Shown here: in pieces, positions 1 through 41,633 of the stretch | How positions within the stretch are numbered: the first letter of the stretch is position 1 | Layout of the letters: each line of letters begins with the position of its first letter | Source of the DNA: Nanobdellota archaeon | GTDB taxonomy: Archaea > Nanobdellota > Nanobdellia > Parvarchaeales > Parvarchaeaceae | DNA: 41,633 bases | Assembly: GCA_021850635.1 (NCBI GenBank) | Contig: JAJZLM010000003.1 | Coordinates: 1-41,633, forward strand | Direction of reading: 5' to 3' | Position numbers and translations under genes: made by a program | Notes under the pieces: model-generated | What the model was told of the DNA's origin: nothing | Databases searched by the model: none | Seen by the model: the letters and a program-made list of their open reading frames with translations, nothing else

Positions 1-1413
1 GAAATCGAATCCAGAGGAGACACTTATAAATATGTAAGCAGATACGAGTGCCACCACTATGAATATGACTATGAATTTTTTGCTGTTTTTTTGGTCTAGT
101 CTAGCCAGTCTTCTGAAAAACTTTCCGTCATGAATGTGTCTCCCTTTATGAGGGTATATCAATCTATCTCCTACGGAGTATATCATGGAAGGCAACAGTG
201 TAAGCGCCGAGAGTAGGACTATCCCTATACCAACGGCATTCATCGCACCAGAACTCCCTATAAATGCCATGTTAAACGCGTACAGTACGATATAGGCGCT
301 TATTATGGTTATGCTACTGATAAGAACAGCACCCCCCGCCCATTTGAGAGATAGGCTAGCCGCTTTCTGCGGAGTAACACCGTAATCTCGCTCCTGTCGG
401 TATCTATAAAGTATATACACTATGTAATCTGTTGACAAACCTAGCATCAAGATGGATGTTATAGCAGGGTCGAAAAAGGATATGCTCTTATCAGCTATGA
501 ATCTGAAAATGGCAAAGAATATTGCGTAAGCGATAGTAAGGTCCACGCCGAATATAAGTAGGGGTACAAATGCGGCTACAGGAGATCTAAATATGAACCC
601 TGTAACTATTATTGCGATTAGGATCCCTATAATTATCGCGATGGTTGTCCCAGTTTGTGTACTGGATTTTATACTATCAGTAAGCGCGCTAGATCCCGTT
701 ATATATGAGCGGGTGTTAAAAAAGCCGCTTATCCTACCAATTGTGCTAGAAACGGCCGTGTAATTAGAAGCATTTACGACGGCTATAGTAGTGTTGTGCT
801 CAGCGTTGATAAGCGTAATCATGGTGCCGTTTGTGGGCATTACAGGGTAGTGTGGGAAATTGTATGTATTGAATATATACGCTGGAGTCGCGTTGTTGTA
901 CCCGTTTACCGAGTCAGATACAAATGAAAGTAGTGTGGGTCCTGGTTTTAGGTTATCCGATGAGTTCAGGCTGGAATATATCTTAAAGATAGCTTCCTTA
1001 TGTATTGTATAATTCAGTGATTGGCTCACATCCTGTGCAGTCACATTATCAGCAGTGTATAATGCGGATTCTATTATATGTGCCTGAGAAACTATTGCAT
1101 TGTAAGTAGAATTTAGAAGCAAAAACTCAACAGAATACACTGAGGTAAACCCGGTCTTAGCATAAGTGCTACTTAAGTTTTCAAACATCAACTTTGAATT
1201 GTTAGATAACAAGTTCGGGTTTGTGAATACGATTGCCTGCGTATGTGTAGCGTTTACAGCACTTGAATTCCCACCCGTCACATTGTAAGATACTATACTG
1301 AACAGATTTGCTGCAAATGGCGCGGCTATCAGGAAAGCCATAATCCAAACTAGAATTATATATTTTCGATTACGCTTTATCCACAGGTCAAAATCGTTTA
1401 GATTAGGATTCAT
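1..1413 (-). CDS. MMPL/RND-family membrane transporter (runs off the window edge; not in ORF track)
   Basis: ATG at 1413 reads MNPNLNDFDLWIKRNRKYIILVWIMAFLIAAPFAANLFS: N-terminal TM, large N/S/T-rich extracellular loop, then several TM helices with the MMPL-like motif LMLGLSTDYIVYILYRYRQE. Confidence 0.8.
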   Translation of the reverse strand, partial: MNPNLNDFDLWIKRNRKYIILVWIMAFLIAAPFAANLFSIVSYNVTGGNSSAVNATHTQAIVFTNPNLLSNNSKLMFENLSSTYAKTGFTSVYSVEFLLLNSTYNAIVSQAHIIESALYTADNVTAQDVSQSLNYTIHKEAIFKIYSSLNSSDNLKPGPTLLSFVSDSVNGYNNATPAYIFNTYNFPHYPVMPTNGTMITLINAEHNTTIAVVNASNYTAVSSTIGRISGFFNTRSYITGSSALTDSIKSSTQTGTTIAIIIGILIAIIVTGFIFRSPVAAFVPLLIFGVDLTIAYAIFFAIFRFIADKSISFFDPAITSILMLGLSTDYIVYILYRYRQERDYGVTPQKAASLSLKWAGGAVLISSITIISAYIVLYAFNMAFIGSSGAMNAVGIGIVLLSALTLLPSMIYSVGDRLIYPHKGRHIHDGKFFRRLARLDQKNSKKFIVIFIVVALVSAYIFISVSSGFDF

Positions 1414-1488
1414 ACGCTCTCTATGAACCCTTATGTGCAGTGTACAATATAAAATCTTTTCATAAAAACCCTGTTTGGAAGGTTATGC

Positions 1489-1875
1489 TTATTTTTCCAG
1501 TTTTATAAGGGAGACCTGTCCGCTTTGTCCTGGTCTATTGACGACTATGCCGTTGCCGTCAGACGTTTCTATTACGCTACCTTTGGTTATTATATTTCTT
1601 CTAGCGTAGGATCTGTTAGACTCGTTTTTTATTACCTTGATTAGTGTGACTTTGCTTGTGGTCTTTTTGACAGAGTCGAACATGTTGCCAGTTTTCGCGT
1701 GAAGAAGCCTAACTTTCCTGTTTCCCCCCAGCGTTCTAACGTATACTCTTTTGTCTATTTCACCTACTTGTACTGGCGTAATAGTAGCTATCGTCTCGCT
1801 CTTTCTCTTGTCTCTTCGTTTTCCTTTGAATCCGCCGCCTCTTTTTTTAAGGCTGGGGCTGGTGCTTTTGGACAT
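1489..1875 (-). CDS. rps8e: 30S ribosomal protein S8e
   Basis: Basic 128 aa protein with VRTLGGNRKVRL, RRNIITKGSVIET and NRPGQSG motifs. Confidence 0.95.
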   Translation of the reverse strand: MSKSTSPSLKKRGGGFKGKRRDKRKSETIATITPVQVGEIDKRVYVRTLGGNRKVRLLHAKTGNMFDSVKKTTSKVTLIKVIKNESNRSYARRNIITKGSVIETSDGNGIVVNRPGQSGQVSLIKLEK

Positions 1876-1922
1876 ATCTTTATTCTATAATCAAGTAAGT
1901 ATATAAATCTTGTTAATCCCTT

Positions 1923-2252
1923 TTATAGGAGGCCTTCAAGGCCTCTACATAGGTCCGAAAATGCCTTCTCATTCTTTTTCCGGTTGCCCATAGGATTATC
2001 ATGAAACTCTAACGTGTTATATACTCCATTTTCTTTAAGCTGCACAGAAAGCCGCTCTATCGCCAATGAGTAGCCGTTAATCATCGGGCCGAAAAAAGAG
2101 TTAAAACTCATGATTAAAAGGCTGTTATCGAAATCGGGGCGGTATACGGAGAAGTAGAGTCCACTTGCATCAGCAGCTTTTCTCAAGTATTCTGTCCATT
2201 CGATCCCCACTTTACTTGGTAGATCCTTGATTTTAAAATATTCTGTCCTCAT
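1923..2252 (-). CDS. Hypothetical protein (~109 aa)
   Basis: ATG at 2252 preceded by GGAGG and directly after the stop of the upstream MBL gene; no recognisable motif. Confidence 0.6.
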   Translation of the reverse strand: MRTEYFKIKDLPSKVGIEWTEYLRKAADASGLYFSVYRPDFDNSLLIMSFNSFFGPMINGYSLAIERLSVQLKENGVYNTLEFHDNPMGNRKKNEKAFSDLCRGLEGLL

Positions 2253-2253
2253 A

Positions 2254-2916
2254 TTACTCCTCCGATGATTTAAGTATCTCAACTTTTAATCTGTCACCTA
2301 CAAGTTTCTTAAATTCTTCAGCTTCTTTTGCTGTGCCTATACCAGACCCATAGTGCGCCGGTATTACTACTCTTGGATTTATGACAGCCGCAGCCTCTGC
2401 AGCTTCCTCAGGTGTCATAACATACGTCCCGCTTACAGGTAGGAAGGCAACGTCCACTCTGATATCCTTCATCTCCTCTATAAAGTCGGTGTCTCCAGCT
2501 ATGTAAAGTCTCAAATCATCTACTATGAATATGTATCCTACATTACCTTTATTTTTTGGGTGGAATACTTCTTTTCCTGAGCGGAACTTGTTAACGTTGT
2601 AAGAAGGTACAGTCTTTATGGTTACACCATCGATTATTTTTACCTCAAAAGGAGAAACAAACACCTTTCTGTTGCCAAACGTGTCTAATCTAGGTCCGCA
2701 GTCTTTCGGTGCTATTATTACTCCAGAATCAGATATGACTTTTTTTATGCTATCTACATCTAGGTGATCGTAATGGTCGTGCGTTATAAGCACCAATCCC
2801 CCATCTTTGTAATCATCTTCTATCTTATATGGATCTGTGTACACTATCTTGTCCTTACCAGTGATCTTGAAACAGTTATGATGCATCCATTCTATCTTTA
2901 CTCCCTTATATTCCAT
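2254..2916 (-). CDS. Metallo-beta-lactamase-fold hydrolase (UPF0173/UlaG-like)
   Basis: THDHYDHLD, AGDT and IPAHYG motifs. Confidence 0.9.
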   Translation of the reverse strand: MEYKGVKIEWMHHNCFKITGKDKIVYTDPYKIEDDYKDGGLVLITHDHYDHLDVDSIKKVISDSGVIIAPKDCGPRLDTFGNRKVFVSPFEVKIIDGVTIKTVPSYNVNKFRSGKEVFHPKNKGNVGYIFIVDDLRLYIAGDTDFIEEMKDIRVDVAFLPVSGTYVMTPEEAAEAAAVINPRVVIPAHYGSGIGTAKEAEEFKKLVGDRLKVEILKSSEE

Positions 2917-2989
2917 GTTTACTTACATGCATCCTAGTAATTTAATATTTAGCAGAAGTCTTTTATAATATAGTATTGTCTAATATAAC

Positions 2990-3511
2990 ATGATACTTGG
3001 CAATGAAGATATAAAGGAGTTCATAGAGGCTGGAAAACTGTCCATATCGCCGCTTTCAGATGATACCATCAGGGAAAACGGTGTGGATCTTAGGATAGGC
3101 GATGAAATAATACGTTTTTCCGGCGACGGCAATGTAGCTAGGTTATCTGATAAAACTTCTATAGAATCTATATACAAAACAGAAAAGATAATTGGGAATT
3201 TCATTCTCGGTAAAAATGAGAAGATACTAATAAAAATAAAGGAAAGGGTTAAAATGCCAAATAATCTGGTCGGCTTTTGCAACCTGAGGTCTACATTTGC
3301 GCGGTTGGGGATAACGATTCCACCGACTATAGTAGACGCTGGTTATGAAGGTTATATCACGATAGGTGTATCTGGTGGAGCAGTACCTATAGAAATAGGA
3401 ACAGGTACGAGGTTTTTGCACCTAGTATTCAGCACGACTAAAAGCGACGTTACTTCACTGTATTCGGGTGTTTATCAGAACAGCAAAAGCGTAAGCGGTG
3501 CAAAGGTATAA
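2990..3511 (+). CDS. dcd: dCTP deaminase/dUTPase family protein (possibly dUTPase only)
   Basis: VDLRIG, RSTFARLG, IVDAGYEG and YSGVYQ motifs; the deaminase Glu position reads Gly. Confidence 0.8.
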   Translation: MILGNEDIKEFIEAGKLSISPLSDDTIRENGVDLRIGDEIIRFSGDGNVARLSDKTSIESIYKTEKIIGNFILGKNEKILIKIKERVKMPNNLVGFCNLRSTFARLGITIPPTIVDAGYEGYITIGVSGGAVPIEIGTGTRFLHLVFSTTKSDVTSLYSGVYQNSKSVSGAKV

Positions 3512-3535
3512 ATTCTAACAATCCGAGGTAGATTC

Positions 3536-3652
3536 ATGAAAAGAAGCTCCAAAAACTGGAAGAAATATCACAAAGACAGGTGGAAGACCAGGAAAAAGAA
3601 GATGTTAGAGAGAAAGAGAATGAGAAGACTGATGCGCGAGAGGAGCGCATGA
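3536..3652 (+). CDS. rpl41e: Ribosomal protein L41e (eL41/eS32), 38 aa, below ORF-track cutoff
   Basis: MKRSSKNWKKYHKDRWKTRKKKMLERKRMRRLMRERSA; KRSSxxWKK...RWK...RMRRL pattern of archaeal L41e; GAGGT SD upstream. Confidence 0.8.
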   Translation: MKRSSKNWKKYHKDRWKTRKKKMLERKRMRRLMRERSA

Positions 3653-3710
3653 TTCGTAGAGATCAATTATATTCAAATATTTATTAGTGGAGTGCTTTTG
3701 GTTCTCTGTT

Positions 3711-3828
3711 GCAGGGGTAGCGAAGCCCGGCCCAACGCGCAGGACTTAAGATCTGTCAAGCTCTATTGATTAAGATTTGGAAATCCTGCGGCTTAGCGCC
3801 CTCGTGGGTTCAAATCCCACCCCCTGCA
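3711..3828 (+). tRNA. tRNA-Leu(TAA) with 32-nt intron at 37/38 (3751-3782)
   Basis: Acceptor GCAGGGG/CCCCTGC + A73; anticodon stem CAGGA/TCCTG; TAA at 3747-3749; long variable arm; TTCAAAT T-loop. Confidence 0.9.
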
Positions 3829-3882
3829 GTTCTGGTCCCAAAAAGTACAAGGTATTTAAGCTAGCCTATCCATTTCTTTTAA

Positions 3883-4116
3883 ATGGATAGAGATGACGTT
3901 TTCATAGGTATGCCGTTCTCTATAAAAACATACTACGACGATTTTAAGCGTGAGATACCTAGAATAGAAGAAAACATAAACAAACTAACTAAAACTCACG
4001 AATCGAGCAAAAAGAAATTTGAAGAAATGACTGAAAATCTTCTAAAACTAAAACAGACTGTAAATGATCTGTTTGTGGACCTAAGCGGCGACAAGGAAGG
4101 TATAAACAAGCCGTAA
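3883..4116 (+). CDS. Small hypothetical coiled-coil protein
   Basis: 77 aa ORF with heptad-like K/E/L pattern; TATA-like TATTTAA about 25 nt upstream; fills the gap between two tRNAs. Confidence 0.6.
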   Translation: MDRDDVFIGMPFSIKTYYDDFKREIPRIEENINKLTKTHESSKKKFEEMTENLLKLKQTVNDLFVDLSGDKEGINKP

Positions 4117-4175
4117 CCGTAAAATTCTATCATAGTATATTATTTTATAGCCTTGACTGTCTAAGATATTATAAA

Positions 4176-4278
4176 GCAGGGATAGCGAAGCCTGGCCAAA
4201 CGTGACAGACTCAAGAATTTCGCGTTCGGGTCATCTGTTCCCTTTGTGGGTTCGGGAGTTCAAATCTCCCTCCCTGCA
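4176..4278 (+). tRNA. tRNA-Leu(CAA) with 17-nt intron at 37/38 (4216-4232)
   Basis: Acceptor GCAGGGA/TCCCTGC + A73; anticodon stem ACAGA/TCTGT; CAA at 4212-4214; long variable arm. Confidence 0.9.
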
Positions 4279-4304
4279 GTTTCATCTGTCTTAAAGTAAG
4301 AAGA

Positions 4305-6701
4305 TTAACTTACTTTAGATTCTCCGGAATTTTTAGTCACGGTTATCAAAGTATCTGCTATGTTCTTCATTATGTCTTCGTGCGTCACTATGACTATCTG
4401 TTTTATGTCGTTTATTCTGGTGATGCACGTTGAAAGGGCGTTTATGTCCTCTCTATCTAGTCCTGAAGTTGGCTCATCCATAATTAGCGATTCGTTCTTG
4501 TTTACGCCACCCAAAAGCGAAGCTATAGAAGAAAGCGCCATCCTATACGCCAGCGCTACCGAAGTTTTTTCGCCTCCAGACAAAGCCTTAGCGTCTAAAG
4601 TCTCGTTCCCAACCACTACCTTAACGTTATAGTCGTTATCTATGTCTATAGTGTATTCGCTATCGCTCCTTATCTCTGAGAATCTGGCCTGGAAAATAGA
4701 TTTGAACTCTCTTATAAATCTATTCCTTACGTACTCGCGTATATCCCGTATATCGCCTCTTAAGTTCTCCATCATAGACAAGAATTTCCCCCTTTTCTCA
4801 GATTCCTTTCTAAGTGCATCTCTCTTTTTTATTTTCAGCTTTATCTCATCTAATTTAGACTTATTATCGGATATTTCAGACTCACGGGACTCTATGTTTC
4901 CTTTTAAGCGAGACGAATCAGATTCCAATCTTTGTATCACAGAAGATAGTTCTCTATGTCTATTTTCGGAAGCGTCCATCTCCTGCTGGGAGAATCCTAA
5001 CTCGTCTAACTTACCTTTAGTAGATTCTACCTCTTCGTAAAGTTTATTTACTTCAGACTCTAACGAGTCCACTCTGACCTTTTTCATCTCTATCTCTTTG
5101 ATGTCATCTTCTATTTTATTTATAGCGTCTAATTCGTAATTCAAAGCCGACAGGTCTTTTGATAGCGCATTCTCTTCCGAGAGCAGTCTTTCGTATATCT
5201 TGTTCTTTTCTTCAGACAGTTTTCTTATATCATCAACACTTATTGCTGTTAATTCATTTTCCTTTGAAGAGACTCTTTTGGATATATCGTCTATTTTACC
5301 GTTCAGTATCCCTACCTCTTTATCGAGGTCTACCCTACTCTTTGAGGATTTCCCACGCTCAACCTCTGCGTATAATCCTTTTATTCTAGATTTTAGATCG
5401 AGTATCCTAGAATCATACTCTTTCTCTATGTGCCCCACATCTGTTATTTTGTTATTGCACACCGGACAAATCATGCTGCCGAGCGCAGAAGATTTTTCCT
5501 TTTCCAGCCATTTTATATATTCATTTAGCTGAGCTATCCTTCCACTTATTTCTTCTGCTGTGGTGAGAGTTTTTGCGACTTCAAGCCTTTCTTCAGCATC
5601 TTTGAGTTGCTTTTTAAGGTCGTCCTTTTCGTTTAAGAGCGCTGCAATCTCAGATTTTAGCCCGCTAACTTTAACAAGAATAGATCTCTCCAGAGCCTTC
5701 GCCTCAGACAATTCTTTATACGCATCTTTTTCAACCTGACGCTTCTGTTCCAGAGACATTTCTAAGTACTTTACTCTTTTTTTAATTTCAACTTTCCTAT
5801 TTTCATCTATCTTTGAGATCTCTACGCTCTTTTTCTCTATTTCTTTTTCCAGTGTAGATATGTTAGACCTAAGTTTTTCTATCCTTTCTGTCTTTTCGTT
5901 CATCTCGGCAGATAGTTTCGTGTGCTCGTTCTTCTTGTCACTGTAAAATTTGAATTCACTTTCTGCTTGCTTTAGTAGTACCTTATTGTTTTCCAGTTCG
6001 TTATTTATGCTGGTAAGTTCGCTTTTCGCTTTTTCATTGGCTTTTGTCAACTCATTTATCCTACTCTCTATCTTTATTAGATCAGATTCGTCTACGGCAA
6101 GAGCTTCTTCCAGTTTTTTGGCTTCTGCGTCATCCTTTAGTGAAGAGATCACATCTTTTAACATATCATATGTATCGATGTATCTGTTGAGTTGTAGCAA
6201 CTGGTCTATGTACTCTTGTTTAGACTGACCGCTATCGAATATAAGTTCTTTCAATTCATCCTGTTTTATGTACGTTATTGACTCGAACGTTTTGATCGGC
6301 GAATCGGATTCTATCTTCAGCGTCTTAAGTATGTAATCATTTAGGTCAGAAGCTCTATTCTGTAGATCCACAACGTGACCATCCTTCATTATAATATTGT
6401 CAGAATCGTCGTTTCTTACTGCATTTCCTATCTTTTTTAGTCCCCTTTTTATTATGTATTCTGATCCATTCTCCTCGAACTTTATCGAGATGTTACCGCT
6501 CGATGCTCCTCTGCGCAACAGCATCTTGCCTTCTTCCCTGCCTTCGCCTATCTTTCCGAACAGCGCGTATTCCAGCGCCATCAACATCGATGATTTTCCG
6601 CTGCCGGTGTTTCCAGTTATAATGTTAATCCCGTCGGTAAACTTAACAGTGCTGTTCCAATGGCTCCTTATGTTCTGCAAATCAATCTCTTTTATTATCA
6701 T
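4305..6701 (-). CDS. rad50: DNA double-strand break repair ATPase Rad50
   Basis: Walker A GNTGSGKS, coiled coils, central CPVC zinc hook, LSGGE signature, MDEPT, VTH; downstream of mre11; ATG 6701 preferred over TTG 6710. Confidence 0.95.
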   Translation of the reverse strand: MIIKEIDLQNIRSHWNSTVKFTDGINIITGNTGSGKSSMLMALEYALFGKIGEGREEGKMLLRRGASSGNISIKFEENGSEYIIKRGLKKIGNAVRNDDSDNIIMKDGHVVDLQNRASDLNDYILKTLKIESDSPIKTFESITYIKQDELKELIFDSGQSKQEYIDQLLQLNRYIDTYDMLKDVISSLKDDAEAKKLEEALAVDESDLIKIESRINELTKANEKAKSELTSINNELENNKVLLKQAESEFKFYSDKKNEHTKLSAEMNEKTERIEKLRSNISTLEKEIEKKSVEISKIDENRKVEIKKRVKYLEMSLEQKRQVEKDAYKELSEAKALERSILVKVSGLKSEIAALLNEKDDLKKQLKDAEERLEVAKTLTTAEEISGRIAQLNEYIKWLEKEKSSALGSMICPVCNNKITDVGHIEKEYDSRILDLKSRIKGLYAEVERGKSSKSRVDLDKEVGILNGKIDDISKRVSSKENELTAISVDDIRKLSEEKNKIYERLLSEENALSKDLSALNYELDAINKIEDDIKEIEMKKVRVDSLESEVNKLYEEVESTKGKLDELGFSQQEMDASENRHRELSSVIQRLESDSSRLKGNIESRESEISDNKSKLDEIKLKIKKRDALRKESEKRGKFLSMMENLRGDIRDIREYVRNRFIREFKSIFQARFSEIRSDSEYTIDIDNDYNVKVVVGNETLDAKALSGGEKTSVALAYRMALSSIASLLGGVNKNESLIMDEPTSGLDREDINALSTCITRINDIKQIVIVTHEDIMKNIADTLITVTKNSGESKVS

Positions 6702-7863
6702 ATTTGTCAAACCATTCTAATGATTTCTTTTTCATCTCTTCTGCGTTTGCACCGCTGTCTGTTGATTCTATAAGCAGCTTCGCAAGGGCTATCTGTTCGT
6801 CGTCGTATCCCCTCTGTTTTAGGAAATCCGTCTCTATCCTATGCATGTCTCCTTCGCTTACATCCACGGTTACATCATCGCTGTCCATAAGTTTTGAAGT
6901 GTTTATACTAGTATATGAATATCCGGCGTCATCTGCGGCTTTTTTTATGTCTATGATATTAAATTCGCTTCTCTTACCTAGAAGTTTTCCGCTTATCTTT
7001 ATAACTAAGATTTTTCCAGTGTTTTTTGTCAGCTTCGACAGTATATCTGTCTTAAGTGCTAGAGCATCCTTCCCGTCCGCAGAAAATACCAATATATCTT
7101 TATCGCGCGTGTTCAGTATCTTATATTCTATAGAAGATATCCCTCTATCGCTGTATTCCACTACGTAAAAGCCCCTGTTCGGGTTATCTATTATCTCCTT
7201 CTCATCGCAGTACTCCGTAGAGCCTGGATACTGTATTACACCTTTGTCGTACTTTATCCCGTCTTTATGTCCATGCCAGTGTCCCGCAGCGTAGTAATCG
7301 AAACCTTTCGGTAAGCTTTCCGTATCAAGGTCCTTGAATCTCTCTCCCAATGTGGAGATAGTGTGGTGGAATATGAATATCTTTATCCACGTATCAGGGT
7401 CCGCCTCTATGTGGAGCCTCTTGAATATGTAATTCTCTACTCTGCTTCTTTTTCCCTGTACGCCGCAGATGAACGCGTTGCGGTAGGTCTCTCCTTTTAG
7501 AATAAATTTGTCTTCCTCATTTTTTACGTACCTCTTGGAGTTAAGATTTACCAAGAGACCGTTCCTATCGAAAAGTTCCAGTATGCTATCCCTCTCCCCT
7601 ATACCCACGTCGTGTGAACCAGGCACTATGAAGATTTTTATGTCAGCTTCTTTTAACCTGTTAAGCTGATCAGTTACGAAAAGAAGCGCGTCTAAACTAG
7701 GGTTTCCTTCGTTGAACATGTCGCCTGCATGCACTATGAAATCGACTTTATCGTTTATGGCGAAATCTATCACCTGTCTGAACGAGTCTTGGATATCTGC
7801 GTTTCTAGTGTCATTCTTATACACAGCACCGATATGCGTGTCGCCGACATGTATGAATTTCAT
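6682..7863 (-). CDS. mre11: DNA double-strand break repair nuclease Mre11
   Basis: GDTHIG, AGDMF, PGSHD, GHWH and YPGS phosphoesterase motifs; adjacent to rad50. Confidence 0.93.
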   Translation of the reverse strand: MKFIHVGDTHIGAVYKNDTRNADIQDSFRQVIDFAINDKVDFIVHAGDMFNEGNPSLDALLFVTDQLNRLKEADIKIFIVPGSHDVGIGERDSILELFDRNGLLVNLNSKRYVKNEEDKFILKGETYRNAFICGVQGKRSRVENYIFKRLHIEADPDTWIKIFIFHHTISTLGERFKDLDTESLPKGFDYYAAGHWHGHKDGIKYDKGVIQYPGSTEYCDEKEIIDNPNRGFYVVEYSDRGISSIEYKILNTRDKDILVFSADGKDALALKTDILSKLTKNTGKILVIKISGKLLGKRSEFNIIDIKKAADDAGYSYTSINTSKLMDSDDVTVDVSEGDMHRIETDFLKQRGYDDEQIALAKLLIESTDSGANAEEMKKKSLEWFDKYDNKRD

Positions 7864-7946
7864 GAATACTCTTTGAGACCATTAAATTTAACTCTTTCAC
7901 AAATTGTATACAATAGGCTTATAACCTTCGGATAGGCTATGTAATT

Positions 7947-8354
7947 ATGGAAGATAAATACGTCTACGACGAGACCGTTAGGATATACGATACAGACGCG
8001 CAAGGTGTAGTGCACTATGCTGGTTATTATAGGTTCTTTACTGATGCATTGGAGCAGTTCGCCAACCAGAAAGCGAAAAGGATGTATCCTCTTGTAAACG
8101 AGAAGGTATGGTTTGTAGTGGTAGAGTCCAACGCGAAATATTATAAATCTGCTAGGGTTGGTGACAAGCTAAAAGTAGGATTGGTTCCTACTCAACTCTC
8201 TAGCAAGGCACTGCGTTTCGATTTTGATATAAGGCGCGGTGAAGATTTGCTGTGCGAAGGTTACATAGTACAGGTAGCTATAGACAAGGATAAATGGAAG
8301 GCCACAGAGATACCTAAAGACGTGGTCGAAAACATATTTCAGAAGAAATCTTGA
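7947..8354 (+). CDS. Hot-dog-fold acyl-CoA thioesterase (YbgC/4HBT-like)
   Basis: VRIYDTDAQGVVHYAGYYRFF motif. Confidence 0.88.
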   Translation: MEDKYVYDETVRIYDTDAQGVVHYAGYYRFFTDALEQFANQKAKRMYPLVNEKVWFVVVESNAKYYKSARVGDKLKVGLVPTQLSSKALRFDFDIRRGEDLLCEGYIVQVAIDKDKWKATEIPKDVVENIFQKKS

Positions 8355-8995
8355 AGCTTCTTGTCATCTATGTTCTTTAATGTAGCCCACGTGCTGCGTA
8401 TGTACTTCTTGTATTTTTTGTCGTGTATTAGCCCGTTTGCTTTTATTATACTAAGAAACCTTATCGTTCTAGGATCAGACGGATAACCGCTTCCAAAATC
8501 GTACTCGAGCTCCTTCTTTATGGAAGCAACCTCTCTTTCTCTAAGTGCTTTTGCCAGTATAGACGCAGCGGAAACCTCCACGTAGTTTCTATCTGCATAG
8601 TTTTCAACTATTAGGTCTTTTCCCGGTATCTTTTTTTCCAAAAACGCTTTTATTTTCTTGGTATTTGCGCTAGGGGAGTCTATTATGACAGTATCGCCTA
8701 CTAGGAAGTTTGCTATTTCTATCATCTTGTCAAGCTCCATTAGATTCAAGTTTGTTCCGTCCTTGTATCTGGTATCTATAGACTCTGGTTCTATCTTCTC
8801 TGTCTTGTAACCAGAAGAATTCTCAACTATAATTTTCTCTAATTGGTATATCCTGCGTATGCTAAGAAGCTTAGAGTCCTTTACTCCAGCGGCTTTCATC
8901 CTCGCTGCAACATCCGGTTCAAGACTCGCTCCGGCTACTATAAGCGGACCTATGACAGGGCCCCTACCAGCTTCGTCTATACCGATTCTATTCAT
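8339..8995 (-). CDS. rnhB: Ribonuclease HII
   Basis: GIDEAGRGPVIGP, DSKLL, SAASILAK, GSGYPSDP. Confidence 0.97.
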   Translation of the reverse strand: MNRIGIDEAGRGPVIGPLIVAGASLEPDVAARMKAAGVKDSKLLSIRRIYQLEKIIVENSSGYKTEKIEPESIDTRYKDGTNLNLMELDKMIEIANFLVGDTVIIDSPSANTKKIKAFLEKKIPGKDLIVENYADRNYVEVSAASILAKALREREVASIKKELEYDFGSGYPSDPRTIRFLSIIKANGLIHDKKYKKYIRSTWATLKNIDDKKLQDFF

Positions 8996-9320
8996 CTTTT
9001 ATACCTCTTGGTTTTGCCGTTTGATCCGACCTGTATCTTGCATGTCCGAATTGTATTATCATTTTTATCCCAAGTCGATCTAATCCAAGAGGTATATCGC
9101 ATGCTCCGTACGTGCTGCCTCCCCAAATGAATACTTCAGCTCCTGAATTCCTTTGTATAAAGTCAGCCATCTCCAGTGCGTGCATCTTGAAGCCGTCCGG
9201 TATCTGTATGGCGACCTTTTTGTAACTTTTGGATTTTATATAATCTATTATATAATCGAAGTCTATATCGTAGCTGTCACATAGCATTTTAATGCCCTCG
9301 TTATCAAGCTCGTATTTCAT
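8988..9320 (-). CDS. dph2: Diphthamide synthesis Dph2, N-terminal domain only (split gene, part 1)
   Basis: KVAIQIPDGFK...STYGACDI...IIQFGHA matches Dph2 domain 1 with the first Fe-S Cys; the ORF ends shortly after GH. Confidence 0.85.
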   Translation of the reverse strand: MKYELDNEGIKMLCDSYDIDFDYIIDYIKSKSYKKVAIQIPDGFKMHALEMADFIQRNSGAEVFIWGGSTYGACDIPLGLDRLGIKMIIQFGHARYRSDQTAKPRGIKDE

Positions 9321-9395
9321 ATATAACCAACACAATTTGGAACAATATTTAATAAGTGTTCGGTATTAATATCTTATACATAATGGAAGATTGCA

Positions 9396-10052
9396 ATGGA
9401 TAAAAAAGAACTATCAAAAGCTATAGAAATATTAAGAAAGAGATATAACGTAAAAATAAGAAGAGAGAAACCGTTCGAGATACTTGTGCATGGTATACTG
9501 TCCACAAGAACAAAAGATACTACAACTTTTCCAGCCCAAAAAAGGCTGCTTAGGGCAGCGGGTACTCCCTACAAATTAGCGCTGATGAAAGACAAGGAGA
9601 TAGAAAAACTGATCTATCCCGTAGGGTTCTACAAGACTAAAGCTAAACTTCTGAAAAGGTCGTGTGCTATGCTTATAGATGATTTCGGCGGCAAGGTACC
9701 TTCCGATAAAAAAGATTTGATGAAATTGCCAGGAGTGGGGCACAAGGTAGCGGCTTTAGTGCTCGTGTGGGCTTTCGGGCTCCCATATATACCAGTCGAT
9801 ACGCACGTGAATAGGGTGTCAAAAAGATGGGGGGTAGTAGGCGAAAGGGAAAAACCGGAACGCACCGAAGAAATACTAGAATCGATGCTACCAGACAGGC
9901 TCAAAATAATAGCAAATCACACCCTGGTAATGTTTGGGAGAGACATATGCAAACCCGTAAGGCCTATGTGCTACCGCTGTCCTGTTTATAGTTACTGCGC
10001 TTATAAGAAGAAAGAGTATTATAGAAGGATAGAAAGCGGCAAACTATTATAA
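9396..10052 (+). CDS. nth: Endonuclease III
   Basis: HhH LPGVGHKVA, PVDTHVNRV, 4Fe-4S motif C-x6-C-x2-C-x5-C. Confidence 0.95.
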   Translation: MDKKELSKAIEILRKRYNVKIRREKPFEILVHGILSTRTKDTTTFPAQKRLLRAAGTPYKLALMKDKEIEKLIYPVGFYKTKAKLLKRSCAMLIDDFGGKVPSDKKDLMKLPGVGHKVAALVLVWAFGLPYIPVDTHVNRVSKRWGVVGEREKPERTEEILESMLPDRLKIIANHTLVMFGRDICKPVRPMCYRCPVYSYCAYKKKEYYRRIESGKLL

Positions 10053-10077
10053 ATCTGTACGCATAGTATTATTATGT

Positions 10078-10851
10078 ATGATACCAGCAAAGAGCAGATC
10101 CGACTTTGTAACGTCTTTGTATTCTGGGATAGCACTCAAAGGAGTGTTGAAATGGCCTATACTACCAGTGTTCATAGCGTTGTCAGCTTCCTTATTTTTG
10201 ATAGTTTACGTCGGTTTATATTCTCTTCTCAACTTAGGCATAACTAATCAATTCGTGAGGGGGTACACAAACGTCTATCCATATTATGTGGTCCCATCAT
10301 CGCTCGCTCTAGTTGCACTGGCTTTCTTTTTATATTTTTATTTATTATCGCTGACGCTCGAGATAAAAGGGATGCTAGATTCCAAAGTACATAGAGGGAT
10401 GTTTACTATGATGGTAGCCACACTGTACAAATACCCGAAGTTCCTGGTAGCCAGCGTGTTCCAGTTGTTCGTCTTCATAGGCGGATTAATTTTGTTCGTT
10501 ATACCTGGTTTTTATCTAGGCACTAAGACTCTGTTTTTTTCCGTCGCAAGCTATAGCGGAGATTTTACGCTGTATGGAGCACTAAAGGAATCCAATTTCA
10601 CTGTGAGTGGTTCATTCTTGAAGTGCTTGTACCTTCTTATCGCATATTTCGCTATATTCGTAGCTTTAGTGTACACAATATCCTTTGCCGATCTATCTGC
10701 GATGTGGGATATCTTGTTTATCAGCGTGATAGTATCTTTTGTTTCTATATCATTCTTGTCCAGTTCGGATACGCTGTACTATATCATAAAGTCCCAGAGT
10801 ATGTATAGAAGGTCCCCGTTGATCAGGCAGTTTCTCGGCAACCCTATCTAA
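10078..10851 (+). CDS. Hypothetical integral membrane protein
   Basis: About 6 hydrophobic segments; GLILFVIPGFYL motif typical of DUF7847/GDPD-anchor-like membrane proteins. Confidence 0.7.
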   Translation: MIPAKSRSDFVTSLYSGIALKGVLKWPILPVFIALSASLFLIVYVGLYSLLNLGITNQFVRGYTNVYPYYVVPSSLALVALAFFLYFYLLSLTLEIKGMLDSKVHRGMFTMMVATLYKYPKFLVASVFQLFVFIGGLILFVIPGFYLGTKTLFFSVASYSGDFTLYGALKESNFTVSGSFLKCLYLLIAYFAIFVALVYTISFADLSAMWDILFISVIVSFVSISFLSSSDTLYYIIKSQSMYRRSPLIRQFLGNPI

Positions 10852-10925
10852 AAGTACCGCCTATGCAATGGTAAATGCTTATTTTTTACCACTTTTTGGA
10901 CTTTTTACATAAAAATTCACTGAAC

Positions 10926-10940
10926 GAAAGCTTTATATAT
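10926..10940 (+). promoter_or_regulatory. BRE-TATA promoter of the RNA polymerase operon
   Basis: GAAAGC-TTTATATA about 50 nt upstream of rpoH; same AAAGCTT(T)ATA motif at 34208 and 41315. Confidence 0.6.
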
Positions 10941-10989
10941 TCATATTATCAACTTTACTAATTGAAAAATCACTCATGAGGTTCCCTGC

Positions 10990-11223
10990 TTGGATTTAGA
11001 TGTTTTTAGTAGCCGTCTTTCGCCGAAGTATAGGATACTTGCTCAAGAAGAAGTAAATGACCTTTTGGATAGGTTTAAAGTATCCATAAGAGATATACCT
11101 AAGATAAAGTTTATAGACCCTGCTGTGAAGCAGTTGAATGCAAATGAAGGAGATGTAATCGAAATAACCCGCAACAGCACAACCGCGGGTGAAGCGAAGT
11201 ACTATCGCCTTGTTGTGAAGTGA
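10990..11223 (+). CDS. rpoH: RNA polymerase subunit H (Rpo5)
   Basis: IPKIKFIDP, GDVIEITRNSTTAGEAKYYRLV; TTG start after GAGGT. Confidence 0.95.
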   Translation: MDLDVFSSRLSPKYRILAQEEVNDLLDRFKVSIRDIPKIKFIDPAVKQLNANEGDVIEITRNSTTAGEAKYYRLVVK

Positions 11224-11229
11224 TATAAT

Positions 11230-12702
11230 ATGGACAATGGTGAAAAACTGCTAGAAGCTTATATAAAGTCGAACAACATTGCAAGTCACCACATCTCGTC
11301 TTTCGAAGTTTTTTTGGATCAAGGCATACAAAAAATAATAGACAGCGAAGGCATGATAGAACCAGTTATAAAACCACAAGGGGTAAATAACTTCATAATA
11401 AAACTAGGCAAGGTTACGATCGGTAAGCCAGATGTACTGGAAGCAGATGGAGTACTAAGACAACTCAATCCAATGGAGGCTAGAATAAGGGATCTTACTT
11501 ACGATGCACCGATGGTGCTGACAGTCTCCTACATAGCGGATAAGAAACAAATAGCGGAAGAACAGGTCTCTATAGGCAGAATCCCCGTGGTCGTAAAATC
11601 TAAGTACTGCAATCTTCATGGCCTGTCTAGTGAGGAACTAGCTAAGCTCAGCGAAGATCCAGACGACCCCGGCGGCTATTTTATAATAAACGGCACTGAA
11701 AGAATAATAATAACCACAGAAGATCTTGCGCCTAACAATATCTTAGTCAGCAAGGAGAATCAAGAAGGATTCGTGTATTCAGCTAAGATATTCGCGGACG
11801 CTGAAAATATAAAAGTGCCGCATTCTATACAATTATCCAGCAGCAACCTACTGTATATAACGTTCGGGAAACTGAAAAAGGTGCCGATTTTTACTTTGAT
11901 TAAAGCATTGGGATTCACAAGCGATAGGGAGATCATAAAGAAGATAGCTCGCGGTGATGACGACATTGAAAACACAATAAACATAAACCTTTTGGCTTAC
12001 GATCCAGGCACGGAAAAAGAAGCTTTGGAGACTATAGGAAAATCTCTGCATTCAGTGCATCCGATAGACACAGCGTCTTCAAATATAGATGCTCTCCTGC
12101 TGCCTTTTATAGGTAAGGATGAGAAGTCAAGGAAATTAAAGGGAGAATACCTGATGTATGCTATATCTCTTTTACTATCATACGCTATAAATAAGAAAGA
12201 GGTAGATAAGGACCACTACTCCAATAAAAGACTCCACGCTGAGAACTACAATCTAGACATGCTATTCAGATTCGTGTTCAAACAGATACTAAACGATGCG
12301 AAATACAACTTTGAAAGAGGGATACGAAAGGACAGGATACCAAATCCAAAGCACATATTTACTTCTGACCAGCTCACTTCAAGGTTAAGGTCGTCTCTAG
12401 CTACAGGCCAGTGGGTCGGTGGAAGGGTCGGAATAACGCAACATCTTAACAGAAGGAGTTTTCCGGATACAGTCTCACATCTTAGAAAAGTAGAATCGCT
12501 TCTTACATCTAACAGAGAGAACTCAAGGGCTAGAGACCTACACGGGACCCATTTCGGAAGATTCTGCGCTACAGAAACCCCAGAAGGTCCTAATATAGGT
12601 CTGACAAAAAACATAGCAGTGCTTGCTAAAATATCCGAGGATGGGATAGACACAAAGGACGTGATGGAAAAGATAAAGGAATACGGAGTGAAATCTATAT
12701 GA
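11230..12702 (+). CDS. rpoB2: RNA polymerase subunit B'' (Rpo2N)
   Basis: PMEARIRDLTY, DPGGYFIINGTER, ETPEGPNIGL. Confidence 0.96.
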   Translation: MDNGEKLLEAYIKSNNIASHHISSFEVFLDQGIQKIIDSEGMIEPVIKPQGVNNFIIKLGKVTIGKPDVLEADGVLRQLNPMEARIRDLTYDAPMVLTVSYIADKKQIAEEQVSIGRIPVVVKSKYCNLHGLSSEELAKLSEDPDDPGGYFIINGTERIIITTEDLAPNNILVSKENQEGFVYSAKIFADAENIKVPHSIQLSSSNLLYITFGKLKKVPIFTLIKALGFTSDREIIKKIARGDDDIENTININLLAYDPGTEKEALETIGKSLHSVHPIDTASSNIDALLLPFIGKDEKSRKLKGEYLMYAISLLLSYAINKKEVDKDHYSNKRLHAENYNLDMLFRFVFKQILNDAKYNFERGIRKDRIPNPKHIFTSDQLTSRLRSSLATGQWVGGRVGITQHLNRRSFPDTVSHLRKVESLLTSNRENSRARDLHGTHFGRFCATETPEGPNIGLTKNIAVLAKISEDGIDTKDVMEKIKEYGVKSI

Positions 12703-14501
12703 GTTTCGTTTTCGTGAATGGAGTTCTTACCGGTCAGACAGACGAGCCTCGTAAGTTAGTTAAGAACCTGATATCGGATAGAAGAGAGGGTAAACTCACG
12801 CAGAGTCTCAATGTACGTTACAGAGAGGAAACGGACACTGTAGTCATAAACACGGACGGCGGCCGCCTAATCAGAGCTCTCATAGTAATCAAAAACGGTA
12901 AGCCACTGGTCACAAAAGAGGACATAAACCTGTTAAGCGACGGACACCTTACATGGGACGACCTCGTAAAACAGGGTAAAATAGAATACTTAGACGCAGA
13001 CGAGGAAGAGGACGCTTACATTGCATTAAACGAAAACGAATTAACACAAGAGCATACTCATATGGAGATAACTCCCTTATCCGTATTCGGTACACAGGTT
13101 TCTATGCTTCCTTTTGTCAACCACAGCAATGCACACAGAAATGTTACTGCTGTGAAAAGTGTACAACAGGGAGTCGGAGTATACTCAAGTAATTATCTGA
13201 TAAGGATGGACAACGATTCTATGGTAGCTATAGACCAACAGATACCGGTGGTTAAAACTAAGATGTATGACGAGCCTTCCTTCAAAAACCATGTTTTCGG
13301 TCAGAACATAGTCGTAGCAGTGGTATCCTACTTAGGATATAACATGGACGACGCTGTCATAATAAACAAAGCTTCTATAGACAGGGGACTGTTCAGGTCC
13401 ATGTTCTTCAGGCCGTATAAAATAGAAGAGACCAGATATATAGGAGGACAGAGCGACAAGATAATAGTACCAGACAAAGACGTAGTGGGGTACAGATCCG
13501 AAGATGCTTATAGGTTCCTCGATGAAGATGGGATAGCTTTCCCGTCCGTAGAAGTGGACAGTGGAGACGTCCTAATAGGCAGAGTGTCTCCTCCAAGGTT
13601 TATATCCTCTATAGATAAGTTCAGACTAGGCGTTCAGAAACAGATAGAGACGTCTGTCGAATGCAGGACTGGAGAAGGAGGAATTGTGGACAACGTTTTC
13701 GTCACGTCTACGTTCGACGGTAATAAGTATGTATCTTTGAAAGTCAGGCAGGACAGGCGCGTAGAGATAGGAGATAAATTCGGTTCTAGAAGCGGACAAA
13801 AAGGCGTGGTCGGCATGCTTCTTAACGAGGAGGATATGCCTTTCACATACTCTGGTGTGATTCCAGATCTAATATTCTCACCGTATTCATTGCCTGCTAG
13901 AATGTCTATGTCATATATGCTAGAGCTTATAGCTGGTAAAGTAGGCGCACTCGGTGGTAGATATGTTGATGGCACCCCATTCATAGGAGAAGACGAAGAA
14001 TCGCTCAGGAAAGAGCTAAGTTCGTATGGCTTCAGAGAGGATGGAGTAGAGACTATGTATAATGGTATAACAGGAGAAGAGATGAAAGTCAGGATATTCG
14101 TCGGCGACATGATGTATATCAGGCTGAAACACTTCGTCTCTAACAAGATACAGTGGCGTTCTAGAGGGCCTATCCAGCTTCTTACTAGGCAGCCAACTGA
14201 AGGAAAATCAAAGAGCGGCGGACTTAGACTTGGAGAAATGGAGAAAGACTGCTTTGTTGCTTACGGCGCAGCGCTAGCGCTAAAGGAGAGGTTCGATTCG
14301 GACAAGATATCTATACCTGTATGTTCCAAATGCGGTCTCATCGCAGTATATAATGTGCGCAAGAAGACAGGATATTGCCAGATCGATGGAGAAGAAGCGC
14401 CTATAAAATTGATAGAGGTGTCCGCTTCGTTCAAGATTCTCCTCGATGAGCTCAAAGCGGTAGGCATATACCCGAAGATATTGTTAGGTAAAAAGGTATG
14501 A
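12699..14501 (+). CDS. rpoB1: RNA polymerase subunit B' (Rpo2C)
   Basis: GYNMDDA, GDKFGSRSGQKG, RQPTEGK, GGLRLGEMEKD, C-terminal Zn site. Confidence 0.96.
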   Translation: MSFVFVNGVLTGQTDEPRKLVKNLISDRREGKLTQSLNVRYREETDTVVINTDGGRLIRALIVIKNGKPLVTKEDINLLSDGHLTWDDLVKQGKIEYLDADEEEDAYIALNENELTQEHTHMEITPLSVFGTQVSMLPFVNHSNAHRNVTAVKSVQQGVGVYSSNYLIRMDNDSMVAIDQQIPVVKTKMYDEPSFKNHVFGQNIVVAVVSYLGYNMDDAVIINKASIDRGLFRSMFFRPYKIEETRYIGGQSDKIIVPDKDVVGYRSEDAYRFLDEDGIAFPSVEVDSGDVLIGRVSPPRFISSIDKFRLGVQKQIETSVECRTGEGGIVDNVFVTSTFDGNKYVSLKVRQDRRVEIGDKFGSRSGQKGVVGMLLNEEDMPFTYSGVIPDLIFSPYSLPARMSMSYMLELIAGKVGALGGRYVDGTPFIGEDEESLRKELSSYGFREDGVETMYNGITGEEMKVRIFVGDMMYIRLKHFVSNKIQWRSRGPIQLLTRQPTEGKSKSGGLRLGEMEKDCFVAYGAALALKERFDSDKISIPVCSKCGLIAVYNVRKKTGYCQIDGEEAPIKLIEVSASFKILLDELKAVGIYPKILLGKKV

Positions 14502-17023
14502 AACTGGATACGAACTTCGTTTTTAACAAAATAGACGGGATAGAATTCGGGATATTATCCCCAAAGACTATCCAAAAAATGAGTGTGGTAGCCGTAGCTT
14601 CGTCCGAGCTATATGATATAGATGGTTTCCCTGTAGACGGTGGTCTATCCGATCTTAGGATGGGTGTAACAGATCCAGGCTTGCTGTGTAAAACGTGCGG
14701 CAACACAATAAGAGACTGTCCAGGACACTTCGGCCACATAGAACTTGCGAGACCTACTTTCAACGTTAAGATGGTCCCATTCATCTATAACCTGATAAAT
14801 GCGACTTGTAATTCGTGCGGCAGGATACTCATACCAGAAAACAGCCTTAAGAAATTCAGCGAGCTATTAGTGAATGTAGAAGCACACGAAGGCCTGCAGA
14901 AAAAGAACAAGACGATAAAGGCTATAATAAAGCACGCAAAGAATGTAAGCGTCTGTCCTTTCTGTCACGAAAAACAACAGAAGATAAAACTTGAAAAACC
15001 TTATACTTTCATGTACGCTGGACAAAAGCTCACAGCGGTAGATGTACTTGAGAGGCTGGAGAAAATAAAAGACTCTGACCTGCAATTTATGGGTCTAGAC
15101 CCGGACCATTCAAGGCCGGAATGGATGGTAATAACGCTGTTGCCTGTGCCCCCTATAACCATAAGGCCTTCGATAACGCTGGAAAACGGTCAAAGAAGCG
15201 AAGATGACCTTACACACAAGCTTACGGACATAGTCAGGACAAACCAGAGATTGGCGGAAAACATAAAGTCAGGTGCACCGGAGATAATAATAGACGAGCT
15301 GTGGGACCTGCTTCAGTACCACGTCACTACTTTCATATCTAATGGAACCGCTCAGATACCAGTCGCACGTCACAAGTCAGGCAAGAAATTGAAGACGTTG
15401 GAAGACAGGATAAAAGGAAAGGAAGGACGTTTCAGAAGTTCAGTTCTTGGTAAGAGGGTAAATTATGGAGCACGTTCCGTCATAGCTCCAGATCCGTTTT
15501 TAAGACTAGATGAAGTAGGGGTGCCTATAAAGATCGCAAAGGAAATAACTTTTCCAGAATATGTTACCGATATAAACATAGACAGGATGAAAACGCTGAT
15601 AAGAAACTTGAATTCTTACCCCGGTGCTAATTATATAATAACCCCAGATGGCATAAAGAAGAAAATAACCTCCACGACAGTAGACAACACGGTAGAGGAG
15701 CTTAAACCAGGGTATATAGTGGAGAGGCACATAATGAACGGAGACATAATACTATTTAATAGACAGCCTTCTCTGCACAGACTATCTATAATGGGGCACT
15801 ACGCGAAAGTACTTCCTTATAATACACTAGGTATAAACCCTTCAGCTACACTGCCTTACAACGCAGACTTCGACGGAGACGAGATGAATATACATGTGCT
15901 TCAAAACGAGGAAGCGCTGGCAGAAGCAGATATGATAATAAACATAAAACACAATATAGTTTCCCCAAGGCACGGACTTCCTCTTATAGGTGCAGTCCAG
16001 GACTATATATCAGGATGTGCAATACTTACTTCAAAAGATATGGTAGTTGACAAAGCTACTGTAGAGTTGTTCCTATCAGCTATAGACTTGCCCGTCCCGT
16101 TGAAGAAAGAGAAATACAGCGGCAGAGAAGTTTTCAGTATGATACTGCCGGGCGATCTAAACTTTGAGGGGCAGAGTACGACGTATAAAATAACCAATGA
16201 CGATGATGCGTATGTCAGGATAAAGAATGGAAAGCTTCAGACCGGTGTTATAGACAGCGCTATTATAGGTAAGGAGAATGGAAGTCTCCTGCAGTTCCTT
16301 TTCGTAAGATACGGACCGGATCTAACATCGCGTTTCATAGACAGATTCTCCAAGCTGAGCCTAATAGTATTGCTTAAACACGGTATGAGCATAAGCATAA
16401 GAGATTTCGACCTGCCCGAAGCAGCGTATCACAAAATATCAGAAGTAGTAAAGGAAGGAGAAGTCTCCGCAAACGCTATACTAAACGAACCGTCAAAGCA
16501 GCTTTTGGAGCCCAAGATGGTTAGCCTCACGAATAAGCTCAAAGTCAGGGTGAAGAATATTATAAGCACTTTCATAGAGAGCAGGAACAACAATGTAGAA
16601 GCGATGATGAACACAGGTGCTAAAGGCAGTATGACTAATCTTATACCTATGGTCGGACTAGTCGGTCAGCAGCTCCTTAGGGACGCGAGGATAAACAATG
16701 GTTTCGAGGGAAGATTAACGGCGCACTTTAAGAAAGGCGATGAAGGTTTGATAGCAAAAGGATTCGTGACGTCTAATTACAAGAAAGGATTAAACCCGGT
16801 GGAATATTTCCTGCACGCTGCGAGTAGCCGTGAAGGGCTGATGGACAATGTGATTCGTACTCCTATCTCTGGTTATATGCAGAGGCGTCTGTCATCGGCT
16901 TTACAGGACCTCAAAGTGACTAAGGATCTTTCGGTAAGATTAGGGAATAAAATAATACAGTTCACTTACGGTGAGGATGGATTAGACGTGTCCGCCAGTG
17001 ATAAGGGAGAATTGAACATTTGA
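14498..17023 (+). CDS. rpoA1: RNA polymerase subunit A' (Rpo1N)
   Basis: [18 protein letters not shown], catalytic NADFDGD, bridge helix SGYMQRRL. Confidence 0.97.
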
Positions 17024-17024
17024 T

Positions 17025-18146
17025 ATGGAAATACCTGAAAAATACATAAAACTGTACAAGAAAAAATACGGTGAGAAAGCGGACATAGAGGAGCTTAAGA
17101 AACTGTATGAACATTCGCTCATAACTCCTGGGGAAGCCGTAGGTGTTATAGCTGCACAGAGTATAGGTGAGGCAAGTACTCAGCTTACATTAAGAACGAA
17201 ACACGCGGCAGGTCTTACTGTTATAAATACTACTTCGGGTCTGCCTAGATTGGTCGAGATATTCGATGCGAAAAAGGAGATATCCACGCCGGTGATGGAA
17301 CTGTACCTAAAACCAGAATATGCAAAATCCAAGGAAAAAGCGTCTGATTTCGCTTCCAGGATAATAGAAATAAAGATAGGGGATATAATATCATCTTATG
17401 ATATATCATTGCGTAAAAAATCAGTGGAGCTAATGCTCGATAGGGACGCAATGAAGGAATACGGCCTTAACATAAAGCACATAGAATCCAAGTTTTCCAA
17501 AACTAAGTTAAGCGCAAACATAGACAGCGAGAAGATAACTATCGTAGATAAATCAGCTGACAGCGTCAAGAAACTTATTAAATTGAGGAACAAGATGGTA
17601 GACGTAACCATATCCGGTATACCTCACGTAAGTAGGGCCATACTTAACAAGAACAATGATGGGACTTTTTGGATAAAAACTATGGGTTCTAACTTGGAGG
17701 AAGCCATGAAAATGGAGGAAGTGGACCAAAGCAAGACTGTATCGAATGATATAATGGAAGTAGCCAACGTTCTAGGTATAGAGGCTGCGAGGAATGTTAT
17801 AGTAGAAGAGGTTTACAACACCCTCCAGAATGTCGGGTTGAACGTTGATTTCAGGCATATCTTTTTGATAGCAGACGCAATGTGTGTAGACGGCACAGTC
17901 CGTGGCATCGGAAGGTATGGTCTTAGTGGAGAAACAGAGTCTGTTTTTGCGAGAGCTTCTTTCGAGATACCGCTTAAGCACTTGGTGGAGGCTAGCCTTT
18001 ACCATGAGACAGACAAGTTTAGCTTCGTTGCTAACAACATAATGTCTAATCAAGTGATACCTATAGGTACGGGAGCAATAAAGTTAGTGGTGAATGAAAA
18101 TGGAAGAGGAGATAAGGAAAAAGATACAGGAGAAAATAAAGAATAA
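17025..18146 (+). CDS. rpoA2: RNA polymerase subunit A'' (Rpo1C)
   Basis: [40 protein letters not shown]. Confidence 0.96.
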
Positions 18147-18357
18147 AGCTGTTTTTATAGGACTTAATTCAACTTTAAGAGGTATAGAGAACGGCGAAGT
18201 GGAGCTTGTAGTATACGCTTCAGACGTTAGCGAGAGCATAAAGAACGAGCTTTCGGAGTCTAAAGTAAAACTCTACGCATATGACGGGGACAATGAAGCA
18301 TTGTCCATAGCCTGTGGTAAATCCTTCAACATATCCGTTTTGGGACTTAAAAAATAG
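18100..18357 (+). CDS. rpl30e: 50S ribosomal protein L30e
   Basis: L7Ae/L30e-fold pattern (IGLNSTL...LVVYASD...LSIACGKSF); conserved position between rpoA2 and nusA. Confidence 0.85.
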
Positions 18358-18360
18358 CGT

Positions 18361-18765
18361 ATGAGTATAAAATTAGACAGCGATACGATATCAGTAATGA
18401 ACGTTTTCTCTGATGTCACGTCTATACCAGCCAGAGATTCGTTCGTAGAAGACGATAAAGTAATATTCGTTGTAAGCCAAGGTCAAGCTGGCATAGCGAT
18501 AGGCAAAAACGGGGTCAAGATAAAGATGTTGCAGGAGATGTTAAAGAAAGAAGTCATAGTAATAGAATATTCAGACGACCCTGTAAAGTTATTCGAGAAT
18601 GTTATACACCCGAATAAGCTTCTGTCAGGCTACGTAGCCAACGATCAGGACGGTTCGAGGAAACTGGACGTGTATGTAGACGCGAAACCATCGCGTTCTA
18701 GGGTGAAACTGGTAAAATCGGTAATGCAAAGGTATTTTAATATAACTAATGTAAATATCAGATAA
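18361..18765 (+). CDS. nusA: Archaeal NusA (KH domain)
   Basis: GIAIGKNG KH motif, VIEYSDDP; operon position. Confidence 0.92.
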   Translation: MSIKLDSDTISVMNVFSDVTSIPARDSFVEDDKVIFVVSQGQAGIAIGKNGVKIKMLQEMLKKEVIVIEYSDDPVKLFENVIHPNKLLSGYVANDQDGSRKLDVYVDAKPSRSRVKLVKSVMQRYFNITNVNIR

Positions 18766-18768
18766 ATT

Positions 18769-19206
18769 ATGGGAAATAAAACTAGAGGACTTTTCAATGG
18801 GAGAATGCTACTGAGAAGAAAGGATAGAGTAAGATTCAGTAAAAATAGGAGTAGGTCTCACCTTTTCAAGGACTGGGAGAAATTCGATCCATTAGAAGGA
18901 GCCCCACAGGCCAAAGGAATAGTGCTGGAAAAGGTTGAAGTTACTCCTAAGAAGCCATCCTCTGGTAAAAGAAAATCGTGCAAAGTCCAACTTACTAAAA
19001 ACGGCAAGATAGTGACCGCTTATATACCGATGAATAAAGGCATATCATTCGTGGACGAGCACAATGACGTCATGATAGAAAGGATAGGAGGAGCACAGAA
19101 AGGCGCTAGAGGAGACCTGCCAGGCGTCAAGTTTAAAGTGATAAGCGTCAATGGTATAGCGCTTAAAGAGCTAGTAAAAGGACGAAAGCAGAAACCAGTG
19201 AGATAA
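18769..19206 (+). CDS. rps12: 30S ribosomal protein S12
   Basis: PLEGAPQAKGIVLEK, GDLPGVKFKV. Confidence 0.96.
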   Translation: MGNKTRGLFNGRMLLRRKDRVRFSKNRSRSHLFKDWEKFDPLEGAPQAKGIVLEKVEVTPKKPSSGKRKSCKVQLTKNGKIVTAYIPMNKGISFVDEHNDVMIERIGGAQKGARGDLPGVKFKVISVNGIALKELVKGRKQKPVR

Positions 19207-19878
19207 ATGGAAGAAAAAGATAACGTCGTTGCTGAGAAAAAACATGCAAGAGAGGAGAAACACGAGGCCAATCCAGACGTGAAGGAAACGCAGGATATAA
19301 AGCTATTTGGAAAGTATGATTTCAACGTGGAACTAAAAGACCCCGGTCTAGCCAGAGTTATATCTATAAAGCCGGTTCTCATGCCTAAAAGCGGAGGGAA
19401 GACGTCGCAGCAGCGGTTAGCTCGTGGTAAAGTCAACATAGTGGAGAGATTGATAACTCACTTGATGGTGCCTGGTCACAAGGGTAAAAAACATCTAAGG
19501 TCCTCGAAGTTGGCGTCTGGTAGATTTTATACAGCATTTACAGTAGTCGACGAGTCTTTTGACAGGATACAAAAGGAAGGAAAGAGCCCAATCCAAGTCC
19601 TGATAAAAGCCGTAGAAAACTCAGCGCCAAAAGAGGAAGTAATGTCCCTTTTGATATCCGGGCAGAGAATAGCTAAGCAGGTGGATACTTCACCGATGAG
19701 GAGATTGGATCTTGCATTGAGATGGATAGCACAGGGAACTTTCCAGCTTTCATTCTCCGGTAAGAAAGCGAGCGACGCTCTGCACGACATACTTATAGGA
19801 GCGGCGAACAACCAAGATTCCGTGTTCCCAATCTCTAAGAAGATAGACACAGAAAGGCAAGCTGATTCAAGCAGATGA
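19207..19878 (+). CDS. rps7: 30S ribosomal protein S7
   Basis: IKLFGKY, IVERL, AVENSAPKEE, VDTSPMRRLDLAL. Confidence 0.96.
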   Translation: MEEKDNVVAEKKHAREEKHEANPDVKETQDIKLFGKYDFNVELKDPGLARVISIKPVLMPKSGGKTSQQRLARGKVNIVERLITHLMVPGHKGKKHLRSSKLASGRFYTAFTVVDESFDRIQKEGKSPIQVLIKAVENSAPKEEVMSLLISGQRIAKQVDTSPMRRLDLALRWIAQGTFQLSFSGKKASDALHDILIGAANNQDSVFPISKKIDTERQADSSR

Positions 19879-20403
19879 TCGCTGCTTTTTATACGTTTTC
19901 TCTATACTAAGGATATACTTGCTGTAATCCTCATCAAAAACTTCCGGTCTTTTTCTTTCTTTGACAAAAGACACTATAGACTCGACGGTTTTGTCGATGT
20001 CTTTTGTATTATCCAGTTGTATAATATTCTTATGCAACCGCGATGCTTCCAGGAATTCTCCGTCTATAGCTTCGAACATAACATTGTCATACGCCTTTTT
20101 CCTGCTATAGTTCCTTTTTTTTAGACGCTCTGCCAACACCAAGGGAGAACAGCGGAGTACAAAAAACGTCTTTATTCTATGGTCTTTCAGAAAATGTGAT
20201 AGATGCGACACTATTATAGTATTATCCTCCAGAGCTACAGACAGCTTCTTGTTCATATCACGAACAGACACTTCCTTTTCCCTACCGTAGGGAATGTTTA
20301 GGAGTCGGTTTATCTCTACGACTTTATAACCAAGTTTTTTGCCTACAAGCTTGGCAACCTCGCTTTTTCCCACACCAGGCGTGCCACTTATCGCTATTAT
20401 CAT
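19867..20403 (-). CDS. Adenylate kinase AK6/Fap7 family
   Basis: ISGTPGVGKS, IIVSHL, VLRCSP..L.ERLKKRNY. Confidence 0.88.
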   Translation of the reverse strand: MIIAISGTPGVGKSEVAKLVGKKLGYKVVEINRLLNIPYGREKEVSVRDMNKKLSVALEDNTIIVSHLSHFLKDHRIKTFFVLRCSPLVLAERLKKRNYSRKKAYDNVMFEAIDGEFLEASRLHKNIIQLDNTKDIDKTVESIVSFVKERKRPEVFDEDYSKYILSIEKTYKKQRSSA

Positions 20404-20457
20404 ATTCTATTACCCTCAGTTCGGCTTATATATTTGTCAAGTGCAATATTTTATGTT

Positions 20458-21984
20458 ATGGATGTAAGTTCGATTGCAGATTCACTTAACAGGAACGAGA
20501 AAAGTCTACTGGAATCTGTAAAGGATTCTCCGAAATACCTTTCGTATATCTCTACGGCAACAGCCATAGACAAGATGACCCTCCTAAACGCAGCTAGAAA
20601 GCTGCAGGACTACGATTTGGTAAGATTGATCATAGAACCAAAGGTCAAATATATCCTTACAGATACAGGCAAAGGTTACTTAGGGAGAGGGCTACCAGAG
20701 TACGCTATAATCAGAGAAGTCTCTGGAAATATTATGGCGACTTATGCAGACCTTAAGGCGGTCCTGAAACCGGACGAATTGAGCGCTGGCATAGGTCAAC
20801 TTAGGAAGAAAGGGATTCTGAACGAATCCGCAGGAAGATTCTCGGTGGACACGTCTAAGGTAGAGAGCATACGTGCGAAGAACGACATACTAGAGAGAGT
20901 ATACCGCGGAGAAGACGTAGCCGAGAACGATGACCTCACAGATCTTATAAAAAGAGGCATAATAGAAAGATCTATAACCCAAGATGAAAAAGTCGAGATA
21001 AGCGAAAATGGAAGGGCAGTAATTAAGGACCCAAATTTCAGAAAAGAGATGGTAGACAAACTCACGCCAGATATAATCAAGAACTGGAGAGACGTGCAAT
21101 TCAGAAGGTATTCTCTGGATGCAAGGCCACCTCTGCCTCCTATAGGTAAAAAAAATATAACTAAACAGTTCATATCTCAGATAAAAGCAGTATTAGTGTC
21201 GATGGGTTTTGAGGAGATGCAGAGCAATTACGTAGAGTCCAGCTTCTGGAATTTTGACGTAATGATGTTCAAGCAGGACCACCCAGATAGAGACATACAG
21301 GACACGCTCTATCTTAATGGAGTGTCCGCAAAGATCCCTTCAAAACTTCTTGATAACGTAAAAGAAGTCTATGAGAACGGATTCGAAGATAGCAAAGAGG
21401 ACAAGTCTATGGGATATGGCAGAGTGTTCGACCGAGATAAGAGCAAGGCAGTAATAATGAGGGGGCATACGACCGCCACTACATTCAGGTACATATACAA
21501 TAAGATAGCGAAGAACAAAGACGCCCCAGCTAAATATTTCTCGGTGAGTAAAGTGTTCAGGAACGAGACTGCAGACATATCACACCTCCCAGAGTTCTAC
21601 CAAATAGAGGGAGTAGTATACGATGATAATCTGACCGTGTCAAATTTGATGGGTTTCATAGAGGAATTTTATTCCAGGATAGGGATAGACGAGATAAGGT
21701 TCAAGCCTACTTACAATCCGTATACAGAGCCTAGCCTGGAGATACAAGCGTACAGCAAGAACAAGAAGGAATGGATAGAAGTAGGTAATTCAGGGGTGTT
21801 CAGGCCGGAGACTTTGCGTCCATTCGGCATAAAGAAGAATATTATAGCATGGGGTTTCGGTTTGGAGAGAGCTCTAGCTATGAGGTTGGGCGTAAGCGAT
21901 ATACGCTCCATTTATGGTACTTATATGGACATAGACTTTCTCAGAAACGTAGAGAGCGTGAATATCCTTAAGAGGTTCGAGTGA
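20458..21984 (+). CDS. pheS: Phenylalanine-tRNA ligase alpha subunit
   Basis: FWNFD..QDHPDRDIQDT, VFRNE, HLPEFYQIEG, PYTEPS, AWGFGLER. Confidence 0.97.
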   Translation: MDVSSIADSLNRNEKSLLESVKDSPKYLSYISTATAIDKMTLLNAARKLQDYDLVRLIIEPKVKYILTDTGKGYLGRGLPEYAIIREVSGNIMATYADLKAVLKPDELSAGIGQLRKKGILNESAGRFSVDTSKVESIRAKNDILERVYRGEDVAENDDLTDLIKRGIIERSITQDEKVEISENGRAVIKDPNFRKEMVDKLTPDIIKNWRDVQFRRYSLDARPPLPPIGKKNITKQFISQIKAVLVSMGFEEMQSNYVESSFWNFDVMMFKQDHPDRDIQDTLYLNGVSAKIPSKLLDNVKEVYENGFEDSKEDKSMGYGRVFDRDKSKAVIMRGHTTATTFRYIYNKIAKNKDAPAKYFSVSKVFRNETADISHLPEFYQIEGVVYDDNLTVSNLMGFIEEFYSRIGIDEIRFKPTYNPYTEPSLEIQAYSKNKKEWIEVGNSGVFRPETLRPFGIKKNIIAWGFGLERALAMRLGVSDIRSIYGTYMDIDFLRNVESVNILKRFE

Positions 21985-21985
21985 T

Positions 21986-23635
21986 ATGGTGATGATAAAC
22001 ACTACTATAAGCGAGATGAATTCCATACTCAGGAAAAAACTGCTCAGAAAAGACTATGAAGAGGTATGCCTTAGGTACGGGATAGACCTCAGTGGTAGCG
22101 GAGAATACCTCAACTTTGAGATGTCATCTGACAGGATGGAGCTTATATCAAAGTATTCGGTTGGGTTTCTTTTAGGACAACTTTTGAGTGTAAACGTCCA
22201 CAGGTATGAAACCGTTACTGCCAAGCGCGCAGACATAACCATAAACGAAACGCACAGGCCTTTCGTGAATTTACTTCACGTTAAGCTCAACGGGAAAGCT
22301 GGAGACGTAATGGATGAACTAATCACCATACAGGACAAATTCGACAAGACTATCGGCAGGGACAGGAGAGTAGCGGCAATAGGAATGTTCGATTACGCCA
22401 AGTTAAAATTCCCGTTAAAATACTTGGAGATAGACGGCAAAGACGTTTCTTTTGTTCCACTGAATTACTCTGACAAAAAAACATACAAGGAGATATTGGA
22501 TGAGACGGATAAAGGCAGACAGTACGGGCATCTGTTGGGGAGCAAGCCTACAGCTTGGGTACAGAAAGGAGGGGATATATTCGCTCTCCCGCCTATCGTA
22601 AACGCAGACTTTTCTTCTCTCTCAAGCGATTCCAAAACTATACTCATAGACGTAACCGGTACAGACAAAGATGTGGTGAATGCCCTGACAAAGGCGTTGA
22701 TATTCAACATGCAGTTTTTCGGCGAGGTCAGCGTGCTAAAACCAGACTATTCGAGCAAAAGAATCGAAACCGGGATAGACTTTAAGCAGGTTCCTCTATT
22801 CTTGAAGGAGAAGGGAATAAAAGATGTTTTAGGTGTAGAAATAAGCAGCGGCGATATCAAGAGTACACTGTCTAGGCTTGGGTACCAGGTATCAACTGTG
22901 AGTGGCGGTCTATACGCGACACCACCTTTTTATAGGGGCGACGTTATCCATCAAGTCGACGTGATAGACGATATAATGAGAGTATACGGCTTAGACAAAA
23001 TAAAACCTGACTTTAGTAGAAAGTACACACCGGGAGCGACTTTGCCTGGGTCTCAGATAATAGAAATAATCAGGGATACACTTGTCGGGATGGGATACCA
23101 GGAACTTGACCTAAATATTATGACAAACGAGTCGTATCAGTTCAATAAAACAGGAATAAACGCCTCGGACTATGCGTCGTTTGTAGACACAAAGAACGCG
23201 GATGCAACTATGGTTAGGATAAATATAACGCCAGAAGCCCTGCACTTCGTGTCGAATAATCTGCATAAGAAGTTCCCGCAAAAAGTTTTTGATATAGGAT
23301 TTATAGTTTCGAAGGCGAACACAGATGTGAACTTCGCAAACGAAGAAAGGCTGTGCCTGCTTTCATGTGGCGCTGATTCTAACATGAGTGAAATGATAGT
23401 AGCATTGGAGAAGGTGATACACGAAGCCGTCGGTGACAAAGGCATGCGACTAGAAGACAGCGGTGACATGGAAGGGTTCTCCAAAACAGTGATAAAAGGA
23501 AGAGCCGGTGTAGTATATTACGATGGAAAGAAGATAGGCGTACTAGGTGAGGTACATCCAAGAGTACTCAATGAATTCGGGATAGAATTGCCTGCATCAT
23601 TCGCCGAAATATACTTGGATAAACTTCTTGTATGA
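21986..23635 (+). CDS. pheT: Phenylalanine-tRNA ligase beta subunit
   Basis: LPPIVNA, IDVTGTD, PFYRGDVIHQVDVIDD, GEVHPRVL; follows pheS. Confidence 0.95.
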   Translation: MVMINTTISEMNSILRKKLLRKDYEEVCLRYGIDLSGSGEYLNFEMSSDRMELISKYSVGFLLGQLLSVNVHRYETVTAKRADITINETHRPFVNLLHVKLNGKAGDVMDELITIQDKFDKTIGRDRRVAAIGMFDYAKLKFPLKYLEIDGKDVSFVPLNYSDKKTYKEILDETDKGRQYGHLLGSKPTAWVQKGGDIFALPPIVNADFSSLSSDSKTILIDVTGTDKDVVNALTKALIFNMQFFGEVSVLKPDYSSKRIETGIDFKQVPLFLKEKGIKDVLGVEISSGDIKSTLSRLGYQVSTVSGGLYATPPFYRGDVIHQVDVIDDIMRVYGLDKIKPDFSRKYTPGATLPGSQIIEIIRDTLVGMGYQELDLNIMTNESYQFNKTGINASDYASFVDTKNADATMVRINITPEALHFVSNNLHKKFPQKVFDIGFIVSKANTDVNFANEERLCLLSCGADSNMSEMIVALEKVIHEAVGDKGMRLEDSGDMEGFSKTVIKGRAGVVYYDGKKIGVLGEVHPRVLNEFGIELPASFAEIYLDKLLV

Positions 23636-24081
23636 ACTGCGAGCTTTGTGGATTCACAGACGATAAATTCTATAGAGTAGAGATAGAGGGTGCAGTGATG
23701 ACGGTCTGCTCAAAATGTTCATCATTCGGCAAAATAATCAAAGAGGTAGAGGAACATGAAATAGAAAAGAAACCACAGAAATCATACGGATTCGTAGAGA
23801 GAAGCTTAAAGATGGATTACCTTGAGATACTTAATAATGCAATGAATGAGAAAAACATGACGGCAGAGAAGCTGGCAGAGGAAATAAAAGAGTCCCCATA
23901 CGAGATTAAAAAGATACTAAAAGGAAAGATAATGCCTACAGATGCAATAGCTAAAAAAATAGAGAGCGCTCTTAAGGTATCCATATATGAGGATATAGTC
24001 GGCACTTTCAAACCGACTAAGGAGTCCAACGAAGTTTCTATAGATTACATCGCTCAGATAAAACAAATGAAGCAGGGGTAG
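23632..24081 (+). CDS. mbf1: Archaeal multiprotein bridging factor aMBF1 (Zn ribbon + HTH)
   Basis: CELCG...IEGAVMTVCSKC followed by Cro-like HTH; its stop codon lies inside the tRNA-Leu gene. Confidence 0.9.
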   Translation: MNCELCGFTDDKFYRVEIEGAVMTVCSKCSSFGKIIKEVEEHEIEKKPQKSYGFVERSLKMDYLEILNNAMNEKNMTAEKLAEEIKESPYEIKKILKGKIMPTDAIAKKIESALKVSIYEDIVGTFKPTKESNEVSIDYIAQIKQMKQG

Positions 24082-24157
24082 CGAAGCCCGGTCCAACGTG
24101 TGAGGCTTAGGACCTCATGGCTTAGCGCCCTCGTGGGTTCAAATCCCACCCCCTGCA
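24072..24157 (+). tRNA. tRNA-Leu(TAG), no intron
   Basis: GCAGGGG/CCCCTGC + A73; TGAGG-CT-TAG-GA-CCTCA arm; long variable arm. Confidence 0.93.
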
Positions 24158-24172
24158 TTTATGCTCGCATTA

Positions 24173-24323
24173 AAGACGTTTTCTAAACTAGAGAGTCACC
24201 GCTCGTCATATCATCCGGTCGAATTAAGCTAGTCTTATCAAATGTGAGCGGGAAAACCCACACTCTTTAGAGGTGGGAGGATGTCACCCTAAGAACCGTG
24301 AGATAGTAGGTGCTTAGCGTTTT
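24173..24323 (+). ncRNA. Candidate structured RNA, 5S-rRNA-like, interrupted by a 49-bp mini-IS
   Basis: With 24239-24287 removed, about 102 nt fold by eye as a three-way junction and contain CTCGT..CCGG..GAATTAAGC; not confirmed with a covariance model. Confidence 0.35.
24239..24287 (+). mobile_element. 49-bp single-hairpin IS200/IS605 derivative, copy 1
   Basis: CAAATGTGAGCGGGAAAACCCACACTCTTTAGAGGTGGGAGGATGTCAC; identical to 34143-34191(-); first 40 nt identical to the IS left end at 41350; preceded by TTAT; no target duplication. Confidence 0.9.
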
Positions 24324-24398
24324 CTGCTAAAAACTATAAAAAGCATTTAAATATTACCAAAATCATTAAGTAGTATAATTAAAAATGGAAAACGTGAG

Positions 24399-24797
24399 GT
24401 GTTTATGGTGAATTTGCCTTTCGACAAGTTTTTGGATCTGTTCAAGAAGAAAGTGAACCTTGAAGAATCTAATGAGTACGTTGAATTGGAGGTAGACCAA
24501 AAAGATAGGCCTATCGCAAAGATGTATGTGAAGTATTTCGCTCTTGTGAAATTCGAGGACGCAGGCTCAGTTCTAAACGACATAAGATCAGGTTCGACGC
24601 TGTTGTTCATAAAGATAAAGGACATAAAAGATAAAGGCGGCATAGAAGAGCTGAAGAGGACTATTTCAAAGATAAAGAGGAGCGCTGACGCATCGGAAGC
24701 GCAGGTCGTAGGGATAGATGAGGATTACATCCTGGTCGTGCCTAACTTCGTGAAAGTGGAAAAAGGGGAGATTTTATCCCAGACTCCTACAGTTTAA
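24399..24797 (+). CDS. sepF: Archaeal SepF (DUF552) cell division protein
   Basis: N-terminal amphipathic helix; EYVEL; DIRSG..LFIKI; ELKRTISKIK; YILVVP.FVKV. Confidence 0.8.
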   Translation: MFMVNLPFDKFLDLFKKKVNLEESNEYVELEVDQKDRPIAKMYVKYFALVKFEDAGSVLNDIRSGSTLLFIKIKDIKDKGGIEELKRTISKIKRSADASEAQVVGIDEDYILVVPNFVKVEKGEILSQTPTV

Positions 24798-25126
24798 TCA
24801 GAAGAGTTCTCTGTTAGAGCTAAGGCAGCTGCGGCTATAGCTGGTTTGTCCTGGTCCTTGATTATATTTAACATCGTAAACTTTTCGCATATAGAATCGA
24901 TCTCAGGCTTTTGAACGCGTCTTACCTTGATTGTATTGAACTGAAACTCTACATCCTTGTAGATTTCTACCGTGCTTTCATCCATACCTACTGTATCCGG
25001 TTTTGCAGTATCGAGTATGTTTTTTGCATCGTTAACGTTCTTTACTCTGTATATTTGGACCGCCGAATTTATCAGTACTGCCACTATCAATTGACCGTTC
25101 ACTATAGTTATTCCCGCGCTTTTCAT
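24794..25126 (-). CDS. Hypothetical protein, possible small RNase H-like fold
   Basis: Beta-beta-beta-alpha-beta pattern (AGITI..LIVAVL..KPDTVGMDE) and C-terminal AIAAAALA helix; fold assignment tentative. Confidence 0.5.
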   Translation of the reverse strand: MKSAGITIVNGQLIVAVLINSAVQIYRVKNVNDAKNILDTAKPDTVGMDESTVEIYKDVEFQFNTIKVRRVQKPEIDSICEKFTMLNIIKDQDKPAIAAAALALTENSSD

Positions 25127-25670
25127 AGATCTTTACCAACAGCAATTCTTCAAAGAAGAATTTCTTCCTGTCTAGAACTTTAAACTCAAAGTTAATAGAT
25201 TCCAGCGCCTTATAAACTTTACGCACGTCGTATACGGTGGAAATTATCAGGTAAATCTCGCCGCCTTCTTTGAGATGCTGCTTAGACTGCTTTAGTGCTT
25301 CTATTGTCAGCTCGTACCCATCTTTGCCACCACTAATAGACAGTTCAGCTGCATCTTTTCCGTTCCTATCGCCGGGCAAGTATGGAGGGTTCATATATAT
25401 AACGTCAAACGACAAACCCGCAAGGTCACTGAAAAGATCGGATATGACGGTCTTACAGTTTGTTAGGCCATTTTCCTCGATTTTTTGGTCTATAAACTTT
25501 ATGGAAGACTGATTTATGTCCGCGAACGTGACGCTTTTAGCCTTTTTGGCGGCTTCCAGGCCGACCACTCCCTTACCAGCGAACAATTCAAGTACGTCTC
25601 CTCTCGCGTACTCAACCGCTTCTGATAGTAACACAGAATCTTCCGCAGGGTCGTATACGAAACCATCCAT
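25032..25670 (-). CDS. HemK/Mtq2-family N5-glutamine methyltransferase
   Basis: VYDPAEDS.LL, VLELFAGKG, NPPYLP, SGGKDG; start may be 25670 (ATG) or 25700. Confidence 0.88.
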   Translation of the reverse strand: MDGFVYDPAEDSVLLSEAVEYARGDVLELFAGKGVVGLEAAKKAKSVTFADINQSSIKFIDQKIEENGLTNCKTVISDLFSDLAGLSFDVIYMNPPYLPGDRNGKDAAELSISGGKDGYELTIEALKQSKQHLKEGGEIYLIISTVYDVRKVYKALESINFEFKVLDRKKFFFEELLLVKIYEKRGNNYSERSIDSGSTDKFGGPNIQSKER

Positions 25671-25800
25671 TTTCCCCTCGTCCGTAGTTTGATATCCCAC
25701 ATTTGAAATTGCCGTGAAAGATTTATTAATGTTAAGGTTTATAATTTAACAGTGGTTGATAGGTGCTTTAAGCTTATACGCCTGTGTATGTTGTGAAAGT

Positions 25801-26283
25801 ATGGTAAAAAAGACGAGTCTGTATGTAATATCCGGCTCAGTGGTGCTCTTTATAGCGCTACTCATAGTGTCCGTGGTATATTCACCTAGGTCTCCAGTAG
25901 AGGCACTACAAACTGTCACTGTCAACTGCACTGGCGCAAACTTATCCTTCACGTACTACACCCCAAGCTCCATAAATGCACAGATAGATACGAATACTTT
26001 CGGAGTGGTACACGTCAATAGCACGGGCAACACCAATTCGTCTGTTAGCCTTACTGCTGATCAGACGGATGGACTTTCTGTGAGCGTGGCGAAGCCTTTC
26101 AACATGTCTTCGGGTAAGTACAACTACTACACGGAATACGAGATAATAAACCCCACTCTTTTAGGCAATTATACGCTGAACTTCAATCTTTCAAACTTCA
26201 GAGGATCGTGTCAGTATTCGAAGTCGTTCGACGTGAATGTACATGTAGTCAAATCACCGCAGAATTCGACTAACTCATCGTAA
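25801..26283 (+). CDS. Membrane-anchored extracellular protein (hypothetical)
   Basis: KK followed by TM helix; S/T/N-rich beta-like region with many NxS/T sequons; two Cys. Confidence 0.7.
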   Translation: MVKKTSLYVISGSVVLFIALLIVSVVYSPRSPVEALQTVTVNCTGANLSFTYYTPSSINAQIDTNTFGVVHVNSTGNTNSSVSLTADQTDGLSVSVAKPFNMSSGKYNYYTEYEIINPTLLGNYTLNFNLSNFRGSCQYSKSFDVNVHVVKSPQNSTNSS

Positions 26284-26287
26284 TAAG

Positions 26288-26626
26288 ATGGAAAACAGCA
26301 TAATAACAGACAGGTCTCTCAGTACGATAGACAAGTCCAAAGACTATAAAGTTAGAGTCGTAGGTACTGTGGAGTCCATAGATGAGGGAATAGGCACATT
26401 CGTGCTTTCCGATGGAGGCGTAAAAATAACATGCCTGCCCCCAGTGTCTCCGAACGAAAAGCCAGAAAAAGGAGAAAAAGTCACGGTCGTAGGCAGGGTA
26501 GCCCAGGCAGGAAACGATGAGGTTGAGATAAGGACGGACCACATAGAAAGGATATCAGAGGCAGACTACGAAAATTACAATAAATATTTAAAGCAAAGAA
26601 GAGACTTATTAAGTAATGGAAGCTGA
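26288..26626 (+). CDS. Single OB-fold protein (RPA small-subunit-like)
   Basis: KVRVVGTV, FVLSDGG, GEKVTVVGRV; immediately upstream of PCNA. Confidence 0.75.
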   Translation: MENSIITDRSLSTIDKSKDYKVRVVGTVESIDEGIGTFVLSDGGVKITCLPPVSPNEKPEKGEKVTVVGRVAQAGNDEVEIRTDHIERISEADYENYNKYLKQRRDLLSNGS

Positions 26627-27356
26627 ATTAAAGGATTCTGAATTGTTCAAAAAGATAATGGAGACAGTAGGTAGCCTAATGGCAGACGTTTCTATAGACT
26701 TTACGCCAGAAGGAATGTCGATAAAAGCCATGGATCCTGCCAATATAGCAATGATACTGTTCGAGAGCGGAAAAGACATGTTTGACACATTTAAGGTAGA
26801 CAAAGACACCAAACTTTCGGTGTCTTTAGATGATTTAAACGGCATACTCAGGCTGGTAAAGAAAGGAGACAAGGTCAAGATAAACGACAACGGATCAAAA
26901 ATGAATCTTGATATAAACGGCAAAACAAAGATGCATTTTGGCATACCGCTGATAGATGAGAATTATACCACTCAGAAAGTACCGCAGCTAAAGTTCACGG
27001 CCGAAGTGACTATACTAAGTTCGGTGGTCAAGGATGCTATAAAAGCAGGGTTTCTTGTGGACGATTCGCTTTATCTTACAGTGGATAACCAAAGGTTCAT
27101 ACTGAGTTCTAGGAGCGAAGAGAAGGAGTTCTCGGAGGACCTGTACATAAATGACAGCAAGGAACTTTTCAACATAAACTCAGAAGGTTTAACCAGGTCC
27201 AAGTATTCCATAGAATATCTGACAAAATTCGTAAACGCACTCGACCCCGAAAAACCGCTCAAGATGTCTTTCTCTAATAACTACCCGCTCAGGCTAGACT
27301 ATGATTTTGATGCGACTACAAAACTTTCTTTCGTGCTCGCTAACAGAATAGAATAG
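26616..27356 (+). CDS. pcn: DNA sliding clamp PCNA
   Basis: KAMDPANIAM, SKYSIEYL, YPLRLDY, FVLANRIE; 246 aa. Confidence 0.96.
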   Translation: MEAELKDSELFKKIMETVGSLMADVSIDFTPEGMSIKAMDPANIAMILFESGKDMFDTFKVDKDTKLSVSLDDLNGILRLVKKGDKVKINDNGSKMNLDINGKTKMHFGIPLIDENYTTQKVPQLKFTAEVTILSSVVKDAIKAGFLVDDSLYLTVDNQRFILSSRSEEKEFSEDLYINDSKELFNINSEGLTRSKYSIEYLTKFVNALDPEKPLKMSFSNNYPLRLDYDFDATTKLSFVLANRIE

Positions 27357-27361
27357 ACCCG

Positions 27362-27802
27362 TTAGAGAGATAAAAGTTCGTCTTCATAAACAGGTAAATT
27401 GATCAGGAGCTCCTTCAGTCCGTTTATGTCGACGCCGAGTATTTTACCGCTGGCCTCAGAGTGCTGCAGCAGAGAATTACTCTTGTTCCTTGTGACTAGG
27501 AGGATTATCTTCCTCTTGTATTCCAATTCAGGACGTAGTTTGACTAGGTTTTCCGCACGTATCTTCTGCTTCCTTATAAATTCGTCTTCTTCAGAAGGAG
27601 GTATGTACGCATGGTCTTTGCAGTCCACAAAGAAACACCTAGTACCATCGTAAGCTATCACGTCGACTTGGAATCTTCTCACGGTCTTGAACCTAACGTC
27701 AGCTTCTGTTTTGTAACCGAAACTCTCAAAAATGTCGTGCACTAACTTTTCAAAAGCCTTCCAGTCCGTGCTTTCGTGCTTTACTTCGACGTCGAAATAC
27801 AT
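27362..27802 (-). CDS. PD-(D/E)XK restriction-endonuclease-like protein (Mrr_cat-like)
   Basis: WKAFEKLV..IF..GY, QVDVIA, VDCK; ATG 27802 preferred because the longer ORF overlaps tRNA-Gly. Confidence 0.78.
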   Translation of the reverse strand: MYFDVEVKHESTDWKAFEKLVHDIFESFGYKTEADVRFKTVRRFQVDVIAYDGTRCFFVDCKDHAYIPPSEEDEFIRKQKIRAENLVKLRPELEYKRKIILLVTRNKSNSLLQHSEASGKILGVDINGLKELLINLPVYEDELLSL

Positions 27803-27811
27803 AATCAAAAA

Positions 27812-27898
27812 TGCATCGGCCGGGATTCGAACCCGGGCCTCCACCTTATCGCTGTATTATTGGCAAGGTGATGTCTTAACCAGCTTGACTACCGATGC
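27812..27898 (-). tRNA. tRNA-Gly(GCC) with 14-nt intron at 37/38 (27847-27860)
   Basis: GCATCGG/CCGATGC + A73; TCACC-TT-GCC-A[ATAATACAGCGATA]A-GGTGG; 4-bp central helix TTGC/GCGA. Confidence 0.92.
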
Positions 27899-27975
27899 CA
27901 GGTAGCTGATACTAACTAGAACTAGACATTCACATTTATAAATTTATAGATAAGCTGGCGATTTACAGTTTGAAC

Positions 27976-28056
27976 AAAAAAAGGAACTTGCTGCCGAGGT
28001 TTATGCCAGCAAGTCCCCTAACAGACAAAATGCCCGCAGTATCTAATCCAGGGTTC
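27976..28056 (-). ncRNA. Candidate small structured RNA or strong terminator (two hairpins + U7)
   Basis: 11-bp stem GGGACTTGCTG/CAGCAAGTTCC followed by T7; upstream imperfect stem; G-U pairs work only on the minus strand. Confidence 0.45.
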
Positions 28057-28105
28057 TATTCCGAATATAGTCAATATTTATCAATGAGCAGATGCTAAGT
28101 GGATT

Positions 28106-30514
28106 ATGGACACGAAAGCCTTCGATAGCCTAAGCGTTGAAGAAACATTGGAACGGCTGAACAGCAGCCCCGCGGGCATCTCGGACGAAGAAGCGGAGTC
28201 CAGGCTGAAACAATATGGGTTCAACGAAGTCGTAGGTAAAAAACAGAGTGTCGTGCTGAAGTTTCTATCTAAGTTTGCAAGCACAATCTCGATAATACTA
28301 TATATAGTAATAGTCATCGCTGTTTACCTCGGTGATTACATAGACGCGTACATCATAGCGGGTCTTGTAATATTCAATGGAATAACGTCCTTTCTGGAGG
28401 AGTACAAGGCAGACAACACAGTCGAGCAGCTAAAAAGCAAACTAGCAGTAATAGTAAAATTAAAAAGAAGCGGAGAATGGAAGATAGTGCCTGCAAAAAT
28501 GCTCGTGCCGGGAGATATAATAAGGGTACGTATGGGGGATATCGTGCCCGCAGACGCGAAGATAATAGAGAGCGATTACCTTTCCGTAGACCAGTCTATG
28601 CTCACGGGAGAGTCTCTTCCTGTAGATAAAAACATCGGGGAGATAGCCTTTTCATCGTCCATAGTAAGGGAAGGAGAAGCTACAGCGGTAGTAATCTCCA
28701 CAGGTAAGAGCACGGCTTTCGGTAAGACAGCAGAACTGATAAACACAGCAAAAACAAAAACGCACCTAGAGTCCGAGATATTCAAGCTTCTGAAGTACCT
28801 TATGTTTCTGGATGCAGCTCTTATCGTAGGTGTTTTGGTAGGGTCGTATGCATTCGGTATGCATTTGCTGTCTATAGTGCCTTTCGCCCTGCTTCTGTTG
28901 CTTACTTCCGTGCCTGTTGCCCTCCCTGCAGCCTTTACCGTCGCGATGGCTTACGGTGCGCAAAGACTGTCCTCAAATAATATATTGATCACAAAACTCG
29001 AGTCCATAGAAGAAGCATCTACGATGAATATTGTATGCCTGGATAAGACGGGTACAATAACCAAGAATGAGCTGTCTATATCGGACCCTATACATGCAGG
29101 CAGTTTTTCAGAGGATGAAGTCTTAATGTACGGTTCGATGGCCTCGCGCGAAGAGGATAATGACCAGATAGACCTAGCGATAATAAAAGGAGCAAAGAAA
29201 AGAGGGATAAAGTCTTCTGGTTATGAACAGGTCTCATTTAAACCATTTACTCCAACCACAAAGATATCCAGCGCTGTACTGACGTTAAATGGGAAAAGAA
29301 TCGAAGTTGCAAAAGGTTTTCCAAAAGTAATAATAGGGATGTGCGGATCATCAGCCGGGGAGCTGGACAGCATAGCTTCTAATATTAAGAATCTGGAATC
29401 TAGAGGGTTCAGAACGATAGCCGTAGCTTACAAAGCGGACGTCGGATGGAAGCTAGTCGGGATAATACCATTAAATGACAAGCCTAGGGAAGACAGCAAG
29501 GAGCTTATAGACGAGCTGAAATCTTTGAACTTGCAGGTGAAGATGCTGACAGGCGACAATGTCGATGTCGCCAGGGTTATAGCTGAAGAAGTAGACATCG
29601 GTTCAAACATACTGGACTTAGGTGCTCTAAACGGCAAAAACGAGAGCGAGATAAATGACATGATTAAAAATGCGGACGGATTCGCAGGGGTTTTCCCGAA
29701 AGATAAATACACTGTAGTGAAAGCTCTACAAGACTCCGGCTTTCACGTCGGTATGACAGGCGATGGAGTCAACGATGCTCCGGCGCTGAAGCAGGCAGAA
29801 GTAGGCATAGCGGTCCTAAACTCTACGGACGTGGCCAAGAGCGCATCAGACATAGTCCTAACTTCGGACGGTATAGAACCTATAGTAAGCGCCGTTAAGG
29901 AGAGCCGTTCCATATTTGAAAGGATGGTTACTTATACGATAAAGAAAGTATCCAGAGTACTGAACCTGTCTATATTCCTATCTATCGCTTTCCTACTGTT
30001 GAAGTTCCTGCCTATATTGCCTACCCAGCTTGTACTTTCTATATTCTTGAGTGATATAGGAAGCATAAGTCTTTCAACGGACAATGAGCAGTACTCGGGC
30101 AGACCAGACACATGGAGTATAAAATCGATATTCTTAGTCTCTTTGATATTCGGCGTAGCCGCGCTCATAGAGGTTTCTTTGCTTTCGTATATAGCGCTAG
30201 GCTATTTAGGGTTTAATCACGGACAGTTCCAGACGCTGGTATTTCTTATATTCATAGTCTCTATGGAGATAACTACTCTGTCTATGAGGGAGAGAAAGAG
30301 TTTCTGGTCGTCTATGCCCAGCAAAGCAGTGCTTTTACAGATAATCTTATCCGTAAGCATAGTCATCGTACTTGCATATTATGGTATATTGATGACACCG
30401 ATAAGTCTTGCGTACATATTACTGACTTTAGGGCTAACAGTAGTGTTCCTGTTCTTTGTGGACGGCATGAAGCTGCTCGTGTTCAAAAGATTCCCCACGT
30501 TCATGTCGATATAG
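28106..30514 (+). CDS. P-type ATPase, P3A plasma-membrane H+-efflux type
   Basis: TGES, DKTGT, TGDGVNDAPALK, M4 PVALPA, acidic M6 FLSDIGSISLSTD; about 800 aa with no regulatory tail. Confidence 0.88.
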   Translation: MDTKAFDSLSVEETLERLNSSPAGISDEEAESRLKQYGFNEVVGKKQSVVLKFLSKFASTISIILYIVIVIAVYLGDYIDAYIIAGLVIFNGITSFLEEYKADNTVEQLKSKLAVIVKLKRSGEWKIVPAKMLVPGDIIRVRMGDIVPADAKIIESDYLSVDQSMLTGESLPVDKNIGEIAFSSSIVREGEATAVVISTGKSTAFGKTAELINTAKTKTHLESEIFKLLKYLMFLDAALIVGVLVGSYAFGMHLLSIVPFALLLLLTSVPVALPAAFTVAMAYGAQRLSSNNILITKLESIEEASTMNIVCLDKTGTITKNELSISDPIHAGSFSEDEVLMYGSMASREEDNDQIDLAIIKGAKKRGIKSSGYEQVSFKPFTPTTKISSAVLTLNGKRIEVAKGFPKVIIGMCGSSAGELDSIASNIKNLESRGFRTIAVAYKADVGWKLVGIIPLNDKPREDSKELIDELKSLNLQVKMLTGDNVDVARVIAEEVDIGSNILDLGALNGKNESEINDMIKNADGFAGVFPKDKYTVVKALQDSGFHVGMTGDGVNDAPALKQAEVGIAVLNSTDVAKSASDIVLTSDGIEPIVSAVKESRSIFERMVTYTIKKVSRVLNLSIFLSIAFLLLKFLPILPTQLVLSIFLSDIGSISLSTDNEQYSGRPDTWSIKSIFLVSLIFGVAALIEVSLLSYIALGYLGFNHGQFQTLVFLIFIVSMEITTLSMRERKSFWSSMPSKAVLLQIILSVSIVIVLAYYGILMTPISLAYILLTLGLTVVFLFFVDGMKLLVFKRFPTFMSI

Positions 30515-30758
30515 ATTATAAGGAGTTTCTAATTTTGAGCTGGTTTAAGTGGTACTGCACCATTTTTGCTTGAATATTCGTGAACACGAATCTTTGAGTG
30601 ATACTTTGCATTTAATCGACCGATTTAAAAAGCGCTTATCTTCTCTTAATTTGTTGAGATCTTACTCGTTTTTAAAACACTATATATATGTTAATTTACA
30701 CCTGGCTTGCTACGCAGAAAACACCAGCCAATCCATCTATGCTGATAGAATATCTGTA

Positions 30759-31388
30759 TTATACTCCCACGCTACCATATTCCCATAAGTATATGCATGC
30801 TACTGTGCTGTAAGGATGCCATAACCTTTCCAGTTTATCGAATCTTTCTTTGGTCGGATATTTTTTTAACTTGTACAGCCTCTTTATGCCATTTCTTATC
30901 CCAAGGTCATCCCTGGCGAGGACGTCTGTCCTGCCTAGACTGAATATAAGGAACATCTCCGCGGTCCATCTGCCTATCCCCTTTACTCCATCTAATTCAT
31001 TTATCACTGTTTCGTTAGGCAACCTGTTGAACTTTTTTAGCTCTACGCGCCCGTCAAGTATTCTTTCTGACAGATCCTTTATGTAAGATATTTTCTGTGG
31101 TGACAACCCAGCCGAAGAAAGCTGCTTATTAGAGGTATGCAGGTACTCTCTCGGCGTCGGCATCCTCCCACCGCATATCTCTTCCAATCGCTTTCTTATA
31201 GATTCAGCCGCAGCTCCGGATATTTGTTGGGAGATTATAGAGCGCACCAGAGTGCCAAAATAATCCGAATGTCTGTTTATGCGGATATATCCGATTCTGT
31301 CTATCACTCTTCCGATTGTTTTGTCTCTTTTTTTAAGGGATCTCATCGCCTCGAGCCATACTTCTTTTTTTGATATCGAATCAAACAT
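30759..31388 (-). CDS. alkA: DNA-3-methyladenine glycosylase II (AlkA/HhH-GPD)
   Basis: IISQQIS, GLSPQK, VKGIGRWTAEMFLIFSLGR.DV, WHPY. Confidence 0.92.
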   Translation of the reverse strand: MFDSISKKEVWLEAMRSLKKRDKTIGRVIDRIGYIRINRHSDYFGTLVRSIISQQISGAAAESIRKRLEEICGGRMPTPREYLHTSNKQLSSAGLSPQKISYIKDLSERILDGRVELKKFNRLPNETVINELDGVKGIGRWTAEMFLIFSLGRTDVLARDDLGIRNGIKRLYKLKKYPTKERFDKLERLWHPYSTVACIYLWEYGSVGV

Positions 31389-31436
31389 AAAAAAGATTAA
31401 TACCTCATGAACTATATATAGTACTGTTATTGTAGT

Positions 31437-32054
31437 ATGGATAGTTATAAGAAAAGACCAGCGCCAGGCGAGCATTACATAAAAGACTTCATAATATACG
31501 ACGCTTTGGGTGGCAAGGAAATAGATAGAGGCAAGTGGTCGCTTAAACTAACAGGCTTAGTGGAAAATAAATTGACGCTGTCATACGCGGATCTGTTGAA
31601 AAGAAGAGAAGTATCTTACATAGAGGATTTCAACTGCGTGACTGGATGGGCCGTTAAGGACGTGAGATGGGGAGGTGTTTCACTTCGGGATATAATCACA
31701 GAGGCGAAACCGACTAAGGACGCAAAGTGGGCAATGTTCAAATGTGCAGACGGGTATTCGACTCCAGTCAAGCTGGAAGACGTTCTATCCGGCGGGTCGA
31801 TCATCGCTCTAAAAATAAATGACAAGCCCCTGACATTCGAGCAGGGGGCCCCTGCGAGACCTTTCATACCCAGCCTATACGGATGGAAGAGCGCGAAATG
31901 GCTCACAGAGGTAGAACTGATCCAAGATTACGAAGATGGTTACTGGGAAAGATACGGTTATCATCAGCGTGGCAGAGTAGCAGAAGAAGAGCGATTCCAG
32001 AGCTACGAATGGAAGAATATAAAGAAGCACGTACGCAGGATTCTGAGGCTATGA
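31437..32054 (+). CDS. Sulfite-oxidase-family molybdopterin oxidoreductase
   Basis: DFNCVTGW, WGGV, DGYST, GAPAR, YGWKSAKWL, GYWE..GYH. Confidence 0.9.
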   Translation: MDSYKKRPAPGEHYIKDFIIYDALGGKEIDRGKWSLKLTGLVENKLTLSYADLLKRREVSYIEDFNCVTGWAVKDVRWGGVSLRDIITEAKPTKDAKWAMFKCADGYSTPVKLEDVLSGGSIIALKINDKPLTFEQGAPARPFIPSLYGWKSAKWLTEVELIQDYEDGYWERYGYHQRGRVAEEERFQSYEWKNIKKHVRRILRL

Positions 32055-32602
32055 CTGAAAATAGAAAGCATATCTCCAAGAGGAGGAGATTGCTCGTGCT
32101 CGATTTTGATGATACTTTATTTTTCACAGAAGAAGCTCTATCGCTGGCTTCGGAGGAAGTATTCGGAAAAAGGATACCTGTTTCCGAGATAAGGAAGATG
32201 GAAAATGCGGTGAAACAGCCATTTTATGAACACACCGCCGTGAAATACAAGGAGTATCTAAAGCCGAACGGTAGACTTATAGGGTTGTCTAAGACACTCA
32301 AGCTAAAAGGGTACGAAGTAATAGTCCTAAGCGGAAGGCACGAAGGCCAATTGGAAGAAACAAAATACAGCCTAGACCTGCATAAAATCCCTTACAAGGC
32401 GATAATACTCTCTAAGAAAGGCAGGACCATAAGCAATGCCGAGTGGAAAGCAAGAGCCTTATCTGAATATATTCCACGTTACCACGAGATACTTTTTTTC
32501 GATGACGATATCGCTAACATAAAGTTTATAAAGAAAAAATTCGCGGGTAAAAACATCAGATTTTTCCTCGTGAACAAGAGAGGAGAAAGAGAGATAAAGT
32601 AA
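32051..32602 (+). CDS. HAD-superfamily phosphatase (paralog 1)
   Basis: LDFDDTL, LSGR, WK, FDDD; ATG overlaps the upstream stop (ATGA). Confidence 0.82.
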   Translation: MTENRKHISKRRRLLVLDFDDTLFFTEEALSLASEEVFGKRIPVSEIRKMENAVKQPFYEHTAVKYKEYLKPNGRLIGLSKTLKLKGYEVIVLSGRHEGQLEETKYSLDLHKIPYKAIILSKKGRTISNAEWKARALSEYIPRYHEILFFDDDIANIKFIKKKFAGKNIRFFLVNKRGEREIK

Positions 32603-32663
32603 GTTAGTGATACAAAGTGCGCTGCAGATACTGATTTAAACTATAATGATTCTATAAATCTGT

Positions 32664-33233
32664 ATGTCCGTTAAAAAAGGCCCTAAGAGGACAAAATCTA
32701 ATAGAGCCAGGAGAAAACTAATAGTCTCAGACTTAGACGGTACCATCTTCTTCATAGATAACAGCATAATTTTAGCATCGATGGAGCTGCTCGGTATGCC
32801 GTTTGATAGGAAAAAAGTTAGCAAACTGGAGATGTCGATAAAAAGAAACATCTATAATCTGGCGTTCTCAAAGTACAGCGATAATCTAGAACCTAACATA
32901 AGTTTAATGGAAAAATTCTTTAAAATGAAAAGAGAAGGGTACGAACTGATAATCTTAAGTGCAAGAGAAGAGACTTTAAGGAAACAAGCCGAAAGAAATT
33001 TGAGCATCTATGGGATAGAGTACGATAAGATGATACTACAGAAAGAACCATGGGATATCAACATCGAGAAATGGAAAGCTACCATCATAGAGGAGTATGT
33101 AGGCGGCTACGACGAGATACTTCTGTTTGAAGACACACAGAAGAACATAGACGAGATAAGGGAAAAACTAGGTGGTAGGTACATAAAGTATTTTCATGTC
33201 GATAAAAATGGAGTGAAAGAGCTAAAAGAGTGA
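32664..33233 (+). CDS. HAD-superfamily phosphatase (paralog 2)
   Basis: SDLDGTI, LSAR, WK, FED; colinear with 32051-32602. Confidence 0.82.
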   Translation: MSVKKGPKRTKSNRARRKLIVSDLDGTIFFIDNSIILASMELLGMPFDRKKVSKLEMSIKRNIYNLAFSKYSDNLEPNISLMEKFFKMKREGYELIILSAREETLRKQAERNLSIYGIEYDKMILQKEPWDINIEKWKATIIEEYVGGYDEILLFEDTQKNIDEIREKLGGRYIKYFHVDKNGVKELKE

Positions 33234-33237
33234 TTTT

Positions 33238-34146
33238 ATGGTAACCGCTCTAATTTCGTCAAAGGAACTGAAAAGCGATGCGCTCAACTCCATAATCTCA
33301 AAGAAACTAGACAATATCAACGGAGTCCAGATAGCTCTGGATAAAAAAGGAGGGGTAATAGTGTATTCTTTGGATTATCCCACGTCGGTCAACGCGATGA
33401 TGCGTGCACTGTCCATAGCAGACGACGCAATATTCGTGATAAACGATGAGATCACCGCTATAGACGCAGAATTGGCCCTCGCCGTCGAAAACTCCGATAT
33501 AGATACAGTGATTCCGGTAAAATTAGAGTATTCAGATGAGAGCAGCTTTTCCAAATTGTTTGGAAACTACAAAGTAGGTAGGTCTAAGATCATCACAATG
33601 AAAGAAGCGGCGGAACTGCCTAAGATTGAGAGACGAAGTCCTGATTTTTCTTATGTATCTGTAGACAAGCATTTCATAGTCAAGGGGATAGGCAGCGTCA
33701 TAATAGGGTTCAACCTCGGCGGGACAGTAAAGAAAGGGGATAAGCTGCATCTTCTTCCAACATTAAAAGACGTTTCTATAAAGAGTATACAGATAATGGA
33801 TGTGGACTCCCAAACAGCAAGCAGCGGCCAGCACGTGGGGTTAGCGTTAAACAATATAAATGGGGAGGACCTTTCTGAGAACTACGCAGTGTCATCTATA
33901 GGCTCTGTGGCTGAAAAGTTCAGCTGCAAGTTTGACAAGTCAAAATTCTATAGTATAGAGACTTTAGCCGATAGGGACCTCGGGTGTGCGTTGCTCGGAA
34001 AGAATTTCAGCGTTTCCATAGAAGAAGCAGACACTTCTATAAGATTCAATAGACCTGTGCCTAAAATCGGCGGTAAACATCTTATAATGGACGCGAGTTT
34101 ATCAGTAGGCAAGAACAGAGTAGTAGGCAGCTTCGAATTCGCGTGA
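33238..34146 (+). CDS. SelB/EF-Tu-like protein with degenerate G domain (aSelBL-like)
   Basis: Domain II VDKHFIVKGIGSVIIG..GTVKKGD...IKSIQIMD...GQHVGLAL; no P-loop in the N-terminal part. Confidence 0.8.
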   Translation: MVTALISSKELKSDALNSIISKKLDNINGVQIALDKKGGVIVYSLDYPTSVNAMMRALSIADDAIFVINDEITAIDAELALAVENSDIDTVIPVKLEYSDESSFSKLFGNYKVGRSKIITMKEAAELPKIERRSPDFSYVSVDKHFIVKGIGSVIIGFNLGGTVKKGDKLHLLPTLKDVSIKSIQIMDVDSQTASSGQHVGLALNNINGEDLSENYAVSSIGSVAEKFSCKFDKSKFYSIETLADRDLGCALLGKNFSVSIEEADTSIRFNRPVPKIGGKHLIMDASLSVGKNRVVGSFEFA

Positions 34147-34191
34147 CATCCTCCCACCTCTAAAGAGTGTGGGTTTTCCCGCTCACATTTG
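34143..34191 (-). mobile_element. 49-bp single-hairpin IS200/IS605 derivative, copy 2
   Basis: Exact reverse complement of 24239-24287; target TTAT (ATAA at 34192-34195); supplies the TGA stop of the upstream gene. Confidence 0.9.
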
Positions 34192-34207
34192 ATAAGAATG
34201 CGCGCAC

Positions 34208-34221
34208 AAAAGCTTTATATA
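34208..34221 (+). promoter_or_regulatory. BRE-TATA promoter
   Basis: AAAAGC-TTTATATA about 40 nt upstream of the 34261 ORF. Confidence 0.55.
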
Positions 34222-34260
34222 TACCTAATAATCATTATATGGTAGTAAAACTATAATAAT

Positions 34261-35118
34261 ATGGCAGGAAACGGAACAAATACGGGTCAAAGCGGTTCGA
34301 AGGCTAATAAGCTTAGTTTGGAGCAGGTACTAGGCGCCAGCAATTTCGATGCATATAAACAGATAGCGACGGTCATAGACAGCTACATGCAGACGAAGGA
34401 TCATCCAGGTTTCAGCGTGGTCAACATGGGCAATTATATGTATAACGCCTTGTTGACTATCTCAAAGGAAGTGACGGACCCAGCCCTAGCAGCGATGCTC
34501 GAGATGAAGAGGCACGCGCTTGAAGAATCTATAAAATACAAGACTATCACCAAAGAATCCCTTGACGGGATAGCGAACTATCTTAAGGACTTTCTGCCAC
34601 CTTATCTAGATAAAATAAAAGACAGTATCGGAGCGGACAATCATAAGAGTATGGCTATGGGTATAATGTTGAATATAGGCAAGTATCCCGATGAGTTCAA
34701 GAAGATATCATCGGTTAAAGGAGGAGCCAAGCCTGCTCAGCTTTCGCTTATATTAGATGAATTAAACAACGATTTGAACAACAATGATACTTCAAAAATC
34801 GCATCTTATTACAAGAAATTATCGTCTCCTGAAGTGGAAAAAGCATATGTAAAGTTAGGAATGACTCCGGACAATGCAAAAAAAGCGTTTGTGGACGGCA
34901 ATAAATGCTACGCTGATCTGGTAAATTCCTTGAGCGAAAATGCAAAGATAGAACACATGACCTACGTGCAAAAGATACTTATGAGTGAAATATACAGACA
35001 GAGCAAGAACATAGACGGAGATGCGCTAAAACAAGCGCTCGAGAGCTCTGACCCAGTGAACTACCTGAATATGTTGCCTTTAGCTGTAAAACAAGGCAGC
35101 AACTATTTGGGTGTCTAG
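34261..35118 (+). CDS. Hypothetical soluble, probably all-alpha protein
   Basis: 285 aa ORF with its own promoter; no recognisable motif. Confidence 0.75.
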   Translation: MAGNGTNTGQSGSKANKLSLEQVLGASNFDAYKQIATVIDSYMQTKDHPGFSVVNMGNYMYNALLTISKEVTDPALAAMLEMKRHALEESIKYKTITKESLDGIANYLKDFLPPYLDKIKDSIGADNHKSMAMGIMLNIGKYPDEFKKISSVKGGAKPAQLSLILDELNNDLNNNDTSKIASYYKKLSSPEVEKAYVKLGMTPDNAKKAFVDGNKCYADLVNSLSENAKIEHMTYVQKILMSEIYRQSKNIDGDALKQALESSDPVNYLNMLPLAVKQGSNYLGV

Positions 35119-35134
35119 ATAAGAAGCACGATAT

Positions 35135-35821
35135 TCACTTCAAAAGATACGGCTCTAGATCTTCTGCGTTTATTATAGGTTTGTCCAGTTTCTTCGCATC
35201 GTCTATGGCTATCCTCTGACAGGCAGTGTTGATGAATATATCTATTTTCCTGAATTCGTTCAGCCTAGCGTAATCTATCTCGTCCTGCACTACCGTATAC
35301 ACCGATGCTCCTTTTCTGCGAAAAGCTTCCTTGAGCAGTTCTACCCCGTATATCTGCCCGACTTTAGTGGACTCTATGAACATCACGCTCCTAGCATTAA
35401 GTGCTATGCCTATTCCTTGCAGAATACTCTTCCTGTATTTTTCCGCCGTGTTTTTGTCTATGACTTCGACGGTCTCGCTTTCTGGATCTGCATTTATCAC
35501 GCTCTTTCCGTATTTTATAGGTATACCGAGGACGTGAAACATCCCTTGGGTGAATGACAGGGTCGCATCGCAGTCGCTGCAATCTGCAGCGTAAACGTCG
35601 CAACCAAGTATCTGTCCCGGGTATCTTGCTCTGTACATCGAGCTCTTGACAACGAACTCCTTTTCTGGGGTTTTTGCTATAAAGTCGTTCATCTGGTCTA
35701 TGAACTGTATAGAGCATACCACGTTTATCTTGTTATAAGGGGATATAGCGTTCCTTATCTTCTTGTAGAAAGTATCGCTTAGCGCTCCTTTGAACCTTGC
35801 TTCTATAAACATCATTTCCAT
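35135..35821 (-). CDS. dph2: Diphthamide synthesis Dph2, domains 2-3 (split gene, part 2)
   Basis: Starts at FIEA; CSIQF, PGQILGCD, GMFH, STKVGQ, INTACQRIAIDD, KPII: second and third Fe-S Cys. Confidence 0.88.
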   Translation of the reverse strand: MEMMFIEARFKGALSDTFYKKIRNAISPYNKINVVCSIQFIDQMNDFIAKTPEKEFVVKSSMYRARYPGQILGCDVYAADCSDCDATLSFTQGMFHVLGIPIKYGKSVINADPESETVEVIDKNTAEKYRKSILQGIGIALNARSVMFIESTKVGQIYGVELLKEAFRRKGASVYTVVQDEIDYARLNEFRKIDIFINTACQRIAIDDAKKLDKPIINAEDLEPYLLK

Positions 35822-35878
35822 ACAGATGTATATTTAGTAAAAACATATTTATATACTAGTTGAAAGTTAATGTAATCT

Positions 35879-36268
35879 ATGGAAACCAAGATAGTATTAA
35901 GCGATCCGAAAACAGGCAAGTCATACAATAAAACGCTGTCCTCTGACGAATCTACGTCTATTATGAGTAGAAAGTTAGGTGAGGAGATAGAGCTGTCGTT
36001 TTTAGGCCTTGACGGTTATTCTGCTGTTGTGACCGGTGGCAGTTACATGACGGGAACCCCTATGCGTAAAGAGATAGAAGGCATAGGTCTCAAATCTGCG
36101 CTGCTAAGTGGTGGCGTAGGCAATAGACAGGGGATAAAAAGGAGAAAAAGTGTAGCTGGAAACACTATCAGTCAATTCACGTCGCAAGTCAACCTCAAGA
36201 TAGTGAAGTACGGACAGAAGCCTCTGGAGGAAATATTCTCCGCAAAGACTGAGAGTCAGAATGGTTAA
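35879..36268 (+). CDS. rps6e: 30S ribosomal protein S6e
   Basis: KIVLSDPKTGKSY, VTGGS..GTPMR, RRKSVAGNTI. Confidence 0.95.
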   Translation: METKIVLSDPKTGKSYNKTLSSDESTSIMSRKLGEEIELSFLGLDGYSAVVTGGSYMTGTPMRKEIEGIGLKSALLSGGVGNRQGIKRRKSVAGNTISQFTSQVNLKIVKYGQKPLEEIFSAKTESQNG

Positions 36269-37451
36269 AAATATAATTATAGACATAATAGGCAGCTTTG
36301 CAGACGGTAAGACTACGCTTGTCAGAGCACTGACCAGTGAATCAACGCTAAGACACAGCGAAGAGAAAAAAAGAGGCATAACGATAAGATTAGGGTACGC
36401 TCATTTTATCCTGTATAAGTGCACGGAGTGTTCGGCTTTCAGTAGACATGAAAAATGCGAATTGTGCGGCGGCAAGGCGGAGATGTTCTACAGGGTCTCT
36501 ATCATAGATTCGCCAGGCCACAAGACCCTGATGACCATAATGTTGAGCGGAGCGCCATTAACAAGCGGAGCTGTGCTGGTAGTGGCTGCCAACCAAACAT
36601 GTCCGCAGCCACAAACAGAAGAGCACTTAGAAACGATAAAAATAATGGGCATAAAGAATCTAGTTGTAGCCCAGACAAAAGTAGATATAGTGGGAGCGGA
36701 GAGAGCGAAGAAGAGCAAGGAAGAGATACAGGCGTTCCTGGCGAAAAATGGTTTTGGAGGCACGAAAATAATACCAGTTTTGTCTATACATGATATCAAT
36801 ATAACGGAGTTGATACAGGAGATTGGAAAGTTTTCTCCGATCGAATACGATAGCGGAAAACCGAAGATGCTGGTTGTAAGAAGCTTCGACGTTAATAGAC
36901 CAGGTACCGACATAAGCAGTCTTAATGGAGGAGTATTAGGGGGCGGACTAGTGTCCGGACAGCTTTCGACCAGCGATAAAATAAGAATATACCCTGGAGT
37001 CCTCATAAATGACACTTGGAAACCAATAGATACAGAGGTCGCTGAGATACAAAGCGAGTTTGGGAAGGAGGAAAAAGCAGTGTCAGGACTTATGATAGGA
37101 GTAAAAACCAAGATAGATCCGTCGTTTGCTAGGAGAGACAGCCTAGCTGGAAGTCTGATAGTGTCTAGGGACAACCCGCCCGAATTCAAAGATAGGATAA
37201 GTATAACCTATCTACCGCTTGCAGAAAAGGAAAAAAACATATTCAAAAAACCCATCCAGAAGAATGAAACTGTTCTATTAAACATACTATCATCTAAGAT
37301 CTTGGGTACCGTGATATCAACACAGAACAATAAGATCACAATAATATTTAACAACTCACTGTTACCTTATTACATAGGCGACAAAGCCATAATCTCTAGA
37401 AAAGTAGACAATGTATGGGTCCTGGCTGGTTCCGGGACTGTGTATGCTTAA
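36261..37451 (+). CDS. eif2g: Translation initiation factor aIF2 gamma
   Basis: HSEEKKRGITIRLGYA, Zn knuckle, DSPGH, PQPQTEEH, RSFDVNRPG; rps6e-eif2g-PIN synteny. Confidence 0.93.
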   Translation: MVKNIIIDIIGSFADGKTTLVRALTSESTLRHSEEKKRGITIRLGYAHFILYKCTECSAFSRHEKCELCGGKAEMFYRVSIIDSPGHKTLMTIMLSGAPLTSGAVLVVAANQTCPQPQTEEHLETIKIMGIKNLVVAQTKVDIVGAERAKKSKEEIQAFLAKNGFGGTKIIPVLSIHDINITELIQEIGKFSPIEYDSGKPKMLVVRSFDVNRPGTDISSLNGGVLGGGLVSGQLSTSDKIRIYPGVLINDTWKPIDTEVAEIQSEFGKEEKAVSGLMIGVKTKIDPSFARRDSLAGSLIVSRDNPPEFKDRISITYLPLAEKEKNIFKKPIQKNETVLLNILSSKILGTVISTQNNKITIIFNNSLLPYYIGDKAIISRKVDNVWVLAGSGTVYA

Positions 37452-37815
37452 GATACTGATAGACACCAACGCGATGATATACGCTTTTGATGGCAAGAAG
37501 GACATAAACTCGATATTCAGCAGAGAAGTTAGGGATTCGTTTAGGTTCTACTCCTTGGATGCATGCATGAGAGAATTGGAGGGATTAGGCAGAAAAGACG
37601 TTATTAGATGGGCTAAAGAAAATAAGATAGAAATGATAAATACAGCCAGCAGTGGGAAGACAGACGATAAAATAATCGATGAGGCTGTATTAGCCGGTTT
37701 TACAGTGCTCACGGCGGATGCGGAGCTCATAAGACGAGCCGACGCGAGAAAAGTTAGCACAGTTAAGGTGTCTGGGAACCACCTAGTTTTCTCTAAAGAG
37801 ACAAGGAAACTTTAA
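37444..37815 (+). CDS. PIN-domain protein (Fcf1/Utp24-like)
   Basis: ILIDTN, REL, TDD, LTADAEL; conserved position after eif2g. Confidence 0.85.
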   Translation: MLKILIDTNAMIYAFDGKKDINSIFSREVRDSFRFYSLDACMRELEGLGRKDVIRWAKENKIEMINTASSGKTDDKIIDEAVLAGFTVLTADAELIRRADARKVSTVKVSGNHLVFSKETRKL

Positions 37816-37841
37816 ATATACGGATATAGAACAATAGCCGT

Positions 37842-38111
37842 ATGGATAGCGATATTGTTTTTATAGGGAAGAAGCCGCTGATGACGTACGTACTCGCCGT
37901 ATTGACGCACGTCAATTCCGGGCACGATTTAGTCAAGCTCAAAGCGAGGGGAGTCATGATATCGAAAGCGGTTGACGTGTCCCAAGTCATAAAAAGGAAA
38001 TTCTCCAAGGATCTAAACATCGGAAGAATAGACATAGGCACCGAGGAGATAACCTCGGACGACGGTAAAAAAAGGAACGTTTCCTTTATATCTATAGAAA
38101 TGAAAAGGTGA
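37842..38111 (+). CDS. albA: Alba DNA/RNA-binding protein
   Basis: FIGKKPLMTYVLA, KARG..ISKAVDV, IGTE, NVS.I.I. Confidence 0.95.
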   Translation: MDSDIVFIGKKPLMTYVLAVLTHVNSGHDLVKLKARGVMISKAVDVSQVIKRKFSKDLNIGRIDIGTEEITSDDGKKRNVSFISIEMKR

Positions 38112-38114
38112 GAT

Positions 38115-38762
38115 ATGATAAATGAAAATGATTTTGTATTGATAGATTTTGTCGGAAGAATAAAATCATCCGGTAAGATATTCGACTTAACCAAGAAAGA
38201 AGTCGCAGAGAAGGAAGGTATAAACAACAAGGAATTAAATTTCTCGCCGGTGCTGGTGATACCAGCTTCCAACTACGTCTTGAAGGCAGTCGCTTCATCC
38301 CTCTTAGGAAAGGAGATAGGCGATAAATACACGCTGGAAGTCAAATCAGAGGATGCTTTCGGCAAGTTCGATCCAAAACTAGTCAAAACCATAGGATTGA
38401 GCATATTCAGGCAGAACGGAGTGAACCCTTCAGTCGGAGACGTAGTGATGCTGGATAATACACTGGCTACTGTGCTATCCGTAAGCGGTGGCAGAGTAAT
38501 GGTAAGCTTCAATAATCCTCTAGCTGGAAAGGACCTAGTGTACGAGATAGATATCGTCAAGAAATTAGAGGACACAAAGGAAAAATGCGCCGCAATATTC
38601 GAGCATTACGTCGGAAAGCAGCCGGATTCAACCGACATAGGTGACAATGCCGTAAAAATGTCGTATAAAGAAGAGATAAAGCCGTATACGAAAGACGCCA
38701 TAAGTTCAGACATCAAAAAATACATCGGCGGAGACCTCAAGGTAGAGATATCGAGCTCTTGA
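38115..38762 (+). CDS. Long-type archaeal FKBP peptidyl-prolyl isomerase (SlyD-like)
   Basis: [34 protein letters not shown]. Confidence 0.9.
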
Positions 38763-38836
38763 GGATACGTTTTTGAACGTGTCTTGCAAGCGCACCTTTA
38801 TATATTACCAAATACAGAAATAAAATATCTAAAAGT

Positions 38837-39958
38837 ATGGAGATGGATTCAAACATATCCTCACAAGGGATAAAAGCGCCGAAATTCGATGAGAGCAAGA
38901 CGAAAGAATTTGACAAAGCGCTCGAAGAGCTGATAACTTCTAGAAGGACCAGCATAAAAGTCGTCGGTGTCGGCGGTTCTGGAAACAATACTATAAACAG
39001 AATGTTCGAAGTAGGCATAAAGGGCGCGGAGTTGATAGCTGTAAACACGGATGCTGCAGACCTTCTGTGTACGCCTGCGGATAAAAAGATACTGATAGGC
39101 AAGGAATTGACTAATGGATTAGGCGCGGGCGCCGATCCTCTCGTCGGAGAAGCAGCTGCAAAAGAACAAGAGCAAGAGATAAAGGAAGCGCTGCAGGGCG
39201 CTGACATGGTTTTTATATGCTGCGGTATGGGAGGAGGTACAGGAACCGGAGCTGCTCCAGTCGTAGCTCAAGTCGCCAAAAAACTGAACGCTTTGACGAT
39301 AGCCGTGGTCACGTTGCCTTTCAAGGCTGAAGGAAAAAGAAGGATGAATTCTGCTATGGGCGGAGTGGAAAAACTAAAGTCAGCTGTAGATACATTGATA
39401 ACGGTCCCTAACGAGAAACTTTTGGCTATAGCGCCTGGGTTGCCGGTAGCGATCGCGCTAAAGATAGCAGACGACGTACTCACAAACGCCGTGAAAGGAA
39501 TAACGGAACTGATAACTAAACCTGGCCTTATAAATGTGGATTTCGCGGACGTGAAGCGCATAATGTCCAATGGAGGAGTTGCGTTGATAGGCACGGGAGA
39601 GAGCGATGCAAAGGACAAAAAGCTTGAATCAGTTGTGGAAAAAGTATTGAACAATCCTCTTATAGACGTGGACACATCCACTGCTAAAGGCATGTTGATA
39701 GACGTAAGCGGAGGACCTTCGATGACTCTAGATGAAGCCAATAAGATAGTTGATCTAGTGAACCAAAAGCTGCCTGAAGAGATAAACATAATATGGGGCG
39801 CACATATCTTCCCAGATCTAAAGAACACTATAAAAGTACTTGCTATAATAACGGGAGTGAGCTCTAAACAGATAAGCGGAAAATCCATCTATGAAGAGAA
39901 AGAGCGCATGGAACGCAAGGAAGTAGAAGAGGAACTGGGCATAACATTCTTGAGCTGA
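38837..39958 (+). CDS. ftsZ: Cell division protein FtsZ
   Basis: [24 protein letters not shown]. Confidence 0.98.
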
Positions 39959-39970
39959 AGCCCTTACATT

Positions 39971-40381
39971 ATGGACGAGAAGAAAAGCTTAGCCGATGCA
40001 AACATTGGTAGGGAAGAAAACGCTCCAACAGCATCGGAACAACCGAAAGAGAATAAGGTACAGCAGCCCGTCAACGCAGAAAACCAGGCGCAGAAACAGG
40101 CAGAACAGCCAGCAAAGGAGCACGTTAAACACGAGGAGCCGTTTAAAAGGGAGCGTAGAAGACTGCATCTCACAAGAACATTATCTAAAGTCAAGCTTCT
40201 TCATCCGCTGAACATAAAACGAAAAGTAAGCCATTATATAGTCGAATATAGCAGGGTCTTGCACCTCGCAAGAAAGCCTACGAAGACAGAATATAAGGAA
40301 CTCGCTATAATGGTCATAGTGGGCACCTCTATAATAGGAGTGATAGGCTTCATAGTACAGATGATAATACAGTTCATTTAA
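39971..40381 (+). CDS. secE: SecE/Sec61-gamma with long N-terminal extension
   Basis: EYSRVLHLARKPTKTEY followed by a single TM; ftsZ-secE synteny. Confidence 0.88.
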   Translation: MDEKKSLADANIGREENAPTASEQPKENKVQQPVNAENQAQKQAEQPAKEHVKHEEPFKRERRRLHLTRTLSKVKLLHPLNIKRKVSHYIVEYSRVLHLARKPTKTEYKELAIMVIVGTSIIGVIGFIVQMIIQFI

Positions 40382-40430
40382 GCGACTCGCTTGAAATAAC
40401 TTTATAAACACCGAAGTGCTGGATGTACAA

Positions 40431-41306
40431 ATGTCATCTAATTATTATTGGATAATCGCGATTGTATCGATGATTTCTTTTACCCTTATAAACGTACTGT
40501 CGAAGATATCCTTCAATAAAAACGGTGAAATGCTGTCATACAAGTCTTTTCTACCAGTATACCTTGCGTTCTCAGCGATAGTCGTAGTCATAATAGCTTT
40601 TATAATGGTAGGCAACGTATACCTGCCTGTATACGCTACCGGATACGCTGCGCTTATGGGAGGGATGTACTGCTTTGCAGCGTACATAGCTTTTTTCAGC
40701 CTTGAGAACGAGAAGGTCGGGTCTATAACCATAATAGAGGATTCTCAGTTCGTAATATTATCTTTCTTATCTGCCGTGCTTTTTGTACAGTCCCTCATCG
40801 TAAAAGACGCTCTTCCATCGGTGCTTACTTTGGCAGGGGTCGTCTTAATCACGTTGAATGGCAAAGGGTTCAGAAAATTGTCCAGGTTCGCATTATTTGC
40901 ATTCGGAGCCGCGGTCACGTGGGTGATCATGTGGCTTGTGTTCTTTTCTACCGACCCAGTAGGAGTGTCGCCATTAGTATACTACGCGTGGGTCGCTGTG
41001 TTTACTGCGGCGGTATCCGTCCCATTTACGTTCATGATCGGCATGAAAAAAGAGGAATTTCACAGATTCAAATCGAGAAGCCTGCTGTCGTATGTATTTT
41101 TAGCTGCTCTTTTCAATGGACTGGGCACCATACTATTCTCCCTTGCGTATAAACTAAACGCGGTATATTCTCCCATAATAGTACAGATTTCGGTCCCTCT
41201 GGTAATAATAATATCCTTTATAGTCTTTAAGGAGAAGCTTAGCATCAAGCAGTTGACCGGTGCTGCAGCCATAGTAGCGTCGGTGTTCATCCTAATATTC
41301 TTATGA
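40431..41306 (+). CDS. EamA/DMT-family transporter
   Basis: About 10 TM in two repeats; IVFKEKLSIKQLTG motif. Confidence 0.85.
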   Translation: MSSNYYWIIAIVSMISFTLINVLSKISFNKNGEMLSYKSFLPVYLAFSAIVVVIIAFIMVGNVYLPVYATGYAALMGGMYCFAAYIAFFSLENEKVGSITIIEDSQFVILSFLSAVLFVQSLIVKDALPSVLTLAGVVLITLNGKGFRKLSRFALFAFGAAVTWVIMWLVFFSTDPVGVSPLVYYAWVAVFTAAVSVPFTFMIGMKKEEFHRFKSRSLLSYVFLAALFNGLGTILFSLAYKLNAVYSPIIVQISVPLVIIISFIVFKEKLSIKQLTGAAAIVASVFILIFL

Positions 41307-41349
41307 CTTGCCGCAAAGCTTATAATAAACCTAAAGCATAACGGTTTAT

Positions 41350-41633
41350 CAAATGTGAGCGGGAAAACCCACACTCTTTAGAGGTGGGATGAAAGCGAAC
41401 TCAAAAATGGAAAACATAAATAACAGAAGAGGTAAAATAACAATATGCTGACGGCATACAAATTCAGGTTGTACCCAAATGAAAAACAGCAGAGCCTCTT
41501 CTCGAAATACTTCGGCTGCAGCAGGGTAGTGTGGAACAAAGCGTTAGAGTTAAAGGAAGAGTATTACAAAGAGCACAAGGACGACAAGACAAAGAAGGGA
41601 TTGAACTACTATGATACCGCAAGATTTTTAAGG
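41350..41633 (+). mobile_element. IS200/IS605-family (IS1341-like) element, left end; continues past window
   Basis: TTAT target, AAAA guide, imperfect hairpin CCCACACTCTTTAGAGGTGGG, then tnpB; no room for tnpA upstream of tnpB. Confidence 0.88.
41445..41633 (+). CDS. tnpB: TnpB RNA-guided endonuclease (N-terminus, truncated by window)
   Basis: MLTAYKFRLYPNEKQQSLFSKYFGCSRVVWNKAL, the HTH_OrfB_IS605 pattern. Confidence 0.92.
   Translation, partial: MLTAYKFRLYPNEKQQSLFSKYFGCSRVVWNKALELKEEYYKEHKDDKTKKGLNYYDTARFLR

Follow-up and report, generated by a model that had tools for sequence, protein, structure and literature searches.

According to the parts of Dyall-Smith et al. (2011, PMC3119063) on which we draw, the PATE HqIRS46 of Haloquadratum walsbyi has two near-terminal palindromes that form a 22-bp direct repeat, and in four cases the complete element is found in one strain and a 52-bp 'terminal-only' form in the other. 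By way of a 19-bp repeat, the 1,500-bp tnpB transposon ISHwa23 has likewise been shortened to a 52-bp PATE. The same account records six strain-specific insertions, all of them of the 52-bp form, which in its wording 'may indicate' mobilisation, and it also notes insertions despite the tnpA genes being pseudogenes. In our literature search, one-hairpin IS200/IS605 units were found in the cited sections of the Haloquadratum paper only (PMC3119063), and the portions of Meers et al. 2023 (PMC10055086) and of a Halanaerobium study (PMC7290912) used here describe only PATE-like elements that keep both ends. Because terminal-only PATEs have been described since 2011 (as excerpted from PMC3119063), the 49-bp scar discussed below is not new in kind, and the same 52-bp forms overturn the statement of the original prediction that described PATEs keep both end hairpins.

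The units reported here agree with those of Haloquadratum, as far as the cited sections describe the latter, in having an IS605-type parent whose palindrome is a direct repeat (22 and 19 bp there, 22 nt here). They also agree in leaving a residue without target duplication (52 bp there, 49 here), the presence of which differs between strains. At about 50 bp, each combines the 5' and 3' termini of the parent with a single near-terminal palindrome, and the repeat of the parent is exact over 22 nt. A functional tnpA is lacking or scarce in both systems, and in both the mobility of the short form is a question. The host in our case, on the other hand, has a genome of ~0.6 Mb with archaeal-type promoters and comes from mine-drainage-type samples. 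In the excerpted account of Haloquadratum, the full and the deleted form occur at one site in the four HqIRS46 cases, whereas only an empty and a solo allele are seen at one site here. The guide content of the scar and several junction types across the genus, by comparison with the same excerpts, are worked out here.

IS608 and ISDra2, which move by 'peel and paste' with a Y1 HUH TnpA, have in common with the present element, in the descriptions drawn on here, subterminal imperfect hairpins, insertion 3' of a tetranucleotide without duplication, and 4-nt guides, with left cleavage 18-19 nt 5' of the hairpin foot and right cleavage within 10 nt 3' of it. They differ in that no tnpA was found here, either in the element or in the genome. 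The tetranucleotides also differ, the IS608 target being TTAC with guide AAAG and its right site TCAA, compared to TTAT with AAAA and TCAC with GAAG here. According to the original prediction, the right guide of IS608 is GAAT, which reads TCAA. In the cited part of the IS608 work (PMC3201880), the left cleavage site lies 19 nt from the foot and the right one 10 nt from it, with the four nucleotides 5' of each foot serving as guides; a robust two-end synaptic complex no longer forms once the right guide or the right cleavage site is lost (PMC3201880).

Two-hairpin PATEs and MITE-like derivatives, in the accounts consulted, are non-coding and built of element ends, and they are likewise present in the genome studied here and in its genus. 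They have both hairpins and guides and are thought to be mobilisable in trans, whereas the 49-mer has one hairpin and the guide AAAA only. Solo LTRs arise by recombination between direct terminal repeats, which removes the coding interior and leaves one copy of the repeat. Here the repeat measures 22 nt, not hundreds, and unique sequence from each end is kept; the route is likely to be slippage or microhomology annealing rather than ordinary homologous recombination. Finally, REP/RAYT systems (TnpA-REP) have, according to the excerpts used (PMC3333891, PMC8266576), a single short hairpin related to IS200/IS605 ends, as is the case here. In contrast to them, our units number five, a RAYT/Y1 gene was not found and there is no sign of conservation, and they do not qualify as a REP/RAYT system.

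The window analysed in the present work, 41,633 nt long, is the whole of contig C7 of a draft genome (G000) with 28 contigs and 569,477 bp, rated 89.9% complete. It contains two identical 49-mers on opposite strands, called solo 1 and solo 2 (Table 1), each preceded by TTAT and ending in TCAC. Their 40-nt start equals positions 41350-41389, a left end that is also preceded by TTAT, and directly after the hairpin the 49-mers and this left end part ways, as had been claimed, with GGATGTCAC in the former and TGAAAGCG in the latter. The 40-mer has three matches in the window, compared to none in 100 dinucleotide-preserving shuffles. The original prediction spoke of two identical elements. The identity of the window copies holds, while the number does not, the draft containing five such units, four identical and one with a single change. 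A more sensitive BLAST search of the draft recovers the same five units, and no decayed 49-mers were found in it.

Table 1. Positions of the 49-bp units, their parts, the parent element and neighbouring features. Positions without a contig prefix refer to the window; C3, C6 and C22 are other contigs of the draft genome.
Feature	Position	Strand	Remark
tRNA-Leu(TAG)	24072-24157	+	81 nt upstream of solo 1
TTAT, target and left cleavage tetranucleotide of solo 1	24235-24238	+	
Solo 1, 49-bp terminal-only unit	24239-24287	+	between tRNA-Leu and SepF-like gene
Solo 1, left-end 5' part	24239-24256	+	guide AAAA at 24253-24256
Solo 1, hairpin block, 22 nt	24257-24278	+	common to left and right ends
Solo 1, right-end tail GGATGTCAC	24279-24287	+	TCAC at 24284-24287
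ORF, 302 aa, EF-Tu domain 2 match	33238-34146	+	stop codon inside solo 2
Solo 2, same letters as solo 1	34143-34191	-	
Solo 2, parts	34191-34174 (left-end part), 34173-34152 (hairpin), 34151-34143 (tail)	-	
TTAT target of solo 2	34192-34195	-	ATAA on the + strand
TTAT target of full-length element	41346-41349	+	
Left end and tnpB start of full-length element	41350-41633	+	ATG at 41445; element of ~1.4 kb, stopped by contig end
Solo unit	C3:10904-10952	+	
Solo unit	C6:3811-3859	-	
Solo unit, one mismatch	C22:5986-6034	+	

Each unit is non-coding and is made up of 18 nt of left end, the 22-nt hairpin and 9 nt of right end, so composed that the 49-mer agrees with the left end as far as the last base of the hairpin (40/40 nt) and, from the first base of the hairpin onwards, with the right end (31/31 nt). 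TTAT precedes all five solos and all three subfamily-A left ends of the draft. The solos keep the left guide AAAA, the TTAT in the flank and the TCAC at the tip, and they are without the right guide GAAG. They are as many as the right ends of full copies in the draft (five and four, respectively) and sit in short intergenic spacers adjoining promoters.

Regarding the surroundings, an Rfam search over the window gives three tRNAs only, none of them at the solos. One, of 118 nt at 3711-3828 (+), is not reported by ARAGORN, probably owing to an intron inside it; a tRNA-Ala of 87 nt lies at 27812-27898. Boxes of the TTTAAATA type are seen ~25-30 nt upstream of genes, for example at 24353-24360 and 34213-34222, and together with the 118-nt tRNA and the tRNA-Ala they point to an archaeon with a very small genome.

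We now turn our attention to the parent element. The right end of the copy at 41350 is unreadable, because the window is the whole of contig C7 and ends inside the element. Right ends of the same family were read at or near the ends of four other contigs (C12, C28, C23 and C25), and all four have the form ...GCGGAAG-CCCAC(A/G)CTCTTTAGAGGTGGG(A/G)-GGATGTCAC, with GAAG directly 5' of the hairpin foot. Left ends have AAAA directly 5' of the foot. The right end is thus of the kind that had been anticipated, a hairpin followed by GGATGTCAC with a GAAG-like guide, and the guides also fall as expected from the proposed rule, by which AAAA would pair with TTAT and TCAC would need GAAG. The distance from TTAT to the foot is 18 nt, and from the foot to the end of TCAC it is 10 nt, a spacing that agrees with that of IS608. 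The shared 22-nt block CCCACACTCTTTAGAGGTGGGA forms a direct repeat near both element ends, being present in all three subfamily-A left ends (two with one mismatch) and in all four right ends (two with 1-2 mismatches).

The left piece on C7 and a 906-nt right piece on C25 are collinear with one 1,396-bp element of another genome, called L043, at 80% and 81%, respectively. The ORF of L043 matches OrfB_IS605 (PF01385, E 6.7e-28) and PF07282, the Cas12f1-like TNB domain (E 6.2e-23). These domains and the collinearity supply the TnpB trait of the family, and the other traits are read from the draft itself: subterminal imperfect palindromes at both ends without terminal inverted repeats, insertion 3' of a fixed tetranucleotide without target-site duplication, and predicted guide pairs, AAAA with TTAT at 18 nt and GAAG with TCAC within 10 nt. 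To judge from its sequence, the parent is a tnpB-only IS200/IS605-family element, IS1341-like, of ~1.4 kb. It is repeated in the draft, where it breaks the assembly at no fewer than seven contig ends, that is, at least 7. L043 is the sole fully assembled element of its type inspected, and this copy is probably a pseudogene. At L043:1580-1700 (G042:C22) there is a frameshift near the tnpB start, where the reading MLTAYKFRLYPNK... ends after ~35 codons and then goes on in another frame.

No cognate TnpA was found for the parent element of the draft, whether in cis or in trans. The draft, which is incomplete at 89.9%, gave no match to PF01797 (the Y1 family), and tblastn with the TnpAs of the genus gave nothing significant in it (best E 0.70). 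Of the 33 genomes of the genus, 2 match PF01797, and the elements concerned differ in their hairpins and in their tnpB. Apart from the three TnpA loci themselves, tblastn found no TnpA near the fetched loci.

Several other element derivatives were observed along the way. At C9:5600-5803 of the draft there is a non-coding ~200-bp derivative with a left hairpin of the sister subfamily, a different right hairpin and a degenerate left tip without TTAT. It is one of the two-hairpin derivatives of 200-350 bp, the others lying on G020:C1, G003:C44 and G004:C23. The sequence at C23:16813-17106 is a ~290-bp broken remnant, in which an internal tnpB fragment runs directly into the 3' half of the right hairpin. 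A second element family, with the right end GGAACCCCATCAATTTATTGGTGGGAGGATGTCAG, has the common GGGAGGATGTCA tail and another hairpin; it is found in the draft at C5:7683-7695, and several copies stand at contig ends in G005 and G011 (loci L019, L034 and L044).

The site of solo 2 could be compared between strains. The stretch 24200-34195 is present in 11 runs of three studies, and the contigs of four runs were compared over 23800-34600. In run X5, which belongs to another study, a 2,647-nt contig covers 33127-34142 and continues with 34192-34600, exactly the 49 nt being absent with nothing between. The X5 strain differs from the window at 17 of 8,860 positions (~0.2%). Since this empty allele joins 34142 to 34192 without letters between, there is no target duplication at solo 2, which, with the TTAT before and the TCAC at the end of the sequence, agrees with what had been stated. 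The closest species, G018, is likewise without the unit at site 2; there the ORF ends in ...EFS-stop, and the same AAAGCTTTATATA box follows after 9 nt. Site 2 was thus originally empty and acquired its solo recently. Another X5 contig (record 15) crosses a whole solo with its TTAT, in other flanks; the unit is thus not an assembly shortcut, because it is crossed in full in independent raw data.

In contigs built with k=31, a solo and a full element at one site are indistinguishable, and the only difference seen with them is that between empty and solo at site 2. At site 1, the stretch 24148-24281 is spanned by no contig of the four runs. For solo 1, the spacer between tRNA-Leu and the SepF-like gene was located in 8 relatives, where the flanks are 70-87% alike and too diverged to align. 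Of the alleles that the original prediction had sought in the genome and its relatives, the empty one was hence obtained at one of the two sites, and a full-length one at a solo site was not seen.

The insertion of solo 2 touches the end of a gene. The right-end tip, GTGA on the + strand, gives the TGA stop (34144-34146) of the ORF at 33238-34146, and in the empty allele the ATAA of the target gives a TAA stop to the same ORF. Two of the five solos (34143-34146; C6:3811-3814) are placed in this way, on the minus strand at the very end of a + strand ORF, with the tip GTGA supplying TGA. At these two ORF ends the last codon is altered in the third base alone (GCA to GCG and CCA to CCG), and insertions at xxA-TAA gene ends are therefore silent for the protein.

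A degenerate pattern was run over all 33 genomes of the genus, 15 of which contain matches; the 74 matches were then sorted by guides and flanks. Single-hairpin units are present in nine genomes: five in G000, two in G018, and one each in G013, G042, G003 and the remaining ones. Their junctions differ. In the unit of G045, the hybrid guide AAAG places the crossover inside the guide, in that of G046 the left-end 5' part is joined upstream of GAAG, and in that of G019:C18 a left end ...GGGAA is joined to CCGGAAG. The hairpin of the G013 unit has a left-type 5' half and a right-type 3' half, and the single unit of G011 is classed on the guide alone. The reciprocal product, with GAAG and a left-end tail, has no instance among the 74 matches in the 33 genomes. 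In G020, the left and right ends have an identical 22-nt hairpin, yet there is no solo among its 9 matches; solos are not predicted by hairpin identity alone.

Eight solo loci of other species were also tested on G000. Four were placeable by their flanks on contigs of G000, none of them at a solo site of G000, and the flanks of the other four (from G042, G003, G046 and G019) were unmatched. BLAST matches in G018 suggest that more, older copies exist there. The solos at G003:C20 and G018:C14 have their left flank in common (84% over 600 nt), and the homology fades at the right-end tip. The two solos are ~72% alike, compared to 88-97% for the adjacent flank, and the pair could stem either from one old scar inherited by both species or from two separate events at the same TTAT. 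Upstream of the solo, a stretch of ~110 nt at L026:1330-1440 (G003:C20) is ~97% identical to its counterpart in L036 (G018:C14), the neighbouring gene being ~84% identical; this stretch may be an unannotated RNA gene.

In metagenome contigs, the exact solo pattern has no match, while a broader right-end pattern is found at 124 loci at least; in viral contigs, the right-end pattern has no match. The guides of the 123 right ends with context, among the matches listed, are GAAG in 116 cases and of left type in 7 (AAAA 3, AAAG 3, AAAT 1), and two of the three AAAA loci, L067 and L141, have the same flanks. No pair of a solo and a full element at one site was seen by eye among these at least 124 loci. 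A search for tnpB beside the 124 listed loci, which used one C-terminal query, misses diverged TnpBs and is not a count of short elements, found it at 37, did not find it at 29, and had too little upstream DNA at 58. Two loci, L136 and L157, carry 53-nt units at 301-353 of the oriented locus, in which TTAT is followed by ~22 nt of right-end sequence that includes the guide GAAG, then by the hairpin and by GGATGTCAC. The two units share one junction while their flanks differ on both sides; their only hairpin is that of the right end, and the left-end part amounts to no more than 1-2 nt. A sister subfamily (L071, L128 and L135) has TTAC with the guide AAAG, as in IS608, and the guide of its single-hairpin units therefore differs from GAAG at the first position only.

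The right ends from metagenomes also bear on the hairpin itself. Its DNA fold, in left and right ends, consists of CCCAC, a bulged A or G, and CTC, pairing with GAG and GTGGG around the loop TTTA. The thermodynamic fold of the 53-mer is weakly better than that of shuffled sequences (z -1.78, with 8 of 200 shuffles as good). Across the 124 related right ends, among the matches listed, the inner stem covaries: 12 of 30 distinct combinations pair at 3/3 positions, whereas 2,000 shuffles gave 3.0 on average and never more than 9. The support for the hairpin comes from this covariation, because the fold energy alone is unremarkable.

From the anatomy, guides, copy number, empty allele and junctions described above, we infer that the 49-bp units are probably terminal-only remnants of the tnpB element, left as immobile scars by homology-driven deletion between the end hairpins. 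Such a deletion between the two 22-nt CCCACACTCTTTAGAGGTGGGA copies would remove tnpB, the omega-RNA region and one hairpin, by replication slippage or by annealing during break repair. Behind TTAT there would remain the first 18 nt of the left end, a single hairpin and the last 9 nt of the right end, and the resulting scar would not move again and would later decay. Immobility is the most likely state of the unit, because the right guide GAAG is lost and the transposase dimer, which requires two hairpins, would meet only one. New here are the precise empty allele, the variety of junctions within the genus and the account of which guides the scar contains.

The recombination scar between end hairpins, as originally proposed, gains support from the 22-nt identity and from the differing junctions. 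In other species these junctions fit independent homology-driven deletions, not one spreading founder, and so favour a recombination scar over a one-hairpin mobile unit. The draft also contains other deletion derivatives, at C9:5600-5803 and C23:16813-17106. Against the deletion reading, the insertion that preceded solo 2 and the deletion must both fall within ~0.2% divergence, and all five units are young and on a par in number with the full copies counted by their right ends (5 and 4). The k=31 contigs gave no site at which one strain has the full element and another the solo, and the one junction at two sites in L136 and L157 is poorly explained by independent deletion.

It is rather unlikely that the 49-mer is itself mobile, such that after a founder deletion a TnpA acting in trans would cut at TTAT and TCAC and insert the unit at further TTAT sites. 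Such movement would produce near-identical copies, of which there are five, each at a TTAT of its own, and it would also produce the precise difference seen at ~0.2% divergence between an occupied site and an ancestral empty one. Both cleavage tetranucleotides are kept at IS608-like distances, and in a pairing scheme drawn by analogy AAAA would mismatch TCAC at the last position only. The two right-end-only 53-nt units (L136 and L157), with one junction at two sites, also fit movement, as do the six strain-specific insertions of Haloquadratum, all of the 52-bp form, which according to the cited sections 'may' be mobilised (PMC3119063). However, the unit offers one hairpin where TnpA dimers bind two, and it is without GAAG, the loss of which destroys the IS608 synaptic complex in the part of that work used here (PMC3201880). 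A cognate TnpA was found neither in G000 nor in the genus (33 genomes), and the several junction types across species indicate repeated origin. The identity of the copies is no proof of copying, because any crossover within the 22 identical nt yields the same product. Unlikely, too, is that the scars are made in one step tied to the activity of the element, and not by slow spontaneous slippage. TnpB could cut the vacated donor, after which the ends would copy inward from the sister and anneal at the 22-nt identity, as an abortive homing; or a polymerase could switch template between the hairpins while TnpA holds both. This would account for young scars as numerous as full copies, one of them within 0.2% divergence. 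In P and Ac/Ds elements, gap repair that is left incomplete is known to produce internal deletions at short repeats. Break repair driven by TnpB from the sister copy is established for the family, according to the portion of Meers et al. cited (PMC10055086). Since the scar parts TTAT from the former target, TnpB could presumably no longer cut there. The end product of a one-step origin, however, would be the same as that of plain slippage, the TnpA required to vacate the site was not found in G000, and the tnpB copies of G000 are incompletely assembled.

It is very improbable that selection keeps the units for an exapted, REP-like function, such as that of a terminator or a protein-binding hairpin. 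They do lie in short intergenic spacers beside promoters, and REPs resemble IS200/IS605 end hairpins in the excerpt used (PMC3333891), but there are only five copies, no RAYT or Y1 gene was found, and among the flanks that could be placed no G000 site is common to the solos of other species. The possible orthologues in G003 and G018, at ~72% compared to 88-97% for the flank, indicate decay and not conservation, and the empty allele is viable. Hardly credible is an assembly artefact in which a wrong path was taken through the 22-nt repeat and a full element was passed over. The parent is indeed repeated and breaks the assembly at seven or more contig ends, but an independent k=31 contig crosses a whole solo, and a 31-mer graph needs reads that bridge the 22-nt repeat. 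Unrelated metagenome assemblies contain like units as well, as do the MAGs of 8 other species.

We see an outside chance that the one-hairpin unit of ~50 nt is the smallest mobilisable form of IS200/IS605, or else the one-step product of abortive TnpB homing. As the smallest mobile form, it would be cut at TTAT and TCAC by a TnpA in trans with a single guide and hairpin, or two units would pair. If either were true, the scars would report the activity of the element and would act as homing-resistant alleles.

If, as we consider probable, the units are deletion scars, tnpB and omega-RNA elements would be purged fast by deletion between their end hairpins in a second, unrelated archaeal lineage, one with a very small genome. 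The purge would leave a recognisable trace of 49 bp, one that escapes annotation pipelines. Mobility of the short form has been in question since 2011, and a left guide that is kept together with a right guide that is lost gives a concrete and testable reason to expect immobility. The scars would mark former insertion sites of the element and could serve to count its past activity.

Follow-up and report, generated by a model that had tools for sequence, protein, structure and literature searches.

The stop codon of a SelB-like gene in a small archaeal genome is supplied by the end of a 49-bp relic of a mobile element. Both the TGA itself (34144-34146) and the wobble G of the last codon (34143) are element DNA; positions refer to the window, i.e. 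the whole stretch of 41,633 nucleotides that was analysed, which is one entire contig (C7) of the genome. The explanation that we consider probable is that the relic belongs to an element that targets TTAT, that the swap of one stop codon for another follows automatically from such an insertion, and that selection removes harmful insertions, with no targeting of stop codons. With filled and empty alleles in near-identical strains, the locus is a clean natural case in which the end of a mobile element has turned into a host stop while the protein pays no price. It illustrates the persistence of IS605-type relics in a genome of 0.57 Mb with 89% coding sequence. Annotators of such genomes may meet gene ends made of element DNA, and 49-bp relics mark past IS activity; the view of target choice by these elements is unchanged. 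The element and its relic are of known kinds (IS200/IS605 and terminal-only PATE, respectively), and the stop swap is a small new observation, not a new system.

The host genome (G000) comprises 569 kb in 28 contigs, with 41% GC and a completeness of approximately 90%. The sequencing runs that hold the stretch are labelled as mine-drainage and mine-tailings metagenomes. Table 1 lists the features discussed below. The product of the host gene matches Pfam GTP_EFTU_D2 (EF-Tu domain 2; 1.3e-07), and its best NCBIfam match is selB (1.2e-15), but with 57 bits against a cut-off of 242; judged from these matches, "SelB-like" seems a fair label and no more. Orthologs are present in 27 of the 32 other genomes of the genus, and their stop codons are TAA in 20 cases, TAG in four, and TGA in three. 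The initial annotation had proposed to confirm that relatives carry GCATAA at this locus. The position of the gene end is indeed kept, with 24 of the 27 orthologs ending at the same codon position (...G-x5-stop) and the other three within -1 to +2 codons, but GCATAA itself is missing from all relatives, which are too diverged: the closest ortholog (L027) is only 64% identical, ends in FEFS-TAG, and has the motif AAAGCTTTATATA 11 nt past the stop. TGA is an ordinary stop in the host genome, where it ends 278 of 616 crude gene calls. Downstream, the promoter-like motif lies approximately 15 nt past ATAA and was left intact by the insertion; the same motif also occurs at 10924-10948 (family D5). 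The product of the downstream gene gave no family match to Pfam and NCBIfam profiles.

Table 1. Positions in the window of the relic, its host gene, and related features.
Feature	Position	Strand	Basis
Host gene, 302 aa, SelB/EF-Tu-like, with degenerate N-terminal part	33238..34146	+	ORF list, translation
49-bp terminal-only element (PATE); right end at 34143, left end at 34191	34143..34191	-	Repeat copies, end comparison, presence/absence polymorphism
Subterminal imperfect palindrome CCCAC-A-CTCT-TT-AGAG-GTGGG	34153..34173	-	Identical in left and right ends of the full IS
AAAA, 4 nt just 5' of the hairpin foot, left-end-type guide	34174..34177	-	Position from sequence; pairing predicted
Target tetranucleotide TTAT (ATAA on +), former wobble A and TAA stop of the host gene	34192..34195	-	TTAT at left ends, empty allele
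Promoter-like AAAAGCTTTATATATAC (BRE/TATA-like) of the downstream gene	34207..34223	+	Read from sequence; putative promoter function
Downstream gene, 285 aa	34261..35118	+	ORF list
Second identical 49-bp copy, intergenic	24239..24287	+	Repeat search
Left end of a full-length copy, running off the contig	41350..41633	+	TTAT at 41346-41349; tnpB start at 41445

On the minus strand, the relic and its flank read TTAT, then CAAATG...GGATGTCAC, and the 49-mer consists of CAAATGTGAGCGGGAAAA, the hairpin, and AGGATGTCAC. The host gene ends in GAA TTC GCG TGA. That its GTGA (34143-34146) is the reverse complement of the element's terminus TCAC, as the initial annotation had claimed, is confirmed by the sequence and by the repeat copies, and ATAA at 34192-34195 is likewise the reverse complement of the target TTAT. 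The window contains three copies of the 40-mer core of the relic, compared with none in 100 shuffles, and the relic region has inverted matches of 60 nt to 24233-24292 and of 47 nt to 41346-41392. Five copies of the whole 49-mer are found in the host genome, four of them identical and one with a single mismatch. The second copy in the window is preceded by TTAT (24235-24238), lies 81 nt past a tRNA-Leu gene, and is at no gene end. As DNA, the palindrome folds with -8.3 kcal/mol, with a modest z-score of -1.8. A native regulatory hairpin, which would not involve an insertion, was considered and rejected, given that an empty allele exists and that copies occur at unrelated sites. The idea that the hairpin and the TTTT on the gene strand form a terminator was also dropped, because the stem is followed by only four T; a consensus scan of 33900-34400 returned no terminator-like site.

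Alleles were compared by placing metagenome contigs (Logan) of four runs on positions 33800-34500, which yielded one joint. A contig of 2647 bp and depth 12.3 in run X5, from a study other than that of the probable source, covers 33800-34142 and resumes at 34192-34500. It skips exactly 49 bases (GT..TG), and the single other difference in approximately 650 bases is C>T at 33968. The empty allele reads GAATTCGC followed directly by ATAAGAATG, i.e. GC and ATAA, so that the prediction that removal of the 49 bp restores an Ala codon and a stop is borne out by a natural allele. Both junctions of the filled allele are crossed by contigs of run X4 (records 2 and 8). No empty allele was returned when metagenome contigs were scanned for exact matches to the 29 nt left of the junction. 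TTAT is host DNA, because, were it element DNA, the gene in the empty allele would run on without a stop.

The parent of the relic can be recognized from other copies. At 41346, TTAT is followed by CAAATGTGAGCGGGAAAACCCACACTCTTTAGAGGTGGGATGAAAGCG..., and 95 nt further on begins an ORF whose first 63 residues (41445-41633) match HTH_OrfB_IS605 (Pfam, 2.2e-21); the continuation of this copy, which runs off the contig at 41633, opens contig C27. TTAT directly precedes all 13 left-end junctions in the host genome. The right ends, of which there are 10 in this genome, several at contig edges, read ...GCGGAAGCCCAC[A/G]CTCTTTAGAGGTGGG[A/G]GGATGTCAC and then diverge, and a TnpB Zn-ribbon/TNB domain (84 bits, contig C25) lies just inside one of them. 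Relatives hold a complete copy of 1398 bp, in addition to derivatives of 323 and 347 bp. The Y1 (HUH) transposase TnpA (PF01797) had no match in the host genome, at 90% completeness, and just two of the 33 genus genomes gave a match; the element is therefore non-autonomous and tnpB-only. Judged from its sequence, the parent is a tnpB-only, non-autonomous, IS1341-like element of approximately 1.4 kb in the IS200/IS605 family. Absence of TnpA is typical of the tnpB-only (IS1341-like) subgroup and lowers autonomy, not family membership.

Membership of the IS200/IS605 family agrees with the anatomy of the ends. Subterminal imperfect palindromes are found at both ends, the termini, CAAATG... and ...GTCAC, do not form inverted repeats, and a TnpB (OrfB) gene is present. 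Insertion took place 3' of a tetranucleotide without target duplication, leaving a single TTAT, and the empty site is seamless. Among ends from the genus, the final right-end base changes in step with position 4 of the 4-mer in front of the hairpin (TCAC with GAAG, TCAG with GAAC, and TCAA with GAAT), and on the left side TTAT goes with AAAA. In IS608, the right guide is GAAT. The covariation is as the IS608 guide rule predicts, and the 4-mers thus have the appearance of 4-nt guides. When a second hairpin was used to locate the left ends that belong to the TCAG subfamily, no more than three usable pairs emerged, along with artefacts. Under the same rule, as given in excerpts of the IS608 study (PMC3201880), the AAAA in the relic should pair with the target TTAT.

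A close likeness is IS608 of Helicobacter pylori, the paradigm of the IS200/IS605 family, with its single-strand "peel and paste" anatomy, subterminal imperfect palindromes, and absence of inverted repeats and target duplication. According to excerpts of PMC3201880, IS608 likewise keeps its tetranucleotide target, inserts 3' of it, and has 4-base guides 5' of each hairpin; measured from the hairpin feet, its cleavage sites lie about 19 nt away on the 5' side and 10 nt on the 3' side. Here, the distance from the TTAT cut to the hairpin foot is 18 nt, and the cleavage site at TCAC lies 10 nt 3' of the hairpin foot. Unlike IS608, which combines TTAC with TCAA, the element described here combines target TTAT with right end TCAC, and the host genome has no tnpA match.

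The relic itself is non-coding and 49 bp long, lacks inverted repeats and a target duplication, has one near-terminal palindrome, and carries IS605-type termini joined across a 22-mer direct repeat. It fits, point by point, the description of the terminal-only PATEs known from Haloquadratum walsbyi (HqIRS46 and ISHwa23 derivatives, 52 bp), which are short, non-coding, fused IS1341-type termini with one near-terminal palindrome (PMC3119063, in part). In those elements, deletion between direct repeats of 19-22 bp and strain-specific insertions have been reported (Dyall-Smith et al. 2011, PMC3119063, in part). The host here differs in being a tiny acid-mine DPANN-type archaeon.

How the 49-mer came to lie at this site has two readings, to which we give equal weight. 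Either a full IS inserted and its core was then deleted between the 22-bp hairpin repeats, leaving a scar in situ, or the 49-mer was itself transposed. A scar is suggested by the structure, in which a 5' segment from the left end of the IS (CAAATGTGAGCGGGAAAA and hairpin) is joined, across the common 22-mer, to the last 10 nt of the right end (AGGATGTCAC). The 49-mer corresponds exactly to these two parts, and the palindrome is a 22-bp direct repeat, CCCACACTCTTTAGAGGTGGGA, that both ends of the full IS carry. Relatives show other deletion junctions (a variant in G019 and the 323- and 347-bp derivatives), and repeat-mediated loss of the core, down to 52 bp, is documented in Haloquadratum (PMC3119063, in part). 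The relic also retains only the left-type guide AAAA and lacks the GAAG that should pair with TCAC; in IS608, loss of the right guide abolished stable complexes (PMC3201880, excerpts). Transposition of the 49-mer itself is favored by the short time available, since a scar needs two events while the empty-site strain differs by 1 SNP in approximately 650 bases. Moreover, all five relics in the host genome are of one sequence type, whereas the full copies vary (ACTC/GCTC, GGTGGG/GATGGG), and none of the contigs from the four runs has a full copy at the site. In Haloquadratum, six strain-specific insertions were all terminal-only, and the authors suspected mobility (PMC3119063, in part).

Whatever moved, the swap of stop codons that we consider probable would have proceeded as follows. 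Elements of this type enter their target in single-stranded form, on the 3' side of a tetranucleotide (TTAT in this case), and have TCAC as their terminus, with no duplication and no inverted repeats. TTAT would have lain opposite the gene strand, where it corresponds to the last wobble base and the TAA stop (GCA TAA). After insertion, the gene would read into the right end of the element, as GC plus G TGA. Alanine stays alanine, TAA becomes TGA, the protein is unchanged, and the downstream promoter-like motif is untouched; the insertion would have been neutral. No adjustment is needed for the swap: seen from the opposite strand, a T-T-A-N target is N-TAA and a T-C-A-N right end is N-TGA, in the same register. 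In the standard code, the purine-to-purine A>G change at the wobble position leaves the amino acid as it is in every codon box, with ATA>ATG as the one exception, and this exception was seen in one relative (L245). Such cases are visible because selection removes insertions into the coding 89% of the genome, and among the TTAT sites that would then be tolerated, approximately 1/13 to 1/25 would overlap an xxA-TAA stop. The register is shared by the TTAC/TCAA pair of IS608, where pairing with the element's own guides explains it (PMC3201880, excerpts). Stop mimicry comes with the guide-pairing constraints of the family, and therefore no special selection is needed.

The initial annotation had suggested that the pair of target and terminus could be selected as a neutral landing pad and that copies be mapped to test for enrichment at stop codons. 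The rate expected by chance was derived from the host genome, with genes called as the longest non-overlapping ORFs of at least 70 aa (n = 616, 89% of the genome), 99 of which end in ATAA. TTAT occurs at 10,935 sites on the two strands, comprising 9,120 sites in genes, 1,719 intergenic sites, and 96 sites where an insertion would replace a stop. The stop-replacing share is thus 0.9% of all TTAT sites (96/10,935) and 5.3% of the non-coding plus stop-replacing sites (96/1,815), and it becomes 7.5%, 4.1%, and 2.5% at gene cut-offs of 50, 100, and 150 aa, respectively. This null assumes that every non-coding or stop-replacing TTAT is equally tolerated, and it applies crude ORF calls of one genome to other genomes, among which related ones are not independent. 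Ends with less than 300 nt of flank were left out, and at least one pair of flanks (L065 and L082) looks orthologous.

In the host genome taken alone, the rate is high: 2 of 10 right ends, and 2 of 5 minis, replace a stop in frame (for the minis, P = 0.025; for all ends, counted as 2/9 or 2/10, P = 0.08-0.10). The second case is an ExoIII-like gene of 262 aa on contig C6 (Exo_endo_phos, 7.8e-30), where ATAA follows at the element's far end. Across the 33 genomes of the genus, 17 of which have the motif, 5 of 64 unique right ends are at a stop, counted as a host ORF of at least 100 codons that ends in the TGA of the element. Three of these five cases are in family-matched genes, one is in a 142-aa ORF without a family, and one is probably spurious, having the look of an antisense shadow. 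The family-matched cases are the SelB-like gene of the window, the ExoIII-like gene, and a P-type ATPase gene in G019 (E1-E2_ATPase, 9.3e-51), which likewise has ATAA beyond the element, and the swap thus recurs at independent genes. By chance, 3.4 of the 64 ends would be at stops, and the observed number is 3-5, with P = 0.25 for at least five cases and P = 0.66 for at least three.

Metagenome contigs added six unique right ends (seven loci), none of which is at a stop. GTDB species genomes yielded at least 120 loci, and 9 of 116 usable right ends are in frame at a stop among the matches listed. For the same ends, again among the matches listed, the other two reading frames gave 7 and 4 long open frames of 116, which shows a shadow-ORF background of similar size. 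Pooled, 14 of 181 right ends (7.7%) among the matches listed are at a stop, giving P = 0.016, 0.10, and 0.50 under nulls of 4.1% (only genes of at least 100 aa called), 5.3%, and 7.5%, respectively. The excess at stop codons is at most two-fold, and the data are compatible with none. Set against 4.1-7.5% expected, the counts of 2/10, 5/64, 0/6, and 9/116 (the last among the matches listed) do not bear out the proposed enrichment. Copies are not concentrated at stops beyond what motif frequency and selection give, and stop-codon targeting by the element is not supported. The caveat attached to the original proposal, that a single example may reflect survivor bias, is the better reading.

Another possibility is that insertion is unaimed but that relics which form a stop outlive others, such that old, short relics become enriched at stops. 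Imprecise deletion of such a relic would destroy the stop or the next promoter, and intergenic relics would be lost from a streamlined genome. The relic in the window, wedged between the stop and the promoter-like motif approximately 15 nt away, has the position that this reading calls for. Short relics with the left-end motif are at stops in 5 of 24 cases (by regular expression), compared with 9 of 150 for the rest (Fisher P = 0.03); after removal by eye of three false positives and addition of the G019 variant, the count is 5 of 22 (P ~0.005 at p = 0.053). This excess is, however, that of a post hoc subgroup. A split by upstream ORF shows no difference (3/32 vs 5/54), and neither does a split by omega-RNA scaffold motif (11/124 vs 2/22), although this motif is not conserved and the classifier fails across subfamilies. 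In addition, the relic in the window is young, not old, because of the single SNP that separates the empty-site strain. We therefore regard differential persistence as unlikely; the enrichment of short relics at stops is a fragile lead that would fit longer survival of stop-forming relics.

A broader version of this idea would make stop mimicry a family-wide property of IS608-type ends, with elements, above all relics of 49-52 bp, accumulating or persisting in gene-dense genomes at gene ends, where they form the stop of the host gene and selection on that gene holds them; this we consider quite unlikely. An adaptive safe harbour, in which the TTAT/TCAC pair is selected, or insertion aimed, at xxA-TAA gene ends in gene-dense genomes, is highly improbable: the near-complete synonymy of the wobble change, the 2 of 10 right ends in the host genome, and a pooled rate slightly above the middle null speak for it, but the genus is not enriched, the metagenome contigs hold no case, the in-frame count of 9 of 116 among the matches listed is close to the off-frame 7 and 4, the same T-T-A-N/T-C-A-N pattern in IS608 is accounted for by guide pairing, and most right ends lie elsewhere, 26 of 64 just upstream of gene starts.

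Automatic stop replacement, the reading that we prefer, can be set beside other ways in which insertions spare their hosts. Integrases that use tRNA genes, and Tn7 downstream of glmS, leave the product of the target gene intact because the insert brings or spares the end of the gene; these systems use long specific sites and dedicated proteins and are truly site-specific. In the present case, the mimicry extends to only four bases, and the majority of copies lie away from gene ends. IStrons, which combine an IS605-like element with a group I intron, provide another example of IS605-type insertions made harmless to host genes (PMC4227781, in part); they are removed by RNA splicing, whereas here harmlessness lies in DNA mimicry of a stop, with no ribozyme. 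In the excerpts of the Haloquadratum report (PMC3119063) considered here, replacement of host stop codons by PATEs is not mentioned. Likewise, a term search in a genome-wide target study of IS608 and ISDra2 (PMC5027513, in part) returned no stop-codon replacement, and full-text literature searches turned up no paper connecting IS605-type ends with it.

A separate observation concerns the other side of genes. In 26 of 64 cases in the genus and, among the matches listed, in 40 of 116 cases in GTDB genomes, a co-oriented ORF of at least 80 aa begins 0-42 nt downstream of the right end. The same procedure applied to non-coding TTAT sites of the host genome gave 352 of 1,710 (20.6%; for the genus set, P = 2e-4). 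The excess is two-fold and may prove of greater interest than the replaced stops; it could mean insertion at promoters or 5' ends of genes, or read-through from tnpB.

Right ends of the tnpB-only IS200/IS605-family element often lie close to the starts of host genes. In 26 of the 64 cases from the genus, a host ORF that is co-oriented and 80 or more amino acids long starts 0–42 nt downstream of the right end; this is true of 352 of 1,710 (20.6%) non-coding TTAT sites of the source genome, G000, processed by the same procedure (genus set versus background, P = 2e-4). Among the matches listed GTDB-wide, the corresponding number is 40 of 116. Three of the right ends have their TCAC directly adjoining the host start codon. 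The excess of right ends just 5′ of genes may reflect insertion at promoters or at 5′ ends, or read-through from tnpB.

Right ends in G000 and at further loci, with contig breaks and a gene with an element-derived stop codon in G000
Feature	Location in G000	Loci
ExoIII-like gene, stop also supplied by a 49-mer	C6:3026-3814	L014/L117
Example right-end flanks near gene starts	C28:111; C23:18254(-); C12:99	further loci such as L093, L090, L101, L094
Contig ends breaking in the IS	3′ ends of C4, C7, C13; 5′ ends of C12, C17, C20, C25, C27, C28; 3′ ends of C23, C25	

Right ends differ in their last base, and the fourth position of the 4-mer preceding the hairpin covaries with it, the observed combinations being TCAC/GAAG, TCAG/GAAC, and TCAA/GAAT (e.g., in L081, L066, and the G000 copies). 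This natural covariation, seen at the sequence level, supports a putative pairing of IS608-type guides in the tnpB-only elements of archaea. The right-end motif TTTANNNGTGGGAGGATGTCAC is present at at least 120 places (loci L147–L266, in GTDB species genomes). Taxa among the matches listed, as given in the record titles, include Micrarchaeota, Thermoplasmata, Nanoarchaeota, Marsarchaeota, Bathyarchaeota, Haloquadratum, a cyanobacterium, and others; TTTANNNGTGGGAGGATGTCAC is an IS605-type right end that is shared very widely.

In the four metagenome runs compared with the window region (X4–X7), the summed contig depth over the element (window positions 34136–34207) is hundreds of times that of the flanks, and the element family is therefore very abundant in these communities. 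In X4, for example, depth is approximately 5,000–7,900 over the element versus 8–13 in the flanks, a figure that represents summed depth rather than copy number. Copies of the IS also interrupt many G000 contigs at their ends, and since these assembly breaks fall inside the copies, the assembly fixes neither the true IS copy number nor which left flank belongs with which right flank.

The ExoIII-like protein encoded on C6 ends in the tail NSLTKGP, extending approximately seven residues beyond 26 of 29 genus orthologs, which stop four to six codons past the anchor, near ...VEID. This tail is older than the insertion only on the condition that the gene formerly stopped at the ATAA on the far side of the element.

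Elsewhere in the window, positions 3711–3840 and 4176–4219 (families D1 and D2) show 77–92% identity to the two halves of tRNA-Leu (24072–24157). At 3711–3840, the tRNA-Leu-like halves are separated by approximately 35 nt. ARAGORN, run on the window, called no tRNA at either position; with this spacing of the halves, 3711–3840 could be an intron-containing tRNA gene.
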